A stretch of 64,000 nucleotides of DNA, taken from an uncultured Pseudomonadota bacterium (GTDB lineage: Bacteria; Pseudomonadota; Alphaproteobacteria; JACZXZ01). The position numbers and the translations under genes are program-made. The notes beneath the pieces are model-generated. The model was not told the DNA's origin and did not search any database. It worked only from the letters and a program-made list of their open reading frames with translations. The DNA is taken from the NCBI GenBank assembly GCA_963749075.1, contig CAVVLJ010000016.1:224001-288000 (forward strand). Reading direction: 5' to 3'. Below are positions 1-64,000 of this stretch, piece by piece (within the stretch, counting starts at the first letter, position 1; each line of letters starts with the position of its first letter).

Positions 1-1059
1 CAGTGTTGGCCAAGCTTCGCGGAAAATTTCGCGAAGCTCCGCTTCGAGTGCGTTGCCTTTGAGCGCCCTTTCGGAGACTTCCAGATTGAACCGTTGATGG
101 ATGTCCTGCCCTTCGGCCAGCCATAAATCCTTGAATGCTTTGCGAGCTGCCCCGAATGTGACCGTTCGTTGCGTCTGAGCGATATCGACGATGATCGACC
201 GTTCTCGCTTGTCAAGGTGCCTCTGATTGCCGCCGACGATGCGCAATTTGTTGATCTGCTCGAGCATCACCCATTGCTGTGTCGACCAAGCGGCCTTCGG
301 CGCGGGTAAATCATCGGGGCAGAAGCGGCAATGGCCCAAGGTATTGAGGCGCCAGAAGACTGGCCGCTGGTGGAACACGATGTATTCGACAGCCTTCCTG
401 CGCTCGTCCGTCAGGACGCTCGGATGGTACTTGGATTGGGCCTCCCACAGGCGGGCAAGCTCGTCCTGGAACATCGTCCGGCTGGTGTGCCGCTTCCGCT
501 TTCGTTCGCTGGCCGGTAGCTCGGCGAGATATGTTCCCAATGTCTTTCCCGCAAGATGGCTTTGCAAACCCTCAATCTCGGCTTTAATGCCTTTTGTCTC
601 GGCGTCATCCTCGGTGGTCTCGTCGAAGTCGCGCCCGAGGAAGCCACGCCTTTTCCCTAGGTGATAGATGGCCCGGCCGAGTTGGCAAGGTTCGAGCCGC
701 TCTGCCAGACCCCGTCGCCGTAGGTTATAGGGGTCGTTGGCCCCAGTCTTCTCCATCGCCGTCGCCTTAGCCCAATCGCTACCCTTCTCGGCGGAAAAGG
801 CTGGCAGCAAGCCCATTTCATGCAAGAGCTGCCCGAGTAGCCTCCGACGGGCGCGACGGCGGCGTAGCGTCCGCCGAGCCAGTCGCTTCGTTCGACGAAT
901 CTGGTTAGGCGGGTAACTTGTTGTCTGCTGGCGGACGACGCCTTCGGGAAAAATCCGGACGCCCATGGCGGCAACGCTGCCGGTCGAAGACGCTTCGCTC
1001 CAGTCGACCAGCGCCCAACCGACCGATGTGGTGCCAAGATCCAGGCCGAGGATGCGCAT
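1..1059 (-). CDS. cas9: Type II-C CRISPR endonuclease Cas9, N-terminal 353 aa (continues beyond left window edge)
   Basis: Manual translation from ATG at 1059 (SD-like GAAGGGGGT upstream) is open to position 1: MRILGLDLGTTSVGWALVD (RuvC-I, catalytic D7), GVRIFPEG, Arg-rich bridge helix RRTKRLARRTLRRRRARRRLL, DPYNLRRRGL, LGRAIYHLGKRRGF, HQRPVFW..LGHCRFCPDDLPAPKA, EQINKLRI - all characteristic II-C Cas9 motifs. Absent from ORF track because there is no stop in the window. Confidence 0.96.
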   Translation of the reverse strand, partial: MRILGLDLGTTSVGWALVDWSEASSTGSVAAMGVRIFPEGVVRQQTTSYPPNQIRRTKRLARRTLRRRRARRRLLGQLLHEMGLLPAFSAEKGSDWAKATAMEKTGANDPYNLRRRGLAERLEPCQLGRAIYHLGKRRGFLGRDFDETTEDDAETKGIKAEIEGLQSHLAGKTLGTYLAELPASERKRKRHTSRTMFQDELARLWEAQSKYHPSVLTDERRKAVEYIVFHQRPVFWRLNTLGHCRFCPDDLPAPKAAWSTQQWVMLEQINKLRIVGGNQRHLDKRERSIIVDIAQTQRTVTFGAARKAFKDLWLAEGQDIHQRFNLEVSERALKGNALEAELREIFREAWPTL

Positions 1060-1094
1060 GCCACCCCCTTCGTCCCTCGTCGCCTATTTCGCGC

Positions 1095-1123
1095 TTGAGG
1101 CGAACATCTACAAATGTTAACAT
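1095..1123 (+). promoter_or_regulatory. sigma70-type promoter for tracrRNA
   Basis: TTGAGG (1095-1100)-N17-TAACAT (1118-1123); predicted TSS ~1130-1131, exactly at the start of the putative anti-repeat. Confidence 0.65.
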
Positions 1124-1130
1124 GTTTTTG

Positions 1131-1255
1131 TAGCAAATCGAGGATCGACCGCTTATCGCAGGCAAAACGTAAGCGTCGTTCTGTGCGGGCTGGGCATCCC
1201 AATGACGCATCCACTGCCCACTCTATCCAAACCCCGGCTTATCGCCGGGGTTTGT
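1131..1255 (+). ncRNA. tracrRNA (type II-C), divergent from cas9
   Basis: Immediately upstream of cas9; TAGCAAATCGAGGATCGACCGCTTATCGCAGGCAAA anti-repeat-like 5' end, GCGTCGTT/AATGACGC stem enclosing TGTGCGGGCTGGGCATCCC, terminal hairpin. Resembles my recollection of the Parvibaculum lavamentivorans tracrRNA (needs alignment to confirm). Confidence 0.85.
1228..1255 (+). terminator. Terminal hairpin/terminator of tracrRNA
   Basis: CAAACCCCGGC-TTATC-GCCGGGGTTTG perfect 11-bp stem. Confidence 0.75.
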
Positions 1256-1355
1256 CGTAGGAGGGCATTTCTCGCTCGGCATCACTTACCCTAGGCAAGC
1301 GCTCGCCGCTGGCGCAAAATGCGCCATGAGCAGAGCGATTATCGGGGGAGCGGGC

Positions 1356-1865
1356 ATGCCGCAGGAGAGCGCCGTCGAGGCCAAGCCGGCGGTTACGGAA
1401 GTCGTCGGGCGCTTCGCCGAGCGGGCGCCCTTCAAGGCCGCGGTCGAGGCGCTCCTGGCCGCCGGCTTCGAGCGCAGCGATCTCTCGGTGCTCGACAGCC
1501 ACGACTCGCTCGCCGCCGCGGAAGGGAAGGACGAGAGCTGGCGCACGACGCTCGCCGGGCTCGTGGGCGAGGCCAAGTATCTCGAGCCGATCACTGCCGC
1601 CGGCCTCATCCTCCTCGCCTCGGGCGCCATCGGCGCCGCCGTTGCGGGCGCCATCGCGGCCGGCCTCGGCGGCATGGCGGCCTTCGAGCTCCTGCGCGAG
1701 GTGCGCGCCACGCCCCACTTCCGCGAGTTCGCCACGGCGCTCGAGCACGGCGCCGTGCTGCTGTGGGTGCTGGCCGAAACTCCCGATCGCCAGCGGCTCG
1801 CGCGCGAAGCCCTGGCACGCCAGGGTGCCGCCGACATCCACGTCCACACGCGCGCCGCCCGCTGA
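1356..1865 (+). CDS. Hypothetical membrane-associated protein with Gly/Ala zipper
   Basis: ATG 1356 after GGGGGAG; host-like codon usage; hydrophobic GAIGAAVAGAIAAGLGG stretch and C-terminal GAADIHVH, as in stress-17M/DUF1269-like proteins. Confidence 0.7.
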   Translation: MPQESAVEAKPAVTEVVGRFAERAPFKAAVEALLAAGFERSDLSVLDSHDSLAAAEGKDESWRTTLAGLVGEAKYLEPITAAGLILLASGAIGAAVAGAIAAGLGGMAAFELLREVRATPHFREFATALEHGAVLLWVLAETPDRQRLAREALARQGAADIHVHTRAAR

Positions 1866-1920
1866 TTTCCGGGCGCTCCACTCCCGCAGCACGCGCCGCC
1901 ATAAGTAACGGAGGGAACCT

Positions 1921-3597
1921 GTGCCCTTGATGTCCGGAAAGCGCGCCTTTCTCGAGCTCCTCAAGAGCGAGGGCGTCGCCCTCATGTTCGGCAATCCCGG
2001 CACCACGGAGCTGCCGCTCATGGACGCGCTCGCGGTCGACAACGAGATGCGCTACGTGCTCGGCCTCCATGAGGGCGTGGTGATGTCGATGGCGGACGGC
2101 TACGCCCAGGCGAGCGGCAAGCTCGCGGTCGTCAACCTCCACGTGGCGCCCGGCCTGGGCAACGCCATGGGCATGCTCTACGACGCGCAGAAGGCGGGCG
2201 CTCCCATCCTGGTGACCGCCGGTCAGCACGAGCAGAGCTTCAACGTGACCGAGCCGATCCTCTGGGCCGAGCTGCCGCCGATCGCGCGGCCGTTCGTCAA
2301 GTGGTCGGCCGAGGTGCACCGGCTCGCCGATCTGCCGCGCATGGTGCACCGCGCGGCGAAGACGGCGCTGGCGCCGCCGACGGGCCCGGTCTTCCTCTCG
2401 CTGCCGGGCGACATCCTCAATGCCGAGGCCGATCTCACGCTCGGAGCGCCCACGCGGATCGCACCGCGCACGCGCGGCGACGCTGCCGCGGTCGCGGCGG
2501 CGGCGGCCCTGCTCGCCAGGGCCGAGCGGCCGGTCATCATGGCGGGCGACGCGGTGGCGCAGAGCGGAGCGCACCGCGAGCTCGCTGCCTTAGCCGAGCT
2601 CCTCGGCGCACCTGTCTATGCCGAGGGCATCGCCAGTACCGCCTCCTTCCCGGCCTCGCACCCGCTCTTCCGCGGCAGCATCGTGCGCTTGGCGCCTGCG
2701 CTCCGGGAGGCGCTCGGCGAATACGACGTGCTCTTCTCCGTGGGCGGCGATCTCGTCACGCTCTCGCTGCCCTCGAACGTCGAGCCCATGCCGGAGGGAT
2801 TGACCGTCATCCATCTCGATACCGATCCGTGGGAGCTCGGCAAGAACTACGCCGCCGAGGTGGCGATTCTCGGCGATCCCAAGCCGACGCTGCCGGAGAT
2901 CGCCGCGGCCGTGGCCGAGCGCATGACGCCCGATGCGGCGGCGCGGGCACGCGCGCGCCTAGAGGCTGCCAAGACGGCGATCGCCGGCGAGCGCGCGGCG
3001 CTCAAGGCGCGCGCCAGGGCGGCAGCGGCGCGCTCGCCCATCCAGCCGCTCGCTCTCCTGGAGGCCATCGGCGAGCTCCTGCCGCCGGATGCGGTGGTGG
3101 TCGACGAGACGATCTCCTCGGGCGGGTCTTTGCGCCAGCTCCTCAAGAGCGACGACCCGCAGAGCTTCTACGGCCTCCGCGGCGGCGGCATCGGCTGGGG
3201 CCTGCCGGCGGCGATCGGCGTCAAGCTGGCGCTGCCCGAGCGGCCGGTCGTGGCGCTCATCGGCGACGGCAGCGCCATGTACAGCATCCAGGGCCTGTGG
3301 ACCGCGGCGCACGAGCGCATCGCCGTCGTCTTCGTCATCCTCAACAACCGCTCCTACCGCATCCTCAAGCAGCGGGTGAACGCGCTCAAGGGCCATGCGG
3401 CGCAGAGCGACATCTACGTGGCCATGGACCTCGTCGATCCGGCGATCGATTACGTGGGCGTCGCGCGCGGGCTCGGTCTTGCGGCCGACCACGCGGCGAC
3501 CATCCCCGAGGCGATCCGCTTCATCCGGCAGGCGCTCGCGAGCGGAGCACCAGCACTCATCGACGTCGCCATTGATCCGGCCTTCAAGCCGGTGTAA
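1921..3597 (+). CDS. Thiamine-diphosphate-dependent decarboxylase, benzoylformate decarboxylase-like
   Basis: FGNPGTTELP, LHEGVVMSMADGYAQASG and ThDP-binding GDGSAMYSIQGLWT..NN motif. Confidence 0.9.
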   Translation: MPLMSGKRAFLELLKSEGVALMFGNPGTTELPLMDALAVDNEMRYVLGLHEGVVMSMADGYAQASGKLAVVNLHVAPGLGNAMGMLYDAQKAGAPILVTAGQHEQSFNVTEPILWAELPPIARPFVKWSAEVHRLADLPRMVHRAAKTALAPPTGPVFLSLPGDILNAEADLTLGAPTRIAPRTRGDAAAVAAAAALLARAERPVIMAGDAVAQSGAHRELAALAELLGAPVYAEGIASTASFPASHPLFRGSIVRLAPALREALGEYDVLFSVGGDLVTLSLPSNVEPMPEGLTVIHLDTDPWELGKNYAAEVAILGDPKPTLPEIAAAVAERMTPDAAARARARLEAAKTAIAGERAALKARARAAAARSPIQPLALLEAIGELLPPDAVVVDETISSGGSLRQLLKSDDPQSFYGLRGGGIGWGLPAAIGVKLALPERPVVALIGDGSAMYSIQGLWTAAHERIAVVFVILNNRSYRILKQRVNALKGHAAQSDIYVAMDLVDPAIDYVGVARGLGLAADHAATIPEAIRFIRQALASGAPALIDVAIDPAFKPV

Positions 3598-3623
3598 GCC
3601 GCGGCGTTCCCTCTCCTCCTTTC

Positions 3624-3773
3624 CCCTCTCCTCCTTTAGGAGGAGAGGGCGGGGCCCATCGCGAAGCGATGGGAGGGTGAGGAGGACCACCGCAGCAAGT
3701 GCACACTGGCTTCTAACGTGATCGGCCCGATCACCTCCTCACCCTGACCCTCTCCTCCTGAAGGAGGAGAGGG
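3624..3773. repeat. REP doublet/REPIN-like element, copy A
   Basis: Two inverted CCCTCTCCTCCTnnAGGAGGAGAGGG..GGGTGAGGAGG units around a spacer; near-identical inverted copy at 20985-21133. Confidence 0.85.
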
Positions 3774-3899
3774 ATGAAGCCGATCGCAGAGGGCGCGCCG
3801 CCGCCGCATTGACCCGCCGCGGGCTTTATGCAAGCCTCCATGACAAATGGCAAGGCGTCCATCACGCGGGCGCAAAGAGAACGATCATGGGGGGATGCC

Positions 3900-5264
3900 G
3901 TGGCCAGGAGCACACGAGGGCCATCCGATGTATCGCGCCGTTCGGCGCTCAGACGCGGGCTCGGGGCCGCCGGCCTCGCCGTAGTCGGAGCGCCCTGGAT
4001 CAGGTGCTTCGCCGAGGCCCAGGGCAGCGCCTTCGACTGGCAGCGCTACAAGGGCCAGCATCTCGAGATCTCCCATACCAAGGGGCCGCGCGGCGACCTC
4101 CTGCAGAAGTACGAGAAGGAGTTCGAGGTGCTGAGCGGCATCTCGGTCGGCTCCGAGCAGGTGCCCGAGCAGCAGCACCGCCAGAAGGTGGCGATCGAGT
4201 TCACCTCCGGCAGTCCCAGCTTCGACGTGGTGACCGTCTCCTATCACGTGCAGAAGCGCCTCTACGGCAAGGGCAAGTGGCTCCTCGATGTCAGGGAGCT
4301 GATCAAGGACGCCAACATGACGGCGCCCGCTTTCGACTTCGCGGACTTCGCCAAGGGTCCGGTCGACTATGCGACCCAGGCGGACGGCCGGCTCGACACG
4401 CTGCCGCTCAACCTCGATTACTGGATGATCTATTGGAACAAGGAGCTCTTCGCCGCCAAGGGCGTCGCCTATCCCAAGTCCTTCCCCGAGATGCTCGAGG
4501 CCGCCAAGGCGCTCAACGACCCCAAGTCGGGGATCGCCGGCTACCTCTCGCGCGGGCTCAAAAACGCCAACGTGCCGGTGTGGACGAGCTTCCTCCTCGG
4601 CTACGGCGTCGATCCCATCGAGCGCAATCTCACCATGCACACGGACGGCCCCGAGGCGATCGCCGCCGGCGAGATCTATCAGAAGGTCACGCGGGACTTC
4701 GGCCCCCTGGGCGTCGCCGGCTTCAACTGGAACGAATGCCAGTCGAGCTTCGTGCTCGGGCGCGGCGCCATGTGGCTCGACGGCATCGGCTTCGCGCTCC
4801 CGCTCGAGGACAAGAAGAAGTCGCGCGTCGTCGGCAAGGTCGGCTACGGCGTGATGCCGCCCGGCCCGAAGGCGCAGCATTCGGCACTCTTCGGCGACGG
4901 CATCGGCATCGCGGCCGCGACGAAGAAGACCGGGCCGGCCTGGCTCTACTGCCAGTGGGCGACCAGCAAGGCGATGAACCAGCGCCAGATCGAGGGCGGC
5001 TACGGCGCTCCCGGCCGCACCTCGGCCTATGCCGCCGCCGGCGCCTCGGGCCATCTCACGGCACCGCGCGAGTGGCTCGAGTGCATGGAGGGCTCGATCA
5101 AGATCGCCCGCGCCGGCCTGCCGGAGATCATCGAGGTGACCCAGTTCCGCGACATCTTCGGGATCGCCCTCACCAACCTCGTCACCGGCGGCGATCCGGC
5201 GAGCGAGCTCAAGAAGGCGACCGAGCAGTTCAAGCCCATTCTCGAGAAGAGCGAGAAAGGCTGA
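3900..5264 (+). CDS. Carbohydrate ABC transporter substrate-binding protein (Tat signal)
   Basis: SRRSALRRGLG twin-arginine leader; SBP family 1 motifs (YWNKELF, GRGAMWLD); start approximate (GTG 3900). Confidence 0.88.
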   Translation: MARSTRGPSDVSRRSALRRGLGAAGLAVVGAPWIRCFAEAQGSAFDWQRYKGQHLEISHTKGPRGDLLQKYEKEFEVLSGISVGSEQVPEQQHRQKVAIEFTSGSPSFDVVTVSYHVQKRLYGKGKWLLDVRELIKDANMTAPAFDFADFAKGPVDYATQADGRLDTLPLNLDYWMIYWNKELFAAKGVAYPKSFPEMLEAAKALNDPKSGIAGYLSRGLKNANVPVWTSFLLGYGVDPIERNLTMHTDGPEAIAAGEIYQKVTRDFGPLGVAGFNWNECQSSFVLGRGAMWLDGIGFALPLEDKKKSRVVGKVGYGVMPPGPKAQHSALFGDGIGIAAATKKTGPAWLYCQWATSKAMNQRQIEGGYGAPGRTSAYAAAGASGHLTAPREWLECMEGSIKIARAGLPEIIEVTQFRDIFGIALTNLVTGGDPASELKKATEQFKPILEKSEKG

Positions 5265-5274
5265 GCCGCGCGCC

Positions 5275-6168
5275 ATGACGGTGGCGCGGCTGTTCGCGGG
5301 CGCGGCACCCTGGCGCCGCGGGCGCTACGTCGTCTTCATCCTCCCGGCGCTCGCCGTCATGCTGGCGGTCATCGTCTTCCCTTGGCTCTTCACGCTCTTC
5401 ATGAGCGTCGAGGACTGGAAGATCGGCCGGGAGCGCAGCTTCGTCGGCCTCGACAATTACCTCGCCCTCTTCGGCGACGCGCGCTTCCGCGGCGCACTCC
5501 TGCGCACGCTCTATTACAGCGCGCTCGCCGTCGTCGTTCCGGTGATCCTCGGCACCTTCTCGGCGGTCGTCTTCCATAAGCGCTTCCCGCTGCGCGGCCT
5601 CCTGCGCGGCATCTTCATCCTCCCCATGATGGCGACGCCGGTCGCTGTGGCGCTCGTCTGGACCATGATGTTCCATCCCCAGCTCGGCGTCCTCAACTAT
5701 CTCCTGAGCCTCGTCGGCCTGCCCCCGCAGGCCTGGGTCTATGCGCCCGACACGGTGATCCCGACGCTCGTCATGGTCGAGGTCTGGCAATGGACGCCGC
5801 TTGTCATGCTCATCGTGCTCGGCGGGCTCGCGGCGCTGCCGACCGAGCCCTACGAAGCGGCGCACATCGACGGCGCCTCCGAATGGCGCATGTTCCGCCA
5901 TATCACCTTGCCGCTCCTTCTCCCCTTCATCATGGTGGCGGCGATCATCCGTGCGATCGACGCGGTCAAGGCCTTCGACATCATCTTCGTGATCACCCAG
6001 GGCGGTCCCGGCACGGCGTCGGAGACGATCAACATCTACCTCTATCTCCAGGCCTTCGCGTTCTACAACATCGGCTATGCCTCGGCGGTGGTGGCGGTGT
6101 TCTTCGTGCTCATCGTGGCGCTCTCTCTGGCCCTCCTCTACGTGCGGCAGAAGACGCAATGGACGTAA
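5275..6168 (+). CDS. Carbohydrate ABC transporter permease
   Basis: FVGLDNY, EAAHIDGAS (EAA motif), TQGGPG. Confidence 0.92.
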   Translation: MTVARLFAGAAPWRRGRYVVFILPALAVMLAVIVFPWLFTLFMSVEDWKIGRERSFVGLDNYLALFGDARFRGALLRTLYYSALAVVVPVILGTFSAVVFHKRFPLRGLLRGIFILPMMATPVAVALVWTMMFHPQLGVLNYLLSLVGLPPQAWVYAPDTVIPTLVMVEVWQWTPLVMLIVLGGLAALPTEPYEAAHIDGASEWRMFRHITLPLLLPFIMVAAIIRAIDAVKAFDIIFVITQGGPGTASETINIYLYLQAFAFYNIGYASAVVAVFFVLIVALSLALLYVRQKTQWT

Positions 6169-7037
6169 CGGCGCAAGCGCGGGCGGCGCTCAAGCTGCGG
6201 CCCGGCGCGCGCGCGCGGCTGCGGCGGATCGGCGCCAAGGCGGCCCTCGCCCTCTCGGTCCTCGTCATCGTCTCGCCGGCTGCCCTCGTCTTCCTCTGGA
6301 TGCTGTCGCTCTCGCTCAAGACGGAGATCGAGAACATCGCCTACCCGCCCGTGTTCATCCCAGCACACCCGACGCTCGACAATTTCGCCGAGGTGTTCCG
6401 CGCCAGCCCCTTCGCGCGCTATGCGCTCAACAGCGTCATCGTGACCGGCTCGGCGGTGCTGCTGGCGCTCCTCATCGGCGTTCCCGCCGGCTACGGCATC
6501 GCCAAGGCCAAGGCCTTCAAGCTCGCCGTCGTGGTGCTCATCTCGCGCATCACGCCGGGCTTGAGCTACCTCATCCCGCTCTTCATCCTCTTCCAGTGGC
6601 TCGGCCTCACGGGCACGCTCGTCCCCCTCGTCATCACCCACCTCGTGATCACCGTGCCCATCGTGGTGTGGATCATGATCGGCTTCTTCGAGGCGCTGCC
6701 GCGCGATCTCGAGGAGGCGGCCCTCATCGACGGGGCGACGGCGTGGCAGGCCTTCCGCCACATCGCCCTGCCGCTCTCGCGCCCCGGCATCGTGGTCGCC
6801 GCCATCCTCTCCTTCATCTTCTCGTGGAACAACTTCATCTTCGGCGTGGTGCTGACGGGACGCGAGACGCGCACGCTGCCGGTCGCGGTCTACAACGTGC
6901 TCACCTTCGAGCAGATCTCCTGGGGCCCCCTCGCAGCTGCCGCCCTCATCGTGACGCTCCCCGTGCTCGTCCTCACCGTCTTCGTGCAGCGCGAGATCGT
7001 GGCCGGCTTGACCGCGGGCGGCGTCAAGGGCGGGTAG
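6159..7037 (+). CDS. Carbohydrate ABC transporter permease
   Basis: EEAALIDGA motif, FIFSWNNF; ATG 6159 overlaps the upstream permease end. Confidence 0.92.
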   Translation: MDVTAQARAALKLRPGARARLRRIGAKAALALSVLVIVSPAALVFLWMLSLSLKTEIENIAYPPVFIPAHPTLDNFAEVFRASPFARYALNSVIVTGSAVLLALLIGVPAGYGIAKAKAFKLAVVVLISRITPGLSYLIPLFILFQWLGLTGTLVPLVITHLVITVPIVVWIMIGFFEALPRDLEEAALIDGATAWQAFRHIALPLSRPGIVVAAILSFIFSWNNFIFGVVLTGRETRTLPVAVYNVLTFEQISWGPLAAAALIVTLPVLVLTVFVQREIVAGLTAGGVKGG

Positions 7038-7115
7038 GGGCTTAGGCACGCCGCTCGGAAGGCATGGAATTCGCGTGATGCCTCAATTCGAAATCCTCGA
7101 ACCCGCCGGCAATCC

Positions 7116-7274
7116 CCCTCTCCTCCTTCAGGAGGAGAGGGCCGGGGTGAGGAGGTGTCGAAGCCGCGCAGTGGCCGCATGGAGTGCGCGGGATGGTGGG
7201 CTCGCCTCTTCCTTTCCCGCGCTCGATCGCTTGACCTCCTCACCCTAACCCTCTCCTCCTGAAGGAGGAGAGGG
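7116..7274. repeat. REP doublet/REPIN-like element, copy B
   Basis: Inverted CCCTCTCCTCCT..AGGAGGAGAGGG/GGGTGAGGAGG units between convergent genes. Confidence 0.85.
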
Positions 7275-7316
7275 GAGGCACTCGTCGTATGCGAAAATGC
7301 AAATGGCAGCGGCCGC

Positions 7317-8270
7317 TCAGGAGGCCGGCCGCAGCAATCCCGCCGTCCGCGCGATGCTGAGGAGCCCGCGCGCCGCCGCGTCGGCTTCCGCGAGGCGGGC
7401 CGCGATCCCGCGCGCCTCGAGCGCCGCGCCGTAGAGGCGGGCGAGCGCCGCCTCGCCGATCACGCTGGCCGCGACGGGCGGTGCCGCGAGCCGCGCCCCG
7501 AGGCTCGCCAGCGCCTCGCCGAGCTCGCTGCCGATGAGGAGCCCGGAGAGGTAGGAGGCGACGCCGGCCCTCGGCAGCTCGCCGAAGAGGGCGAGCGTGC
7601 GCGCGCTGAAGAGCTTGTGGAGGAGGCCGCCCGCCTGCGGCGAGGCCTCGGCGGCCTCGGCCAGGCCGCGGCGGAAGTGCACGGCATCGTGCGTCTCGCC
7701 CTCGATGAGGCGGCCCAAGATGCTGTGCGCCTTGAGCACGGCATAGAGCTCGCCGGTCATGAAGGTGGCGAACCACACGATGCGCCGCCCCGCGACGAGC
7801 GCCCATTTGCTGTGCGTGCCGGGCAGCACGAAAATCTCGCTGCCGCCGCTTCCGCCTTGGGCGAGGCTGCCGAGAATCTGCGTCTCCTCGCCGCGCATCA
7901 CGTCCGGCGGCCCGGCTGCCGTGCGATAGGAGACGCCGGGCACGATCGAGAGCGGGTGCCCGCTGCCGGTCTCGACGCAAACGAGGCCGCGCGCGAGCTC
8001 CTCGAGACCCGCGGGCGCCTCGGCATAAGGCGCCTCACGCCAGCCTTGCCGGCTGCCGATCATGCCGGCGGCGAGCGCCGGCAGCCCCGGATGGTCTGCG
8101 AGCCAGGGGCCGGCGATCTCCGCGAAGGTGCGGGCGAAGTCGCGTTCCGGCACATGGAGCACGCCGCGGGGCGCCTCGCGGCGCTCGAGCACGCCGCCGT
8201 CGGCCGCCACCAGGAAGGCGCGCAGCGAGCTGGTGCCCCAGTCGAGTGCGAGGAGTGCCGGCGTCGTCAT
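7317..8270 (-). CDS. dgoK: 2-dehydro-3-deoxygalactonokinase
   Basis: ALDWGTSSLRA, GMIGSRQGW, DVMRGEETQ, LPGTHSKW, TFMTGEL, YLSGLLIGSE. Confidence 0.93.
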   Translation of the reverse strand: MTTPALLALDWGTSSLRAFLVAADGGVLERREAPRGVLHVPERDFARTFAEIAGPWLADHPGLPALAAGMIGSRQGWREAPYAEAPAGLEELARGLVCVETGSGHPLSIVPGVSYRTAAGPPDVMRGEETQILGSLAQGGSGGSEIFVLPGTHSKWALVAGRRIVWFATFMTGELYAVLKAHSILGRLIEGETHDAVHFRRGLAEAAEASPQAGGLLHKLFSARTLALFGELPRAGVASYLSGLLIGSELGEALASLGARLAAPPVAASVIGEAALARLYGAALEARGIAARLAEADAAARGLLSIARTAGLLRPAS

Positions 8271-8290
8271 GTTTCGGGCCGGCCGCCGGC

Positions 8291-11200
8291 TCACTCCAGC
8301 TCGTCGAGAAGGGCCTTCGCCTCTCGCAGATCGGGCGTGTCGAGACCCTCGGTGAACCAGCCGTAAATGGGTGCCAGGAGGTCGCGCGCCTCTTTCGCAC
8401 GGCCCTCCTTGCGCCACAGCAGTGCTAAGCCGAGCGCGGCCCGCAGTTCGAGCGATTTCGCCTGCGCCTCGCGCGCCATTGCCAGCGCTTGAGCGTAGAG
8501 CTGCTCCGCCGCCAACCCATCTGCCGGTGCCAGCGCCACGCGTAGATCTCCTCTGACGCGCAGGAGAAGGGGGATCCAAACGAGCTCGGCCTTGCGCTCG
8601 ATTTCGGCATCGGCATCGTCCAGAGCAGCACCCGCCATGTCGATGTGGCCACCGCGCAACTCGACCTCGGCCAAGGCCGCGATGACAAACCCCAGCATCA
8701 CCGATGCGGCAGCCCTGTAAACTCGGATCGCTTCGCGCAGCTCGCCGAGGGCCTCTTCAACCTCCCCCATCTGGGCGCGCGCCCAGCTGCGGATGATGCC
8801 GCCCATTGCCTCATATTGCGCCAGCCCGTGCTCGCAGCCCAAGGTGACCAGTCGTTCACCAGTATCGAGGACGGCAGGGGCGTCCCGACGCATCATATGG
8901 ATGACGCCGGCGAACCACAGCGAATGTGCGATGCTCGGCACGTGCGCCAGATCATTGGCGAGGTCCATACCTTGGCGCACGCTTTTCAGCGCCTGATCGG
9001 GATAGCCCAGCAACCACAACGCTATTGCCCCCAGCCCGGCGCCGCACACTGCCGGGTCATGGCCGCCATAAAGCAGTGCGTGCGTGCCGTGCTCCTTGCG
9101 ATCGTAGAGTTTGAGACCCTGGTGCACATGCTCGCGGGAGCCGATGAGATCGCCGTGAAAGGTCAGGGTCGCCCAAGCGGCATGATGCGCCTGCATGCGC
9201 AGCCCGGGATCGCCCAGGGGCTCCGCCACGCGAAACAGCTCGTCGACGAGGCTCTCGCGGTGGCCGCCCTCACCACTTTGTCCTGTCGACAGCCATAAAC
9301 CCCAGAGCGCCGCAAACAAAGACCAATGGTCGCCCGAACTCTCGGCCAATTGGCGCGCACGCCGATAAGCGGAATCGGCTTCCGGAATGCCGAATCCGTA
9401 AATCGACATCACCGCCGGGCCGAGCGCCAATTGCAGCGCCAGCTCCAAGCGGATGCGTTCGGGCGTCTCGGCAAGTGCTGCCAGCGTCTCGATCCCGCGG
9501 CGAAGATGCGCGGTCGCCTCGACATTGGCGGAGCGCCCGGCCTCGCGCCGGCCCGCCGCGAGCCAGTAGGACGCGGCGCGCTCCGGCTGGCCGGCCTCGG
9601 CGAGGTGATGCGCCAGGATCTCCGGCTCCCGCTCCGCACGATCCGGCATGCGCGTCTCGATCGCCTCGGCGATGCGCCCATGCAAGGCCTGGCGCGGGCC
9701 GCGCAACAGCGTGCCGTAGGCGGTATCCTGCACGAGAGCGTGCTTGAACTGGTAGTCGGCCGCGGGCGGCATGCCGCGCTGGAAGACGAGGCCGGCGGCG
9801 ACGAGGCGAGCGAGCGCCTCCCGCGTCTCCGCTTCCGCGCGCGGGGCGACGGCGGCAACGAGCTCGTGGGGAAACTCGCGGCCGATCGCAGCCCCGGTCT
9901 GGGCGACCTCGCGGGCGGCAGCTCCCAGCCGGTCGAGGCGCGCCATCAGCGAGGCCTGCAAGGTCGCCGGCACGGCAGGCCTGGCTCCGGGGATCGCCGC
10001 AAGGGCGCGCGCCTTGGCGGCATCCGGCCCGTCCGCGGCTTCGAGCACGACTTTCGTCACCTCCTCGAGGAAGAGCGGCACCCCGTCGGTCCGCTCGATG
10101 ATCTCCTCGACGATATCGTCGGGGAGGGCGGCGGCGTTTCCGGCGAGCTGGCGGACGAGCGCGGCCCCCTCCCGCCGGCCGAGGCGTGAGAGGGCGAGCA
10201 TCGTGACATGCGCCTGGCCGATCCACGGCGGCTGAAACTCCGGCCGGAACGTGGCGATCAGCAGCACCGGCAGCCGCTCGGCCCGGGCAATCGTGCGGTC
10301 GAGCAGCTCGCGCGAGGTGGGATCCATCCAGTGCAGATCCTCGAAGACCATCAGCACCGGTTGTTGCGCCGCGAGGCTTTCGAGAATGCGCAGCAGTGCG
10401 TCGAAGGTCTTTTCTTTTTTGCGTTGCGGAGTGAGTTCGAGCGACGATCGGGATTCGCCACCCGGAAGCGAGAGCAATTCCGCAAGAAGCGGCAGGTCGT
10501 CTTCGGCCGGCCCACGCGCCAGCAATTCCGCGAGCTTTCGCTGCTTCCTCGCCGCATCATCGCCGCGCGCGAAGCCCGCGGCGCGCTCGAGATGGCCGAT
10601 GATCGGGTAGAAGGCACTTTCGCTGTGATGCGGCGAGCAGAAATAGCGCAGCCGCCGGTGGGGCTCGGCGCCGATGCGCTCCTCGAGCGCCTCGGCCAGC
10701 CGCGACTTGCCGATCCCCGGCTCGGCCGAGAGCAGCACCACGCGGCCTTCGCCCGATTTGGCCTGGGCCCAGCGGCGCAGCAAGAGTTCGACCTCCTCGT
10801 CGCGGCCGACGAGCGGCGCCGCGCGCGAGCGCAAGGCCTCGAAGCGGCTCGCGACATCGCTCTCGCCGAGCACCTGCCACGCCTGCTGCCTGGCGGCAAA
10901 GCCCTTGAGCGACTGCGGCTCGAGAGCCCGCACCTCGAAGAGGCTGCCGATCTGCCGGCGCGTGGCCTCGGCGATGATGATCGCATTGGGTGCGGCAAGC
11001 GCCTGCAGTCGCGCCGCAAGATTGGGCGTTTCGCCCACTACGGACTGCTCCTGCGCGGCACCCGCGCCGATGAGGTCGCCGACCACGGCGAGGCCGGTCG
11101 CGATGCCGAGCCGCACTTCGAGGCGTTGCGGCAAGTCGAGACGGCCGACCGCCTCGACGATGGCGAGGCCGGCGCGCACGGCCTGCTCGGCATCCTCCTC

Positions 11201-11677
11201 ATGGGCCTCCGGGTAGCCGAAATAGGCGAGGATGCCGTCGCCCATGTATTTCGCGACAAAGCCGCCGAAGCCGGTCAACAGCTCGGCGACGCGGCGGTGG
11301 TAGACGGCGATGATCTCGCGCAGATCCTCGGGATCGAGACGCGTCGCCAGCTCGGTCGAGCCGACCACGTCGCAGAACATGATGGTGAGCTGGCGGCGCT
11401 CGGCCGAGGCGGCGTCGGCGGGCTCGGAGGGGCCGATCACCTCTCCCGGAGCCGTCTCCCCCCGCGGCGCGCCGCCGCGGGGTGCTGGACCTTCGCGTAA
11501 GGCGGAGATCGCCGCGAGTAGCTTGCGCCGGTGACCGATCGAGCTCACTCCCAGAGCGACCAGATCTTCGGCCGTCAACTCAGGCAGAACCGCGCCGTCG
11601 ACGTCGTTGTCGCGGAAAGCCGGCTCATATTGCTCGAGGCCGAGCGCGCGCAGCCAAGCGGTCACGTCGGTCGACAT
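8291..11677 (-). CDS. SAM domain - class III adenylate/guanylate cyclase - AAA ATPase - TPR-like protein
   Basis: WLRALGLEQY..F..NDVD (SAM), ERRQLTIMFCDVVGST and KYMGDG (cyclase), AEPGIGKSRL (Walker A), FEDLHW, C-terminal WFTEGLDTPDLREAKALL. Confidence 0.92.
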   Translation of the reverse strand: MSTDVTAWLRALGLEQYEPAFRDNDVDGAVLPELTAEDLVALGVSSIGHRRKLLAAISALREGPAPRGGAPRGETAPGEVIGPSEPADAASAERRQLTIMFCDVVGSTELATRLDPEDLREIIAVYHRRVAELLTGFGGFVAKYMGDGILAYFGYPEAHEEDAEQAVRAGLAIVEAVGRLDLPQRLEVRLGIATGLAVVGDLIGAGAAQEQSVVGETPNLAARLQALAAPNAIIIAEATRRQIGSLFEVRALEPQSLKGFAARQQAWQVLGESDVASRFEALRSRAAPLVGRDEEVELLLRRWAQAKSGEGRVVLLSAEPGIGKSRLAEALEERIGAEPHRRLRYFCSPHHSESAFYPIIGHLERAAGFARGDDAARKQRKLAELLARGPAEDDLPLLAELLSLPGGESRSSLELTPQRKKEKTFDALLRILESLAAQQPVLMVFEDLHWMDPTSRELLDRTIARAERLPVLLIATFRPEFQPPWIGQAHVTMLALSRLGRREGAALVRQLAGNAAALPDDIVEEIIERTDGVPLFLEEVTKVVLEAADGPDAAKARALAAIPGARPAVPATLQASLMARLDRLGAAAREVAQTGAAIGREFPHELVAAVAPRAEAETREALARLVAAGLVFQRGMPPAADYQFKHALVQDTAYGTLLRGPRQALHGRIAEAIETRMPDRAEREPEILAHHLAEAGQPERAASYWLAAGRREAGRSANVEATAHLRRGIETLAALAETPERIRLELALQLALGPAVMSIYGFGIPEADSAYRRARQLAESSGDHWSLFAALWGLWLSTGQSGEGGHRESLVDELFRVAEPLGDPGLRMQAHHAAWATLTFHGDLIGSREHVHQGLKLYDRKEHGTHALLYGGHDPAVCGAGLGAIALWLLGYPDQALKSVRQGMDLANDLAHVPSIAHSLWFAGVIHMMRRDAPAVLDTGERLVTLGCEHGLAQYEAMGGIIRSWARAQMGEVEEALGELREAIRVYRAAASVMLGFVIAALAEVELRGGHIDMAGAALDDADAEIERKAELVWIPLLLRVRGDLRVALAPADGLAAEQLYAQALAMAREAQAKSLELRAALGLALLWRKEGRAKEARDLLAPIYGWFTEGLDTPDLREAKALLDELE

Positions 11678-11782
11678 TGCTGCGTTTGCTCTCACCGGCC
11701 GAGGCGTCGCCGCCGCGCGCGATTTCGCCCCTCGGCCTTCACAGCCAGAGTCCGAGCGGCCGTAGGGGGCAATTTGGCAGGC

Positions 11783-11941
11783 ATGGCGTGGACTCCAATC
11801 ACCCGATCCCAGCATAGCCGAGAGCGTTCCCGTTACGGAAGCGGTCTGAGCGATGCCGAGCGGGCGACCTTCGCGTCCTTGTTGCCTGCGCCGAGGCGGG
11901 CGCGCCGAAAAGGCGCGCGATCAGAGACTGACCCGAAATGA
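11783..11941 (+). pseudogene. IS5-family transposase N-terminal remnant
   Basis: MAWTPITRSQHSRERSRYGSGLSDAERATFASLLP resembles the MWT..NR.RY.SDLTDAEW..P start of the IS5 transposase at 61187; truncated before a REP element. Confidence 0.7.
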
Positions 11942-11987
11942 CTCGTTGATTTCCAACGGGCTATTCGTCACCCGCGCGAAGGCGACT

Positions 11988-12137
11988 CCCTCTCCTCCTT
12001 CAGGAGGAGAGGGCCGGGGTGGGGAGGACTTGCCGCCGTCTGCAGCCGCGACAGCTGTGTTGACCGGACTTCTCCGAGCGAGGGCATTCGCCTGGCTTCA
12101 ATACCTCCTCACCCTACCCTCCTGAAGGAGGAGAGGG
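11988..12137. repeat. REP doublet/REPIN-like element, copy C
   Basis: Same inverted palindromic units; right unit carries a small deletion. Confidence 0.8.
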
Positions 12138-12333
12138 ATGCGCGTCAGCCCGAGCCTCGCGGGGGTCCATCTTTGACGCCGGATAGCGGACCAACACTGG
12201 AGTCCCGCCCTTGCTTTCGCGAGGCCCAGCCTGCGCGCTTGATGCTTGCGAATTGACGGGCTGCGGTTGACTTGGCCGCACGCGGGCGCTAACGTTGCCG
12301 GCTCAAGCGCGAGAAAATCACGGGAGGAGACAA

Positions 12334-13587
12334 ATGATACGGAAGTCATCGCTTGCAGTATTTGTCGGATCGTTTTTCGCTATTACTTGCGCGGCCCATG
12401 CGGCGGACGCGCCGGCCGAGATCAAGCTCGGCACGCTCTATGCCTCCTCGGGCAATTTCGCCAGCATCTCCATGCCGGTCCATTACGGGCTCAAGCTGTG
12501 GGTCGACCAGAAGAACGCCGAGGGCGGCGTCTTCGTCAAGGCCTTCGACAAGAAGATACCCGTGAAGCTCGTGGAGTACGACGACCAGAGCAATACCGCG
12601 ACCGCGGCGACGCTCTACGACCAGCTCATCACCCAGGACAAGGTCGACATCCTGGTCGCGGATTCGGGCTCGGTCCTGACCTCGGTCGCGGTGCCCATCG
12701 CGCGCGAGCACAAGATGCTGCTCATCGACCAGACGGGCACGGGGGCTAACTTCTTCACGAAGGACAACCCCTACATCGTGCTGATGGCCGATCCGGTCTC
12801 CAGCATATGGCCCAAGTACGTGGCCAACTTCCTCACCAAGGACGGGCCCGCGCTGGGCATCAAGCGCGTCGCCATCCTTTACTCGACCAACGACTTCACC
12901 GGCACCCAGGCCAACGCCGTGCGCTCCTTCATCAAGGAGAGCAAGGCGCCCGTCGAGATCGTCTACGACAACGGCGTGCCGACCAATACCACGAGCTACA
13001 CCGTGATCATCAACAACATCGCAGCCACCAATCCGGACGCCGTGGTCGAGCTCGGCTATCCCAACAACGACATCTCCTTCCTGCGCAACCTCCAGGGTGC
13101 CGGCACCAAGTTCAAGTGGCTCTTCGCCATCTATCCCGGCCTCGAGACCGAGCTCCTCGAGAAGAACGTCGGCGCCGCCGGCCTCATGCACGTCTTCACC
13201 TACGTGACCTCCTCGGTGATCGCCTACAAGCCCGAGTTCGGCATGTCGCTCGCCGATTTCCACGCGGCCTGGGAGAAGAAGTACGGCGACGCCAAGGTCG
13301 AGTTCGGCTTCAACTCGGTCGCCGGCTACACCACGGGCCTGGTGCTCGAATCGGCACTCGCCGCCGCGGGCAGCCTCGACCAGCTCGAGCTCAGGAAGGC
13401 GATCTTCGGCCTCTCCGGCAAGCTTAAGACCATCGACGGCACCTTCGAGCTCGACGAGATGGGCGCCCAGATCGGCGAGATCACGCCGCTCGGCCAGATC
13501 GCGTCCGACGGCAAGGGCGGCGTCAAGTTCGTCGTCGTCTACCCGCCCGACGTGGCAACGGGAAAGCCGGTCTACCCGGCGCCGTGA
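12334..13587 (+). CDS. Branched-chain amino acid-type ABC transporter substrate-binding protein
   Basis: SD GGGAGGAG, signal peptide, EIKLG..SG.FA, YDDQS, LITQDKVD (LivJ/K-like fold). Confidence 0.9.
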   Translation: MIRKSSLAVFVGSFFAITCAAHAADAPAEIKLGTLYASSGNFASISMPVHYGLKLWVDQKNAEGGVFVKAFDKKIPVKLVEYDDQSNTATAATLYDQLITQDKVDILVADSGSVLTSVAVPIAREHKMLLIDQTGTGANFFTKDNPYIVLMADPVSSIWPKYVANFLTKDGPALGIKRVAILYSTNDFTGTQANAVRSFIKESKAPVEIVYDNGVPTNTTSYTVIINNIAATNPDAVVELGYPNNDISFLRNLQGAGTKFKWLFAIYPGLETELLEKNVGAAGLMHVFTYVTSSVIAYKPEFGMSLADFHAAWEKKYGDAKVEFGFNSVAGYTTGLVLESALAAAGSLDQLELRKAIFGLSGKLKTIDGTFELDEMGAQIGEITPLGQIASDGKGGVKFVVVYPPDVATGKPVYPAP

Positions 13588-13686
13588 GCGGGATCGTTTC
13601 CGTTGTCGTCCTGCTCACCGAAGCTCGTCCGCGCGGGGCCGCGAATTGACGCACGCATCTTGAGGAGGCTTGCAGTACCGCCGTGG

Positions 13687-13798
13687 GTCCTTCGTGACGC
13701 AACCCTTCGGGTTGCTCCTCAGGATGAGGAAATATTGCGTGTGGCAGAAAGACTTAGCCTCATCCTGAGGAGCGAGCGCAGCGAGCGTCTCGAAGGAC
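13687..13798. repeat. Second REP family inverted doublet (CCTCATCCTGAGGAGC..GCGTCTCGAAGGAC type)
   Basis: GTCCTTCGTGACGC..GCTCCTCAGGATGAGG (13687-13729) inverted against CCTCATCCTGAGGAGC..GCGTCTCGAAGGAC (13758-13798); sits between SBP and permease genes. Confidence 0.8.
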
Positions 13799-13908
13799 GC
13801 ACTGTGGCCGGTCCGAGTCGCCGCTGTGCAGCGCGAGAGGCTGTTTCGCCGGCGACAATCGGGCTTGCGTGAATCCCCCCAACGATTTCCTGGCTCCGGA
13901 CCCTCCCG

Positions 13909-14784
13909 ATGCTCGCCTACACGCTTCTCGCAGGCCTCCTCTTCGGTCTCTATTTCAGCCTGGTGGGGCTCGGCCTCAACCTGGTGTTCGGCGTCATGCG
14001 CATCGTCAATCTCGCGCACGGCGACTTCCTCATGCTCGGCGCCTTCGCGGCCTTCTGGCTCTTCAACCTTTGGGGCATGAGCCCGTATGTCTCGGTCTTC
14101 GTCGTCCTCGCGGTCTTCGCGCTCCTTGGCCTGCCGCTCTATTATCTCTTCGTGCCGCGCCTGCTCCTCGCCAAGGACCCGGAGATGCTCTCGATCATCC
14201 TCTTCTTCGGCCTCTCGCAGGTGATCGAGGCGCTCACCGCGATCGCCTTCGGCGCGAGCGAGCGCTCCATTCCCGGCAACGTGCTCGGCAGCGGGCCTTT
14301 GCGCCTCTTCGGCCAGAGCTTTCCCGCCGCCTGGATCGCGAGCGGGATCGCGAGCGCCTTGGCCGTGCTCGGCGTCTATCTTTATCTCTACCGCACGCGC
14401 ATCGGCTACCTCACGCGCGCCGTGATGGTGCACCGCGAGGAGGCGCTGGCGACCGGCATCGACGTGCACAGGGTATCGGCCATCGCCTTCGGCGTCGGCC
14501 TGGCGCTTGCCGCCGTGGCCGGCGTCTTTGCACCCTTCATGCTCGGCAGCGTGACACCCGCGATGGGCGTCGACATCAATATCACCGCCTTCGCGGTGAT
14601 CGTGGTGGGCTCGCTCGGCAATCCGCTCGGCACGGTGCTCGGCGGCATCGTCTACGGCATCTCGCTCATGGTCATGCAGAGCTACTTGAGCTCCTGGGCC
14701 AATCTCCTGCCCTATCTCCTCCTCATCGCCATCCTACTGGTGCGGCCGAGCGGCCTCCTGGGCCGGCAGGTGCGCCGTGCCTAG
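13909..14784 (+). CDS. Branched-chain amino acid ABC permease (LivH-like)
   Basis: GLNLVFGVMRIVNLAHGDF, LLVRPSGLLG. Confidence 0.92.
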   Translation: MLAYTLLAGLLFGLYFSLVGLGLNLVFGVMRIVNLAHGDFLMLGAFAAFWLFNLWGMSPYVSVFVVLAVFALLGLPLYYLFVPRLLLAKDPEMLSIILFFGLSQVIEALTAIAFGASERSIPGNVLGSGPLRLFGQSFPAAWIASGIASALAVLGVYLYLYRTRIGYLTRAVMVHREEALATGIDVHRVSAIAFGVGLALAAVAGVFAPFMLGSVTPAMGVDINITAFAVIVVGSLGNPLGTVLGGIVYGISLMVMQSYLSSWANLLPYLLLIAILLVRPSGLLGRQVRRA

Positions 14785-15697
14785 GGCGCTCGGCCATACG
14801 CTCTTCGTCCTCGTGCCGGTGGTCGCCGCGGCGGCGCTCCTCCCCTTCGTCTATACGAACCAGCTCCTGCTCTTCAACTTCGTGGTGTTCCTGACGCTCG
14901 CCCAGGGCGTCAACATCATTTACGGCTTCACCGGCTATCTGCCCTTCGGCTATTCCGGCTTCTTCGGCGCCGGCGCCTACGGCTTCTCGCTCGCCGTCAT
15001 GCATCTCCACGCAGCGCCGCTCCCGGCGCTCGCGGCCGGCGGCGCTGCGGCGATCCTTCTCGGGCTCATCTTGACGCCGCTCTTGCGGCTCTCCGGCGCC
15101 TATTTCGCCATCGCCAATCTCGCGGCCTCGCTCGCCGTCTTCCAGGTGGTCTCCAACCCGAACCTCGAGGAGATCACCAAGGGCCCCTACGGCATCAGCC
15201 TCACGGGCGTCTTCAGCCCGCATTTCAGCTATGGCGTCGCCGTCGGCTTCCTCGCCTTCACGCTCGGCCTCGTCGTCTATTTGCGCAACTCGCGCTTCGG
15301 CCTGTCGCTCCAGGCGATCCGCGAGGATGCCGTGAGCGCCGCCATGGCCGGGGTGAACGTGGTGCGCAGCCGCATGCTGGCCTGGCTCATGAGCGCCCTT
15401 GTGGCCGGTTTGAGCGGCGGCGTCTTCGCCTGGTACGTCTCGGTCTTCTATCCCGAGACGGTATTCAGCCTCGACTTCAGCATCTTCGCCATCGTCTTCG
15501 CCCTTTTCGGCGGGATCGCCACCATCAGCGGGCCGATCCTCGGCGTCGTCATCCTCTACGGCATCTACAACGCGATCGGCATCTCGACCCCGCAGTATTT
15601 CCAGCTCATCTACGGGCTCCTCATCGTCGGCCTCGTGCTCTTCCTGCCGAACGGCCTCGTCTCGCTGGCAAGGCGCTGGGGGTTCGATGTCCCCTGA
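14777..15697 (+). CDS. Branched-chain amino acid ABC permease (LivM-like)
   Basis: GFTGYLPFG, LRLSGAYFAIA, AIREDAVSAAMAGVN, FLPNGL. Confidence 0.92.
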   Translation: MPRALGHTLFVLVPVVAAAALLPFVYTNQLLLFNFVVFLTLAQGVNIIYGFTGYLPFGYSGFFGAGAYGFSLAVMHLHAAPLPALAAGGAAAILLGLILTPLLRLSGAYFAIANLAASLAVFQVVSNPNLEEITKGPYGISLTGVFSPHFSYGVAVGFLAFTLGLVVYLRNSRFGLSLQAIREDAVSAAMAGVNVVRSRMLAWLMSALVAGLSGGVFAWYVSVFYPETVFSLDFSIFAIVFALFGGIATISGPILGVVILYGIYNAIGISTPQYFQLIYGLLIVGLVLFLPNGLVSLARRWGFDVP

Positions 15698-16430
15698 CGC
15701 AGCCGAGGGCCGGCGCCCGCTTCTTGCGGTCGAAGGGCTGGTCAAGCACTTCGGCGGCTTCCGCGCCCTCGACGAGCTCAGCTTCCATCTCATGGCGGGG
15801 GAGATCCTCGGCCTCGTCGGCCCCAACGGCTCGGGCAAGACCACCTGCATCAACGTCATCACCGGCCTCTATGGTCCGGACGACGGCCGGCTTTCGTTCG
15901 ACGGCCGCGAGATCGGCGGGCTTCCCTCCCACCGCCTCGTGCATCTCGGCATCAACCGCACCTTCCAGGTGCCGAAGCCGTTTCTCGGCCTCACCGTCAG
16001 GGAGAACGTCGAGGTGGCGGCGGCCTATGGCCGGCCGCGCGGCTTGGCACTCGACATCGAGGCGCTGCTTGCCTCCCTCGAGCTCGACGGCCGCGCCGGG
16101 CGGCAGGCGGGCGAGCTCAACAGCGTCGAGCAGAAGATGCTCGATCTGGCGCGGGCGCTCGCCACGGCGCCGCGCCTACTCTGTATCGACGAGCTCGCCG
16201 CCGGCTTGAACCCGGCCGAGCTCGGGCGCGTGGCAGCCCGGCTCAAGGCGCTGGCCGAGGCCGGCACAGCCCTCCTCGTCGTCGAGCATCTCATGGGCTT
16301 CATCGACCAGGTGACCGACCGGGTCATCGTGCTCAACGCCGGGCACGAGATCTTCGAGGGCGTGCTCGCCGACGCGGTCAAGGACCGCCAGGTGGTGGAG
16401 GTGTTCCTGGGGGTGGAGAATGGCGGCTGA
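15687..16430 (+). CDS. ABC ATP-binding protein (LivG-like)
   Basis: GPNGSGKTT, RTFQVPKPF, VVEH. Confidence 0.92.
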   Translation: MSPDAAEGRRPLLAVEGLVKHFGGFRALDELSFHLMAGEILGLVGPNGSGKTTCINVITGLYGPDDGRLSFDGREIGGLPSHRLVHLGINRTFQVPKPFLGLTVRENVEVAAAYGRPRGLALDIEALLASLELDGRAGRQAGELNSVEQKMLDLARALATAPRLLCIDELAAGLNPAELGRVAARLKALAEAGTALLVVEHLMGFIDQVTDRVIVLNAGHEIFEGVLADAVKDRQVVEVFLGVENGG

Positions 16431-17130
16431 GCTCCTCGCCGCCGAGGCGCTCGAGGCCGGCTACGGCCGCGTCCAGGTGCTGTGGGGTGCGGGCCTCGCG
16501 GTAGCAGAAGGGGAGACCGTGGTGCTCCTAGGCGCCAACGGAGCGGGCAAGACGACGTTGCTCAAGGTGATCATGGGGCTGTTGCCCGCCTGGCGCGGCA
16601 CCATCCGCTTTGCAGGATCGGACATCATCCATCTGCGCACCGACCGGCGCGTGCGCGCCGGCATCGCCTACATGTCGGAGACCGGCTGCTTTCCCGGCCT
16701 CAGCGTCGAGGAGAACCTGAGGATCGGCGGCCAGTTCATGGCTCAGGCGGCGCTCAAGGCGCGGCTCGCCGAGCTCTACGCGCTCTTCCCGGCACTCGCC
16801 GAGCGCAAGAAGGCGCTGGCGAGCAGCCTTTCGGGCGGCCAGCGCAAGATGCTCGGCATCGCCAAGGCGCTCGCCGGCAATCCCCGGCTCGCCGTCATGG
16901 ACGAGCCCTCGGCCGGCCTCTCGCCGCTCTTTGTCAAGGAGGTCATCCGCGTGCTCGGCGAGTTCAGCACCTCGGGCCTCTCGCTCCTCATCGCCGAGCA
17001 GAACGTCAAGTTCCTCGAGCTCGCCCACCGCGTCTATACGCTCGAGGGCGGCCGCATCGGCTTCGCAGGATCGGTCGCGGCGCTCCACGAGAACGACGCC
17101 TTGCGCCGCGCCTACTTCGGGCTGAGGTAG
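16420..17130 (+). CDS. ABC ATP-binding protein (LivF-like)
   Basis: GANGAGKTT, LSGGQRKML, DEPSAGLSP, AEQN. Confidence 0.92.
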   Translation: MAAELLAAEALEAGYGRVQVLWGAGLAVAEGETVVLLGANGAGKTTLLKVIMGLLPAWRGTIRFAGSDIIHLRTDRRVRAGIAYMSETGCFPGLSVEENLRIGGQFMAQAALKARLAELYALFPALAERKKALASSLSGGQRKMLGIAKALAGNPRLAVMDEPSAGLSPLFVKEVIRVLGEFSTSGLSLLIAEQNVKFLELAHRVYTLEGGRIGFAGSVAALHENDALRRAYFGLR

Positions 17131-17156
17131 CAAGCCACGGCCTCGCGCAAGATTAT

Positions 17157-17193
17157 CCTTGTAATCATGGAATGAAACTCCATAATTGCAAGG
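17157..17193 (+). promoter_or_regulatory. Palindromic operator overlapping a probable leaderless promoter
   Basis: CCTTGTAATCATGGA-N7-TCCATAATTGCAAGG (13/15 inverted match) ends 1 nt before ATG 17194; contains TTGTAA..CATAAT; no SD. Confidence 0.6.
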
Positions 17194-18360
17194 ATGATAC
17201 CTAGGCGCCTCGCAGAACAGCTGAATTACCTGCTCGACAACTATCCCGCAGTCGGGTTGCTCGGGCCACGCCAGGTCGGCAAAACGACGCTCGCACTGGA
17301 AGTGGCGGAACAGCGCGCCTCGGTCTACCTCGATCTGGAATCTGCCGCCGATCGGGCGAAGCTCGCGGATCCGGAATCCTACTTGGCCGAGTACGCCGAC
17401 CGGCTGGTCATTTTGGATGAAGTTCACCGCGCGCCGGAATTGTTCCAAAGCTTGCGTGGAGTGATCGACCGCGGACGGCGGCGGGGCAAGAAAGCCGGCC
17501 GCTTCCTGCTCCTGGGCTCCGCCGGCATCGACCTGCTCAAACAGTCGGGCGAGACGCTGGCAGGCCGCATCTCCTACATCGAGCTTGGCCCGCTCGACGT
17601 GCTGGAAGTCCCCGCCGCCGACCTGGACAGGTTATGGGTTCGCGGTGGTTTTCCATCGAGCTTCCTGGCGGCGGACGAAGCACTTAGCCTCAAATGGCGT
17701 CAGGATTTCATCCGCACCTATTTGGAGCGGGACATTCCGCAATTCGGACCGCGTATTGCTGCGGAGACGCTTCGCCGTTTCTGGACCATGCTTGCCCACA
17801 ATCAGGCCCAACTCCTGAATGCCGCCAGCATCGCGCGATCTCTCGGCGTCGACGGCAAGACGGTCGCTGGATACCTCGACCTGATGGTGGACTTGTTGCT
17901 GGTAAGACGACTGCCGGCCTGGCAACGCAATGAGGGCAAGCGCCTTGTCAAGTCGCCGAAGGTATATGTGCGCGATGCCGGGATAGCCCATGCGTTGCTG
18001 GGCCTCCGGAATAAAGACGACGTCTTGGGACACCCGGTGGCCGGACAGACATGGGAAAGCTTCGTCACCGAGGCGCTGATTGCCATGGCGCCCGAAGGCA
18101 CGGAAGCGAGCTTCTATCGCACCTCGGCGGGGGCGGAAGTCGATCTAGTGCTGGTACTGCCGAAGCGAAAATTATGGGCGATAGAAATCAAGCGAAGCAC
18201 CGCGCCAAAAGTCGAGCGCGGCTTTCATTCCGCGTGCGACGACCTGAAACCGCACCGACGCTTCGTGGTCTATCCCGGAAGCGAGCGCTTCTCGGTCGGG
18301 AACGACACGCAGGCCATTGGGCTCGCGTCGCTTGCCAAGGAGCTTCAGGCGCAGAGCTAA
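17194..18360 (+). CDS. AAA+ ATPase with DUF4143 and C-terminal PD-(D/E)XK-like motif (COG1373-like)
   Basis: GPRQVGKTT, ILDEVH, LLGSA, ETLAGRI, RGGFP, KSPKVYVRDAG, EVDLV..AIEIK. Confidence 0.9.
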   Translation: MIPRRLAEQLNYLLDNYPAVGLLGPRQVGKTTLALEVAEQRASVYLDLESAADRAKLADPESYLAEYADRLVILDEVHRAPELFQSLRGVIDRGRRRGKKAGRFLLLGSAGIDLLKQSGETLAGRISYIELGPLDVLEVPAADLDRLWVRGGFPSSFLAADEALSLKWRQDFIRTYLERDIPQFGPRIAAETLRRFWTMLAHNQAQLLNAASIARSLGVDGKTVAGYLDLMVDLLLVRRLPAWQRNEGKRLVKSPKVYVRDAGIAHALLGLRNKDDVLGHPVAGQTWESFVTEALIAMAPEGTEASFYRTSAGAEVDLVLVLPKRKLWAIEIKRSTAPKVERGFHSACDDLKPHRRFVVYPGSERFSVGNDTQAIGLASLAKELQAQS

Positions 18361-18541
18361 TCGCTGACGGATGCGCGCTCTTGCGTGGCGGCTTCAATGG
18401 CGTGCTTAATCGCGGCTTGCACCGCCGCGGTGCATGCATCGGCTGCTCTCGGCCGGTCCGCGTCCTGGATCTGCGCGCGGCGGGCCGCTTCGACGATCTC
18501 TGGTCCGGAACTCCCCCTCCACCTGTCGCGAGCTTTGAGCC

Positions 18542-19682
18542 ATGCGTCCGCTCCTCTCCGCCATCCGCGTCATAGACCTCACCACGGTGGTGCTGGGTCC
18601 CTATGCCACCCTCATCCTCGCCGATCTCGGCGCCGAGGTGATCAAGGTCGAGGCGCCGGGCGGCGAGATTCTGCCGCCACGTCGACGCGGCGCGCCATGC
18701 CGGGATGGGGCCGCTCTTCCTCAATCTCAACCGCAACAAGAAGAGCGTGGTGCTCGACCTCAAGGAGGCCGCCGGCCGCGCAAGCCTGCTCTCGCTCGCG
18801 GCAAGCGCCAACGTCTTCGTCCACAACATGCGTCCGGAGGCCATCGCCAAGCTCGGCATCGGCTACGAGACGCTCTCGGCAGGGAACCCGCGGCTCGTCT
18901 ACTGTGCTGCCTGGGGCTTCGCCGAGGCGGGACCCTACGGCAACCTCCAGGCCTACGACGACGTGGTGCAGGCGGCCTCGGGCCTGGCCGCGCTCAACGC
19001 GGTCGAGGGCGTGCCGCGCTACCTGCCGACCCTCGTCGCCGACAAGGTGACGGGCCTCTATGCCGCGAACGCCATCATGGCGGCCCTCCTCCAGCGCGAG
19101 CGCACGGGCCGCGGCCAGTTCGTCGAGGTGCCCATGCTCGAGTGCCTCACGGCCTTCGTCATGGTCGAGCATCTTTCGGGCGCCACCTTCGAGCCGCCGC
19201 TCGCCCCTCCCGGCTACGGCCGCGTGTTGGCGCCCGAGCGCCGGCCCTACAAGGCCAAGGACGGCTATATCGCCATCCTCCCCTACATGACCGACCATTG
19301 GGTGCGCTTCTTCCGCCACATCGGGCGCGAGGATCTGGCCGCCGACGAGACCGTGCGCGACGCGCAGAAGAGGAGCCGAGCGATCGGCCGGCTCTACGCG
19401 GCGATCGCCGAGGCGGCACCCCGGAAGACGCGCGCCGAATGGTTCGCCGAGCTCAAGGCGCTCGCCATCCCCTGCATGCCGGTCAATACGCTCGAGGAGG
19501 TGCTGGCGGACGCGCATCTCAACGCGGTCGGCGCCTTCGCGCGCGTCGAGCATCCCAGCGAGGGGCCCCTCGTGAGCGTGGACTACCCCGGGCGCTTCTC
19601 CGCGGCGCCATCGTACCCGGACCGCCCGGCAGCGGCCCTCGGCGCCGACAACGAGGAGGTGCTGGGCAAGCGCGGGTCTTAA
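18542..19682 (+). pseudogene. Class III CoA-transferase (CaiB/BaiF), split by a +1 frameshift
   Basis: VIDLTTVVLGPYATLILADLGAEVIKVE in frame 18542; LNRNKKSVVLDLK onward in frame 18705; removing one C at 18674/5 gives GEILRHVDAARHAGMGPLF. Confidence 0.85.
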
Positions 19683-20017
19683 CCCTCCACCAGCTCGCTC
19701 GTCTTCGCCGCCATGATGAAGTCGTTCTCGTGCAGGCCCTTGATCTTCTTGGTCTGCCACGAGATGGTGGCCCAGCCCCAGCCGAAGCCGATGTCGGGAT
19801 GGTGGCCTTCCGCCTCGGAGATGGTGCCGACCTTGGCGACAAAGTCCATGGCGTCGCGGAAGTCCCGGAAGCTGAAGCGCCGCTCGAGGCGGTGGGCGTC
19901 GTCGTAGAGCGTCCAGCCCGGCGTCGCCTTGAGATAGCGCTCGGAGAGTGTCTTGCTGAGCGGCGGGATGCCGCCCTGGCAAGGGATGCAGGACTTGGAC
20001 GCAAGCGTGCTCGTCAT
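19679..20017 (-). CDS. phhB: Pterin-4-alpha-carbinolamine dehydratase
   Basis: CIPCQGG, EAEGHHPDI, GLHENDFIMAAK. Confidence 0.92.
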   Translation of the reverse strand: MTSTLASKSCIPCQGGIPPLSKTLSERYLKATPGWTLYDDAHRLERRFSFRDFRDAMDFVAKVGTISEAEGHHPDIGFGWGWATISWQTKKIKGLHENDFIMAAKTSELVEG

Positions 20018-20101
20018 GGCCTATCCTCCGCTCTCGCCGATGGCGCCGAGCGATATAATGCCGTGCGCGCCGATCGGCCAGCCCCTCGATGCCGCAGCCC
20101 C

Positions 20102-20839
20102 TCAATTGCCGTTAAGCCAGTCGGGGTCGGGCAGCTCCTTGAATACCGTGCGCAGCCCCTCCATCCAGTGGTGGCGCAGCGAGTTGAAGTAGCTGTCGCT
20201 CGCCGAGATGCGGCGCAGCTGGAGCTTGATCGAGCTGCGGCGGTAGATGGCGATGTCGATGGGAAAGCCGACCGAGAGGTTCGAGCGCAGCGTCGAATCC
20301 ATCGAGATGAGCGCGCACTTGGCCGCGGTGACGAGCGGCGTCGAGGGCCGCACGATGCGGTCGATCATCGGCTTGCCGTACTTGGTCTCGCCCATCTGGA
20401 AATAGGGCGTGTCGGCGGTGGCCTCGATGAAGTTGCCCGCCGAGTAGATCTGGTAGAGGTGCATGGTGCCGTCGCGGATCTGGCCGCCCAGGAGGAACGA
20501 CACGTTGTAATCGGTGCCCTCGGCCTTGAGCGCCTCGCCGTCGAGCTTGTAGATCTCGCGCGTGGCAGTGCCCACGAGGCGCGCCGCCTCGAACATGCTG
20601 GGCACGGTGAGGATGCTCTCCTTGCCGCCGTGGTATGTCGTCAATCCCTGGTTGAGCAGCATCATCACCGACTGGGAGACCGCGAGATTGCCGGCGGTAA
20701 GCAGCACGATGACGCGGTCGCCCGGCTCCCACACGGTCATCTTGCGGAAGGTCGCGATATGGTCGACCCCGGCGTGGGTCCGCGAGTCGGACATGAAGAC
20801 CAGCCCCTCGTCGAGCTGGATGGCGACGCAATAGGTCAT
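20102..20839 (-). CDS. Anbu proteasome-type (Ntn-hydrolase) peptidase
   Basis: N-terminal TYCV with Thr1, SDSRTHAGVD, AGNLA, IYSAGNFIEA, QMGETKYGKP, SMDSTLRSNLSVG. Confidence 0.93.
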   Translation of the reverse strand: MTYCVAIQLDEGLVFMSDSRTHAGVDHIATFRKMTVWEPGDRVIVLLTAGNLAVSQSVMMLLNQGLTTYHGGKESILTVPSMFEAARLVGTATREIYKLDGEALKAEGTDYNVSFLLGGQIRDGTMHLYQIYSAGNFIEATADTPYFQMGETKYGKPMIDRIVRPSTPLVTAAKCALISMDSTLRSNLSVGFPIDIAIYRRSSIKLQLRRISASDSYFNSLRHHWMEGLRTVFKELPDPDWLNGN

Positions 20840-20984
20840 CGGCGGCGCTGCTCCCCCTGTGGCGCGGCACCGATCCTAGTGGCAGGCCCGCTCCATGGCA
20901 AACGTCGTGAATCGCAGGCAGTGTCTCAGTTCGAATTTCCGCAAGCGGAGATGAGGTATCGTTCCTCTCCTCCTTCAGCATTCC

Positions 20985-21133
20985 CCCTCTCCTCCTTTAG
21001 GAGGAGAGGGTCGGGGTGAGGAGGTGATTGGGCCAATCGCGTCGAGAGCCGTATGCGCTTGCTGCGCTCGGCCTCCTCACCCTCCCATCCCTTCGGGATG
21101 GGCCCCGCCCTCTCCTCCTAAAGGAGGAGAGGG
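20985..21133. repeat. REP doublet/REPIN-like element, copy D (inverted homolog of copy A)
   Basis: Reverse complement aligns end-to-end with 3624-3773, including the spacer. Confidence 0.88.
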
Positions 21134-21174
21134 GCATGGAGGAGGGAGATCGGCGCCGCTCCAGGCCCGGGCCG

Positions 21175-21462
21175 TCACTTGGTGCTGCTGGCGAGCGCGC
21201 GACCGGCAAGGGTTGCGAGATGCCTGCGCAAGCCGCCGCGAGATTCGAGGGTTCGGTAGCGCCCGGCAGCGAAATCGTCGATCCCGGCCTTGACGGCCTC
21301 TCGGAGGGCCTTCAGCTTGGCCCGATCCTCGGCATCGCGCTGCTCCAGAAGCCGGAGGCCTTCGCGCAGCACCTCGCTTGCATTCTGGTATCGGCCGGAC
21401 GCAACGAGCCGCTCGACCATGTCCGTCTGGCGATCCGTGAGAACGACATTGCGGGTCGGCAT
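21175..21462 (-). CDS. ParD-family (ribbon-helix-helix) antitoxin, orphan
   Basis: MPTRNVVLT..VASGRYQNASEVLREGLRLLE..KLKALREAV..G; no intact ParE downstream. Confidence 0.9.
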   Translation of the reverse strand: MPTRNVVLTDRQTDMVERLVASGRYQNASEVLREGLRLLEQRDAEDRAKLKALREAVKAGIDDFAAGRYRTLESRGGLRRHLATLAGRALASSTK

Positions 21463-21491
21463 CCATGATACTCCGAGGAAGGCCGTGTCGA

Positions 21492-21526
21492 TGGCATATT
21501 ATGCCAATTTCGGCCGGGTTCGCCAA
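21492..21526 (-). promoter_or_regulatory. Antitoxin promoter with autoregulatory operator
   Basis: Minus-strand TTGGCG-N17-CATAAT; perfect palindrome TGGCATA-T-TATGCCA (21492-21506) over the -10. Confidence 0.65.
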
Positions 21527-21555
21527 GCGCAGATTCGCCGGACATGCCCCCTACC

Positions 21556-22503
21556 TCACCCCGGCAGCATGAAATCGCGGCCGATGGCGTTGCCGAGCTC
21601 GATGTTGCGGTCGATGGTCTCGGTGAGGTACTCGTGGAGGCCTTGCGCGAAGATGTCGCGCATGCTGCCGTAGCGCAGGCGCAAGGCGAGGCTGGCGGCG
21701 AGGCGCGTCGATTCGTAGTCGCGGCTGTAGCGCTCGCGCAGCTCGCTCAGCACGCGCTCGATGGAGGACATCGAGGCGTAGAGGCTGCGCGGCATGTCCT
21801 CGCGGAAGATGAGGAGCTCGGCGACGCGCGCCGGCGTGATGGTGTCGCGGAAGATGCGGCGGTAGGCGTTGAGCGCGCTCACCGAGCGTAAGACCGCCGC
21901 CCACTGGTAGTAGTCGACGGCACCCCCCACGTCCTCGGCCGAGGGCAGCAGCACGTGGTACTTGGCGTCGAGGATGCGCGCGGTGGCGTCGGCGCGCTCG
22001 AGGAAGCCGCCGAGCTGCACGAAGCTGAAGGCCTCGTCGCGCTGCATGGTGCCGTAGGCGATGCCGCGGAAGAGGTGGCTGCGCTCCTTGACCCAGTCGA
22101 AGAAGTCCGAGAGCCCGCGCTCGAGGATGCGGCCGTAGTCGAGTCCGTGCATCTCGTGCCAGGTGTCGTTCAGGCTCTCCCACATCTCGGTGGTGATCTG
22201 GGCGCGCATGAAGCGCGCGTTCTCGCGCGCCCACTGCAGCGAGCAGCAGATGCTCGAGCGGTTCTCGGGCGTCAAGGCCAGGTACTCGATGACGCCGTGC
22301 GCGTCGTAGGCGCCGCCGAGCGCCGCATAGGGCCCCTCGCAGCCGGCGATGATGATCGCCGATTCCCACTGCGTGTGGCGGCCGCGCTCGTCTCCGGGCA
22401 AGAGCGACATGCGGTAGGCCACGTCGAGGATGCGCGCCATGGTCTCGGCGCGCTCCATGTAGCGGGCCATCCAGTAGAGGTTGTCGGCCGCCCGGCTCAG
22501 CAT
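21556..22503 (-). CDS. Alpha-E domain protein
   Basis: MLSRAADNLYWMARYMERAE, ARENAR, FLERADATARILD, PRSL. Confidence 0.93.
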   Translation of the reverse strand: MLSRAADNLYWMARYMERAETMARILDVAYRMSLLPGDERGRHTQWESAIIIAGCEGPYAALGGAYDAHGVIEYLALTPENRSSICCSLQWARENARFMRAQITTEMWESLNDTWHEMHGLDYGRILERGLSDFFDWVKERSHLFRGIAYGTMQRDEAFSFVQLGGFLERADATARILDAKYHVLLPSAEDVGGAVDYYQWAAVLRSVSALNAYRRIFRDTITPARVAELLIFREDMPRSLYASMSSIERVLSELRERYSRDYESTRLAASLALRLRYGSMRDIFAQGLHEYLTETIDRNIELGNAIGRDFMLPG

Positions 22504-22509
22504 GCGCGG

Positions 22510-23940
22510 CTAACCTTCCAGCACCCAGGTGTCCTTGGTGCCGCCGCCCTGGCTGGAGTTCACCACGAGCGAGTTCTCGCGCAGCGCCACGCGGGTGAGG
22601 CCGCCCGGCACCACCTTGATCGTGGCACCCGAGAGCACGAAGGGCCTCAAGTCTACGTGGCGCGGTGCGATGCCGCTTTCGACGAAGGTCGGGCAGGTGG
22701 AGAGCGCCAAGGTGGGCTGGGCGATGAACTGCGCCGGTGCTGCCAGGATGCGCAGGCGGTACTCCTCGATCTCCGCCGCCGTGGAGCGCGGGCCGATGAG
22801 CATGCCGTAGCCGCCCGAGCCGTGCACCTCCTTGACCACGAGCTCGTCGAGGTGTGCCAGCGCATAGCCGAGATCGTCGCGCTCGCGCAAGCGCCAGGTC
22901 GGCACATTGTCGAGCAGGGGCTCCTCGCCCAGGTAGAAGCGCACGATCTCCGGCACGTAGGCATAGACCGCCTTGTCGTCGGCGATGCCGGCGCCGACCG
23001 CGTTGGCGAGCGCCACGTTGCCCGCCCGATAGGCAGCGAACAGGCCCGGGCAGCCGAGCACCGATTGCGGATTGAAGACCTGCGGATCGATGAAGGGGTC
23101 GTCGATGCGGCGGTAGATCACGTCGATGCGCTGCAGCCCGGCCGCCGTGCGCATATAGACCCTGTGGTCCCTGGCCACGAGGTCCTGCCCCTCGACCAGC
23201 TCGATGCCCATCTGCTCGGCGAGGAAGACATGCTCGAAGTAGGCGCTGTTGTAGGAGCCCGGCGTGAGCAGCGCCACCGTCGGGTCGGAGCCGCAATGGG
23301 CCGGCGCCACCGAGCGCAGCATCTTCAGGAGCTCGTCCGGATAGTGGCCGACGGGAGCTATGCGGTGGCGCGCGAAAAGCTCGGGGAAGAGGCGCATCAT
23401 CACCTCGCGGTCCTCGAGCATGTAGGAGACGCCCGACGGCGTGCGCAGGTTGTCCTCGAGCACGTAGAACTGCCGCTCGCCCGTGCGCACCACGTCGATG
23501 CCGGCGACATGGGTATAGACCCCGTGGGGCAGCGCCACCCCCTCCATCTCGGGGCGGTACTGGGTGTTCTTCAGCACGAGGTCCTCGGGCACCAGGCCCG
23601 CGCGCAGGATCTCCCGCTTGCCGTAGACGTCGGCGATGAAGAGGTTGATGGCCTTCACGCGCTGCGTGAGGCCCGCCTCGAGGAAGTGCCACTCCTCGGC
23701 GGAGAGCACGCGCGGGATGATGTCGAAGGGGATGAGACGCTCCACGTCGCCGCCCTCGCCATAGACGGCGAAGGTAATACCGAGGCGGCGGAAGATGAGA
23801 TCGGCCTCGCGGCGCTTGAGCTCGAGCGTCTCGCGGGGCGTGCGCGCGAGCCAGTCAGCTAATCCGCGATAGGGCGGGCGCACGGCCGCGTCGCCACCGC
23901 GCATCTCGTCGAAGGTCGTGACGGCGTCGGACGCAGCGAT
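22510..23940 (-). CDS. Circularly permuted type 2 ATP-grasp protein (probable ATC start at 23940; first ATG at 23904)
   Basis: GITFAVYG, IPFDIIPR, LEDNLRTPSGVSY, IYRRIDD, VKEVHGSGGYGML, HVDLRPF, VVNSSQGGGTKDTWVL. Confidence 0.93.
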   Translation of the reverse strand: MAASDAVTTFDEMRGGDAAVRPPYRGLADWLARTPRETLELKRREADLIFRRLGITFAVYGEGGDVERLIPFDIIPRVLSAEEWHFLEAGLTQRVKAINLFIADVYGKREILRAGLVPEDLVLKNTQYRPEMEGVALPHGVYTHVAGIDVVRTGERQFYVLEDNLRTPSGVSYMLEDREVMMRLFPELFARHRIAPVGHYPDELLKMLRSVAPAHCGSDPTVALLTPGSYNSAYFEHVFLAEQMGIELVEGQDLVARDHRVYMRTAAGLQRIDVIYRRIDDPFIDPQVFNPQSVLGCPGLFAAYRAGNVALANAVGAGIADDKAVYAYVPEIVRFYLGEEPLLDNVPTWRLRERDDLGYALAHLDELVVKEVHGSGGYGMLIGPRSTAAEIEEYRLRILAAPAQFIAQPTLALSTCPTFVESGIAPRHVDLRPFVLSGATIKVVPGGLTRVALRENSLVVNSSQGGGTKDTWVLEG

Positions 23941-24167
23941 GGCGAAGCCTCCCAGCGCTCGGCCGGCTTGGCGCCGGTCCCCGCCTCAAGTCGAGCAAGT
24001 TCCATACCATAGCGCAAGGAGTTCGGTCGCCGCCGCCGCCGCCGCCGGGCCCCAGTCCCGGGTCATGCAGCAATTTGCAATGCCTATTTTTTAGGCAGTT
24101 TTGACCTCGCCGAGGCCTCCGTCGCGCCTCTATCTACGGCACCGCGGAAATTTTTTGCGAAATATCC

Positions 24168-24195
24168 CTTGAACGCTTCACCGCCTTACCTAAAT
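24168..24195 (+). promoter_or_regulatory. RpoH (sigma32)-type promoter of groESL
   Basis: CTTG-N17-CCTAAAT, close to the alphaproteobacterial CTTG-N17-CYTATNT consensus, just upstream of CIRCE. Confidence 0.6.
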
Positions 24196-24204
24196 TAGAA
24201 CTGC

Positions 24205-24231
24205 TTGGCACTCATCACACAGGAGTGCTAA
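24205..24231 (+). promoter_or_regulatory. CIRCE element (HrcA operator)
   Basis: TTGGCACTC-N9-GAGTGCTAA, one mismatch to TTAGCACTC-N9-GAGTGCTAA. Confidence 0.93.
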
Positions 24232-24276
24232 CAAACAGGGTTTTGGCAAACATTTCAAACTCTTGGAGGAGCAGCC

Positions 24277-24591
24277 ATGAAATTCAGGCCGCTGCATGAT
24301 CGTGTGGTGGTGCGCCGCGTCGAGCAGGAGGCAAAATCGGCGGGCGGCATCATCATTCCCGACACTGCGAAGGAGAAGCCGATGGAGGGCGAGATCGTCG
24401 CCGCCGGTCCGGGTGCGCGCAACGAGAAGGGCGAGCTCGTCCCGCTCGATGTCAAGGCCGGCGATCACATTCTCTTCGGCAAGTGGTCGGGCACCGAGGT
24501 GAAGATGGACGGCGAGGAGCTCCTGATCATGAAGGAGTCCAACGTCATGGGCATTATCGAGAGATCCAAGTCGGCCAGGCGGGCCGCTTAG
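24277..24591 (+). CDS. groES: Co-chaperonin GroES
   Basis: [35 protein letters not shown]. Confidence 0.98.
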
Positions 24592-24603
24592 GGAGGAGAG
24601 TAG

Positions 24604-26247
<1,644 letters not shown>

Positions 26248-26276
26248 GCCCAAGCGACACGCGACGGATTGCGACC

Positions 26277-26312
26277 GGGGGCCGCTCGAACGAGCGGCCC
26301 CCTTCTTCTTGC
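26277..26312 (+). terminator. Intrinsic terminator after groEL
   Basis: GGGGGCCGCTCG-AA-CGAGCGGCCCCC followed by TTCTTCTT. Confidence 0.75.
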
Positions 26313-26433
26313 TTCTTGCGAGAAGAAATGCGGCCGCTCCTTGAGCGGCTCCCTCCTTGCGTAGAGAGCGGCCGCATCGCCACGTGGCGCGTATCGCATT
26401 GCGCGGCCGAACTCGCACGCGCATCATTCGCCG

Positions 26434-27354
26434 ATGGCAAGGCCGGAGCTGCCGCACGACCAGGGCGATCTCTTCCGCGCCGCCGCGGAGGCGTGGCGGC
26501 CGCCGTCCGCGCAGGAGCAATCCCACGGGGACAGGGAGACGCTCGACCACGAGAGGCTGGCCGCGCTCGGCGATGAGGATGTTCTCCTCTGGCTCGAGCG
26601 CAGCCTGGAGCCCGGCCGCCCGATGGCGACGCGCCTGGCCTTGATCGAGGAAGCCGGGCGCCGCCGGCTCGCCGCGGCAAGGCCCAGCCTCATGTTGATG
26701 ATCCGGCTGCTCTCCGCAATCGACCGCGCCGGGCCGACGCCCGAGGTGGCGCTCGCCATTGCGGCGCTGGGCTTGATCGATGCGCGCGGGGCATGCCCCG
26801 AGCTCGGCAGCCTCTTGCTGAAAGGGGAATACTCGCCCGCGACTTGGCGCGCGATCCTTGAGCTCCACCGCACTGCAGGCGTCCGTCCCGCGGCGGAGCT
26901 GCTTGCCCGCGCCTTCGCTCTCGGCGACCGCGGCGCGGCAGCCGCCGCGGCCCGCCTCGCCGGCATCGGCCAAATGAGGGGCTTTCTCGGCACCCTGCGC
27001 GCGCTTCTCGACGGGCCGTCGCCCGAGGGGAGGGCAGCGGCCGCTGTCGCCCTCGGATTGTTGGGCGACCGCTCGGTCAAGGCGTTCCTCGAGAGCGCCC
27101 TCAGCCAGGCGTCGTCGCCGTTCGACCGCGATTTGCTGGATGCGCTCGGCCGCATCGGCGACCGCGAGACCATCGTGCTCGTCCGCAAGCTCCTGCGACG
27201 CTCCCCTGGCGAGGACGACGCCGTGGCGCTGCTCGGCGTCGCAGCCGAAATCGGCGGACCGCTTGCCCTCCGCCTCATGGGCGAGACTGCGGCCTCGTCT
27301 CCATGGCCGGCTGTGCGGGCTGCCGCCGTGGAGCTGCTGAGCGAGCGGCCGTAG
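26434..27354 (+). CDS. HEAT/PBS-lyase-like repeat protein
   Basis: Repeated A..ALG.IG helical motifs (AAAAVALGLLGD, DALGRIGD, VRAAAVELL). Confidence 0.7.
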   Translation: MARPELPHDQGDLFRAAAEAWRPPSAQEQSHGDRETLDHERLAALGDEDVLLWLERSLEPGRPMATRLALIEEAGRRRLAAARPSLMLMIRLLSAIDRAGPTPEVALAIAALGLIDARGACPELGSLLLKGEYSPATWRAILELHRTAGVRPAAELLARAFALGDRGAAAAAARLAGIGQMRGFLGTLRALLDGPSPEGRAAAAVALGLLGDRSVKAFLESALSQASSPFDRDLLDALGRIGDRETIVLVRKLLRRSPGEDDAVALLGVAAEIGGPLALRLMGETAASSPWPAVRAAAVELLSERP

Positions 27355-27465
27355 CGGGCGGCCTTGGGAGATCCTTAGATGCCGTCTCTCGCAAGCGGCA
27401 GATCGGCGTGCTAGACCGGCTGTCGTCGGCCGCAACGGGCCGGCGGCGAGGAAAGGACATCCGGG

Positions 27466-28629
27466 ATGCTGCCATCGCAACGCGCGCTCTTCGATATCCC
27501 GCGCGAGGTCTGCTACCTCAACGCCGCGTCCTGGAGCCCGCTGCCGCTCGTGGCGCAGGAGGCGGGACGCATTGGTGCTGCGCGCAAGGGGCAGCCCTGG
27601 AAGCTCGATGCCGAGTTCGCCCAGCGCCAGCACGAGCGCGCGAGGAGTGCGGCGGCGCGGCTCATCAATGCGGATCCCGGCGACGTGGCGGTGATCTCCT
27701 CCGTCGGCTACGGCGTCGCCACGGCCGGGAAGCTCTTGAGCCTGCCGCGCGGCTCCCGCGTTCTCCTGTTGCAGGACGACCACTCCTCGCCGGTCCTCGA
27801 GTGGCTCACGCGGGCGCCGGAAGGGGGCTTCATCGTCGAGGCGGTGGCGCGGCCGGAAGACGGAGACTGGACCGCGGCCCTGCTCGCGGCGATCGCGCGC
27901 CCGGCAGCACCGCCGGTCTCGCTCGCCTCGATCTCCTCGGTGCACTGGTCGGACGGCGGGGCGGTCGATCTCGCTGCCGTCGCCGCGGCGCTGAGGGCGG
28001 AGGGTGCGGCGCTCCTCGTCGATGCCACCCACGGCGCAGGCGTCATGGCGCTCGACGTACGCACCCTCGATCCCGACTTCCTCGTCTTCCCCACCTACAA
28101 GTGGGTGCTCGGCCCCTACGGCCGCGCCTTCCTCTACGTCGCCAAGCGCCGCCAGGAGGGCGTGCCGCTCGAGCAGACGAGCTACGGGCGCCGTGCCGTC
28201 ACAGCCGAGCGCACGCCCTATCTCGGCGACACGGCCTACGTCAGCCATGCGCGGCGCTTCGACATGGGCGAGCGCGACCATTTCATCTCGCTCGAGATGG
28301 CATCGATCGGCATGGAGATGGTGGCAGCCTGGGGTGCTGAGGCGATCGTCGCGCGCCTCGCCATGCTGACCGAGCGGCTGGCCGGGGGCCTGGCCAATGC
28401 GGGCGTCCTCGTCCCGGATGCGCGCGTCCGGGCACCGCACATCCTCAGCCTGCGCTTCCCCAAGGGCCTGCCCGACGGTCTTGCCGAGAGCCTTGCCGAG
28501 GAGAGCGTCTACGCGGCATCCCGCCTCGGACGCCTCCGCATCAGCCCCCACGTCTATAACGACGAGGACGACGTGGACCGCTTCCTCGAGGTCTTCCGCA
28601 CGGCGCTCAGGCGGCTTCCTTCGCCTTGA
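27466..28629 (+). CDS. Aminotransferase class V PLP enzyme (cysteine desulfurase/selenocysteine lyase-like)
   Basis: YLNAAS, VDATHGAG, PTYKWVLGPYG (PLP Lys), LRISPHVYN. Confidence 0.9.
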   Translation: MLPSQRALFDIPREVCYLNAASWSPLPLVAQEAGRIGAARKGQPWKLDAEFAQRQHERARSAAARLINADPGDVAVISSVGYGVATAGKLLSLPRGSRVLLLQDDHSSPVLEWLTRAPEGGFIVEAVARPEDGDWTAALLAAIARPAAPPVSLASISSVHWSDGGAVDLAAVAAALRAEGAALLVDATHGAGVMALDVRTLDPDFLVFPTYKWVLGPYGRAFLYVAKRRQEGVPLEQTSYGRRAVTAERTPYLGDTAYVSHARRFDMGERDHFISLEMASIGMEMVAAWGAEAIVARLAMLTERLAGGLANAGVLVPDARVRAPHILSLRFPKGLPDGLAESLAEESVYAASRLGRLRISPHVYNDEDDVDRFLEVFRTALRRLPSP

Positions 28630-30097
28630 GCGCGTTCTTGGGATTGAGCCGGCCGGGCAGGCCTAAGGCGACTGCGAGGGCGATGAGCGAGAGGAGGGCG
28701 GCCACCAGGAAGACGCCGTGGAGCGCTGCCGCCATCGCCTGGACGACGCGGCCGAGGGTCGCCGGATCGATGGCGCTGCGGCTCGCCGGCTCCAGCATGC
28801 GGTCGACGATGGCGGTGTCGATGCCGGCACGCCGCCCGACGCCGTAGTTGAGCATGGCGCCGAACACGGCAGCACCCATCGCTTGGCCGGCCATGCGCAT
28901 GAAGATGTTGCCCGAGGTGGCGGCGCCCCGCTCGTGCCAGCCGACGCTCGTCTGCACCGCGACCACGTAGGTCGAGTTGGTGAAGCCCATGCCGAAGCCG
29001 ACGAGAAAGACGCCGGCGGTGGCGAAGGCAGCGCTCCGCTCGGGCGTCAGCATGGCGAGCACCGAGCTCCCCAAGACGAGGGTGAGCGAGCCCAGGACCG
29101 CGGTGAGGCGGAACGAGCGCGCCACCATGAGACGTCCGCCGAGCGCACTGGCAAGCGGCCAGCTGATCGACATGGAGGCGACCGCGAGGCCGGCCGCTGC
29201 CGGCGTGCCGCCGATGACGCCCTGCACGTAGGTGGGCACGAAGCTGGCGGCGCCGATCATCACCGCCCCGGTGAAGAGCTGGCCGAGGTTGCCCGTGGCG
29301 ATCACCCGCTGCCTCCATAAGGCGAGCGGCATGATCGGCTCGAGCACGCGGCGCTCGACGCGGAAGAAGAAGGCGAGGAGGCCTCCGGCCGCGAGGACGA
29401 GAGCGGCGACGAGGAGCGGCGGCAGGCTGACGCCCTGGATGAGGGCCAGCATGAGCGCCGTCGTCCCGGCCATGAGGAGAGCGGCCCCGAGATAGTCGAC
29501 GTCATGGCGCTCGAGGGGCTTCTCCTCGTCGAAGAAGACGGCGAGGAGGATCAAGGCCGCGGCGCCGACCGGCAGGTTGATCCAGAACACGAACGACCAG
29601 CTCACATGCTCGACGAAGAAGGCGCCGAGCGCCGGCCCGATGACCGCCGCAGTGCCCCATGCCGCAGCCAAGTAGCCCTGCACCCGCGCGCGCTCCTCGG
29701 GCCCGTAGATGTCGCCCACGATCGTGGTGGCGACCGGCTGGATGCTGCCGGCGCCCAGGCCCTGGAGCGCCCGGAAGACGACGAGCCAGAGCATGCTCGG
29801 CGCCAGGCCCGCCAGCGTCGAGCCGGCGAGGAACAGCGCCGTGCCGGCGTAAAGCGCCGGCTTGCGGCCGAAGACGTCGGCAAGCTTGCCGTAGATCGGC
29901 GCCGAGGCGGCCTGGGTCAGGAGATAGATGGCGAACACCCAGCTGAAGAGCTGGAAGCCGCCCAGGCTGGCCACGATGCTCGGCATCGCCGTCGCGACGA
30001 TGGTGGCTTCGACCGCCGCCATGAACATGGCCAGCATGACGGCGAGGAGGACCAGCGGGCGGCGGTCGGTGGGCTTGCTCGAATGACGCTCGCTCAA
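28607..30097 (-). CDS. MFS transporter, DHA2/EmrB-QacA-like
   Basis: EATIVATAMP, YGKLADVFGRK, RALQGLG, FWINLPVG; many TM segments. Confidence 0.92.
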   Translation of the reverse strand: MSERHSSKPTDRRPLVLLAVMLAMFMAAVEATIVATAMPSIVASLGGFQLFSWVFAIYLLTQAASAPIYGKLADVFGRKPALYAGTALFLAGSTLAGLAPSMLWLVVFRALQGLGAGSIQPVATTIVGDIYGPEERARVQGYLAAAWGTAAVIGPALGAFFVEHVSWSFVFWINLPVGAAALILLAVFFDEEKPLERHDVDYLGAALLMAGTTALMLALIQGVSLPPLLVAALVLAAGGLLAFFFRVERRVLEPIMPLALWRQRVIATGNLGQLFTGAVMIGAASFVPTYVQGVIGGTPAAAGLAVASMSISWPLASALGGRLMVARSFRLTAVLGSLTLVLGSSVLAMLTPERSAAFATAGVFLVGFGMGFTNSTYVVAVQTSVGWHERGAATSGNIFMRMAGQAMGAAVFGAMLNYGVGRRAGIDTAIVDRMLEPASRSAIDPATLGRVVQAMAAALHGVFLVAALLSLIALAVALGLPGRLNPKNALKAKEAA

Positions 30098-30479
30098 AGC
30101 TCCCCTCGGGCTCCCCTCGGGCTCCCCACCGCCGGACGCGGCGGTCGCTCCTGCTCAAGCCATCAAGCCATTACGGCAGCGCGACGCCTTCCGCAAGCGG
30201 CGGCCCGCCGGATCTTGCCCTCCATCATTACTTGTGGCGGAAAAGACGAAGAGCAGCCTTGAAATCGACGAATTATTGTATTCTAAGGAGCGTGTGCTGT
30301 GTTGACGGCGCGGAATGCTGAGGGCTCGGCGCCGCATTGCTGCGGCGGGGCTGCGCCGCATTCCGTCCCGACATGGCAGGGATGCAGGAACGCCGATCGG
30401 GCGAGGCGGGGCATCCGGTGCAGGGGGCCTTGGCGCTGAGGCATCCAGGCGCCGGGGCGGCGCCCTCGCAATTGGGCCA

Positions 30480-32406
30480 ATGCCGAACCGTCGAGCTCTT
30501 CTTCGTGGCATGATCCGGCTTCGCCGGGCCATCGCCAACGACCAGCTGCTCCTCATCCTGATCGCGCTCGTGATCGGCCTGCTCGGCGTTGCGGGCGTCA
30601 TCGCGTTCCGCGGCCTCATCAGCCTCATCCAGCTGGCCGCCCTCGGCTTCGACTCGGCGCACGTGCTTGATTTCGCGCGCACCATCCCGTGGTGGCGCAT
30701 CCTCCTGGCGCCGACCTTGGGCGGCCTCTTGATCGGCCTCTTCGTGCGCTATTTCGTGCCTGGCCGCCGGGCCCAGGGCGTGCCCGACGTGATGGAGGCG
30801 GCAGCGCTCCGCGGCGGCCGCCTCTCGCTCAGGACCACGCTTGCGGGTGCGGTCGCCAATGCCGCCTCGATCGGGGTCGGCGGCTCGGTCGGCCGCGAGG
30901 GCGCCGTGATCCACCTCGGCGCCACCATGGCCTCCTTTCTCGCCCAGCGCCTGCGCCTGCCGCCCGCCATGATCCGCACCGCCCTTGGCTGCGGCGTTGC
31001 CTCGGCGGTGGCGGCCTCGTTCAACGCGCCCATCGCGGGCGTCTTCTTCGCGCTCGAGGTGGTGATCGGCAACTACGCCATCAGCACCTTCGCCCCGCTC
31101 GTGGTCTCCTCCGTGATCGGCACGGTGATCAGCCGGCTCTACTACGGCGATTTCCCCTCCTTCATCCTGCCCCAGTACCAGATCGTCAGCCCCTGGGAAT
31201 TCTTCGCCTTCGCCCTTCTGGGGCTCATCTGTGCCGTGGTCTCGCTCAGCTTCATGACGTTCCGCCCAGATCGTCGAGCAGGTGGTGGAGCGTCTCCGCA
31301 TCCCGCGCTGGCTGCGCCCGACCTGCGGCGGCCTCCTCCTCGGCCTGATCGCGCTCGTCTTCCCCCACGTCCTCGGCGTCGGCTACGATTCGATCGACCA
31401 GGCGCTCTTCGGCACCATCCCGCTCTGGCTCATGATCGCACTCGTGGTGGCCAAGACGGCGGCGACCTCGATCTGCATCGGCACCGGCTTCGGCGGCGGC
31501 GACTTCAGCGCCTCGCTCTTCCTCGGCGCCATGACCGGCGGCTCCGTGGGGCTCGTTGCCGCCCACGCCTTCCCCGATCTCGCCTCGAGCCACGGCGCCT
31601 ATTCGCTCGTCGGCATGGGGGCGGTGGCAGGGCCGGTCTTGGGAGCCCCCATCACCACCATCCTCATCATCTTCGAGATGACCGGCGACTACGCCATGAC
31701 GCTGGCCGTGATGATCGCCGTGGTGATCTCCTCCCTCATCGTGGCCGAGACCTTCGGGCGCTCCATGTACATGATGAAGCTCGAGCACCGCGGCATCAAC
31801 TTGAAGGGCGGCCGCGAGGTGAGCATCTTCAGCTCGATCCCGGTCGCCGACCTCATGCGCCGCGCCTACAGCTCAGTACCTCCCGAGGCGCCGATGGCCA
31901 CCGTCATCGAGGCGCTGCGCACCGCCCCCTTCGGCCTCGTCTTCGTGGTCGACCACGAGGGGAGGCTCTGCGGCCAGATCAGCGTCGCCGATCTCGCCCC
32001 CATGGCCGACAGCGTGATCCCGGGCGGCGTGCCGGTCATCGCCGCCGACATGGCCGATCCGAAACCGCTCTTCCTCGAAGCCGGCGACGATCCGCGCCGC
32101 GCCATCCGCCTCATGGAGGCGCGCATGGGAAGCCATCTGCCGGTGGTGCGCGACAAGGCGAGCATGCGCATGGTGGGTGTCGTCGACGTGCACGAGCTCG
32201 TGCTCGCCTACCACAAGGCCCTCCTCGAGGCGCGCGCCGAGGAGCGCGGCGAGGGGCAGAAGCGCAGGTTCGTGCCGCGGCGGCACCATGCGCCCAAGGC
32301 CCAGCCGGCCGCGAAGAGCGAGCAGAAGGCCGAGAAGAAGGTCGAGAAGAAGGCCGCCGCGGAAGCCGCGGCCGACGGCAAGCTCCACCCTGCCAAGACC
32401 GCCTGA
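30480..32406 (+). pseudogene. ClC chloride channel/antiporter with CBS domains, split by a +1 frameshift
   Basis: GGSVGREG, FNAPIAGVFFALE, GVGY, GFGGGDFS, LGAPITT..FEMTGDY; removing one T at 31260 joins frames (FMTSAQIVEQVVERLRIP). Confidence 0.85.
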
Positions 32407-32464
32407 GGCCGATCTCCCGGCGCTGGCGTCCATCGGGGACCGCCCGAGGGGAGCCGGCGTGGCG

Positions 32465-32560
32465 TTTAATACATATTAAATATGTATTATTAAAATGATT
32501 GACTATATTTATTGGCAGTACTAGTTTGATATTTCACGTCGCATTTCGAGATAATTAACT
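32465..32560. promoter_or_regulatory. AT-rich control region with perfect palindrome upstream of cysG
   Basis: TAATACATATT-A-AATATGTATTA (32467-32489) within the most AT-rich patch of the window. Confidence 0.6.
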
Positions 32561-32652
32561 CGGCAGAGCCGCTAAATACCAGCACACATACGTTGTTATC
32601 TGCGCATGCGCCGGTTTGACGGCGCCGACGGGGAGCAGCCGGAGCCGAGCCC

Positions 32653-34053
32653 ATGGATGTCTATCCCCTCTTTCTCAAGATTGCCGGCCGGCCCTGCCTT
32701 CTTGTCGGCGGCGGTGCCGCGGCCGAGCGCAAGGCCGAGCTCCTGATGCGCGCGGGGGCGAGGCTCACCATCGTTGCCGAGCGCTTGACGCCGGGGCTCG
32801 CCCGCGCGGCCGGGGCGGGGCGACTGCGGCATCTCGCGGCGCCGCTTGGCCCTGAGCAGTTCCGTGGCCAGGCCCTGGTCGTGGTGGCAAGCGAGGACGA
32901 GGCGCTCGCGCGAGAGGCCTCGGTGCTCGCGCATGGCGCCGGCGTGCCGGTCAATGTGGTCGACCGGCCGGAGCTTTCCACGTGCATTGCCGGTGCCGTT
33001 GTCGACCGCTCGCCCGTGCTCGTCGCGATCACCACGGGCGGTGCGGCGCCCGTGCTGGCGCGCGAGCTGCGCCTTGCCATCGAGCGCTTGCTGCCGCCGT
33101 CGCTCGGCCGGCTCGCCGCCTTCGCCGAGCGCTTCCGTGCCGCCGCCAAGGCAGCGCTCCCGAGCCCGCGCGCGCGCCGGCGCTTCTGGGAGCGCTTCTT
33201 CGCAAGCGCTCTCGCCAAGGCCGTGCTGGCGGGCGACGAGGCCGGCGCGCAGGCCGCCATGGTGGCCCGCGTCAACCGCGGCGAGATGCGCGGGGAGGAT
33301 GTCGGGATCGTCCATCTCGTGGGCGCCGGACCGGGCGATCCCGAGCTCTTGACGCTGCGCGCCCATCGCCTGCTCGCCGAGGCGGATACGATCGTCTATG
33401 ACCGCCTCGTCGATCCGGCCGTGCTCGAGCTTGGCCGCCGCGACGCCGAGCGCATCCATGTCGGCAAGGCGGCGGGCCGCCACAGCCTCAGCCAGGACGA
33501 GATCAACGCGCTCCTCGCGCGCCTCGCCTCCCAAGGCAAGCGCGTGGTGCGGCTCAAGGGCGGCGATCCCTTCGTCTTTGGCCGCGGCGGCGAGGAGCTC
33601 GAGGCGCTGCGCGCGCGCGGCATCGCGGTTGCGGTGGTGCCGGGCGTCACTGCGGCTCTCGGCTGCGCTGCCGCCGCCGAGATCCCGCTCACCTACCGCG
33701 GACTCGCGAGCGCCGTCACCTTCGTCACCGCCTCCCAGCGCGACGGCGGCGAGCTCGATTGGGCGGCGCTCGCCCGCCTGCCGGGCACGCTCGCCATCTA
33801 TATGGGCGTCTCCCAGGCAGAGAGGATCGCGGAGCGCCTCGTCGCCCACGGCCGCCGCCCCGCGACGCCGGTCGCACTCGTCGAGAACGGCACGCGGCAG
33901 GGGGAGCGCGTCATCGTAGGAAAGCTCGGCGAGCTCGCCGCACTCGTCGAGGCGCACGGCATCGGCGCTCCGGCGCTCATCGTCGTGGGCGAGGTGGTGC
34001 GCTTGGCCAAGCCGGCAGCGCTCCCCGCCTTGCCGCTCGCGGCCAGCGCCTGA
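32653..34053 (+). CDS. cysG: Siroheme synthase
   Basis: LVGGG.AAERK, VNVVDRPE, LVGAGPGDPELLTL, RLKGGDPFVFGRGGEE. Confidence 0.95.
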   Translation: MDVYPLFLKIAGRPCLLVGGGAAAERKAELLMRAGARLTIVAERLTPGLARAAGAGRLRHLAAPLGPEQFRGQALVVVASEDEALAREASVLAHGAGVPVNVVDRPELSTCIAGAVVDRSPVLVAITTGGAAPVLARELRLAIERLLPPSLGRLAAFAERFRAAAKAALPSPRARRRFWERFFASALAKAVLAGDEAGAQAAMVARVNRGEMRGEDVGIVHLVGAGPGDPELLTLRAHRLLAEADTIVYDRLVDPAVLELGRRDAERIHVGKAAGRHSLSQDEINALLARLASQGKRVVRLKGGDPFVFGRGGEELEALRARGIAVAVVPGVTAALGCAAAAEIPLTYRGLASAVTFVTASQRDGGELDWAALARLPGTLAIYMGVSQAERIAERLVAHGRRPATPVALVENGTRQGERVIVGKLGELAALVEAHGIGAPALIVVGEVVRLAKPAALPALPLAASA

Positions 34054-34064
34054 GGAGCATGGTC

Positions 34065-34364
34065 ATGGCGCTCGAGATCGTCATCGCCAACCGCCTCTCG
34101 GACGGCCGCACGGTCTATCTCGCGGGGCACGGCTGGAGCGAGCGCATCGCCGAGGCCGAGACGGCAGCGGATGAGGCGGCGCGCGAGGCGCTCTTGGCGC
34201 GCGGCAAGCGCGCGGCCGCCGCCAACGAGGTCGTCGACCCCTATCTCATCGCGGTCGCCGAGGAGGCGGGCGGGCGCCTACCGTTGCGCCGGCGCGAGCG
34301 CATCCGCAGCCAAGGCCCCACGGTCGCGGCCGGCCAGGAGCAGCGCGAAGAGGAGGTTGCCTGA
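34065..34364 (+). CDS. DUF2849 protein
   Basis: IANRLSDGRTVYL, VVDPYLI, RERIRSQGPTV; SD GAGGAG; typical position before cysI. Confidence 0.88.
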   Translation: MALEIVIANRLSDGRTVYLAGHGWSERIAEAETAADEAAREALLARGKRAAAANEVVDPYLIAVAEEAGGRLPLRRRERIRSQGPTVAAGQEQREEEVA

Positions 34365-34367
34365 GCC

Positions 34368-36023
34368 ATGTATAGCTACGACGAATTCGATCAGCGCCTG
34401 GTCGAGGAGCGCGTCGCCCAGTTCCGCGACCAGGTTGCGCGGCGCCTCTCTGGCGAGCTCAGCGAGGAGGAGTTCAAGCCGCTCCGGCTGATGAACGGGC
34501 TCTACCTGCAGCTCCACTCCTACATGCTGCGCGTCGCCATTCCCTATGGCGTGCTCTCGGCCGTGCAGCTCTGCGCCCTCGCCCGCATCGCGCGGCGCTA
34601 CGACAAGGGCTACGGCCATTTCACCACGCGCCAGAACATCCAGTTCCACTGGGTGGCGCTCTCCGAGGTGCCCGACATCCTGGCCGAGCTCGCAAGCGTC
34701 GGCATGCACGCGATCCAGACGAGCGGCAACAGCCTGCGCAACACCACCGCCGACCATTATGCCGGCGTCGCCGCCGACGAGGCGGCCGACCCGCGCGTCT
34801 ATGCCGAGATCATCCGGCAATGGTCGACGCTCCACCCGGAGTTCTCCTTCCTGCCGCGCAAGTTCAAGATTGCGCTGAGCGCAGGCGAGCGCGACCGCGC
34901 CGCGGTCAAGACCCACGACATCGGCCTTTTCGTGCGCCGCGACGGCGCGGGCAGGCTCGGCTTCGAGGTGCTGGTCGGCGGCGGCCAGGGACGCACGCCG
35001 ATCCTGGCGAAGCGCGTGCGCGAGTTCCTCCCCGAGGCACACCTCCTCTCCTATCTCGAGGCCATCTTGCGCGTCTTCAACGAGCTCGGCCGGCGCGACA
35101 ACCTCTACAAGGCGCGCATCAAGATCCTGGTGCACGAGCTCGGCATCGAGAAGTTCGCCGAGCTCGTCGAGGCCGAGTGGCAGGCGATCAAGGACGGCGC
35201 CCTCAAGCTGCCGGTGGAGGAGATCGAGCGCATCCGCGACCACTTCGCACCGCCCGCCTATGAGGAGATCGCGACACCCGTGGCAGCGCTCGAGGCGAGG
35301 CGGCGCGAGGATGCCGCCTTCGCGCGCTGGCTCAGCCATAACACGGCGGCGCATTTCAAGCCCGGCTACGCAATCGTCAACCTCTCGCTCAAGGCGATCG
35401 GGCAGGTGCCGGGCGACATGAGCGCCGAGCAGATGGACGCCGTGGCGACACTCGTGGAGCGCTATAGCCTGGGCGAGCTCCGCGTCACCCACGAGCAGAA
35501 CCTGACGCTGCCCCACGTCAAGGCCGCCGATCTCCATGCGCTGTGGCAGGCCATCCTGCCGCTTGGCCTCGCCACACCCAACATCGGCCTCGCGAGCGAC
35601 ATCATCGCCTGCCCAGGGCTCGACTATTGCGCGCTCGCCAATGCCCGCTCGATCCCCATAGCCCAGCGCATCTCCGAGCGCCTCGCCAGCCTCGAGCGCC
35701 AGGAGGAGGTGGGCGAGCTGCGCATCAAGATCTCGGGCTGCATCAACGCCTGCGGCCACCACCACGTCGGCCACATCGGCATCCTCGGCGTCGACAAGCA
35801 GGGCGAGGAGTTCTACCAGATGACCCTCGGCGGCCACGCCGAGGCGGACGCCTCGCTCGGCACCATCGTCGGCCCGGCCTTCTCGAGTGCGGACATCGTG
35901 GACGCGGTCGAGCGCGTGGTCGAGGCCTATCTCGGTTTGCGCGAGGGCGGCGAGCGCTTCATCGACACCTACCGCCGCTTGGGTCTCGAGCCCTTCAAGG
36001 AGACGCTCTATGCCGCTCATTAA
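34368..36023 (+). CDS. cysI: Sulfite/nitrite reductase hemoprotein
   Basis: GHFTTRQNIQ, FLPRKFKI, IACPGLDYC, ISGCINACGHHH (siroheme/4Fe-4S Cys). Confidence 0.93.
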   Translation: MYSYDEFDQRLVEERVAQFRDQVARRLSGELSEEEFKPLRLMNGLYLQLHSYMLRVAIPYGVLSAVQLCALARIARRYDKGYGHFTTRQNIQFHWVALSEVPDILAELASVGMHAIQTSGNSLRNTTADHYAGVAADEAADPRVYAEIIRQWSTLHPEFSFLPRKFKIALSAGERDRAAVKTHDIGLFVRRDGAGRLGFEVLVGGGQGRTPILAKRVREFLPEAHLLSYLEAILRVFNELGRRDNLYKARIKILVHELGIEKFAELVEAEWQAIKDGALKLPVEEIERIRDHFAPPAYEEIATPVAALEARRREDAAFARWLSHNTAAHFKPGYAIVNLSLKAIGQVPGDMSAEQMDAVATLVERYSLGELRVTHEQNLTLPHVKAADLHALWQAILPLGLATPNIGLASDIIACPGLDYCALANARSIPIAQRISERLASLERQEEVGELRIKISGCINACGHHHVGHIGILGVDKQGEEFYQMTLGGHAEADASLGTIVGPAFSSADIVDAVERVVEAYLGLREGGERFIDTYRRLGLEPFKETLYAAH

Positions 36024-36549
36024 GGCGGGCAAGCTGGCGGACGATCCCTGGCGCCTCCTCGCCGACGACGAGGCAGCGCCCGCCGAGGGGCCCATCGTCG
36101 TCGGCCTCGAGCGCTTCAGGCGCGAGCAGAACGCGCTTCTCGCCCGCGAGGGCCCGCTCGGCATCCGCCTCAAGGCGGGCCAGCACCCGCGAGCGATCGC
36201 CGAGAACGTGCAGCGCTTCGCCCTCATCGCACTCGAGTTCGCCAAATTCACCGACGGGCGCGCCTATTCCTACGCGCGGACTTTGCGCGAGCGCTACGGC
36301 TACCGCGGCGAGCTGCGCGCCGTGGGCCATGTCCTGCGCGACCAGCTTCTCTTCATGCAGCGCTGCGGCTTCGATTCTTTCGAGCTCGCGCGCGCCGACG
36401 CCGCCGAGGCTTTCGCCAAGGCGCTCGCCGAGTTGAGCGTGTGGTACCAGCCGGCGGCGGACGGGCGCGCGACGGCCGAAACGCTCCGGCGATCTCCCTC
36501 TCCTCCTTTAGGAGGAGAGGGTCGGGGTGAGGAGGCGCGCCCGCGCTAA
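36010..36549 (+). CDS. DUF934 protein
   Basis: FAKFTDGRAYSYAR.LR, GELRAVGHVLRDQL.FM.RCGFDSF. Confidence 0.9.
   Translation: MPLIKAGKLADDPWRLLADDEAAPAEGPIVVGLERFRREQNALLAREGPLGIRLKAGQHPRAIAENVQRFALIALEFAKFTDGRAYSYARTLRERYGYRGELRAVGHVLRDQLLFMQRCGFDSFELARADAAEAFAKALAELSVWYQPAADGRATAETLRRSPSPPLGGEGRGEEARPR
36496..36535. repeat. Single REP unit inside the 3' end of the DUF934 gene
   Basis: CCCTCTCCTCCTTTAGGAGGAGAGGGTCGGGGTGAGGAGG. Confidence 0.85.
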
Positions 36550-36920
36550 GCCGCGGAGCGCGTCTCATAGCGTTGCACCAGCACCTCGGCCGGAATCTGC
36601 AAGAGCTCGCTCAGGGCGCGGACCATGGGCAAGGTCAGCGGGCGTCTGCGGTTGAGGATTTCCGACACGCGCCCGCGGCTGCCGATCGCCGGCTCGAGAT
36701 CGCGGCGGGAGAGCCCCTTCTGCTCCATCATGAACTCGACCGCCGCGATCGGGTCAGGCGGGGCGATCGGAAAATGCTCGGCCTCGTAGGCCTCGATGAG
36801 GGTGACCAGCACGTCCGCGCGGTCGCCCTCCGGCGTGCCCGGCTCGGCATCCCAAAAGCGCTCGGCTTCCTTGAGAGCGGCACGGTGGTCGGCCTTCGTC
36901 CTGATGGGACGGATTTCCAT
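36546..36920 (-). CDS. HigA-like HTH antitoxin, orphan
   Basis: MEIRPIRTKAD..AL, LVTLIEAYE, PDPIAAVEF.MEQ.GL, GSRGRVSEILNRRRPLTL.M. Confidence 0.9.
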   Translation of the reverse strand: MEIRPIRTKADHRAALKEAERFWDAEPGTPEGDRADVLVTLIEAYEAEHFPIAPPDPIAAVEFMMEQKGLSRRDLEPAIGSRGRVSEILNRRRPLTLPMVRALSELLQIPAEVLVQRYETRSAA

Positions 36921-36932
36921 GACGAGCGCTCC

Positions 36933-36974
36933 TCACACTCTCTTCGCGTCGACTCAATCGTATTCCCTGTGGGA
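36933..36974 (-). pseudogene. HigB toxin C-terminal remnant
   Basis: Minus strand reads S H R E Y D * V D A K R V *, matching the HigB C-terminus pattern (G.H.EYD..DA..V) with an internal TGA at 36954-36956. Confidence 0.7.
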
Positions 36975-36988
36975 GACACACGCGCGTG

Positions 36989-37017
36989 TTGACAGAGGAA
37001 AATCATAGCGATAACCT
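36989..37017 (+). promoter_or_regulatory. sigma70 promoter of riboswitch-rhodanese-metZ transcript
   Basis: TTGACA-N17-TAACCT; TSS ~37024, at the start of the first SAM-II aptamer. Confidence 0.75.
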
Positions 37018-37024
37018 GCGCTCA

Positions 37025-37078
37025 TCGCGCCGATTTGAGTTCAGCTTGCGGGCGCGGAAAAAATGCCGCTAAAGCGAC
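37025..37078 (+). ncRNA. SAM-II (SAM_alpha) riboswitch, copy 1
   Basis: CGCGCC-GATTTG-AGTTCA-GCTTGC-GGGCGCG-GAAAAAATGCC-GCTAAAG: P1 stem plus GATTT, TTGC and GCTAAA motifs; upstream of metZ. Confidence 0.88.
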
Positions 37079-37084
37079 GGGACG

Positions 37085-37119
37085 ACCGCCCGGCGGCAGC
37101 GCTGCGGCGGTTTTTTGTT
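37085..37119 (+). terminator. Intrinsic terminator between the two SAM-II aptamers
   Basis: ACCGCC-CGGCG-GCAG-CGCTG-C-GGCGGT followed by TTTTTGTT. Confidence 0.75.
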
Positions 37120-37145
37120 GGGCCTGGTCCGGGCCGTGTCCGGAC

Positions 37146-37196
37146 CCGCGGGATTTGACGGGCAGCTTGCGCCGCGTGTTCCACCGCTAAAGCGCC
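37146..37196 (+). ncRNA. SAM-II (SAM_alpha) riboswitch, copy 2
   Basis: CGCGG-GATTTG-ACGGGCA-GCTTGC-G-CCGCG-TGTTCCACC-GCTAAAG. Confidence 0.8.
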
Positions 37197-37248
37197 ACGG
37201 GGATGACCTCCGTGGGCCCGTGTAACCCAAGTGAAGGAGGGCATCCGC

Positions 37249-37317
37249 ATGTCTCCGCTGCTCCATACTCCGCAATACCCGTCTCAGTCTCCTCTCGCGG
37301 GGAGGGCCGTGCGATGA
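37249..37317 (+). CDS. Putative 22-aa leader peptide (MSPLLHTPQYPSQSPLAGRAVR)
   Basis: Strong SD GAAGGAGG 8 nt before ATG; its TGA overlaps the rhodanese ATG (ATGA). Confidence 0.5.
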   Translation: MSPLLHTPQYPSQSPLAGRAVR

Positions 37318-37739
37318 GCGGAGAGGCTTACGCCGGCGACGTCGACGCACTCCGCGCCTGGGAGATCCTCAAGGACGATGCGAAGGCGGTCCTGGTCGAC
37401 GTGCGCACCAGGCCCGAGTGCCGCTACGTCGGCCATCCCGACTTGAAGGCGCTCGGCCGCGAGCCGGTCTTCGTCGAGTGGCAGGCCTATCCCGACCTCG
37501 CGCACAACCAGCGCTTTGCCGACGAGCTCGCCGAGAAGGGCGTCGCCAAGGACGCGACACTCCTCCTCCTCTGCCGCTCGGGCGGGCGCTCCAAGTCCGC
37601 GGCCATCCTCCTGACCAAGCTCGGCTACCGCTGCTGCTACAACGTGGCCGACGGCTTCGAGGGGGCCAAGGACGGCCAAGGCCACCGCGGCGTCAGCGGC
37701 GGCTGGAAGGCCGCGGGCCTGCCCTGGCAGCAGGACTGA
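37314..37739 (+). CDS. Rhodanese-like sulfurtransferase
   Basis: YAGDV, LVDVRT.PE..YVG.P, LCRSGGRS active loop, NVADGFEG, GWKAAGLPW. Confidence 0.92.
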   Translation: MSGEAYAGDVDALRAWEILKDDAKAVLVDVRTRPECRYVGHPDLKALGREPVFVEWQAYPDLAHNQRFADELAEKGVAKDATLLLLCRSGGRSKSAAILLTKLGYRCCYNVADGFEGAKDGQGHRGVSGGWKAAGLPWQQD

Positions 37740-37756
37740 GCCCGGGGGGCACCACG

Positions 37757-38962
37757 ATGGCAAAGGGCAAGAAGAGCGTCGCGGACGCCTGGCGTCCTCA
37801 GACGCGGCTCGTGCGCGGCGGCACGGTCCGCTCCGGCCACGGCGAGACGAGCGAGGCGATCTTCCTCACCTCGGGATTCGTCTACGAGAGCGCCGAGGAG
37901 GCCGAGGCGCGATTTAAGGGCGAGGCGCCGGGCTTCATCTATTCGCGCTATGGCAATCCCACGGTCGCCATGTTCGAGAAGCGCATGGCGCTCCTCGAAG
38001 GGGCCGAGGCCTGTTTTGCCACGGCGACCGGCATGGCGGCGGTCTTCGCCTCGCTCATGTGCCAGCTCCGTGCCGGCCAGCGCGTGGTGGCGGCGCGCGC
38101 ACTCTTCGGCTCGTGCCACTTCATCATCACCCAGCTCCTGCCGCGCTGGGGTATTGAGACCGAGCTCGTCGACGGGCCCGACTTAGCACAGTGGCGGGCG
38201 GCGCTGGCACCGGGTGCTGCGGCGGTGTTCTTCGAGACGCCGGCCAATCCGACGCTCGAGCTCATCGACATCGCCGCGGTCGCCAAGCTCGCCCATGCCG
38301 CGGGTGCGGTGGTCATCGTCGACAACGTGTTCTCGACGCCGGTGCTGCAGCGCCCGCTGCCGCTCGGCGCCGACATCGTCGTCTATTCCGCGACCAAGCA
38401 CATCGACGGGCAGGGCAGGGCGCTCGGCGGCGCCATCCTCTCGAGCGACAAGTTCTACCGCGAGCAGCTCATGCCCTTCATGCGCCACACCGGGCCGGCC
38501 TTGAGCCCGTTCAACGCCTGGATCATGCTCAAGGGCCTCGAGACGCTGGGGCCGCGCGTCGAGCGCCACGCGCAGAACGCCCGCAAAGTGGCCGACTTCC
38601 TGGCCGGCGAGAAGGCCGTCGCCCGGGTGCTCTATCCCGGCCACAAGAGCCATCCGCAATACCGCCTGGCGCGGCGCCAGATGGCCGGGCCCGGCACCAT
38701 GGTGAGCTTCGAGCTCAAGGCCGGCAAGACGGGCGCCTTCCGCTTCCTCAATGCGCTCGAGGTCATCGACATCTCGAACAACCTGGGCGACGCCAAGTCG
38801 CTCGTCACCCATCCGGCGACCACGACGCACCGCGCCGTGGGTGCCGAGGAGCGCGCCCGCATGGGCATCGGGGACGGGCTGGTGCGCCTCTCGGTCGGGC
38901 TCGAGGACGCGGACGACTTGATCGACGACCTCGCGCGCGGCCTCAAGGCGGCGGGGCGCTGA
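37757..38962 (+). CDS. metZ: O-succinylhomoserine sulfhydrylase
   Basis: ETSEAIFLTSGF, YSRYGNPT, YSATKHIDGQGR, SNNLGDAKSL.HPATTTH. Confidence 0.95.
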   Translation: MAKGKKSVADAWRPQTRLVRGGTVRSGHGETSEAIFLTSGFVYESAEEAEARFKGEAPGFIYSRYGNPTVAMFEKRMALLEGAEACFATATGMAAVFASLMCQLRAGQRVVAARALFGSCHFIITQLLPRWGIETELVDGPDLAQWRAALAPGAAAVFFETPANPTLELIDIAAVAKLAHAAGAVVIVDNVFSTPVLQRPLPLGADIVVYSATKHIDGQGRALGGAILSSDKFYREQLMPFMRHTGPALSPFNAWIMLKGLETLGPRVERHAQNARKVADFLAGEKAVARVLYPGHKSHPQYRLARRQMAGPGTMVSFELKAGKTGAFRFLNALEVIDISNNLGDAKSLVTHPATTTHRAVGAEERARMGIGDGLVRLSVGLEDADDLIDDLARGLKAAGR

Positions 38963-38975
38963 GAGACGGTGCCAT

Positions 38976-39063
38976 CCCTCACCCGGCTCGCTTCGCTCGC
39001 CACCCTCTCCCGCTTGCGGGAGAGGGACGGGGCCCATCGCGCCAGCGATGGGAAGGGTGAGGG
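38976..39063. repeat. Variant REP element
   Basis: CCCTCACCC..CCCTCTCCCGCTTGCGGGAGAGGG..GGGGCCCATCGC-GCCA-GCGATGGGAAGGGTGAGGG; shares the inner hairpin of copies A/D. Confidence 0.8.
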
Positions 39064-39145
39064 ACCTCCGGCGGCGGAGGGATTGACCCGTCCCGGCCGG
39101 CGCATCAAGATTCGCCATCGGACGATGGAAGCGGCAGGACATGCC

Positions 39146-39337
39146 ATGATCGAGGTCATCATCGAGCGCTGGACCCAGCGCGACGGTCACACGGATTTCA
39201 TGTGGTCGATCTGGCACGACGGCAAGCGCGCGGCCATGAGCGACCCTCTCGACACCTCCGAGGCGGCCGAGGCGCAGGCGCTCGCCGTGTGCCGGAAGAG
39301 CTTCAAGCGCGAGCCGGACCGCATCACCAGGCTTTGA
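39146..39337 (+). CDS. Small hypothetical protein (63 aa)
   Basis: MIEVIIERWTQRDGHTDFMWSIWHDGKR..; host-like codon usage; fills an intergenic gap. Confidence 0.65.
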   Translation: MIEVIIERWTQRDGHTDFMWSIWHDGKRAAMSDPLDTSEAAEAQALAVCRKSFKREPDRITRL

Positions 39338-39376
39338 CCGGCCTGCCGGCACTCGCGCCCGCCGGCCGAGCCCGCC

Positions 39377-40003
39377 TCAACCGAGCGCGGGCACCGTCGC
39401 CTTGTAGCTCGCCCGCGCGGCCATCGCCTCGTTCCAGCGGGCGAGCGACTTGCAGTCCGGCAGCAGTTTCTGGCCCTCGGGAGTCATGCCGAGGTAGAAG
39501 ACGATGGGGGCCAAGAGCAGATCGGCGAGGCTCATGCTGTCGCCGGCGAGCCAGGGCGCGCGCGCGAGCGCCTCGTCGACGACGCCGAGCTCGAGGGCGA
39601 GCTCCGGCTCGGCCGACTTGACCAGCGACTCGTCGGTCGCGCGGTCGAAGAGCTTGGGCGCGAAGCGCTCGAGCACGATCTTGCCGATCATCGTCGGATA
39701 GAGATAGCAGTTGATGGCGCTCAGCCACTGCGTCATGCGCGCGCGACCGGCCGGCGTCGCGGGCTGCAGCGCCGGGCCGGGAAAGGCCTCGTCGATGTAG
39801 CGCATGATCGCCTCCGTCTCGTAGATCACCACATCGCCGTGGCGCAACGCCGGCACCTTGCGGAAGGGGTGCAGCGTGCGATAGGCCTCGCTCTTCGCAT
39901 CGGCGGCCTCGAGCTTGTAGGCGACCCCCTTCTCCTCGCACGCCATGCGCGCGCTGCGCACGTAGGTGCTCTGCGGAAAGCCGTAAAGCGCGAGCTCGCT
40001 CAT
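39377..40003 (-). CDS. Glutathione S-transferase family protein
   Basis: YGFPQSTYVR, LHPFRKVPAL.HGD..YET.AI.RY, WLAGD.SLADL. Confidence 0.92.
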   Translation of the reverse strand: MSELALYGFPQSTYVRSARMACEEKGVAYKLEAADAKSEAYRTLHPFRKVPALRHGDVVIYETEAIMRYIDEAFPGPALQPATPAGRARMTQWLSAINCYLYPTMIGKIVLERFAPKLFDRATDESLVKSAEPELALELGVVDEALARAPWLAGDSMSLADLLLAPIVFYLGMTPEGQKLLPDCKSLARWNEAMAARASYKATVPALG

Positions 40004-40617
40004 GGCATCTCGAACCTTTCGTTGCTCACGGTGGCGCCGACGCGGTTGACGAGGAACGGCACGAGGGATTGGGTCGCGGCGAAGGAGCCGGGACGGCGCA
40101 GCTCGCCGCTCGCCGTACCCTGCCAGACGCGCCGCGCGGCGTGCTGGTCCGAGAGCATCATCGAGAGGTGGACGCGGCGCGGCTCCTCCGCGGCGGCCTG
40201 GTTCGTTCCGCCCGAGCTCGCCTCGTTGCCGAAGAGGTTCTGGTTGAGGCCGCTCAGGACCCCCATGCTCTGCGCCTGGTCGCCGCCCGGCACGGCGCTC
40301 TGCGTCGCTCTCGCGCCGTTCGAGCGGTCGCGGCCCGAGCTTCCGATGACCTCGGTGGCGTAGAACTCGAGGACGTACGGGCCGTCGTCGACGACCTGGT
40401 AGCCGCGCTCGCGCAGCGCGGTTGTAATGGCGGCCTTGAGGCGCTGATACTGGTCCGAGTCGTCCGCTGCCTCGATGGTGATGGCCGCACCGGGAGGGAT
40501 CGCCTGGTAGGAGTGCGCGGTCAGCAAGCCCGAGGCGGCCGGGGGCTCCGTCTGTGCCTTGGCTTGCGGCGCAGCCGCGATCAGCAAGGCGACCGCCAGC
40601 ACGTGGAGCTTCCCCAT
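40000..40617 (-). CDS. Exported hypothetical protein (DUF4136-like)
   Basis: Signal peptide, ALRERGYQV, VWQGTASG; 4-nt overlap with GST. Confidence 0.65.
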   Translation of the reverse strand: MGKLHVLAVALLIAAAPQAKAQTEPPAASGLLTAHSYQAIPPGAAITIEAADDSDQYQRLKAAITTALRERGYQVVDDGPYVLEFYATEVIGSSGRDRSNGARATQSAVPGGDQAQSMGVLSGLNQNLFGNEASSGGTNQAAAEEPRRVHLSMMLSDQHAARRVWQGTASGELRRPGSFAATQSLVPFLVNRVGATVSNERFEMP

Positions 40618-40755
40618 CCTCGTCCTCCTCGAGACCGCCGCCGCCTTGCCGCGGCGCGCGGACGCCCCCGGAGAGTCATAGAGTAATGAAAGAGCGAGCG
40701 GGGCGCCACCGTCATCCGCTGCGTCGTCCCTCGCCTCGCTGCCGCCGGCACGGAC

Positions 40756-41511
40756 TCACGCCTGGGAGGTGGGCAGCAGAACGAGCTGGGCGACCACGAC
40801 GTGGGGCGGCTGATCGAGCGCGAAGAGAATCGCGCGCACCACGTCGTCGGTGCCGAGGAGCGTCTTGAAGGAGGCATAGAAGGCGTCCGCGGCCTCCTTG
40901 TCGCCGCGCCAGCGCGCTTCGGCGAAGCCGCTCCGCGCCGTGCCGGGCATGATCTCGCTCACGCGCAGCGCCGTCTCCCTGAGCTCGGCGCGCAGCGCAT
41001 CGCTCAGCATATGCACGGCCGCCTTGCTGGCGTTGTAGGCGGCGATCCCCGCCACCGGCCGCAAGGCCGCGATCGAGCCCAGATTGACGATGTGTCCGCG
41101 CCCGCGCGCGATCATGCCCGGCAGCACCGCCCGCGTCACGCGCATGAGGCCGCTCACGTTGGTCTCGATGGTGGCCGCCCAATCGGCAATGGCGCCCTCC
41201 GCGAAGCGGCGGCGGCCGCCCACGTCGGAGCCCGCGTTGTTGACGAGGATGTCGATCGCCCGCCACGCCTCCGGCAGCGCCTCGATGAGGCCGCCCGTCG
41301 CCTCGGCGTCCGTCACGTCGAGTGCCAGGGGAAGGACGCGCTCGCCGTAGCGCTCGGCGAGGCCTGCGACACGCTCGCGCTTGCGCGCGGTCGCGATCAC
41401 GCGGGCGCCGCGCGCGACGAGCGCGTGGGCCAACGCCTCACCGATGCCGCTCGACGCCCCGGTCACGAGCGCCCTGCAGCCCGCGCGGAGGATGGATTGG
41501 CCGTCGCTCAT
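40756..41511 (-). CDS. SDR oxidoreductase (YdfG-like)
   Basis: TGASSGIG, ILVNNAG, YNASK. Confidence 0.92.
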   Translation of the reverse strand: MSDGQSILRAGCRALVTGASSGIGEALAHALVARGARVIATARKRERVAGLAERYGERVLPLALDVTDAEATGGLIEALPEAWRAIDILVNNAGSDVGGRRRFAEGAIADWAATIETNVSGLMRVTRAVLPGMIARGRGHIVNLGSIAALRPVAGIAAYNASKAAVHMLSDALRAELRETALRVSEIMPGTARSGFAEARWRGDKEAADAFYASFKTLLGTDDVVRAILFALDQPPHVVVAQLVLLPTSQA

Positions 41512-41654
41512 GGCAGGCTCTCCAGCACGGCGCGGCCGCCTCGCGCGACTATGGCTCGACCTTGGGGACCGGCGTTGCGGAGCGGCGCATGGACATCCGC
41601 CGGGGCGTGCCCCATGATCGCCTCCCCCTCTCACGGGGCAGGAGACCGCCGATC

Positions 41655-42440
41655 ATGGCGTATGAGACACTGCTGGTCGAGACCGATGCGCGCGGCGTGG
41701 CGCGGCTCACCCTCAACCGGCCCGAGGCGCATAACGCGCTCTCCGAACAGATGCTGGCGGAGCTGCCGCAGGCGGTGCAGGCTCTCGATGGGGACCCCGC
41801 CGTGCGGGTCGTGGTGCTGAGCGGTGCCGGGGAAAGCTTCTCGGCGGGCGGCGATCTGCGCTGGATGCAGGAGGCGATCGGGCTCGACCGGGCCGGACGC
41901 ATCGCCGCCTCGGGCAGGGTCGCGGCGGTCCTCGCAGCGCTCGACGGCCTCTCCAAGCCCCTCGTCGGCCGCATCAATGGCGCCGCCTACGGCGGCGCCG
42001 TCGGGCTCGTCGCGGTGTGCGATGTGGCGATCGCCGCGCGGAGCGCGCGCTTCGGGCTCACCGAGGTGCGCCTCGGCCTCATCCCGGCCAATATCGGGCC
42101 TTACGTCGCCAAGCGTCTCGGGCCGGCCAAGGCGCGCGAGATCTTCTTCAACGGCAAGCTGTTCGATGCCGAGGGGGCGGCAAGGCTCGGCCTCGTCTCG
42201 CAGGTCGTCGACGAAGGCGAGCTCGATGCCGCGGTCGCGCGCGAGGTGCTGCTCTTTCTCAATTGCGGACCGCGGGCGGTCGCCGCGGCGAAAGCGCTCC
42301 TCCGCCATATCGAGCGGCATGGCGCTTCCGAGAGCATCGACCATGCGATCGCGCGCCTGGCGGACGCCTGGGAGGACGCGGAGAGCCGCGAGGGCATCGC
42401 CGCCTTCTTCGCGAAGCGCAAGCCCGCCTGGGCTCCCTGA
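41655..42440 (+). CDS. Enoyl-CoA hydratase (methylglutaconyl-CoA hydratase-like)
   Basis: LTLNRPEAHNAL, FSAGGDLRWM, AYGGAVGL, FGLTEVRLGLIPA. Confidence 0.9.
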   Translation: MAYETLLVETDARGVARLTLNRPEAHNALSEQMLAELPQAVQALDGDPAVRVVVLSGAGESFSAGGDLRWMQEAIGLDRAGRIAASGRVAAVLAALDGLSKPLVGRINGAAYGGAVGLVAVCDVAIAARSARFGLTEVRLGLIPANIGPYVAKRLGPAKAREIFFNGKLFDAEGAARLGLVSQVVDEGELDAAVAREVLLFLNCGPRAVAAAKALLRHIERHGASESIDHAIARLADAWEDAESREGIAAFFAKRKPAWAP

Positions 42441-42606
42441 ACCTGGTGTCGTCTCGCCCCTCGCCGCCCTCGGTCAGCACGCGAAGCCCTTGCCAGGCTC
42501 AGCGGAACGAGGTTCCGAGCTTGGCTTTCCCATTGTGATTATTGTATGATCTGCGCCACGCTTCGTGTCGTGCCGCGGGGAGGGCGGGGAGCGGGAGGGG
42601 GGAATA

Positions 42607-43998
42607 ATGAAGAGACGGGTCGTCGGGAACGCAATCGCCGTGCTCGCCCTCATGCTGGCGCCGGGGCTCGCCGAGCGCGCCTTTGCCGCCGGCTTCCAGC
42701 TCTTCGACCAGAGTCCGAGCGGGGAGGGCGACGCCTTTGCCGGTGCCGCCGCGGTGGCGGAGGACGCCTCGACCATCTTCGCCAATCCCGCGGGCTTGAC
42801 CTACCTGAACGGCTACCAGACGCAGGCGGGCGTCAACGTCATCATACCGGACGGCACCTTCAGCCCGAGCACCGCCAAGACCGCGCCGAGCCCGTTCGCC
42901 GGCCTCGCACCGACGGCACTGACCGGCCAGGCTAACGCCGACTTCGGCGAGACCGTAGCAGCGCCGCACGTCTATGTCGCCGCTCCCTTGAGTTTCGTCG
43001 CGGACGGCCTGTGGGCCGGCCTCGGGATCACGGCACCCTTCGGCCTGGTCACGGACTACGGCAGCAACACCTGGATCGGCCGCTATTACGCCGAGCGCAC
43101 CGAGCTCACCACCATCGCTGCGACCCCCTCGCTCGCCTACAAGCTCGCCAATTGGCTCTCGCTCGGGGCCGGCGTCGACATCATGTATGGCAGCGCCAAC
43201 CTGACGCAGGCGGTGGACTTCGGCTCCATTTGCACCAACGCCGCCGGCGCCGGGACCTGCGGCCTCTTCGGCCTTTCGCCCCAGGCCAATGACGGTCAGG
43301 TGAAGTTCACCGGCGACGATACGACGGTCGGCTGGAACGTCGGTGCGATGCTGCAGCCGCTCGATCAGCTGCGCATCGGCCTGGCCTACCGCTCGGGTTA
43401 CGATGTGAGGCTCAAAGGGACGGCGGATTTCTCGGTGCCGGCAGCCTACCGCGCGCTGCAGGGTGCGGTGCCCGCCTTCGCCGGCAACTTCATCAACACG
43501 AGCGCTTCGGCGAAGCTGCCCTTGCCCGCCACCGCGAGCTTCTCGGTGGCCGAGCAGGCGACGCCCAAATGGACGGTCCTCGCCGACGTGAGCTGGACCC
43601 AGTGGAGCCGCTTTCAGAACTTCACCATCACCTTCGCCAACCCGGCCCAGCCGGCGCAGGTGACCACCGAGAACTGGCACGATACGGTTCGCGAGTCCCT
43701 GGGCGCCATCTTCGCGGCGAGCGACAGGGCCAAGCTGCGCTTCGGCATCGCCTGGGATCCGACGCCGGTGAGCACCGCCAACCGCACGCTCAACATCCCC
43801 GACGACAGCCGCATCTGGACCTCGATCGGCTACAACATCCGCCTGATCGACAACCTGTCGTTGGATGCCGCGTACAGCCACCTCTGGGTACCCGGCAATT
43901 CCAAGATCAACCTGAGCACCGCCAACCAAGGCACGATCACCGGCACCTTCGCCTCCTCGGTCGACATCGTGACCATCGGGCTCAAGTACACCTTCTAG
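42607..43998 (+). CDS. fadL: OmpP1/FadL long-chain fatty acid outer-membrane transporter
   Basis: Signal peptide then AGFQL, AEDASTIFANPAG, TAPFGL.TDY, IPDDSR.W, terminal YTF. Confidence 0.9.
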   Translation: MKRRVVGNAIAVLALMLAPGLAERAFAAGFQLFDQSPSGEGDAFAGAAAVAEDASTIFANPAGLTYLNGYQTQAGVNVIIPDGTFSPSTAKTAPSPFAGLAPTALTGQANADFGETVAAPHVYVAAPLSFVADGLWAGLGITAPFGLVTDYGSNTWIGRYYAERTELTTIAATPSLAYKLANWLSLGAGVDIMYGSANLTQAVDFGSICTNAAGAGTCGLFGLSPQANDGQVKFTGDDTTVGWNVGAMLQPLDQLRIGLAYRSGYDVRLKGTADFSVPAAYRALQGAVPAFAGNFINTSASAKLPLPATASFSVAEQATPKWTVLADVSWTQWSRFQNFTITFANPAQPAQVTTENWHDTVRESLGAIFAASDRAKLRFGIAWDPTPVSTANRTLNIPDDSRIWTSIGYNIRLIDNLSLDAAYSHLWVPGNSKINLSTANQGTITGTFASSVDIVTIGLKYTF

Positions 43999-44171
43999 GT
44001 ATCCTGAGCGCTTCCCGCGGGGGGCGAGGAGCGGCCCGACGTGCCGCCGTTCGCGGGGCCGCGGCGCCTGTCGCCGCCGACACTGCGCCGGCCGGCGTGC
44101 GCGCGGGCTCATTGACGCTATCGCCACCGGCGATTAGGCTCGGGTCGCGTTTTCGATGAACGGGAGCCGCA

Positions 44172-45872
44172 ATGACCGGCGAGGCTGAAAGGGTCAACGA
44201 GCGGCCCTGGGCGAAGTCCTATCCGCCGGGCGTCCCTCTTGCGCTCAGCATACCCGAGAAGTCGTTTGCGCTGCTGCTCGAGGAGGCGGCGGCGGAGTTT
44301 GCCCCGCGCCCAGCACTCGATTTCCTCGACCGCCGCATGAGCTATCGCGAGCTCGCGGATATCGTGAGGCGCGCCGCCGCGGGCTTTCAGGCGCTCGGCG
44401 TGGCGCCCGGGGTCAAGGTCGGCCTCATGCTGCCCAATTGCCCCTATTACGTCATCTGCTATTTCGCCGTGCTCAAGGCCGGCGGCACGGTCGTCAATTA
44501 CAACCCGCTCTACGTGGCGCGCGAGATCGTCCATCAGATCGACGATTCCGAGACCGCGATCATGGTGACGCTCGATCTCAAGCAGCTCTACGACAAGGTG
44601 GCGCTGGCGCTGAGCCAGTCGAGCCTCGAGCACATCGTGGTCGGGCGCATGGCCGGGCTGCTGCCGTTCCCGAAGAACCTGCTCTTCCCGATCGTGCGGC
44701 GGGGCGAGCTCGCCCGCGTGCCGAGCGACGAGCGCCACGTGGCGTTCGAGCGGCTCGTCGCCAACGAGGGCCGCGTGCGCGAGGTGACCATCGATCCGCG
44801 GCGCGACATCGCCGTGCTGCAATATACCGGCGGCACCACCGGCACGCCGAAGGGCGCTTCTCTCACGCATCGCAATCTGTGGGCGAACCTGCTGCAGATC
44901 GAGCATTGGTTCCCCGAGGTCGAGCGCGGCAGGGAGCGCACCTTGTGCGTGCTGCCCTTCTTCCACGTCTTCGCCATGACCGCGGTGATGAACTACGCGA
45001 TCCGAAGCGGCGGGCTCATGATCCTCTTGCCGCGCTTCGAGCTCGCCCAGGTGCTGAAGACCATCGCGCGGAAGCGCCCGACCCTCTTCCCCGGCGTGCC
45101 CACCATCTACACGGCGATCAACAACGCGCCCGATCTCGCCAAGTACGACCTCTCCTCGATCAAGCTCTGCATCTCGGGCGCCGCCACGCTGCCGCTCGAG
45201 GTCAAGCGCCAGTTCGAGGCGCACACCGGATGCAAGCTCGTCGAGGGCTATGGGCTGAGCGAGGCCTCGCCCGTCGTCTGCTGCAACCCGATCAACGGGA
45301 TCAACAAGCCGGGCTCGATCGGCCTGCCGCTGCCGGACACCGACGTGCGCATCATGTCGCTCGAGGAAGAGCGCCGGCCGCTCGGCGCGGGCGAGCGCGG
45401 CGAGCTCTGGGTGCGCGGGCCGCAGGTGATGGCGGGCTACTGGCACCGGCCCGAGGAGACGGCGCTCACGCTGACCGACGGCTGGGTCCATACCGGCGAC
45501 GTGGGCTATATGGACGGGGACGGCTATTTCTTCATCGTCGACCGCCTCAAGGAGGTGATCGTCGCCGGCGGCTACAAGATCTACCCGCGCAACGTCGAGG
45601 AGGCGATCTATCAGAACCCCGCCGTCGCGGAGGCGGCGGTCGTCGGCACGCCCGACCGCTACCGCGGCCACACGGTCAAGGCCTTCGTCGTGCTGCACAA
45701 GGGAGCTGTGCTCGACCAGGAGAGCCTCTTGGCCTTCCTTGCCGACAAGCTCTCGCCGATCGAGATGCCGAAGCTCATCGAGTTCCGCACGGCATTGCCC
45801 AAGTCCGCGGTCGGCAAGATCCTCAAGAAGGCCCTGGTCGAGGACGCTCCGGCCGATGCCGGACAGCATTGA
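44172..45872 (+). CDS. fadD: Long-chain fatty acid-CoA ligase
   Basis: LQYTGGTTGTPKG, EGYGLSEASP, RGPQVM.GYW, HTGD, LPKSAVGKIL. Confidence 0.92.
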   Translation: MTGEAERVNERPWAKSYPPGVPLALSIPEKSFALLLEEAAAEFAPRPALDFLDRRMSYRELADIVRRAAAGFQALGVAPGVKVGLMLPNCPYYVICYFAVLKAGGTVVNYNPLYVAREIVHQIDDSETAIMVTLDLKQLYDKVALALSQSSLEHIVVGRMAGLLPFPKNLLFPIVRRGELARVPSDERHVAFERLVANEGRVREVTIDPRRDIAVLQYTGGTTGTPKGASLTHRNLWANLLQIEHWFPEVERGRERTLCVLPFFHVFAMTAVMNYAIRSGGLMILLPRFELAQVLKTIARKRPTLFPGVPTIYTAINNAPDLAKYDLSSIKLCISGAATLPLEVKRQFEAHTGCKLVEGYGLSEASPVVCCNPINGINKPGSIGLPLPDTDVRIMSLEEERRPLGAGERGELWVRGPQVMAGYWHRPEETALTLTDGWVHTGDVGYMDGDGYFFIVDRLKEVIVAGGYKIYPRNVEEAIYQNPAVAEAAVVGTPDRYRGHTVKAFVVLHKGAVLDQESLLAFLADKLSPIEMPKLIEFRTALPKSAVGKILKKALVEDAPADAGQH

Positions 45873-45929
45873 GAGGCATGCCGCGGCAAGGGTGCCGGCC
45901 CGCGTGCCCTGGAGGAAGGAGACGCTCTC

Positions 45930-47069
45930 ATGAAGAACGTGGTGATCGCGGGCTATGCCCGCTCGCCATTCCATCTCGCCAACCGGGGCGAGCTCAGGCG
46001 CGTGCGGCCGGACGAGATGGCGGCCCAGGTGGTGGCAGCACTCGTCGCGCGCACCAAGGTCGATCCCGCCGACATCGAGGACCTCATCGTCGGCTGCGCC
46101 ATGCCCGAAGGCGAGCAGGGGCTCAACGTGGCGCGCCTCATCGGCTTCCTCGCCCACCTGCCGATCGCGGTCGCGGGCACCACGGTCAACCGCTTCTGCG
46201 GCTCCTCGATGCAGGCGATCCACATGGCGGCGGGCGCCATCCAGCTCGGCGCCGGCGAGGCCTTCATCTGCGCCGGCGTCGAATCGATGACGCGCGTGCC
46301 CATGATGGGCTTCAATCCGCTGCCCCATCCCGGCCTCGCCAAGGACTATCCGCAGGCCTACATCTCGATGGGCATGACCGCCGAGAACGTCGCGCGCAAA
46401 TACCAGATCACGCGCGCCGAGCAGGACGCCTTTGCCGTCGAGAGCCAAAAGAAGGCCGCCGCCGCAGAAGCCGCCGGCAAGCTCGCGGACGAGATCGTCG
46501 CCATCAAGGCGGACGGCAAGACGGTCGACAAGGACGGCTGCATCCGCGCCGACACCAGCGCCGAGGGACTGGCGGCGCTCAAGCCCGCCTTCGACGAGCA
46601 CGGCTCGGTGACGGCGGGCACCTCCTCGCCCTTGACCGACGGCGCTGCCGCGACCCTCGTCTGCACCGAGGACTATGCCGCGAGGAAGGGGCTCGAGCCG
46701 ATCGCGCGCCTAAGAAGCGTGGCGGTCGCCGGCTGCGCGCCGGAGATCATGGGGATCGGGCCGGTGGCGGCGACCCGCAAGGCGCTCGCGCGCGCCGGCC
46801 TCGACATCAAGGACATCGACATCGTCGAGCTCAACGAGGCCTTCGCCTCCCAGTCGATCGCCTGCATGCGCGATCTCGGCATCGACGCGGCCAAGGTCAA
46901 CCTCGACGGCGGCGCCATCGCCCTCGGCCATCCGCTCGGCGCCACGGGTGCGCGCATCACCGGCAAGGCGGCGGCCCTCCTCAAGCGCGAGGGCAAGCGC
47001 TACGCGCTCGCGACGCAATGCATCGGCGGCGGCCAGGGCATCGCCAGCGTGCTGGAGGCCGTGTCGTGA
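45930..47069 (+). CDS. fadA: Acetyl-CoA C-acyltransferase (thiolase)
   Basis: NRFCGSS, ELNEAF, GAIALGHPLGATG, QCIGGGQG. Confidence 0.93.
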   Translation: MKNVVIAGYARSPFHLANRGELRRVRPDEMAAQVVAALVARTKVDPADIEDLIVGCAMPEGEQGLNVARLIGFLAHLPIAVAGTTVNRFCGSSMQAIHMAAGAIQLGAGEAFICAGVESMTRVPMMGFNPLPHPGLAKDYPQAYISMGMTAENVARKYQITRAEQDAFAVESQKKAAAAEAAGKLADEIVAIKADGKTVDKDGCIRADTSAEGLAALKPAFDEHGSVTAGTSSPLTDGAAATLVCTEDYAARKGLEPIARLRSVAVAGCAPEIMGIGPVAATRKALARAGLDIKDIDIVELNEAFASQSIACMRDLGIDAAKVNLDGGAIALGHPLGATGARITGKAAALLKREGKRYALATQCIGGGQGIASVLEAVS

Positions 47070-49396
47070 GGATCGAGAAGGCGGCGGTCATCGGCGCCGG
47101 CGTGATGGGGAGCGGCATTGCCGCGCACATCGCCAACGCCGGGGTGCCCGTGCTGCTCCTCGACATCGTGCCGCCCGGCGCCAAGAGCCGCAGCCAGCTC
47201 GCGGAAGCCGCCGTCGCGCGCATGCTCAAGGCCGATCCCGCCCCCTTCATGTCCAAGTCCGCGGCGAGGTTGGTGACGGCGGGCAATCTCGAGGACGATC
47301 TCGGCAAGCTCGCGGACGCGGACTGGATCGTCGAGGCGGTGGTCGAGGACGCGGAGGTGAAGCGCGCGCTCTACGCCAAGCTCGAGGGTGCCCGCAAGGC
47401 GGGCTCGGCCGTCTCCTCCAACACCTCGACCATTCCGCTCGCCAAGCTCACGGAGGGCCTGCCCAGATCCTTCGCCAAGGACTTCCTCATCACCCATTTC
47501 TTCAATCCGCCGCGCTACATGCGCCTCCTCGAGCTCGTCACCGGCAGCACCACGCGCAAGACGGCCGCGGACGCGGTCCGGCGCTTCGCCGACGAGCGCC
47601 TCGGCAAGGGGGTCGTCGCCTGCAAGGACACGCCAGGCTTCATCGCCAACCGCATCGGCACGCTCTGGCTCCAGCTCGCCGTCGCGAGCGCCGTCGAGAT
47701 GGGCCTCACGGTCGAGGAGGCGGACGCGGTCGCAGGAAGGCCCATGGGCATCCCCAAGACGGGGGTCTTCGGCCTCCTCGACCTCGTCGGCATCGACCTC
47801 ATGCCCCATGTGGCGGCGAGCATGCTGGCCTCGCTGCCCGAGGGCGACATGTACCGCGGCGTCTACCGCGAGTTCCCTCTCGTGAAGAAGATGATCGCGG
47901 AGGGCTATACCGGGCGCAAGGGCAAGGGCGGCTTCTACCGGCTCGCGCGCAACGAGGGCGGCGAGCGCGTCAAGGAGGCGATCGATCTCGCAAGCGGGAC
48001 CTACGCGCCGTCGCACAGGGTGCACCTCGAGAGCGTCGAGGCGGCGCGCAAGGGGAAGCTCCGCGCCCTCGTCGAGCATCCCGACAAGGGCGGCCGCTAT
48101 GCCTGGCGCGTGCTCAGCCACGTGCTCGCCTATGCCGCCTCGCTGGTGCCCGAGATCGCCGACACGATCGCCGCGGTCGACGAGGCGATGCGGCTCGGCT
48201 ACGCCTGGCGCTACGGGCCGTTCGAGCTCATCGACCAGCTCGGGAGCGCCTGGCTCGCCGAGCGGCTCGCCGCCTCCGGCATGGCCGTGCCGCCGCTCCT
48301 CGAGCGCGCGGCAGGGCGGCCCTTCTACCGCACCGAGGCTGGCAAGCTGCAATATCTCACGACCGCGGGCGATTATGCCGAGCTCGTGCGGCCGGCGGGC
48401 GTGCTCCTCCTCGCGGACGTGAAGCGCGCCTCCCAGCCGCTCCTCAAGAACGGCTCGGCCTCGCTGTGGGACATCGGCGACGGCGTCGTCTGCCTCGAGT
48501 TCCACAGCAAGATGAACGCCATGGATCCCGACATCCTCGATCTCGTCCAGAAGACGATCAAGCTGGTGAAGGAGAAGTACAAGGCGCTCGTCATCCACAA
48601 CGAGGCCGATAACTTCTCAGTCGGCGCCAACATCGGCCTGGCACTCTTCGCCGCCAACGTGGCCCTCTGGCCCGCCATCGAGGAGATGGTGGCCAAGGGC
48701 CAGGCGACCTACAAGGCGCTCAAATACGCGCCCTTCCCGGTGGTGGCAGCTCCTGCGGGCATGGCGCTCGGCGGCGGCTGCGAGATCCTCCTCCATTCGA
48801 GCGCCGTGCAGGCCCATGCCGAGACCTACGCCGGCCTCGTCGAGGTGGGGGTCGGCCTGGTGCCGGGGTGGGGCGGCTGCAAGGAGGTGCTGACGCGCTG
48901 GCTCTTCAATCCGAAGCGGCCGGGCGGGCCGATGCCGGCCATCGCCAAGGCCTTCGAGATGATCGGCACCGCGCAAGTTGCAAAGTCGGCCTTCGAGGCC
49001 CGGGAGATGCTGCTGTTGCGCGAGGGCGACGGCATCACCATGAACCGCGACCGCCTCTTGGCCGACGCCAAGGCCAGGGCGCTCAAGCTCGCTCGGCGCT
49101 ACAAGCCTCCCGAGCCGCCCAGGGAGATCCGCCTCCCCGGCCCGACCGCCAAGGCAGCACTCGAGCTCGCGGTCGACGGCTTCCGCCACCAGGGCAAGGC
49201 GACGCCGCACGACGTGACCGTCTCTCGCGAGCTCGCGACCGTCCTCAGCGGCGGGGCGACCGACATCACCGACACGCTCGGCGAGGACGATCTCACCAAG
49301 CTCGAGCGCCAGGCCTTCATGACGCTGATCCGCACGGAAGGCACGCTGCAGCGCATCGAGCACATGCTCGAGACCGGCAAACCTTTGAGGAACTAG
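47066..49396 (+). CDS. 3-hydroxyacyl-CoA dehydrogenase / enoyl-CoA hydratase (FadN-type)
   Basis: GTG 47066; GAGVMGSGIA, SSNTS, HFFNPPRYM, DTPGFIANRIG, ALGGGCE, TGKPLRN. Confidence 0.94.
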   Translation: MRIEKAAVIGAGVMGSGIAAHIANAGVPVLLLDIVPPGAKSRSQLAEAAVARMLKADPAPFMSKSAARLVTAGNLEDDLGKLADADWIVEAVVEDAEVKRALYAKLEGARKAGSAVSSNTSTIPLAKLTEGLPRSFAKDFLITHFFNPPRYMRLLELVTGSTTRKTAADAVRRFADERLGKGVVACKDTPGFIANRIGTLWLQLAVASAVEMGLTVEEADAVAGRPMGIPKTGVFGLLDLVGIDLMPHVAASMLASLPEGDMYRGVYREFPLVKKMIAEGYTGRKGKGGFYRLARNEGGERVKEAIDLASGTYAPSHRVHLESVEAARKGKLRALVEHPDKGGRYAWRVLSHVLAYAASLVPEIADTIAAVDEAMRLGYAWRYGPFELIDQLGSAWLAERLAASGMAVPPLLERAAGRPFYRTEAGKLQYLTTAGDYAELVRPAGVLLLADVKRASQPLLKNGSASLWDIGDGVVCLEFHSKMNAMDPDILDLVQKTIKLVKEKYKALVIHNEADNFSVGANIGLALFAANVALWPAIEEMVAKGQATYKALKYAPFPVVAAPAGMALGGGCEILLHSSAVQAHAETYAGLVEVGVGLVPGWGGCKEVLTRWLFNPKRPGGPMPAIAKAFEMIGTAQVAKSAFEAREMLLLREGDGITMNRDRLLADAKARALKLARRYKPPEPPREIRLPGPTAKAALELAVDGFRHQGKATPHDVTVSRELATVLSGGATDITDTLGEDDLTKLERQAFMTLIRTEGTLQRIEHMLETGKPLRN

Positions 49397-50530
49397 TGTA
49401 CCGGCACTAACAAAAGGATTCCCTGAGTTGCGCGGGGATGCGAATCTCGGGGCATGGAAGGTGGATGTTGCATCTGGCTATCTCCCGAGGACCGGGGTCG
49501 GTTGGACGGCTGGGTAGCGGGCCGGAACACGCCACAGAAGCTGGCGTGGCGGGCGCGGATCGTGCTGATGTGGGCTGCCGGAGCCGGCGTGACGGCGATT
49601 GTGCGGGCGACCGGCAAGACCAAGAAGACCGCCTATCGCTGGCGCGCCCGCTACGTCGAGCGCGGCGTTCGGGGGCTTGAGCGCGATGCCAGCCGGCCTG
49701 GCCGTAAGAAGCCGTTGAGCGCGGCGGTGATTGAGCGGGTGGTTGCTATGACGCTGCACGAGACGCCGCCGGCGGCCACGCAGTGGAGCGCGCGCAGCCT
49801 TGCCCGGGCGGTCGGGCTGAGCCACACAAGCGTGCAGCGCATCTGGGCCGCCCACGGCCTCAAGCCGCATCTGGCGAAGACGTTCAAGCTGTCCAACGAC
49901 AAGCAGTTCGTCGACAAGGTTGTGGATGTCGTTGGCCTCTATTTGACCCCGCCGGACAAGGCTCTCGTGCTCTCGGTCGATGAGAAGAGCCAGATCCAAG
50001 CGCTTGACCGGACGCAACCGGGCTTGCCAATGAAGAAGGGGCGGGCCGGAACGATGACCCACGACTACAAGCGCCACGGCACGACGACCTTGTTCGCCGC
50101 GCTCGACGTCGCCACCGGTCAAGTGATCGGGCGATGCATGAAGCGGCATCGCCACCAGGAATGGCGGCGTTTCCTGCGCACCATCGACCGCAGCACACCC
50201 AAGGCGCTCGCGCTGCACCTGATCGCCGACAATTACGCCACCCATAAGCACCCGGCGGTCAAAGCGTGGTTGGCCAAGCATCCCCGCTTCCACATGCACT
50301 TCACCCCGACTTCGGCATCTTGGCTCAACCAAGTCGAACGCTTTTTCGCCCTGATCACTGAGGACCGCATCCGCCGCGGCGTCTTCAAAAGCGTCGGCGA
50401 ACTCGAAGCCGCCATTCAAGACTACTTGGAGCATCACAATGCCGATCCAAAACCCTTCGTGTGGACTGCCCCCGCCGCCGATATCCTGCAAAAGGTCGCC
50501 CGGGGGTGACAAACTTTAGTGCCGGTACAC
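49396..50530 (+). mobile_element. IS630-family insertion sequence
   Basis: IRs GTGTACCGGCACTAA / TTAGTGCCGGTACAC flanked by TA (49394-5, 50531-2) in CTAG contexts. Confidence 0.93.
49454..50509 (+). CDS. IS630 transposase
   Basis: [51 protein letters not shown]. Confidence 0.95.
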
Positions 50531-50533
50531 TAG

Positions 50534-50820
50534 CGTTAGCGAAGAAGTTGAGGCATTCGGCCGGCTGGAAGCGGTCGAGCAGTTTTCCGATGCGCTGCCA
50601 GAGAGCGTCCAGCGAGCGCTCCTGGGCCTTGCGAAGATGGGCCTTGAGCTTCGCGAAGGCCTGCTCGATGGGATTGAGATCGGGCGAGTAGGGCGGCAGG
50701 TAGCGCAGCTCGGCTCTCGCCGCTTCGACGAGCTCGCGAACCTCGTCATTCTTGTGGGCCGACAGATTGTCCATGACGACGATGTCGCCGGGCTTCAAGG
50801 TTGGAACGAGGCATTGCTGG
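50534..50820 (-). pseudogene. IS630-family transposase C-terminal remnant (different subfamily)
   Basis: [49 protein letters not shown], cut by the IS630 right end. Confidence 0.85.
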
Positions 50821-51143
50821 AGCGCGGTCGACCGCCGGCCGATGAGGAGGCCGGTCTCCTCGAAGGTCTCGCGTAGCGCCGTTCTGGCAAGCGCGAGGAG
50901 CCAAGGCCGATGTTCGAAACCAGCGGCATTGGGCTCGCCGAGCCAACAGCGCCGGTCGGAGGGATGAATGCGGCCGCCGGGAAAGACGTATTGTCCTGCC
51001 ATGAAACGCGCGCTGCCGCCGCGTTGGCCAAGCAGCACCTCGAGCCCGGTGTGCCCCTCGCGGACAAGCACAAGGCTTGCCGCCTACCTAGGACGCGACG
51101 GCCGATCTCTTGGCTCTGGGGCGAGAAGGCCGTTCACGCTCAT
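50821..51143 (-). pseudogene. NUDIX hydrolase, nonsense-disrupted and 3'-truncated
   Basis: [35 protein letters not shown]; TAG at 51084-51086; fused to the transposase remnant. Confidence 0.8.
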
Positions 51144-51781
51144 ACGCTCCCTATCTTGATCGGCATCACCCAGAATAGTCGGAAATAGCCCCGAGTCCTA
51201 CTCGCCCCCGTTTTCCTGCCGCACGAGCAACCATCGAATTAGGCCGCCGCCGCTATGCCCCTGCACCATCTCTCCCTCGCGCTTCCGCAACGTCGGATTG
51301 AAGGCTTCAACATTTGCGATGACAAGGGAAAAATATGCATCACCGTGGCCTATAGGAACAAGCACGAAGCCGATGCTGCCGCGCAGACAATTCGCGAGGT
51401 TTTATCGGCCGCGATTTGGGCCGCCAGCACACCGTAGGTTGACAACAAGCAGGGACCAGCGGCGAGCACGGATAGACCGACAGGGCGGCGCCGCCAATGA
51501 GCGAGGATAGGCCGTGGGGGAACCCACCTCAATGCCTTCCTTGCCGCGCCGTCCTCTCCGAGCTCAAGAACCGCGTCGCCCTTGATGCAGCGGTCAACCA
51601 TGCAAAGGTCCATCCCAATCGACTGAGTATGAAATAGGGCTTTCGCACTGAGTCAGCCATTTTTAGTTACCAGGCTATGGTACGCAGTCTCCGGGCACCC
51701 ATGCATCAAAACTCCCTCTCCGACGCGGGCCAGCACCATGGCCGCAAGGCGAACTCCGGACGGCCGAAAGCCGCCTTGGCG

Positions 51782-52801
51782 TCAGGCGTGGTGACAGGCG
51801 ACGGACTGGCGCGAGCCCGAACGCGGCTCAAGCGCCGGTACGGCAACGGCGCACCGATCGGTTGCCAGCCAGCAACGCGTGCGGAAGCGGCAGCCGCTGG
51901 GTGGATCGGTCGAACGCGGAATTTCACCCGTGAGCACGCGAGGGTTCCGGCTGCGCTCAATGCTAGGGTCCGGAATGTTGGCGCTGTCGAGGAGCGCCTG
52001 GGTATAGGGATGTCTGGGTGAGCGCAGGACATCGTGTGCAGCGCCTATCTCCACGACGCGGCCCATATACATGACCGCGATGTCGTGCGCAACCTTCGCG
52101 ACCACAGCGAGGTCGTGCGACACGAAGACGTAGGACACCTCGAGCTCCGCCTGGAGTTCCCGCAGCAGGTTGATGACCTGAGCCTGAACCGAGACATCCA
52201 ACGCAGACACCGGCTCATCGCAGATGACGATGCGGCTGCGACGGACGAGCGCGCGGGCGATGCCGACCCGCTGTTGCTGTCCGCCCGAGAGCTCATGGGG
52301 ATAGCGCGCCGCGTCGCTCCTGTTGAGCCCGACGCGCTCAAGCATGTCGATCACCCGCTCGGCGCGTGCGCGCAAGGGGAGCTTCCGCTCGTTGATGTCG
52401 AGGGGCTCGCGCACGATGTCGCCGATTCGCATGCGGGGGTCAAGGGAGGTATAAGGCGACTGAAAGACCATCTGCACGTCGCGGAGAATGTTGCGCTGCG
52501 CAACTCCTCCGAGGGTGGAGAGCTCGACCCCGCACACCCAGATTGAGCCGGAGGTCGGCGTCAGCGTTCCGACCAACATGCGGGAAAGCGTGGACTTGCC
52601 GCAGCCGGATTCGCCGACGATACCGAGCGTCCGGCCGGGATCGAGCGTGATGCTCACGTCCCTGACCGCGTCCAGCATGAGCGGCGCGCGCGGCCATCGC
52701 TGCGGAATGGGGAATGTCTTGCCCAGCCCCTCCGTGCGCAGCACCGGCTTGACCGGAACCGACCGCGGCGTCGGGGACGGGGTCTCAGGCGCTGTGGACA
52801 C
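51782..52801 (-). CDS. Peptide ABC transporter ATP-binding protein (DppF/AppF-like)
   Basis: GESGCGKST, YPHELSGGQQQR, DEPVSALD, HPYT, C-terminal Cys cluster. Confidence 0.92.
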   Translation of the reverse strand: MSTAPETPSPTPRSVPVKPVLRTEGLGKTFPIPQRWPRAPLMLDAVRDVSITLDPGRTLGIVGESGCGKSTLSRMLVGTLTPTSGSIWVCGVELSTLGGVAQRNILRDVQMVFQSPYTSLDPRMRIGDIVREPLDINERKLPLRARAERVIDMLERVGLNRSDAARYPHELSGGQQQRVGIARALVRRSRIVICDEPVSALDVSVQAQVINLLRELQAELEVSYVFVSHDLAVVAKVAHDIAVMYMGRVVEIGAAHDVLRSPRHPYTQALLDSANIPDPSIERSRNPRVLTGEIPRSTDPPSGCRFRTRCWLATDRCAVAVPALEPRSGSRQSVACHHA

Positions 52802-53798
52802 CTGATAATCCCGTCGCGACAAAATGACAGGAGGCAAAGCGGCCGGCTCCCAGCGCGACGGCGCCGGGAGGCTCGACGACGCAGCGCCTTTCCGCCCTCG
52901 GGCACCTGGGGTGGAAGGGGCAGCCAGTCGGAAGTTGCTGCGGCGACGGCGGACTGCCGGGGATTGCTTGCAGCTCCAGCCCCTCGGTATCCAGCCTTGG
53001 TATGGCGTTGAGCAATGCCTGGGTATAAGGATGGGCGGGCCGGGCGAACACTTCACTCGTCTCTCCCGCCTCGGCCGCCTGTCCGGCATACATCACCAGC
53101 ATTCGATCCGCCATGCGCGCCACGACCCCCATGTCGTGGGTGATGATCAGAATCGACATGCCGAGCTCGCTCCGCAAACGCATCAGCAATTGTAGGATCT
53201 GAGCCTTGATGGTGGTGTCTAGCGCTGTAGTAGGCTCATCGGCGATGAGCAGGTCGGGCTGCAGGGCAAGCGCGATTGCGATGAGCACGCGCTGACACAT
53301 ACCGCCGGAAAACTGGTGTGGGTAATTGTTCACTCGCGCCCGCGGCGAGGGAATCCCGGTTAGGGCCAGGAGGCGCGCCGCCTCCTCCATCGCGGCGGAT
53401 TTGCGGATGCCTCGGTGAACCATGAGCGTTTCCGCGATCTGGTAGCCGACCGTCGTGCACGGGTTGAGGCTAGCAAGCGCGTCCTGGCCGATCAGCGCCA
53501 TGCGCTCGCCGCAGATGCGTCGGCGCGCTCGCCTGGGCAGGGTCTGTATGAGCTGGTCGTCGAGCCGGATTTCGCCGCTCACCTCGACAGACGCCGGCAA
53601 AAGCCCCATGACTGCGAGCGCCATTGTCGATTTGCCGCAGCCGAACTCACCGACCACCGCAAAAATCTCCCCGCGCGCGATCTCGAGGCTGATACCTCTC
53701 ACGGCGTGCACCGGGCCCGCCCGCGACTTGAACACGACGTTCAGGTCGCGGACGGAAAGGGTCATCCCTACGTTGCGGCGGATGGCGAAAGCGTTCAC
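52785..53798 (-). CDS. Peptide ABC transporter ATP-binding protein (DppD/AppD-like)
   Basis: GEFGCGKST, YPHQFSGGMCQR, DEPTTALD, ITHDMG, GCPFHPRC. Confidence 0.92.
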   Translation of the reverse strand: MNAFAIRRNVGMTLSVRDLNVVFKSRAGPVHAVRGISLEIARGEIFAVVGEFGCGKSTMALAVMGLLPASVEVSGEIRLDDQLIQTLPRRARRRICGERMALIGQDALASLNPCTTVGYQIAETLMVHRGIRKSAAMEEAARLLALTGIPSPRARVNNYPHQFSGGMCQRVLIAIALALQPDLLIADEPTTALDTTIKAQILQLLMRLRSELGMSILIITHDMGVVARMADRMLVMYAGQAAEAGETSEVFARPAHPYTQALLNAIPRLDTEGLELQAIPGSPPSPQQLPTGCPFHPRCPRAERRCVVEPPGAVALGAGRFASCHFVATGLSGVHSA

Positions 53799-55378
53799 TT
53801 AGCGCTTACTTTTATTCCGGCTAGGTCCAAGTTCTCCCCATAGTCCGCATCCCAATCGAATTTCTTCGAGAACCCATAGATGGCTGCCGCCTGCCAGACC
53901 GCGGCCACATAGTACTGGTCATGGACGAGCACCTGAGCCTGCCGCCAATATGCCGTGCGCTGCTTCGCGTCCATTTCGGCACCAGCCAAGTCGGCCAGAT
54001 GATCATAGTTGGGGTCGTTCGTGACCGACAGTGACGAATTGGATTTGAGGAAGGAGTTCATCTTGCTGGCGTCGCCCTCGCCGAAGTCCCAGCCGATAAT
54101 GTAGAACGGCCCGGCACTGCGGGTCATCATCAGACCGACGAGGCGACCCCACTCCATCGTCTGCGGCCTGACGGTGAAGCCGACGGCGGCCAATTGCGCG
54201 TTGATCGCCTGATAGATCTCGCGGTCCTCGACGTAGCGCCCGTCGGACGTATAGGTGTTCAGCTCGACTGGACCATGTGCGGCAAGCAGCTTTTTCGAGA
54301 GCGCCGGGTCGTAGCTGTAGGGCTGGATCGAGTGGTCGAACTGGACCACGTTGGGGCCAAGCGGCGGCCCTAGGACGCGGCCGTACTTGCCCAACAAATT
54401 GGCGACGATGCTCCTTATGTCGATGGCATGGGCGAAGGCCTTGCGGACGTTGATGTCGTTGAACGGCGGCTTGCGCGAGTCGACGACCAGCGTATGGACG
54501 AGGCCATCGGGGCTGGCGACGATATGGGCATTGGCGGACTTCTCGATCCTGGGCACATCGGAGATCGGCACGCGCTGGATCACGTCCACCTCGCCCTGAA
54601 GCAGCGCATTCACACGGGTCGAGTTCTCCGGAATAAAGGTCACAACACCCTCGGAGGCATCGGGAGCGGAGCCCCAATAATCGGGGTTGCGGGCGAGCGT
54701 GAGGGATATGCCTTTCCGCCATTCCGTCAGTTTGTAGGGACCGGTGCCCATCGGGTGGTCGTTCACGTCCTGCTTGCTGTGGCTCTCGAAGTAGGCCTTG
54801 GAGACGATAAAGACGCGTCCGCTCCCGCCGATCGGCTGCATCCTGCGGACGAGAAGCGGGTCCGGTTGCTTGGTCTCAATGTCGACGGTGCGATCGTCGA
54901 CGACGACGACCTTTGCGATCGAGGCGATCTGCGAGAAATGCGGCGAATTGATCGATGGGTCGAGGATTCGCTCGATCGAGTATTTGACGTCGTTGGCCGT
55001 GAACGGCGTGCCGTCCTGGAACTTGATGCCGGAGCGAAGCTTGAACTCCCATATCGTGGGCGATTTCAACTCGTAGGACTCGGCCAAATTCGGTTGGAGT
55101 GCCCCGGTCTTCGGATCGAGCTTGAGCAACGTTTCGTAGATTTGGCTGATAACGGCGAGGTCGGGACCGTTGGCGGTTCGCGCGGGATCGAGGAGGTCGA
55201 TGCCGCCGCTCATCGCGATGCGAACCTGAACCGGCTTGGCGGTCCCACTTGCGGCGAGCGTCGCCGCGCGGGTCGCCGGGCCCGCCGCCACAGCGAGGGC
55301 GGAGAAAAGCGCCAGGCCGAGCAAGGCGCGACCTAGGCCATGGCGGAGGGTTGCGGATTTATGCTTCGGCGCTCTCAT
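53795..55378 (-). CDS. Peptide/nickel ABC substrate-binding protein (family 5)
   Basis: Signal peptide, LDP, F.LR.GIKFQDGTPFTANDVKYS, GTGPYKL, PFNDINVRKA. Confidence 0.92.
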   Translation of the reverse strand: MRAPKHKSATLRHGLGRALLGLALFSALAVAAGPATRAATLAASGTAKPVQVRIAMSGGIDLLDPARTANGPDLAVISQIYETLLKLDPKTGALQPNLAESYELKSPTIWEFKLRSGIKFQDGTPFTANDVKYSIERILDPSINSPHFSQIASIAKVVVVDDRTVDIETKQPDPLLVRRMQPIGGSGRVFIVSKAYFESHSKQDVNDHPMGTGPYKLTEWRKGISLTLARNPDYWGSAPDASEGVVTFIPENSTRVNALLQGEVDVIQRVPISDVPRIEKSANAHIVASPDGLVHTLVVDSRKPPFNDINVRKAFAHAIDIRSIVANLLGKYGRVLGPPLGPNVVQFDHSIQPYSYDPALSKKLLAAHGPVELNTYTSDGRYVEDREIYQAINAQLAAVGFTVRPQTMEWGRLVGLMMTRSAGPFYIIGWDFGEGDASKMNSFLKSNSSLSVTNDPNYDHLADLAGAEMDAKQRTAYWRQAQVLVHDQYYVAAVWQAAAIYGFSKKFDWDADYGENLDLAGIKVSAK

Positions 55379-55439
55379 GTGCGTGCTCCTCCCTTGTATT
55401 GCGCTGTCGGCGTCGCACGGCGAGCGGCGCCCGCGCGGT

Positions 55440-56321
55440 TTACTGCAGCGTGAGCTTCGGGTCGGCGTAGTCCCGTAACTGCTCGCCGATCACGTTGACG
55501 GCGAGGACAAGCAGAAAGATGCAAACGCCGGGGCACGCCGTCAGCCACCAGGCTGTATCCATGTAGTCGCGCCCTTCGCTCAGCATTCGTCCCCAGGTGG
55601 GCGTCTCCGTCGGGACGCCGAGGCCGACAAAGCTGAGGCCGCTCTCCATCACGATTGCGGTGCCGAGGGCGAAGGTCGACAGCACAAGCGCGTTTGGTAT
55701 GACGTTCGGGAGAACGTGCCGCAGCAGCATGCGCGTGTTGGTGCCGCGCATGACACGGACGGCCTCGATGAATTCCAGCCCGCGAATCTTCACGGTGTCC
55801 GAATAGGCCACTCGGGCGAACGGGACCCAGCTGCCCATAGCGATCACCATGATTACCAGCGGAACGCTGGGCCGCAGGATGCCCACGACGGTGATGGCCA
55901 GAAGGAAGAATGGAAAGGCGAGCTGGATGTTCGTGAGGTAAAGGAGAAAATCCGCAGAGCGACCGCCGTGGAAACCGGCGCCGATCCCTGAGAGCACACC
56001 GATGACCGCAGCGCTCGCCACGGCGCTGATCGAGACGAGCAGGGCAGGTCTCGCGCCCATGATGACCAACGAGAGGACATCGCGGCCGAGGCCGTCCGTC
56101 CCGAGCAGGTAGCGCCCGTGCTGGCCGAGCGAGCCTGGCGGCAGAAGCCGGTTGCCGAGATGCTGGATATCCGCGTCGTAAGGGACGAGATGGCTACCGG
56201 CGAGCGCGGCAAGGACAATCACCGCCAGCACCAGACCCGCGATCCCGGCCGCGATCGGCTGCGCCAGAGCGCGACGATAGCGGCTGCGTGCCCCGGGCCG
56301 GCCGGCGAGCTCGATGCTCAC
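55440..56321 (-). CDS. Peptide ABC permease (DppC-like)
   Basis: LLGTDGLGRD, RHVLPN, ESGLSFVGLG, WGRML. Confidence 0.92.
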   Translation of the reverse strand: MSIELAGRPGARSRYRRALAQPIAAGIAGLVLAVIVLAALAGSHLVPYDADIQHLGNRLLPPGSLGQHGRYLLGTDGLGRDVLSLVIMGARPALLVSISAVASAAVIGVLSGIGAGFHGGRSADFLLYLTNIQLAFPFFLLAITVVGILRPSVPLVIMVIAMGSWVPFARVAYSDTVKIRGLEFIEAVRVMRGTNTRMLLRHVLPNVIPNALVLSTFALGTAIVMESGLSFVGLGVPTETPTWGRMLSEGRDYMDTAWWLTACPGVCIFLLVLAVNVIGEQLRDYADPKLTLQ

Positions 56322-57235
56322 GACTGCCTCAGCTTGGGATAGGCTACCCGCATGGCTATTTCGGCGAGCACCGTGATGGCCACGAACATGACTGCGACAT
56401 AGGCGACGATGCCTTGGACGACCGGGAAGTCGCGCCGCTGGATCGAGCCCACGGCCAACCGTCCGATCCCCGGCCAGGAAAACACCGTTTCGGTCAGGAC
56501 GGCGCCCCCGAATAGCGTCCCAATCTCCAATGCCAGCAGGGCGAGGACAGGTACAAGGCCATTGCGCAGGAGCGTTCTGAAGATGACCCGATGCTCCGGC
56601 ATGCCCTTGGCCCGCGCCGCGGTGATGAATCCGGAAGGGAGCACGTCGAGCATGGATGATCGAGTAAGCCGGGCGACTCTCGGAAACACGTAAAGCGCAA
56701 GCGTAAAGGCTGGTAAAACGAGGTGATCAACTCCTCCGATGCCGTAGGTCGGAAACCAATCGAGCTCGACCGCGAACACTTGGATCAACAGCAGGCCCAG
56801 CCAGAAGGACGGCATGGCGGCGCCGGCGACGCTGGTGACCTGGACCGCGCGATCGAGAACCCCGCCGCGCCACACGGCGGCCATGACGCCCAGGGGAACC
56901 GCCAGCAGTACGATAAGCACGAGCGACGTTCCCGCAAGAGCCAGCGTATTCGGAAGCTGCCTCGCGATGATGGCGCTGACGCTATCGCCGTCGAAGTACG
57001 ACTGCCCAAAGTTGCCGCGCGCAGCATCAAGGAGATAGCGCAGATATTGCTCGGCGACCGGCCGATCCAGCCCCAGGTCCCGCCTGAGCGCCTCGCGTTG
57101 CGCCGCCGTCGCGTCTTGCGGCAGGATGATACTCGTCGGATCGCCGCTGATGCGAACCATGGCGAACGTCAAGGTGACCGCCGTCAGCACGACGAGGAGG
57201 CCCAAAGCGATCTGCTTTGCGATCAGGCGAAGCAC
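56318..57235 (-). CDS. Peptide ABC permease (DppB-like)
   Basis: GLDRP..QY, MPSFWLG, ARAKG, ETVFSWPGIG, RDFPVVQG. Confidence 0.92.
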   Translation of the reverse strand: MLRLIAKQIALGLLVVLTAVTLTFAMVRISGDPTSIILPQDATAAQREALRRDLGLDRPVAEQYLRYLLDAARGNFGQSYFDGDSVSAIIARQLPNTLALAGTSLVLIVLLAVPLGVMAAVWRGGVLDRAVQVTSVAGAAMPSFWLGLLLIQVFAVELDWFPTYGIGGVDHLVLPAFTLALYVFPRVARLTRSSMLDVLPSGFITAARAKGMPEHRVIFRTLLRNGLVPVLALLALEIGTLFGGAVLTETVFSWPGIGRLAVGSIQRRDFPVVQGIVAYVAVMFVAITVLAEIAMRVAYPKLRQS

Positions 57236-57239
57236 GGCT

Positions 57240-58070
57240 CTAGCGATCTCCTTTGCCGGGCGTGGTCTCTTTGAAGTGGTTTGTCCGCCACTTAATGCCT
57301 GCACTCGGGCTTTCCCCGAGCACGCGGCGCTGGAACTCTGAACGTGCCGGGTCCTCGATGTAAGACAGGTAGGCTGTGGCCTCCACCCACGCGTTGATGT
57401 GCGGAACCATGCCCATCGCCTCATAGGCCCGATTGATGCCCACCTTGGCGAGCGTCACGGCCGCCGGCGGCAGCCGGCGGAACGTGTCGGCTAGCGATGC
57501 GACGTGCGCGTCCAAATCGCCGTCGGGCACGACCTTCGTCACCAGGTCCATTTTATGGGCTTCCTCGGCCGTGAACTGCCGACCCGTCAGCAGGATGTCC
57601 TTCGCGACCCTGTGGTTGACCATCCACGGCACCATCATGAAGGCCGGTCCGACGCCCATCAGGACTTCCGGCTCGCCGAGCCGACAGCTCTCCGTCGCGA
57701 TCACAAAGTCGCACGGCAGAACGAGCTCGAAGGCGCCGCCCAAACAATAGCCGTGTATCCCGGCAATCACGGGCTTGCGGCAGTTCCACACCGCCCACCG
57801 GGCCTTGTTCGCGACGCCGTGGATCAGCGACAAATGCTCCTCGTGGCTCTTCTCGCCCATCTCCAGCGCGAGGTCGAAGCCCGAGGAGAACGCCCTGCCT
57901 TTTCCGCGCAGGACCACGGCACGACAATTGGAGTCGTTGCTGGCGTCATCGACGAGCCGACCGATAAACGCGTAAATTTCGGGCGTCAGCGCGTTCAGCT
58001 TCTCGGGGCGGTTAAGCGTTATGTAGAGGACCCTGTCGTGGAGTTCATGAAGCGGGAGTTCCTTATTCAT
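57240..58070 (-). CDS. Enoyl-CoA hydratase/isomerase family protein
   Basis: ITLNRPEKLNAL, FSSGFDL, GYCLGGAFEL, LGEPE. Confidence 0.9.
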   Translation of the reverse strand: MNKELPLHELHDRVLYITLNRPEKLNALTPEIYAFIGRLVDDASNDSNCRAVVLRGKGRAFSSGFDLALEMGEKSHEEHLSLIHGVANKARWAVWNCRKPVIAGIHGYCLGGAFELVLPCDFVIATESCRLGEPEVLMGVGPAFMMVPWMVNHRVAKDILLTGRQFTAEEAHKMDLVTKVVPDGDLDAHVASLADTFRRLPPAAVTLAKVGINRAYEAMGMVPHINAWVEATAYLSYIEDPARSEFQRRVLGESPSAGIKWRTNHFKETTPGKGDR

Positions 58071-59758
58071 GACGCACCTGTTGCTTGCGACGGGCTGAGG
58101 GCGCCGCGCGCGTCCGGACGTGCCGGCTCGTGCTGGAGCCAGGCGCCGGTCGCGCCGTCGAAGGTCGCAGTCACCGCCTCGCCCTCGCCGTCGATCAAAC
58201 GCTTTTTGGCGATTTTATCCGATCCCGTACGCGGGAAGGACTTATAGTATTGCACGTAGCGCGGGACCTTGAAGCGGGCGAGATGTTCGCGGCAATGGGC
58301 GAGGATGTCCCCCGGAGTGACGCTCCGCGGGTCAAAGCCGGGCTTCAGGATCACGCAGGCTTTGACTTCTTCGCCGCGCTTCTCGTCCTTGACGCCGTGG
58401 ACAGCCACCTCCTGCATGGCGGCCATGGTCGACAACGCCGTTTCCACCTCGGTCACGGAGATGTTCTCCGCGCTGCGCCGGATCATGTCCTTCAGGCGTC
58501 CGATGATGTAATAGTAGCCGTTCGCATCTCGCCGGAACAGATCACCGGTGCGGAACCATTTCCCGTGGAAGGACGCCGCCGTCGCCTCGGGCTTCTTGTA
58601 ATAGCCCTGCAGGATGCCGTCGCCGGCCACGCAAAGCTCGCCGATTTCGCCTTCCTCCACGGGCTTGCCTTGAGCATCCGCAATCATCAGCTCGCGAAAT
58701 GGTGCCACGATCCCACACGAGCCGGAGCCCGACATGTGCGCGTCGCCGAACGGCATGTAGGTTGCGAAGCCGATCTCGGTCATGCCGTATGATTCTCTGA
58801 CAGGTGCGCCGTACCGGCGCTCGATGTCACGATGCAGGTCCTTGCTGAGACCGAAGATGGCTATCATCTTGAGCTTGTTCTCGCGCTCGATGGGATCGGG
58901 CGGCAGCATCGCGACGGGATTCGTCATCCAGGCCATGTCATATTGGTAGTCGCGGAGGCGCTCGCGAAAGCGTGTCAGGCTGTAGGCCGGCGGGACGCAG
59001 AGGGCCGCACCCTGGAACGCGGCCACGGCGAAGCGCCACATTGGGCCCATGTAATGGAACGGGAGGTCGCATTGAATCCGCGTGAATTGCGGCCAAGCCT
59101 CGGCAAGGACCTTGCCCAGTTGGATCCAATAGCGGTGCGACAGCAGGCATCCTTTCGGCAATCCCGTCGAGCCTGAGGTGTATTGGATATTAACGATATC
59201 GTCCAAGGCGACGGCCACGCCCGGCGCAAACGTGGCGGGTGCCTTGGAGAGCAAGTCCCGCCAGCGCGGGATATTCTCCACCCTTGAGGGTCCCCAAGAG
59301 ACCAGCTGCCCCATGTCCAGGACTTTGCCCGTCTTCTGCATGGCCGCGAACGTCGCCAGGCAGGCTTCGTCAAGCAACAGCAGCTCTGCGTCGCCATCGG
59401 TCAGCCAATAGCGGAGCTCGTCAGGCGTATAGGTCGGATTGATCGGGATCATCCGGGCGCCGAGCTTCGCGATGGCGAGCCACGCGGCCAGGAACTCTGG
59501 GACGTTTGGCAGCATCACGCCGACATGGGTGCCCTTGCCCAAGCCCAACGACGCGAACGCATTGGCGGATTTCGTGACCAGCACGCCGAGTGCGCGATAT
59601 GAAAGCGGGGTCCGATCCTCCTCCACAAAAATCCAGGCAGGCTTGTCGGCGAACCGATCGATCGCCTGATCGAGCAGCGCACCGATGCTTCCGGGTAATG
59701 GATCGGCTTCGATGCGTCTGCGAAATTCCTGCGGGCTCTCGCTATCATTGAACGGCAT
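58067..59758 (-). CDS. Acyl-CoA ligase (CaiC/crotonobetaine-CoA ligase-like)
   Basis: YTSGSTGLPKG, YGMTE, FRTGD, ENIS..EVE, PRTGSDKI; start approximate. Confidence 0.9.
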   Translation of the reverse strand: MPFNDSESPQEFRRRIEADPLPGSIGALLDQAIDRFADKPAWIFVEEDRTPLSYRALGVLVTKSANAFASLGLGKGTHVGVMLPNVPEFLAAWLAIAKLGARMIPINPTYTPDELRYWLTDGDAELLLLDEACLATFAAMQKTGKVLDMGQLVSWGPSRVENIPRWRDLLSKAPATFAPGVAVALDDIVNIQYTSGSTGLPKGCLLSHRYWIQLGKVLAEAWPQFTRIQCDLPFHYMGPMWRFAVAAFQGAALCVPPAYSLTRFRERLRDYQYDMAWMTNPVAMLPPDPIERENKLKMIAIFGLSKDLHRDIERRYGAPVRESYGMTEIGFATYMPFGDAHMSGSGSCGIVAPFRELMIADAQGKPVEEGEIGELCVAGDGILQGYYKKPEATAASFHGKWFRTGDLFRRDANGYYYIIGRLKDMIRRSAENISVTEVETALSTMAAMQEVAVHGVKDEKRGEEVKACVILKPGFDPRSVTPGDILAHCREHLARFKVPRYVQYYKSFPRTGSDKIAKKRLIDGEGEAVTATFDGATGAWLQHEPARPDARGALSPSQATGAS

Positions 59759-59907
59759 CGTGCACACCCATTTCCGGGCCCCTCCGAGGTTTGTTAGTAT
59801 CCCCCATCGCGCCATCGCGTTTGCCGCGTCGTTGGCCACTTGGCGCGAGCAGTAGCCAGCCTAGGCCTCGCCCAACATCCAATCCATGAAAAAAATTTCA
59901 AAATTCC

Positions 59908-59922
59908 ATAACGAACTGTTAT
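59908..59922. promoter_or_regulatory. LysR-type T-N11-A operator
   Basis: ATAAC-GAACT-GTTAT in the AT-rich gap between divergent ligase and LysR genes. Confidence 0.65.
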
Positions 59923-59974
59923 AGCATGGCTCGCCTAGAAACCTCCGGTCGAGGTGCGGGGAAGGGGCTTAAGG

Positions 59975-60871
59975 GTGGACATCAGGCAGTTGCGGGTCTT
60001 GCAGACCGTGCTCCGGACGGGCTCGATCAGCGAAGCGGCGAGGATACTGAACATCTCGCAGCCCGCCGTGAGCAAGACGATCGGCGCCATCGAGAGTGCG
60101 GTCGATCTGCCGCTGTTCGAGCGCATCAACGGGCGGCTGGTGCCCACGATGCAGGCCCATGCGCTGGTTCCGGACATCAAGCGCGTGCTTGACGATTTCG
60201 CGCTGGTTCGGCAGGCCGCGCGGGAACTACGGGATGGCAAGCGCGGCCACCTCAAGATCGCCGCACCACCCACCCTCACCGCCAGCATCATTCCACTGGC
60301 GATCGCATCCTTTAGTAAATCGAACCCCGCCGTCGAATTCACGATCACCGCAACGGCGACGCGCGATGTCGTCGAATTGGTCGCGCGCCATGAGGTCGAT
60401 CTCGGCATCTGCCAACCCTCTTCCGGCGACGTCTATGTCCAGTCCTTCGACGTGTGCCGTGGCGCCGTCATCTGCCTCATGCCCGCCGAACACGAGCTGA
60501 GCCGATTTAAGCGCGTCCGCCCATTGGATCTTGTGGGCCACGAGCTGATCAGCTTTCCCTTGAGCGAGCCGACTGGGGCACGTATTGCGGAAGCATTCAG
60601 AAGCGAGGGCCTGCGCTTTCGCATCTCGATCGAGGTCAATCAAAGTTTCGCGGCATGTGCGCTGGTGAAGGCCGGGATCGGCATTGCACTCGTCGATTCG
60701 TTCCTACCCATGAGGACGGCGTTTCCTGGCGTTGACTTTCGCCCGTTTTCCCCGACCATCCATCTGAATATTCAATTGATGTCGTCGACCCAACGCATGC
60801 TTTCTCCGCTCGTGCGCGCCTTTCGCGACGAACTCGTCACCGCAGCGAAGCGCTGGTCTACTGGCTCCTGA
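59975..60871 (+). CDS. LysR-family transcriptional regulator
   Basis: RQLRVL..GSISEAARILNISQPAVSKTI..E..LFER..GRLVPT. Confidence 0.94.
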   Translation: MDIRQLRVLQTVLRTGSISEAARILNISQPAVSKTIGAIESAVDLPLFERINGRLVPTMQAHALVPDIKRVLDDFALVRQAARELRDGKRGHLKIAAPPTLTASIIPLAIASFSKSNPAVEFTITATATRDVVELVARHEVDLGICQPSSGDVYVQSFDVCRGAVICLMPAEHELSRFKRVRPLDLVGHELISFPLSEPTGARIAEAFRSEGLRFRISIEVNQSFAACALVKAGIGIALVDSFLPMRTAFPGVDFRPFSPTIHLNIQLMSSTQRMLSPLVRAFRDELVTAAKRWSTGS

Positions 60872-61071
60872 CTCGGGCCACTCCGTGGTGCCTTCAGTTA
60901 CGATGCGAGCGAAGGCGCGCACGAAGCACCAAGTCTCCCGATTATGTGGCGGCTCGTTTTCTTGACCGGCTGCTCGGCGCCCGCTTGGTGGTTTGGTTTC
61001 GAGACTTTCACACAAGAACGACACTCCGACACTCAAGATGCTCGCGAATTGGTAGAGCCTGCGCGCGCTAA

Positions 61072-62042
61072 GTGTCCGTCCGGGGACTTTGTGAGTCGGT
61101 GGAATCGGTTAGGCGGAGAAATCGCTTGAAGAGCAGGAATCTCTCGTGATTCCTTGTGTGGCACCGAGTCCTCTTCGAGGTGCCCGATGTGGACGACAGA
61201 AAACCGCCCCCGCTACAACCGCGACCGGCTGCGCTACCCGAGCGACCTGACCGATGCGGAATGGGACCTTGTGGAGCCGATCATTCCGCCTGGCAAACGC
61301 GGTGGCGGCAAGCGGCGGGTCAGCATGCGCGAGGTGGTCAACGGCGTGATGTACATCCTGAGCACCGGCTGCCAGTGGCGCTATCTGCCCAAAGACCTGC
61401 CGCCGCGGAGTACCGTGCATGACTACCTCAGCCTGTGGAACTGGGATGGCACGCTCGATCGCATCCACCACGCGCTCTACGTCAAGTGCCGCGAGAAGGC
61501 CGAACGGGAAGCAAGCCCCACCGCCTGCATCATCGACAGCCAGAGCGTGAAGAGCGCGGAAAAAGGGGGGCTCGCGCCGATCCGCCCGGCTTTGATGCGG
61601 GCAAGATGATCAAGGGCAAGAAGCGGCATGTTCTCGTCGACACGCAGGGCTTGCTCCTTCATGGCATCGTCACCGCCGCCGACGTTCAGGATCGCGATGG
61701 CGGCCTGGCCTTGCTGGCGACACTCTTCGGTCTGTTCCCCTATCTCGAAAAGTTGTTCGCCGACAGCGCCTACGAAGGACCGATCTTCCACACCGCCCTG
61801 GCCCACATCCTGCCTCATCTCAAAACCGAGATCGTCAAACGCTCGGATCGGGTCAAGGGCTTCATCGTGCTGCCAAAGCGCTGGATCGTCGAGCGCACCA
61901 TCGCTTGGCTCAACCGCTGCCGACGATTGGCCAAGGACTGGGAGAACCTCAACCGCACTGCGCTCGCCTTCCTAAAACTCGCTTCCATCCGACTCATGCT
62001 CCGAAAACTATGCAATCCATGATAAAGTCCCCGGACGGACTC
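61072..62042 (+). mobile_element. IS5-family insertion sequence (971 bp) with TAA target duplication
   Basis: IRs GTGTCCGTCCGGGGACTTT / AAAGTCCCCGGACGGACTC; TAA at 61069-71 and 62043-45. Confidence 0.93.
61187..62022 (+). CDS. IS5 transposase expressed via -1 frameshift (orfA 61187-61609, orfB to 62022)
   Basis: RYPSDLTDAEW, TGCQWRYLPKDLPP, IIDSQSVK, then GFDAGK.IKGKKRH, FADSAY, RWIVERT; slippery AAAAAGGGGGG at 61560-61570. Confidence 0.9.
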
Positions 62043-62250
62043 TAAGGAGACCTGGGTCACTCGAGAAAGAAAGCAACTCTCTCAATTGCAGGCTCGGTAA
62101 CCTGGGTGGCACGGATACGCCAGCTATTTGGACGGCCTAAAGTCGGGTCAGCGCCGACGCCTCGGATCGGACGTGAGCCCCACTTGCATGCGATGCCGCT
62201 TTGGGCGCAGATATGGCTGTCCCTTTTCCCAACGAGAGCTACCAACAGCC

Positions 62251-62757
62251 ATGCCCCTCACCATGTATCAAGCGACGGTTCCCGCCTTCCTGCAGACCCT
62301 CAACGCCTGCTCCGCCATTCTCGGCAAGGCCGAGGCCGACGCCGCAACGCGCAAGATCGACCAGGCGACCTTGCTCGACTACCGGCTGGCGCCCGACATG
62401 TTCCCGCTGAGCAAACAGCTCCAGCTCGTCACGGATTTCGCCAAGGGTACGGTGGCACGGCTCGCCGGCGTCGAGGTGCCGAAATACGACGACAGTGAGA
62501 AGACGATCGCCGAGTTCAAGGCGCGGATCGCGAAAACGGCCGCCTTCGTGCAGGGCTTCAAGCCCAGCGCCATCGACGGCTCGGAGACGCGCGCCATATC
62601 CATCCCGATCGGCGGCCAGCCGACGACCTTCACAGGCCAGGACTATCTGGTGACGTTCGCGTTGCCCAATTTCTATTTTCACGCCACGGCGGCCTACGCC
62701 ATCCTGCGGCACTGCGGCGTGAACGTCGGCAAGCGCGACTTTCTCGGCCAGACCTGA
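62251..62757 (+). CDS. DUF1993 protein
   Basis: RLAPDMFPL..Q, LPNFYFHATAAYAILRH.GV.VGKRDF. Confidence 0.9.
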   Translation: MPLTMYQATVPAFLQTLNACSAILGKAEADAATRKIDQATLLDYRLAPDMFPLSKQLQLVTDFAKGTVARLAGVEVPKYDDSEKTIAEFKARIAKTAAFVQGFKPSAIDGSETRAISIPIGGQPTTFTGQDYLVTFALPNFYFHATAAYAILRHCGVNVGKRDFLGQT

Positions 62758-62881
62758 CGAGTGCCGGACGGCACCGCAAGCTTGGCGTCCACAACATCAC
62801 TTTGGAAGTCTGCTCAGGCTTCACACATATTGCGGCCCGCTGCATAGCTCAACCATACAAAGGTTCAGCATGGGCGACTTA

Positions 62882-63727
62882 GGCTCCGGACCCATAAAAG
62901 GGCTTTTCAATCCAGGCGCTTTCTGATTCAAGGTCTCCGAAGGGAGACCACTCATGAAGCGAGATTGTTTTTGGCTGAGCGAGCGACAGTTCGCGCGGCT
63001 TGAGCCACATCTTCCGAGCGATACGCGCGGCAAGCCGAGGGTCGACGATCGGCGCGTCATCAGCGGGATCATTCATGTGCTTAAATCCGGCGGCCGCTGG
63101 GTCGATGCGCCACCGGTCTATGGGCCACGCAAGACCAAGACGCTGTACAATCGCTTCGTGCGCTGGGCGGCCAAAGGCATTTGGGAGACCATCTTCCAAG
63201 CTCTGGCTTCGGCGGGCGGCCCGCCGGCGCAGGTGCTGATCGATAGCTCGGCGGTGAAGGCTCATCGTTGCGCGGCGGGCGGAAAAGGGGGGAATTCACG
63301 CAGGCGATCGGCCGCTCGCGGGGCGGGCGCACCACGAAAATCCACGCGCTCACCGACAACCTCTGCCGCCCGATCGCATTCCTGCTGACCGGCGGCCAGG
63401 TGGCCGACTGCATCGCCGCCGATGCGCTCCTCGACCGGATGCCCGCCGCCATGATCCTGCACGGCGACAAGGGCTATGACAGCGATGCCGTCCGGCGCAA
63501 GATCGAGGCCTTGGGCGCCGCGCCGAACATTCCGCCAAAGGTGAACCGGCGCTAGAAAAACTGCTTCTCGCCCGCCCTCTATCGCGACCGCAATGCGATC
63601 GAGCGCATGTTCGGTCGAATCAAGGACTTCCGCAGGATTGCGACACGATACGATCGCCTTGCCCACAACTTCCTCGCCGCCGTCTGTCTCGTCGCCACCA
63701 TCTGCTAATGGTTATGAGTCTGGACCC
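62882..63727 (+). mobile_element. IS5-family (IS427-like) element, 846 bp, TA duplication
   Basis: IRs GGCTCCGGACCCATAA / TTATGAGTCTGGACCC (13/16); TA at 62880-1 and 63728-9. Confidence 0.88.
62954..63717 (+). pseudogene. IS5 transposase, inactivated by nonsense codons in orfB
   Basis: RVDDRRVISGI, TLYNRFVRW, IDSS; slippery AAAAGGGGGG; GRSRGGRTTKIH, GDKGYD; premature TAG at 63553-5 precedes RNAIERMF..KDFRRIATRYD. Confidence 0.88.
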
Positions 63728-64000
63728 TAGTATGAAATTGGGCTTTCCGGCAAAGTCACCCCCTTTTCCGCCCGTCAACCGATGCGGAGACACCCCCAAA
63801 AGCCGTCGGAAGTTACGATGGATATATCGCCTCACGAGCACTCTCCTCGAGCGGCAGATACGCGCTTGAAACGCCCGACCGTGCGTCAAAAGAAGCTGAG
63901 GTCGTCAACCTATTTTCGCGCCATTGGCCCTGGTGTAATTTTAACCTGCGAGATCGACCTTGATCTGTCAGACCACAATCGCAATTGTACTTGCAACTGA

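What the first reader, a model, noticed from the sequence alone, without database searches (positions are those of the whole stretch)
1..1255. Unannotated type II-C cas9 with a divergent tracrRNA at the window edge
Seen: the minus frame from ATG 1059 is open to base 1 and encodes RuvC-I (D7 intact), the bridge helix and REC motifs; the ORF track shows only shadow ORFs here. A promoter-anti-repeat-stems-terminator unit lies 70 nt upstream on the other strand, and the region is visibly less GC-rich than the flanking genes. Known: II-C loci are typically tracr-cas9-cas1-cas2-array. Inference: an uncharacterised, possibly compact Cas9 ortholog whose guide scaffold can be read directly; the cognate repeat should contain roughly GCGGTCGATCCTCGATTTGCTA. 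No cas1/cas2/array is in this window, so it may be a full system or a stand-alone/repurposed Cas9.
Basis: partly seen in the sequence, partly recalled or inferred. Interest (0 to 1): 0.85.

Follow-up and report, generated by a model that had tools for sequence, protein, structure and literature searches.

The report
Ordinary type II-C CRISPR-Cas9 locus
The window edge holds the start of a complete, typical type II-C CRISPR-Cas9 immune system with its guide-scaffold RNA, a new but ordinary member of a large family of soil and water bacteria.

Summary
Window 1-1059 (minus strand) is the first 353 codons of a Cas9 gene (TIGR01865, E 9e-66). Window ~1130-1255 (plus strand) is a divergent tracrRNA.

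Left of base 1, the MAG's contig carries the rest of cas9, then cas1 (NMENI type), cas2 and a 12-repeat array. The 36-nt repeat pairs with the anti-repeat at -56 kcal/mol, against -21 +/- 3.6 for shuffles.

In this assembly cas9 is split by one extra base just before the HNH histidine. An independent contig from the probable source run lacks that base. Without it the frame is 1041 aa, and all relatives read straight through. I read the break as an assembly error (about 0.88).

The same layout holds in 68 of 83 related loci. The tracrRNA has a conserved promoter and two covarying, interleaved helices, which form a pseudoknot.

The cassette is a ~5.7 kb low-GC insertion that is absent from same-genus genomes. 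No protospacer was found, so the PAM is unknown.

Verdict: a new member of a known kind, of modest interest.

The parts
1..1059 (-). cas9, first 353 codons (the part inside the window): RuvC-I with Asp7, bridge helix from Arg55, start of the REC lobe. The gene continues left of the window to L009 9933 (L009 coordinate = window coordinate + 12000; L009 = G000:C16:212001-226000). In the assembly it appears as two ORFs, L009 11245-13059 (604 aa) and L009 9933-11447 (504 aa). With one base left out it is one 1041-aa frame.
   Evidence: ORF open to base 1. TIGR01865 E 9.4e-66. The two ORFs match model positions 2-596 (E 1e-113) and 595-965 (E 4e-62). HNH_4 and RuvC_III in the second half. 1041-aa read-through with D7, E516, H596, N619, H741 and D744.
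1..1 (.). Window edge, used as an anchor for the parts of the locus that lie LEFT of the window (given in L009 coordinates, minus strand unless stated):
- frame-break site: L009 11278, one extra A in an AA pair on the + strand, just before the HNH Glu-His codons;
- cas1: L009 8987-9961, with a likely ATG 21 nt inside the listed ORF;
- cas2: L009 8650-9003;
- CRISPR array: L009 7832-8601, 12 identical 36-nt repeats and 11 spacers of 29-32 nt. The crRNA strand is inferred to be +, and each repeat ends in TGCTACAGT;
- left border of the inserted island: about L009 7557.
   Evidence: Break: the Logan contig of run X1 (depth 8.8, otherwise identical over 1774 nt) leaves the base out, and relatives read through. 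cas1 TIGR03639 E 7.6e-83 and cas2 TIGR01573 E 5.2e-18. Array. Repeat-end motif in 42 of 57 distinct repeats of the clade, against 1.4 in shuffles. Island border.
1095..1123 (+). tracrRNA promoter: -35-like TTGAGG (1095-1100), 17-nt spacer, -10-like TAACAT (1118-1123) preceded by TG
   Evidence: Read. It scores 8 of 12, below the scan's threshold (one search found none). Positional conservation: TTG 32-38 nt upstream of the conserved G in 41 of 44 loci (shuffles 5.6); TAnnnT ending 3-10 nt upstream in 25 of 44 (shuffles 7.7).
1130..1255 (+). tracrRNA, about 126 nt, transcribed away from cas9
   Evidence: Duplex with the repeat -56.2 kcal/mol. DNA conservation of 76-91% starts at 1128-1130 in relatives whose Cas9 is 48-53% identical. 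Fold. No Rfam family matched.
1130..1164 (+). Anti-repeat: pairs with the 36-nt CRISPR repeat, leaving two small internal mismatched regions
   Evidence: A compensatory change between repeat and anti-repeat occurs in the closest relative, L092.
1173..1208 (+). Helix 1 (nexus-like): 1173-1177 pairs with 1204-1208
   Evidence: The inner three pairs are kept in 43-44 of 44 sequences, with 3, 17 and 8 double changes.
1191..1220 (+). Helix 2: 1191-1195 (inside the loop of helix 1) pairs with 1216-1220 (outside helix 1), giving a pseudoknot
   Evidence: 97.3% of cells paired. 15 CG-to-GC and 7 CG-to-UA double changes.
1229..1258 (+). Terminator hairpin (1229-1238 pairs with 1244-1253) followed by UUUGU. 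It lies at the right edge of the inserted island, whose border is between about 1256 and 1290.
   Evidence: Present in the MFE and centroid folds. The helix varies with many double changes in relatives, 62-73% paired. Island border.

Best explanation
This is a complete, probably functional type II-C CRISPR-Cas9 adaptive-immunity locus. It was acquired as a ~5.7 kb low-GC island by a GC-rich soil bacterium known only as a MAG.

Inferred mechanism: a sigma-70-type promoter at window 1095-1123 drives a ~126-nt tracrRNA from about 1130 to the hairpin ending at 1253. The tracrRNA is transcribed away from cas9. Its first ~35 nt pair with the 36-nt CRISPR repeat. Its distal part folds into a nexus-like helix whose GC-rich loop pairs with a downstream segment, giving a pseudoknot. 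A terminator hairpin follows.

crRNAs are read from the strand opposite to the cas genes. They probably start from an extended -10-like element at the end of each repeat, as in Neisseria meningitidis and Campylobacter jejuni.

A Cas9 of 1041 aa, with all RuvC and HNH catalytic residues, binds the dual RNA and cuts matching DNA next to an unknown PAM. Cas1 and Cas2 add spacers.

The one-base frame break in cas9 in this assembly is most likely a consensus error.

Shown: gene content, order, family membership, RNA complementarity, and conservation and covariation across relatives. Inferred: transcription start sites, crRNA strand and biogenesis, activity, and PAM.
For: Family hits:
- Cas9 TIGR01865: E 1e-113 and 4e-62 for the two halves, covering model positions 2-596 and 595-965.
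- cas1_NMENI E 7.6e-83 and cas2 E 5e-18.
- HNH_4 and RuvC_III.

Array and guide RNA:
- 12 identical repeats.
- Repeat:anti-repeat duplex -56.2 kcal/mol, against -21.2 +/- 3.6 for shuffles.

Frame break:
- The independent contig of run X1 lacks the extra base.
- Without it there is one 1041-aa frame ending at the same stop, with D7, E516, H596, N619, H741 and D744 present.
- Full-length single-ORF relatives of 1019-1057 aa reach up to 77% identity. An 82% hit of 943 aa is shorter.
- Nine aligned relatives read straight across the break.

Conservation in relatives:
- In 68 of 83 related loci with arrays, the best match to the locus's own repeat outside the array lies on the opposite strand 45-289 nt (median 52) upstream of cas9. 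The array is downstream of cas9 in 84 of 84 loci scored for that, the 83 plus this locus.
- tracr DNA is 76-91% identical to relatives, with conservation starting at window 1128-1130.
- Structure on 44 tracrRNAs: 78.4% of cells paired against 67.4% shuffled; 111 double-change cells against 42.6; 0 of 500 shuffles reach either value. Helix 2 is 97% paired.
- Promoter boxes are conserved in position.
- The repeat-end TGnTAnnnT motif is in 42 of 57 distinct repeats.

Precedents, from passages read:
- Repeat-embedded promoters in II-C: PMC5965381.
- tracrRNA upstream of cas9 in the opposite direction, and the C. jejuni nexus-loop pseudoknot: PMC6546382.
Against: - The deposited assembly itself has the frame break. 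Only one other contig, from a run that may be the same sample, covers the site; runs X2 and X3 do not.
- No RNA data: no listed run is on record as RNA. All transcript ends are therefore inferred.
- The simple scan found no promoter or terminator at its thresholds. The terminator's U-tract is short (UUUGU).
- No spacer has a credible target in the MAG, the phage collection, the plasmid collection or the 161 related loci. Activity and PAM therefore have no support from natural targets.
- The repeat-end motif also lies in the part of the repeat that pairs with the tracrRNA. Its conservation may reflect Cas9 or tracrRNA binding rather than promoter function.
- The covariation controls do not remove phylogenetic relatedness (caveat stated).
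Confidence: 0.88

Rival explanations
1. The frame break is real. cas9 is a recently inactivated pseudogene, or is split into a 604-aa RuvC/REC piece and a piece carrying the HNH His, RuvC-III and PI. The locus would then be decaying and no longer able to cut DNA.
For: The MAG assembly shows two overlapping ORFs in different frames. Only one other contig covers the site, and it may come from the same sample. No spacer has a known target.
Against: The Logan contig at depth 8.8 lacks the extra base and is otherwise identical over 1774 nt. The rest of the locus shows no decay: 12 identical repeats, intact cas1 and cas2, an intact tracrRNA, and all catalytic residues kept in both pieces. The MAG has 23 contigs and one other single-base difference from that run within the same 5.9 kb, which fits ordinary consensus errors.
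Confidence: 0.09
2. Both alleles coexist in the population, or the ribosome shifts frame, so that Cas9 production is switched or tuned (phase variation or programmed +1 frameshifting).
For: Two assemblies linked to one sample disagree by one base at this site.
Against: The site is an AA pair, not a homopolymer or repeat tract of the kind that phase-varies. No relative has a break here. Contigs cannot give allele frequencies.
Confidence: 0.02
3. A stand-alone or repurposed Cas9 without an adaptation module or array.
For: Nothing beyond the fact that the 64-kb window itself holds no cas1, cas2 or array.
Against: cas1, cas2 and a 12-repeat array complementary to the anti-repeat lie directly downstream of cas9, outside the window.
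Confidence: 0.01

Closest known systems
Alphaproteobacterial type II-C Cas9 clade that includes Parvibaculum Cas9. P. lavamentivorans Cas9 had its PAM determined by Ran et al. 2015, as cited in bioRxiv 10.1101/2024.04.09.587696 (passage read).
   Same: Same size class (1037 aa for the Parvibaculum sp. MAG protein P0053, against 1041 aa here). Same locus order. The same divergent tracrRNA about 50 nt upstream of cas9 (L017, a Parvibaculum sp. MAG: anti-repeat 52 nt upstream). Closely related 36-nt repeat and tracrRNA core.
   Different: Only 44% identity over the N-terminal 594 residues. This subclade has an extra 7-nt insertion before helix 1 and a longer linker between helices 1 and 2. The PAM here is unknown. 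I did not compare against the characterised P. lavamentivorans protein itself, only against MAG proteins that their sources name Parvibaculum sp.
Neisseria meningitidis type II-C system. The best solved-structure hits are 6jdv and 6jdq; the PDB table gives only 'CRISPR-associated endonuclease Cas9', so their identity as Nme1Cas9 is recalled. crRNA biogenesis from Zhang et al. 2013, as reviewed in PMC5965381 (passages read).
   Same: cas9-cas1-cas2-array with a Cas1 of the NMENI type. 36-nt repeats. An extended -10-like motif at the repeat end, which fits crRNA transcription from each repeat. The crRNA strand is inferred to be opposite to the cas genes.
   Different: Distant in sequence: phmmer E 3e-41 for the N half and about 1e-18 for the C half, matching in patches only. 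Whether the repeat promoters work here is untested.
Campylobacter jejuni Cas9 guide RNA (PDB 5x2g). Its nexus loop forms a pseudoknot or triple helix with the 3' part of the tracrRNA (PMC6546382 and PMC9533551, passages read).
   Same: The same topology is inferred here from covariation. The GC-rich loop of the first post-duplex helix pairs with a segment downstream of that helix.
   Different: The protein is only weakly similar (5x2g E 1.1e-18, N-terminal part only). The sequences of the RNA elements were not compared. The three-dimensional fold here is not known.

Membership tests
Type II-C CRISPR-Cas | Cas9 effector with RuvC-I/II/III and HNH domains and their catalytic residues | tested here: met
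   TIGR01865 above its cut-off for both halves. HNH_4 and RuvC_III. D7, E516, H596, N619, H741 and D744 are present and nearly invariant in relatives.
Type II-C CRISPR-Cas | Uninterrupted cas9 reading frame | tested here: inconclusive
   Broken by one base in the MAG assembly. Intact (1041 aa) in the version carried by the Logan contig of run X1. No raw reads were available to count alleles.
Type II-C CRISPR-Cas | Adaptation module of cas1 and cas2 only, with no csn2 (II-A) and no cas4 (II-B) | tested here: met
   cas1_NMENI and cas2 hits. cas9, cas1 and cas2 abut or overlap. Only 48 nt separate cas2 (from L009 8650) from the last repeat (to L009 8601), leaving no room for a fourth gene.
Type II-C CRISPR-Cas | CRISPR array whose repeat is complementary to an anti-repeat in a nearby tracrRNA gene | tested here: met
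   12 repeats. Duplex -56.2 kcal/mol, against -21.2 +/- 3.6 for shuffles. The same arrangement holds in 68 of 83 related loci. A compensatory change between repeat and anti-repeat occurs in the closest relative, L092.
Type II-C CRISPR-Cas | RNA-guided, PAM-dependent double-strand DNA cleavage | not testable with these tools
No protospacers were found from which to infer a PAM.
II-C systems with repeat-embedded crRNA promoters (N. meningitidis / C. jejuni type) | Promoter element inside each repeat, and crRNAs with primary 5' ends inside spacers | tested here: inconclusive
   A TGnTAnnnT motif sits at the repeat's 3' end here and in 42 of 57 distinct repeats of the clade, with none on the other strand and 1.4 in shuffles. 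Transcription itself cannot be tested, because no RNA run is listed.
Pseudoknotted II-C tracrRNA scaffold (C. jejuni type) | Nexus-helix loop base-paired with a downstream tracrRNA segment | tested here: met
   Helix 1 and helix 2 interleave. Helix 2 is 97.3% paired, with 15 and 7 double changes at two pairs. The inner three pairs of helix 1 are paired in 43-44 of 44 sequences, with 3, 17 and 8 double changes. This is covariation evidence only, with no structure.

The most novel reading that the evidence does not exclude
The whole alphaproteobacteria-centred II-C Cas9 clade (hundreds of loci, including Parvibaculum-type Cas9) uses a guide scaffold built around a strictly conserved pseudoknot. 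In it, an invariant GCGGGCU.GGC..CCC core has its loop pairing with a segment just before the terminator. The clade also combines a fixed divergent tracrRNA promoter with repeat-embedded crRNA promoters. If so, this scaffold would be a defined, portable RNA module. It would be a structural relative of the C. jejuni triple helix that has not been described for this clade in the papers my two searches listed (listings and a few passages only).
Probability: 0.5. Interest if true: 0.35.

Novelty: new member of a known kind. Interest (0 to 1): 0.25.

Why it matters
It adds one more natural Cas9 ortholog of about 1041 aa. Its tracrRNA, repeat, probable transcript ends and conserved scaffold helices are now defined, so a single-guide RNA could be designed and its PAM measured.

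The comparative result may help people who predict tracrRNAs or engineer II-C guides. That result is a positionally fixed tracrRNA promoter, a covarying pseudoknot and a repeat-end promoter-like motif across dozens of loci.

The case also shows that a 'broken' cas9 in a MAG can be a one-base consensus error. Biologically it is an ordinary, horizontally acquired defence island.

Tried and rejected
- Rfam search of the locus (evalue mode): no tracrRNA family matched, only chance-level hits.
- The consensus promoter/terminator scan found nothing at its thresholds.
- RNA evidence: no RNA holder listed.
- Runs X2 and X3 do not cover the frame-break site, so they give no second opinion.
- Spacer targets, none credible:
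  - own genome: best partial match 23 of 26 nt;
  - phage collection: 11 records, all E >= 0.2;
  - plasmid collection: 21 records, all E >= 0.02;
  - 161 related loci (1.85 Mb): best 20 of 22 nt, and no shared spacers.
- Exact-pattern scans of the viral contig collection with spacers were not run, because they would have required typing several neighbouring stretches of the array.
- RNAalifold on the full tracrRNA alignment recovered only helix 2 plus a spurious long-range helix involving the anti-repeat. The structure was therefore written by hand and counted.
- The search for related loci with the first alignment failed because the two half-rows left no conserved columns. It worked after the alignment was rebuilt.
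- Family-level search: only 1 of 10 other genomes of the same family has a Cas9 (33% identical), and 0 of 5 in the same genus. Close kin therefore gave no help with the cas9 break.
- Supplementary files of the papers cited were not seen. Faure et al.'s supplementary tracrRNA alignments might already show this clade's scaffold.
Full report
LOCATION AND OBSERVATION

The window is G000:C16:224001-288000, on a 1.38-Mb contig of a 5.49-Mb, 23-contig MAG (completeness 96.3%, contamination 5.2%). Public runs that hold the stretch are labelled soil metagenome.

The minus-strand frame from ATG 1059 is open to base 1 (353 aa). It scores E 9.4e-66 (222.8 bits, cut-off 100) against NCBIfam TIGR01865, the Cas9 equivalog. 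The Pfam REC-lobe model Cas9_a is just under its cut-off on this fragment and just over it on the 604-aa ORF.

A DNA search of the genome with window 1-1300 found 12 copies of window 1129-1164 in reverse-complement orientation, 3.4-4.2 kb to the left.

THE REST OF THE LOCUS (L009 = C16:212001-226000; L009 coordinate = window coordinate + 12000)

Going left from the window, the contig carries:
- the remainder of cas9 (to L009 9933);
- cas1 (L009 8987-9961; TIGR03639 cas1_NMENI, E 7.6e-83);
- cas2 (L009 8650-9003; TIGR01573, E 5.2e-18);
- after 48 nt, an array of 12 identical 36-nt repeats with 11 spacers of 29-32 nt (L009 7832-8601).

There is no room for, and no trace of, csn2 or cas4. This is therefore a type II-C layout.

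THE FRAME BREAK

In the assembly cas9 is two overlapping ORFs, of 604 aa and 504 aa, in different frames. The first ends ten out-of-frame codons after '...NGQFDV'. The second carries 'EHIWPRSRSLDNSFTNK...', the HNH core.

The two pieces match the Cas9 model back to back, at positions 2-596 and 595-965. A single base therefore separates them.

I laid the contigs of three public runs on the locus:
- The contig of run X1 (flagged as the possible source sample; depth 8.8) leaves out one base at L009 11278. It has no other difference over 1774 nt.
- Runs X2 and X3 do not cover that position.

Leaving that base out gives one frame of 1041 aa, from the ATG to the stop of the second ORF.

A search of 5.8 billion proteins returned 308 hits at E <= 1e-10, among 8000 scored candidates:
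- The best non-self hits are unnamed metagenome proteins at 82% (943 aa), 77%, 77%, 77%, 73% and 70% identity. Those from 77% down are 1031-1045 aa.
- NCBI-named MAG Cas9s follow at 44-49% (Pseudolabrys sp., Proteobacteria, Defluviicoccus, Parvibaculum sp., Beijerinckiaceae, Roseiarcus).

Nine of these, aligned with the two halves, read straight across the break. Their consensus there is FDVEHIWPRSRSLDNSF. The Glu-His pair, rather than the Asp-His pair seen in the aligned solved chain, is nearly invariant in this set.

In read-through numbering the catalytic residues are D7, E516, H596, N619, H741 and D744.

I conclude that the break is most likely a consensus error of the MAG. A real, very recent frameshift remains possible at about 0.09.

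RELATION TO SOLVED STRUCTURES

- N half: best hits are 6jdv, 6jdq and 8ja0 at E about 3e-41.
- C half: best hits are 9ar4, 8uza and 8jtj at E 1e-25 to 1e-27.
- All of these are Cas9 chains of 1082-1095 aa. I recall them, without a call to confirm it, as Neisseria- and Geobacillus-type II-C enzymes.
- 5x2g (C. jejuni, as named in PMC6546382) scores E 1e-18.

THE tracrRNA

The repeat and window 1130-1164 form a duplex of -56.2 kcal/mol, against -21.2 +/- 3.6 (minimum -32.6) for 500 shuffles. For comparison, Faure et al. give a median of -39.4 kcal/mol for II-C hybrids (PMC6546382, passage read).

Orientation follows from two facts. The anti-repeat is complementary to the + strand of the array, and it is followed on the + strand by a hairpin at 1229-1253 and UUUGU. 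So tracrRNA and crRNA are both + strand, opposite to the cas genes.

I fetched 160 related loci: 80 from species-representative genomes (of 502 confirmed relatives) and 80 from metagenomes (of 163).
- A script found arrays of at least 3 repeats in 90 of the 162 loci examined, which include this locus and G001.
- 83 of the related loci had a repeat of at least 30 nt and a located cas9.
- In 68 of those 83, the best match to the locus's own repeat outside the array lies on the opposite strand 45-289 nt (median 52) upstream of the cas9 start.
- In 6, an extra repeat copy masked the search. 9 were weak or located elsewhere.
- The array is downstream of cas9 in 84 of 84 loci scored for that, the 83 plus this one.

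This layout is a known option for type II loci (PMC6546382).

The tracr DNA is 76-91% identical to relatives whose Cas9 N half is only 48-53% identical. The similarity begins at window 1128-1130. In L092, the closest relative (77%), the repeat and the tracrRNA 5' end carry matching changes.

PROMOTERS

The simple scan found no promoter or terminator in window 1-1500 at its thresholds.

Across 44 aligned tracrRNA loci:
- a TTG starts 32-38 nt upstream of the conserved first G in 41 of 44 (shuffles 5.6);
- a TAnnnT ends 3-10 nt upstream in 25 of 44, with a mode at 6-7 nt (shuffles 7.7).

Here these boxes are TTGAGG (1095-1100) and TG-n-TAACAT (1118-1123). That puts the start at about 1130.

For crRNAs, the repeat ends in TGCTACAGT. 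A TGnTAnnnT motif lies within 2 nt of the repeat's 3' end in 42 of 57 distinct repeats of the clade. There are none on the other strand, and shuffles give 1.4.

This matches the repeat-embedded promoters described for N. meningitidis and C. jejuni (PMC5965381, passages read). However, the motif overlaps the tracrRNA-pairing part of the repeat, so promoter function is an inference.

SCAFFOLD STRUCTURE

RNAalifold recovered one covarying helix. I added a second helix and the terminator by hand and counted pairs on the 44 sequences.

Whole structure:
- 78.4% of cells paired, against 67.4% shuffled;
- 111 double-change cells, against 42.6;
- covariation score 0.354, against 0.177;
- 0 of 500 shuffles reached any of these values, and all slid controls were lower.

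Individual helices:
- Helix 1 (window 1173-1177 / 1204-1208): the inner three pairs are kept in 43-44 of 44 sequences, with 3, 17 and 8 double changes.
- Helix 2 (1191-1195 / 1216-1220): 97.3% paired, with 15 CG-to-GC and 7 CG-to-UA double changes.

The 5' strand of helix 2 lies inside helix 1 and its 3' strand lies outside. The two therefore form a pseudoknot around an invariant G-rich/C-rich core.

The same topology is reported for the C. jejuni guide RNA (PMC6546382; 'triple helix' in PMC9533551). The terminator helix is less well aligned (62-73% paired), but it varies with many double changes. No Rfam family matches the RNA.

GENOMIC CONTEXT

- GC content is 55-62% over cas9-cas1-cas2 and 65-74% in the flanks.
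- The flanking genes are housekeeping types: an M24 peptidase on the left and a TPP-dependent enzyme on the right.
- In 4 of 5 same-genus genomes the two flanks are 236-252 nt apart on one contig. In the fifth they are on different contigs.
- Homology to two empty sites stops at L009 7556 and resumes at window 1374, with a short shared motif near window 1290.
- The cassette is therefore a ~5.7 kb insertion, with the tracrRNA terminator at its right edge.
- 0 of 5 same-genus genomes, and 1 of 10 genomes of the family, have any Cas9.
- Synteny of the flanks shows that the island belongs to this genome and is not a binning contaminant.

TARGETS

No spacer has a credible match in the MAG, the phage and plasmid collections, or the related loci. 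The PAM is unknown.

VERDICT

The observation and the core interpretation are correct. What is there is a complete and typical type II-C system: a new member of a large, mostly metagenomic clade. The cas9 break is almost certainly an assembly artefact.

The comparative description of the clade's tracrRNA (fixed promoter, pseudoknot) is the most interesting by-product, and it has a precedent in C. jejuni.

Scores: interest 0.25; novelty: new member of a known kind.

Noticed in passing
window 1114-1123: The tracrRNA -10 box lies in a perfect 10-nt palindrome, so the cas9 strand also reads TG-n-TAACAT about 55 nt upstream of the cas9 ATG. This could be a back-to-back promoter for cas9. The palindrome is not kept in the closest relative, L092.
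   Followed up: partly
L009 7793-7830 (left of the window): A perfect GC-rich hairpin directly abuts the first repeat, at the end of the array far from the cas genes. It lies inside the ~275 nt of island-specific sequence left of the array. It may be a terminator for the neighbouring gene or a leader-like element.
   Followed up: no
window 1113 and 1203 (L009 13113 and 13203), run X2: A second sample of the same study holds a near-identical locus that diverges upstream of window 1113. That point is in the promoter / cas9 5' region and shows as a loose end of 31 nt. The locus also lacks one base at window 1203, seen at a contig end at depth 3.3. It is probably a related strain.
   Followed up: no
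L172 (G006:C136:90300-91100), about 320-470: The empty site of a same-genus genome holds a long inverted repeat (about 35-nt arms) between the two flanking genes. It is absent from the occupied site here.
   Followed up: no
window 1326-1865 (+): The first gene right of the island is a 179-aa ORF with no Pfam hit. Its first ~16 codons are not alignable with the same-genus orthologues, where homology starts at window 1374. The insertion may have remodelled its 5' end or its start codon.
   Followed up: no
A3 alignment, rows L041, L042, L043, L054, L057, L039: A subclade of tracrRNAs has a 4-8 nt insertion inside the anti-repeat (a larger bulge). The same rows change the C-G pair of helix 2 to U-A.
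   Followed up: partly
L094 16228-16372: A 13-nt part of spacer 3 matches L094 three times at 66-nt spacing, beyond the end of the array found there (14071). This suggests a second repeat array in that related locus.
   Followed up: no

Follow-up and report, generated by a model that had tools for sequence, protein, structure and literature searches.

The window (a 64-kb stretch of DNA from an uncultured alphaproteobacterium) carries, on its plus strand, a leader followed by a short upstream open reading frame (uORF), a rhodanese gene, and a metZ-like gene. Computational analysis of this leader identified two SAM-II-type aptamers of different subtypes with an intrinsic terminator in between, in a layout that is conserved in related loci. 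The elements follow one another in the order TTGAC box, aptamer 1, terminator, hairpin H0, aptamer 2, hairpin H3, and Shine-Dalgarno (SD) sequence. The features are as follows.

36989..37017, plus strand: putative promoter, read by eye from the sequence.
37026..37075, plus strand: SAM-II aptamer 1 ("type A"), an Rfam SAM_alpha match.
37084..37116, plus strand: intrinsic terminator, from a terminator scan.
37126..37146, plus strand: hairpin H0 (GGUCCGG/CCGGACC; -18.2 kcal/mol), directly 5' of aptamer 2 P1.
37147..37193, plus strand: SAM-II aptamer 2 ("type B"), from a sub-threshold SAM_alpha match and comparative evidence.
37195..37215, plus strand: hairpin H3 (CCACGGGG/CCUCCGUGG; -14.1 kcal/mol).
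37216..37219, plus strand: GCCC element, which could pair with GGGC (37160-37163) of the aptamer 2 loop, across H3.
37234..37241, plus strand: SD sequence AAGGAGGG, read by eye, serving the uORF.
37249..37317, plus strand: uORF of 22 codons (MSPLLHTPQYPSQSPLAGRAVR), from translation; its stop codon, TGA, overlaps the start codon of the rhodanese gene (ATGA).
37314..37739, plus strand: rhodanese-domain protein, 141 aa (Pfam PF00581, 34.3 bits).
37757..38962, plus strand: metZ-like Cys/Met-metabolism PLP enzyme of the O-succinylhomoserine sulfhydrylase type (Pfam PF01053, 443.5 bits for a translation begun two codons upstream, at 37751, with the ATG set at 37757).

The putative promoter combines a -35 box (TTGACA, 36989-36994) with a -10-like element (TAACCT, 37012-37017) across a 17-nt spacer, and transcription probably starts near 37024, a position that we infer. 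A scan with the sigma-70 consensus returned no sites in 36500-38000, the putative promoter included, because TAACCT agrees with TATAAT at just three of six positions. The TTGAC box is unchanged in all four tandem leaders of alignment A3 (i.e., the window and loci L001, L007, and L018, from four genomes). Two copies of the pattern GATTTGA-N3-12-GCTTGC-N10-30-GCTAAAG lie in the 64-kb window (37032-37074 and 37152-37192), and none of 100 dinucleotide shuffles that served as a chance control contained it. Folding of the full leader was uninformative (z-score, -0.39).

The two aptamers have the following parts, all on the plus strand.

37026-37031 with 37051-37056: aptamer 1 P1, 6 bp.
37032-37038: aptamer 1 L1, GAUUUGA.
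37044-37050 (5' strand) with 37067-37075 (3' strand): aptamer 1 P2, 7 pairs possible.
37147-37151 with 37172-37176: aptamer 2 P1, 5 bp.
37152-37158: aptamer 2 L1, GAUUUGA.
37165-37171 (5' strand) with 37185-37193 (3' strand): aptamer 2 P2, 7 pairs possible.

Aptamer 1 is the sole Rfam match in the window at gathering thresholds (SAM_alpha, RF00521; 37017-37092; 39.1 bits versus a cut-off of 36), and its L3, GAAAAAAUG, is A-rich, in agreement with the family feature. The terminator has a stem at 37084-37112 (core, 37086-37095 with 37100-37110, with one bulge) and a U6 tract at 37111-37116; the fold of 37060-37122 that contains it has an energy of -28.1 kcal/mol. Its stem and U-tract are kept in all four tandem leaders, with three pairs altered on both sides. 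In truncated folds, the segment UGCCGCU (37064-37070), which overlaps the 3' strand of aptamer 1 P2, pairs with the 5' arm of the terminator and is thus a candidate antiterminator in these models. A minus-strand match to the Bp2_287 sRNA (22.3 bits versus a cut-off of 70) was discarded because it mirrors aptamer 1 and the terminator on the opposite strand.

Aptamer 2 gave a SAM_alpha match at 37138-37210 with 21.6 bits (E = 0.011 in a 451-nt search), 14 bits under the cut-off. Aptamer 1 thus passes the covariance-model check and aptamer 2 does not; because of this, a scan at default Rfam thresholds reports one match, the outcome that the first-pass annotation of this DNA had named as speaking against a tandem. 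Two other identities for aptamer 2 were rejected. SAM_V (RF01826) gave no match at E ≤ 10 in a 451-nt scan (36900-37350), whereas SAM_alpha did match, and the SAM-II long-loop model (RF01726) matched aptamer 1 alone, with 16 bits. The core motifs GAUUUG, GCUUGC, and GCUAAAG (GATTTG, GCTTGC, and GCTAAAG in the DNA) are exact in both aptamers, and aptamer 2 has all 14 columns that are invariant in the 20-sequence alignment A5. With model R1, aptamers 1 and 2 scored 58.8 and 61.6 bits, respectively, both being members of the R1 training set. We therefore regard aptamer 2 as being of the SAM-II type on comparative evidence rather than by a covariance-model threshold. Its L3, GUGUUCCA, is not A-rich and lacks the A-run both of the family consensus (UUAAAcAAgU) and of the type-B consensus given below. 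Given this L3 and the score under the cut-off, weak or absent SAM binding by aptamer 2 is possible.

The first-pass annotation, made without database searches, had proposed a promoter, two SAM-II aptamers with intact core motifs, an intrinsic terminator behind the first, hairpins, and a ribosome-binding site behind the second. Each of these elements is present where it was placed: two SAM-II-type aptamers (39.1 bits, and a sub-threshold 21.6 bits with the motifs exact) lie on one leader, the terminator was recovered by both the scan and folding, and H3 and the SD follow aptamer 2 at 37195-37241.

The whole leader recurs in just 3 of 80 related loci (L001, L007, and L018), whose rhodanese proteins are ~56% identical to that of the window. 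From promoter to SD, the four tandem leaders have a mean column identity of 76%; H3 is found in all four, as are five identical core pairs of H0. A search of the window and the 80 loci with model R1 (469,676 bases; E ≤ 1) yielded 14 matches, of which the window, L001, L007, and L018 account for two apiece and six other loci for one apiece. In all nine related loci with a riboswitch, the gene served is metZ. Single regular-expression matches elsewhere (e.g., L034, L035, L044, and L058) are loose and were not confirmed by model R1. The counterparts of aptamer 2 scored 33.3 bits (L001) and 29.5 bits (L007) with SAM_alpha, while in L018 the second aptamer, with a C-U mismatch in its P1, went unmatched by SAM_alpha at E ≤ 1.

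Pairing statistics were computed on alignment A5. The P1-plus-P2 model was paired at 92.7%, versus 31.9 to 56.5% with the partners slid; 5 of 13 pairs were altered on both sides, and the covariation score was reached by 0 of 500 shuffles. For P1, 94.4% of cells were paired and four of six pairs were altered on both sides; this covariation arises between the two subtypes and not within type B, in which P1 is almost invariant. The P2 helix, in which GCUUGC of the P1 loop pairs with the 3' tail (GC-UA-AAGC), was 91.4% paired, with its four central pairs kept in 20/20 sequences. As P2 pairs hardly vary, the result for this helix reflects conservation rather than covariation.

Aptamers 1 and 2 belong to different SAM-II subtypes and are not copies of each other, a point that the first-pass annotation missed. 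A blastn search with the aptamer 2 core retrieved 18 plasmid or chromid records, in which the element stands alone behind its own promoter; the corresponding part of aptamer 1 retrieved three other records. Type-B elements stand alone on chromids of Azospirillum, Tistrella, Microvirga, and others, and have a near-invariant P1 (CCGCGG/CCGCG) and the L3 consensus UCACCAAAC. Among 13 type-B sequences, the L3 of aptamer 2 is the most divergent. At the position of H0, the stand-alone leaders L084, L086, and L087 have hairpins of unrelated sequence. The genes behind type-B elements include metZ and those for a MetQ-type binding protein and a TauD-type dioxygenase. The tandem most likely arose when a terminator-type SAM-II was set before a translation-type SAM-II, and not by duplication of an aptamer.

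The stand-alone type-B relatives are followed by cysteine-rich uORFs. This raises the tentative idea, which we consider rather unlikely, that type B is an undescribed SAM-II subclass that by itself gates Cys-rich uORFs and is fused here with a terminator-type SAM-II. Such a subclass may be marked by the near-invariant P1, the L3 consensus, and flanking H0 and H3 hairpins, and may be systematically missed by RF00521; its stand-alone form may gate short Cys-rich uORFs before sulfur and methionine uptake genes. If this were true, one leader would combine two inputs, SAM read by the riboswitch and charged Cys-tRNA read by the speed of the ribosome on the uORF, and the tandem in the window would be an alphaproteobacterial counterpart of the SAM-II/SAM-V tandem.

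Downstream of the leader, the SD at 37234-37241 serves the 22-codon uORF and not the rhodanese gene directly, which the first-pass annotation had overlooked; its GGAGG lies 8 nt from the ATG at 37249. Among the tandem leaders, the uORF is not a conserved feature; that of L001 has 61 codons, and L007 and L018 have none. The start codon of the rhodanese gene is supported because most close homologues are 141 aa long and match with 100% query coverage. This gene has its own GGAGG at 37301-37305, and a search inside the uORF for a hairpin masking this SD found none beyond shuffles (z-scores, +0.38 and +1.17). Structure-mediated coupling of the uORF and the rhodanese gene was therefore dropped, leaving the ATGA overlap alone, and with a good SD of its own and no predicted masking hairpin, the rhodanese gene could escape the second layer of control described below. 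The metZ start lies 17 nt past the rhodanese stop.

For the expression platform of aptamer 2, the main candidate interaction is between the loop and 3' arm of H3 (GAUGACCUCC, 37202-37211) and the complementary SD region (GGAGGGCAUC, 37236-37245). In the window, this duplex (-20.5 kcal/mol; 9 bp plus one mismatch) was equaled or bettered by 26 of 500 shuffles. The same comparison of H3 with the ribosome site gave 7 of 500 for L001, 23 for L083, 25 for L085, 37 for L087, 44 for L086, 93 for L088, 142 for L018, 227 for L007, 441 for L082, and 450 for L084. The complementarity is thus at or below 26/500 in 4 of 11 leaders, a modest margin over shuffles. Blocking P2 and its extension shifts the minimum-energy fold of the window platform from H3 to the anti-SD:SD helix, and the minimum-energy structure switched in the window and a few others of nine leaders only. 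The mean unpaired probability of the window SD was 0.38 in the apo state versus 0.42 and 0.38 under two holo constraints, and it was equally flat in the eight other leaders tested; across these nine leaders, neither SD nor AUG accessibility changed consistently between apo and holo constraints. In the four tandem leaders, RNAalifold also predicted the helix between GGGC and the GCCC element (pairs kept in three to four of four, G-C giving way to G-U twice and pairing being broken once), and the stand-alone type-B leaders, as read from their sequences, lack it. This helix across H3 is a weak possibility in these models. The GCCC element can alternatively pair with GGGC in the SD region.

Taken together, we read the leader as a "bi-mechanism" tandem SAM-II riboswitch upstream of uORF-rhodanese-metZ in an uncultured alphaproteobacterium, with a composite probability of about 0.7. 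As to its parts, it is highly probable that the two SAM-II-type aptamers and the intervening terminator form a real and conserved tandem, whereas a second layer in which SAM binding hides the ribosome site of the uORF is close to an even bet, marginally favored. In the scheme that we infer, both aptamers would bind SAM and both outputs would be OFF. In layer 1, SAM-bound aptamer 1 would fold its P1/P2 pseudoknot, making the 3' strand of P2 unavailable as an antiterminator, so that the terminator at 37084-37116 would form and a terminated riboswitch RNA of roughly 93 to 96 nt would be released. In layer 2, read-through transcripts would bear aptamer 2 between H0 (5') and H3 (3'); on SAM binding, P2 and a short GGC/GCC extension would capture the base of H3, and the freed H3 loop and 3' arm would pair with the SD region of the uORF. 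Through its ATGA overlap with the uORF, the rhodanese gene would in turn be translated less. Of the first-pass interpretation, which holds in part, transcription-then-translation control is the most plausible reading. The terminated sRNA of ~95 nt that it foresaw is plausible at 93 to 96 nt, given the RZ sRNA of ~100 nt from the metZ SAM-II riboswitch of Sinorhizobium meliloti (Scheuer et al. 2022, PMC9373788).

A second layer of any kind would be absent if aptamer 2 were a decaying relic in this genome, with aptamer 1 and the terminator alone regulating and the downstream hairpins and SD being constitutive. The score of 21.6 bits versus 36, the divergent L3, the nonconserved uORF, and the lack of an SD accessibility switch in thermodynamic models would all suit such a relic. 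We nevertheless judge it unlikely, since the 14 invariant A5 columns, the 5-bp P1, and the 7-bp P2 are intact in aptamer 2, and since the module is kept in full, with H0 and H3, across flanking proteins of ~56% identity, which is not expected under neutral decay.

The flat SD profile in apo and holo folding also fits an aptamer 2 that acts on transcription instead of by simple masking of the ribosome-binding site, either through exposure to Rho (a SAM-dependent block of uORF translation would lay the RNA open to Rho) or through a pseudo-cooperative effect on RNA synthesis. Platforms are often unreadable from sequence (Sherlock et al., as far as the available text of PMC9481103 goes), and a short ORF follows every type-B element ~100 to 200 nt before the main gene, which suits polarity control. 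However, H3 has no U-tract and is hence no intrinsic terminator, and L007 and L018 lack a uORF altogether, the SD that follows their second aptamer being that of the main gene itself; we hold this alternative to be distinctly unlikely.

The polarity of the second layer could also be the reverse. H3 directly continues the 3' strand of P2, and stacking on P2 could stabilize H3 in the bound state, leaving the SD free with ligand; the capacity of GCCC (37216-37219) to pair with GGGC of either the aptamer loop or the SD region would fit as well. Aptamer 2 would then be an ON switch or, as its subtype is distinct enough to fall under the Rfam cut-off in all 10 stand-alone cases, a sensor of another ligand, and the pair would form a band-pass or two-input gate. 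This is quite improbable, given that the SAM-II core motifs are all unchanged and that the genes behind type-B elements (metZ, MetQ-type, and TauD-type dioxygenase) are expected to be SAM repressed. Finally, although H0 lies right behind the promoter in stand-alone type-B loci (L083 and L084), it is very improbable that H0 and aptamer 2 are transcribed from their own promoter and form no true tandem, as only ~10 nt separate the terminator U-tract from H0 (a short spacing kept in L007), the sigma-70 scan found no promoter-like site in 36500-38000, and a TTGAC box is likewise missing from the longer spacers of L001 and L018.

Compared with known systems, a SAM-II/SAM-II tandem is not the novelty that the first-pass annotation took it for. 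Sherlock et al. [quoted passage not shown] The available text of that survey names neither organism nor gene for the 44 tandems, shows no sequences of them, and makes no mention of differing aptamer subtypes or of a uORF, both of which are seen in the window. This class, so far known only as a survey count, gains one well-resolved tandem with the present locus, aligned across four genomes. The paper PMC12452182, in the text available, pools all SAM classes and has nothing specific on SAM-II tandems.

The SAM-II/SAM-V tandem of "Candidatus Pelagibacter" and other marine bacteria, as described in the available text of PMC9481103, likewise places a terminator-type SAM aptamer before a structurally different, translation-type aptamer for the same ligand, SAM binding in the window being presumed. 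The window differs from it: aptamer 2 is not SAM-V, the DNA comes from a high-GC alphaproteobacterium, and the switch precedes rhodanese-metZ. The joining of tandem aptamers of different lineages (terminator type plus translation type) parallels SAM-II/SAM-V and suggests modular assembly over duplication. The S. meliloti system shares a SAM-II before metZ, a Rho-independent terminator platform, and a terminated sRNA of ~100 nt; by contrast, it has a single aptamer without a second translational layer, and no rhodanese gene between riboswitch and metZ is mentioned in the available text of PMC9373788.

In the text available, Corbino et al. (2005, PMC1273637) defined SAM-II by a P1 stem together with a P2 pseudoknot, a promoter lying close upstream of P1 and a terminator being frequent. 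The single P1 stem with its P2 pseudoknot, the promoter a few nucleotides from P1, the terminator, and the position upstream of Met/SAM genes of RF00521 (SAM_alpha, the metA motif) recur here, whereas aptamer 2 and all 10 stand-alone type-B relatives fall below its cut-off, have extra flanking hairpins, and differ in L3. The Cys-rich uORFs after the stand-alone relatives would, if upheld, connect riboswitch control with peptide-based sensing of an amino acid. Because type B lies below the Rfam cut-off throughout the cases tested, standard annotation under-counts SAM-II elements and their tandems in Rhodospirillales-like bacteria.

Direct reading of the sequence bore out all of the leader elements listed in the first-pass annotation, from the promoter boxes to the Shine-Dalgarno site. 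The elements and their neighboring genes are as follows.

36546 to 36920, minus strand: divergent gene for an HTH_3 protein, with its start approximately 70 nt before the riboswitch promoter
36989 to 36994 and 37012 to 37017, plus strand: promoter boxes TTGACA and TAACCT, with a 17-nt spacer
37026 to 37075, plus strand: aptamer 1
37111 to 37116, plus strand: U6 run after a GC-rich stem, 3' of aptamer 1
37126 to 37146, plus strand: hairpin GGUCCGG/CCGGACC (H0), 5' of aptamer 2; fold, -18.2 kcal/mol
37147 to 37193, plus strand: aptamer 2
37195 to 37215, plus strand: hairpin CCACGGGG/CCUCCGUGG (H3), 3' of aptamer 2; fold, -14.1 kcal/mol
37234 to 37241, plus strand: Shine-Dalgarno (SD) sequence AAGGAGGG; ATG at 37249
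37249 to 37317, plus strand: upstream open reading frame (uORF) of 22 codons (MSPLLHTPQYPSQSPLAGRAVR), served by the SD 3' of aptamer 2
37314 to 37739, plus strand: rhodanese-domain protein (141 amino acids [aa]; PF00581), whose ATG overlaps the uORF TGA
37757 to 38962, plus strand: metZ-like Cys/Met-metabolism PLP enzyme (PF01053; 443.5 bits), starting 17 nt past the rhodanese stop
Upstream, plus strand: siroheme synthase-like ORF (putative; assigned by inspection of the translated sequence)
Upstream, plus strand: sulfite or nitrite reductase (PF01077/PF03460)
Upstream, plus strand: DUF934 protein

The rhodanese start codon was backed by homologs (most are 141 aa; 100% query coverage), and the gene has its own GGAGG 8 nt 5' of the start. 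The siroheme synthase-like ORF, the reductase, and the DUF934 protein form a sulfur-assimilation cluster (32653 to 36549, plus strand) that adjoins the riboswitch operon. A sigma-70 consensus scan called no promoter sites for the leader because TAACCT scores poorly as a -10 box under its criteria. The terminator was detected by a consensus scan, and the stretch enclosing it (37060 to 37122) folds at -28.1 kcal/mol.

Covariance models matched both of the SAM-II aptamers proposed earlier, but only the first match passed the SAM_alpha (RF00521) cutoff of 36 bits. Aptamer 1 (37017 to 37092; 39.1 bits) was the sole match at Rfam gathering thresholds in the 64-kb window, while aptamer 2 (37138 to 37210; 21.6 bits; E = 0.011) appeared as a second SAM_alpha match in a permissive scan of 36900 to 37350. 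The same scan gave no match to SAM_V at E ≤ 10. The motif GATTTGA-N3-12-GCTTGC-N10-30-GCTAAAG occurred twice in the window (37032 to 37074 and 37152 to 37192) and in 0 of 100 dinucleotide shuffles.

Related loci were collected by a profile search of genome contigs with a rhodanese profile (A1; 35 homologs), which matched at least 599 stretches; 585 of those passed confirmation, and the 80 best were retained (loci numbered from L001). None of these best 80 was >59% identical to the window rhodanese protein, the set leaving out the source genome and metagenome proteins 80 to 89% identical to it. A covariance model (R1) built from 20 aptamers of both subtypes (alignment A5) gave 14 matches at E ≤ 1 over the window and these loci (469,676 bases): two each in the window, L001, L007, and L018 and one each in L026, L039, L072, L022, L033, and L067. 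The remaining 71 of the 80 loci had no match at this threshold. Ten matches were training sequences, the new ones being those in L026, L022, L033, and L067. Scanning 12 of the 80 loci with Rfam SAM_alpha scored the tandem pairs at 38.0 and 33.3 bits (L001) and at 37.9 and 29.5 bits (L007); in L018, the first aptamer scored 34.8 bits and the second had no match at E ≤ 1.

In all nine riboswitch-bearing loci among the best 80, the gene served was a metZ homolog; metZ adjoins the rhodanese gene in 20 of the 80. The riboswitch lies before rhodanese-metZ (L001, L007, and L026), between the two genes (L018, L039, and L072), or before a convergent metZ (L022, L033, and L067). Given this variable position, the SAM-controlled unit has both gained and lost the rhodanese gene. 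The elements between the two genes are a tandem in L018 (3031 to 3301) and single in L039 (3618 to 3696; 60.1 bits) and L072 (3676 to 3752; 62.4 bits).

The four tandem leaders, aligned from the TTGAC box to the start codon, had a mean column identity of 76% in each half (A3 and A2). In the first half, RNAalifold recovered P1 and the terminator, in which three pairs have substitutions in both partners; in the second, it recovered H0, the P2 (pseudoknot) helix, and H3, along with a possible GGGC/GCCC helix across H3. Such conservation of the leader RNA beside proteins only ~56% identical argues for selection on both halves. We conclude that the tandem SAM-II riboswitch before the uORF, rhodanese gene, and metZ is genuine and conserved, with putative control of the operon, and that aptamer 2 is a real conserved element with a putative ligand response and a putative output.

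The SAM-II/SAM-II two-layer switch had been put forward as novel. This premise was wrong, since the excerpted text of Sherlock et al. 2022 (PMC9481103) reports 44 tandem SAM-II riboswitches, some with two terminators and others in which a terminator follows the first aptamer and ribosome-binding site control follows the second. Its authors compare the mixed tandems to SAM-II/SAM-V "bi-mechanism" tandems (149 examples); the excerpt on the 44 tandems gives no organism or gene names. The window leader is one more case of this known class.

As modeled, control via aptamer 1 is a textbook case. Aptamer 1 and its terminator follow the plan of the classical design of Corbino et al. 2005 (PMC1273637), which, as excerpted, places the SAM-II promoter just 5' of P1, finds terminators frequent, and interprets the element as an OFF switch. 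In folds without the 3' arm of the terminator, UGCCGCU (37064 to 37070), which shares positions with the P2 3' strand, forms pairs with the terminator 5' arm. SAM binding would eliminate this candidate antiterminator. Transcription would start near 37024 and end at 37111 to 37116, giving a predicted terminated RNA of ~93 to 96 nt. The terminated metZ riboswitch of S. meliloti is described in an excerpt of PMC9373788 as the RZ sRNA (~100 nt), which accumulates at high SAM.

For control via aptamer 2, the model of SD masking at the uORF is weakly supported. The H3 loop and 3' arm (GAUGACCUCC) are complementary to the SD region (GGAGGGCAUC; nine pairs, one mismatch), and the L001 counterpart, of different sequence (AAGUCUCCC/GGGAGACUU), is perfect over 9 nt. 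SAM-stabilized P2 and a GGC/GCC extension would take away the base of H3; the freed anti-SD would then prevail and mask the uORF start, and the ATGA overlap would hand this masking on to the rhodanese gene. When P2 and the extension were blocked, the predicted minimum-energy fold of the window leader shifted from H3 to the anti-SD helix. The unpaired probability of the SD showed no switch, staying at 0.38 to 0.42 in the window and similarly flat in the other eight leaders. The number of shuffled ribosome sites (of 500) forming as good an H3:SD duplex was 26 for the window, 7 for L001, 23 for L083, 25 for L085, 37 for L087, 44 for L086, 93 for L088, 142 for L018, 227 for L007, 441 for L082, and 450 for L084. 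A search for a hairpin masking the rhodanese SD found none. The OFF polarity is assigned from gene content, not structure.

The by-products of most interest are a sub-threshold subclass to which aptamer 2 belongs (type B) and Cys-rich uORFs after its stand-alone members. Aptamers 1 and 2 have the family core alone in common. A blastn search of the leader against PLSDB returned 21 records, 3 matching the aptamer 1 part and 18 the aptamer 2 core (13 Azospirillum; the remainder Tistrella, Niveispirillum, Microvirga, Novosphingobium, and Pseudoroseomonas). Ten stand-alone plasmid or chromid loci were taken (L081 to L089 and L091), and seven were read as sequence (L081 to L084 in full, L085 to L089 partly). 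In those read, the type-B element stands alone, 3' of a promoter-like TTGAC box. The parts, in order, are a 5' hairpin that varies in sequence, P1 (CCGCGG/CCGCG), xAUUUGA, a short variable loop, CAGCUUGCG, L3 (UCACCAAAC), GCUAAAGCGCC, a hairpin (CCACG...CGUGG), an SD, and a short ORF. Further downstream are MetQ/NlpA-type binding proteins, a TauD-type dioxygenase, and a conserved ~66-aa protein.

None of the ten reached the RF00521 cutoff of 36 bits; six scored 22.0 to 27.5 bits, and four had no Rfam SAM_alpha match at E ≤ 1. Because all type-B aptamers tested, including aptamer 2, fall below this cutoff, default Rfam annotation would miss the subclass and therefore many tandems. On A5, the P1 plus P2 model paired 92.7% of positions versus 31.9 to 56.5% with slid partners; both partners vary in 5 of the 13 pairs, and none of 500 shuffles attained the covariation score. 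The central P2 pairs are invariant. Type-B P1 hardly varies, so most of the P1 covariation comes from contrasting the two subtypes. Among the papers listed by literature searches on SAM-II tandems and variants, no title or abstract opening describes the type-B form, which is no proof that it is unpublished.

The first short ORF after the stand-alone element is Cys rich in seven of eight loci (L082 to L089), L089 being without Cys. That of L085 reads MTCCCP, and those of L082, L083, L084, L086, L087, and L088 have 3 to 4 Cys in 23 to 34 aa, often with CC near the C terminus. Pooled, they contain 22 Cys in 189 aa (11.6%) versus 2.85% for these loci translated in all six frames, a statistic that is only indicative because the set includes four Azospirillum relatives and an SD rule was used to pick start codons. 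The L001 uORF (2301 to 2486; 61 aa) has CC near its end; the window uORF has no Cys. Mycobacterial polycysteine short ORFs are cysteine-responsive attenuators, according to the excerpted preprint (bioRxiv 10.1101/834739), of which the Cys-rich uORFs are a possible analog.

In several genera, a small conserved protein (~65 to 93 aa) is encoded 3' of the type-B riboswitch and the uORF, often before a MetQ/NlpA gene, at L083 1772 to 1972, L084 1772 to 1969, L081 1713 to 1916, L082 1756 to 2037, L086 867 to 1064, and L087 895 to 1095. The six sequences matched no Pfam family above threshold (one weak DUF6894 match, 17.4 bits; cutoff, 24.1) and share seven invariant columns. Finally, the Rfam family Bp2_287 (Burkholderia candidate sRNA) matched 37028 to 37109 on the minus strand (22.3 bits; cutoff, 70). 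The alignment spans the reverse complement of aptamer 1 and its terminator, including the antisense of GAUUUG, GCUUGC, and GCUAAAG, which suggests that Bp2_287 itself may represent a SAM-II leader read in antisense.
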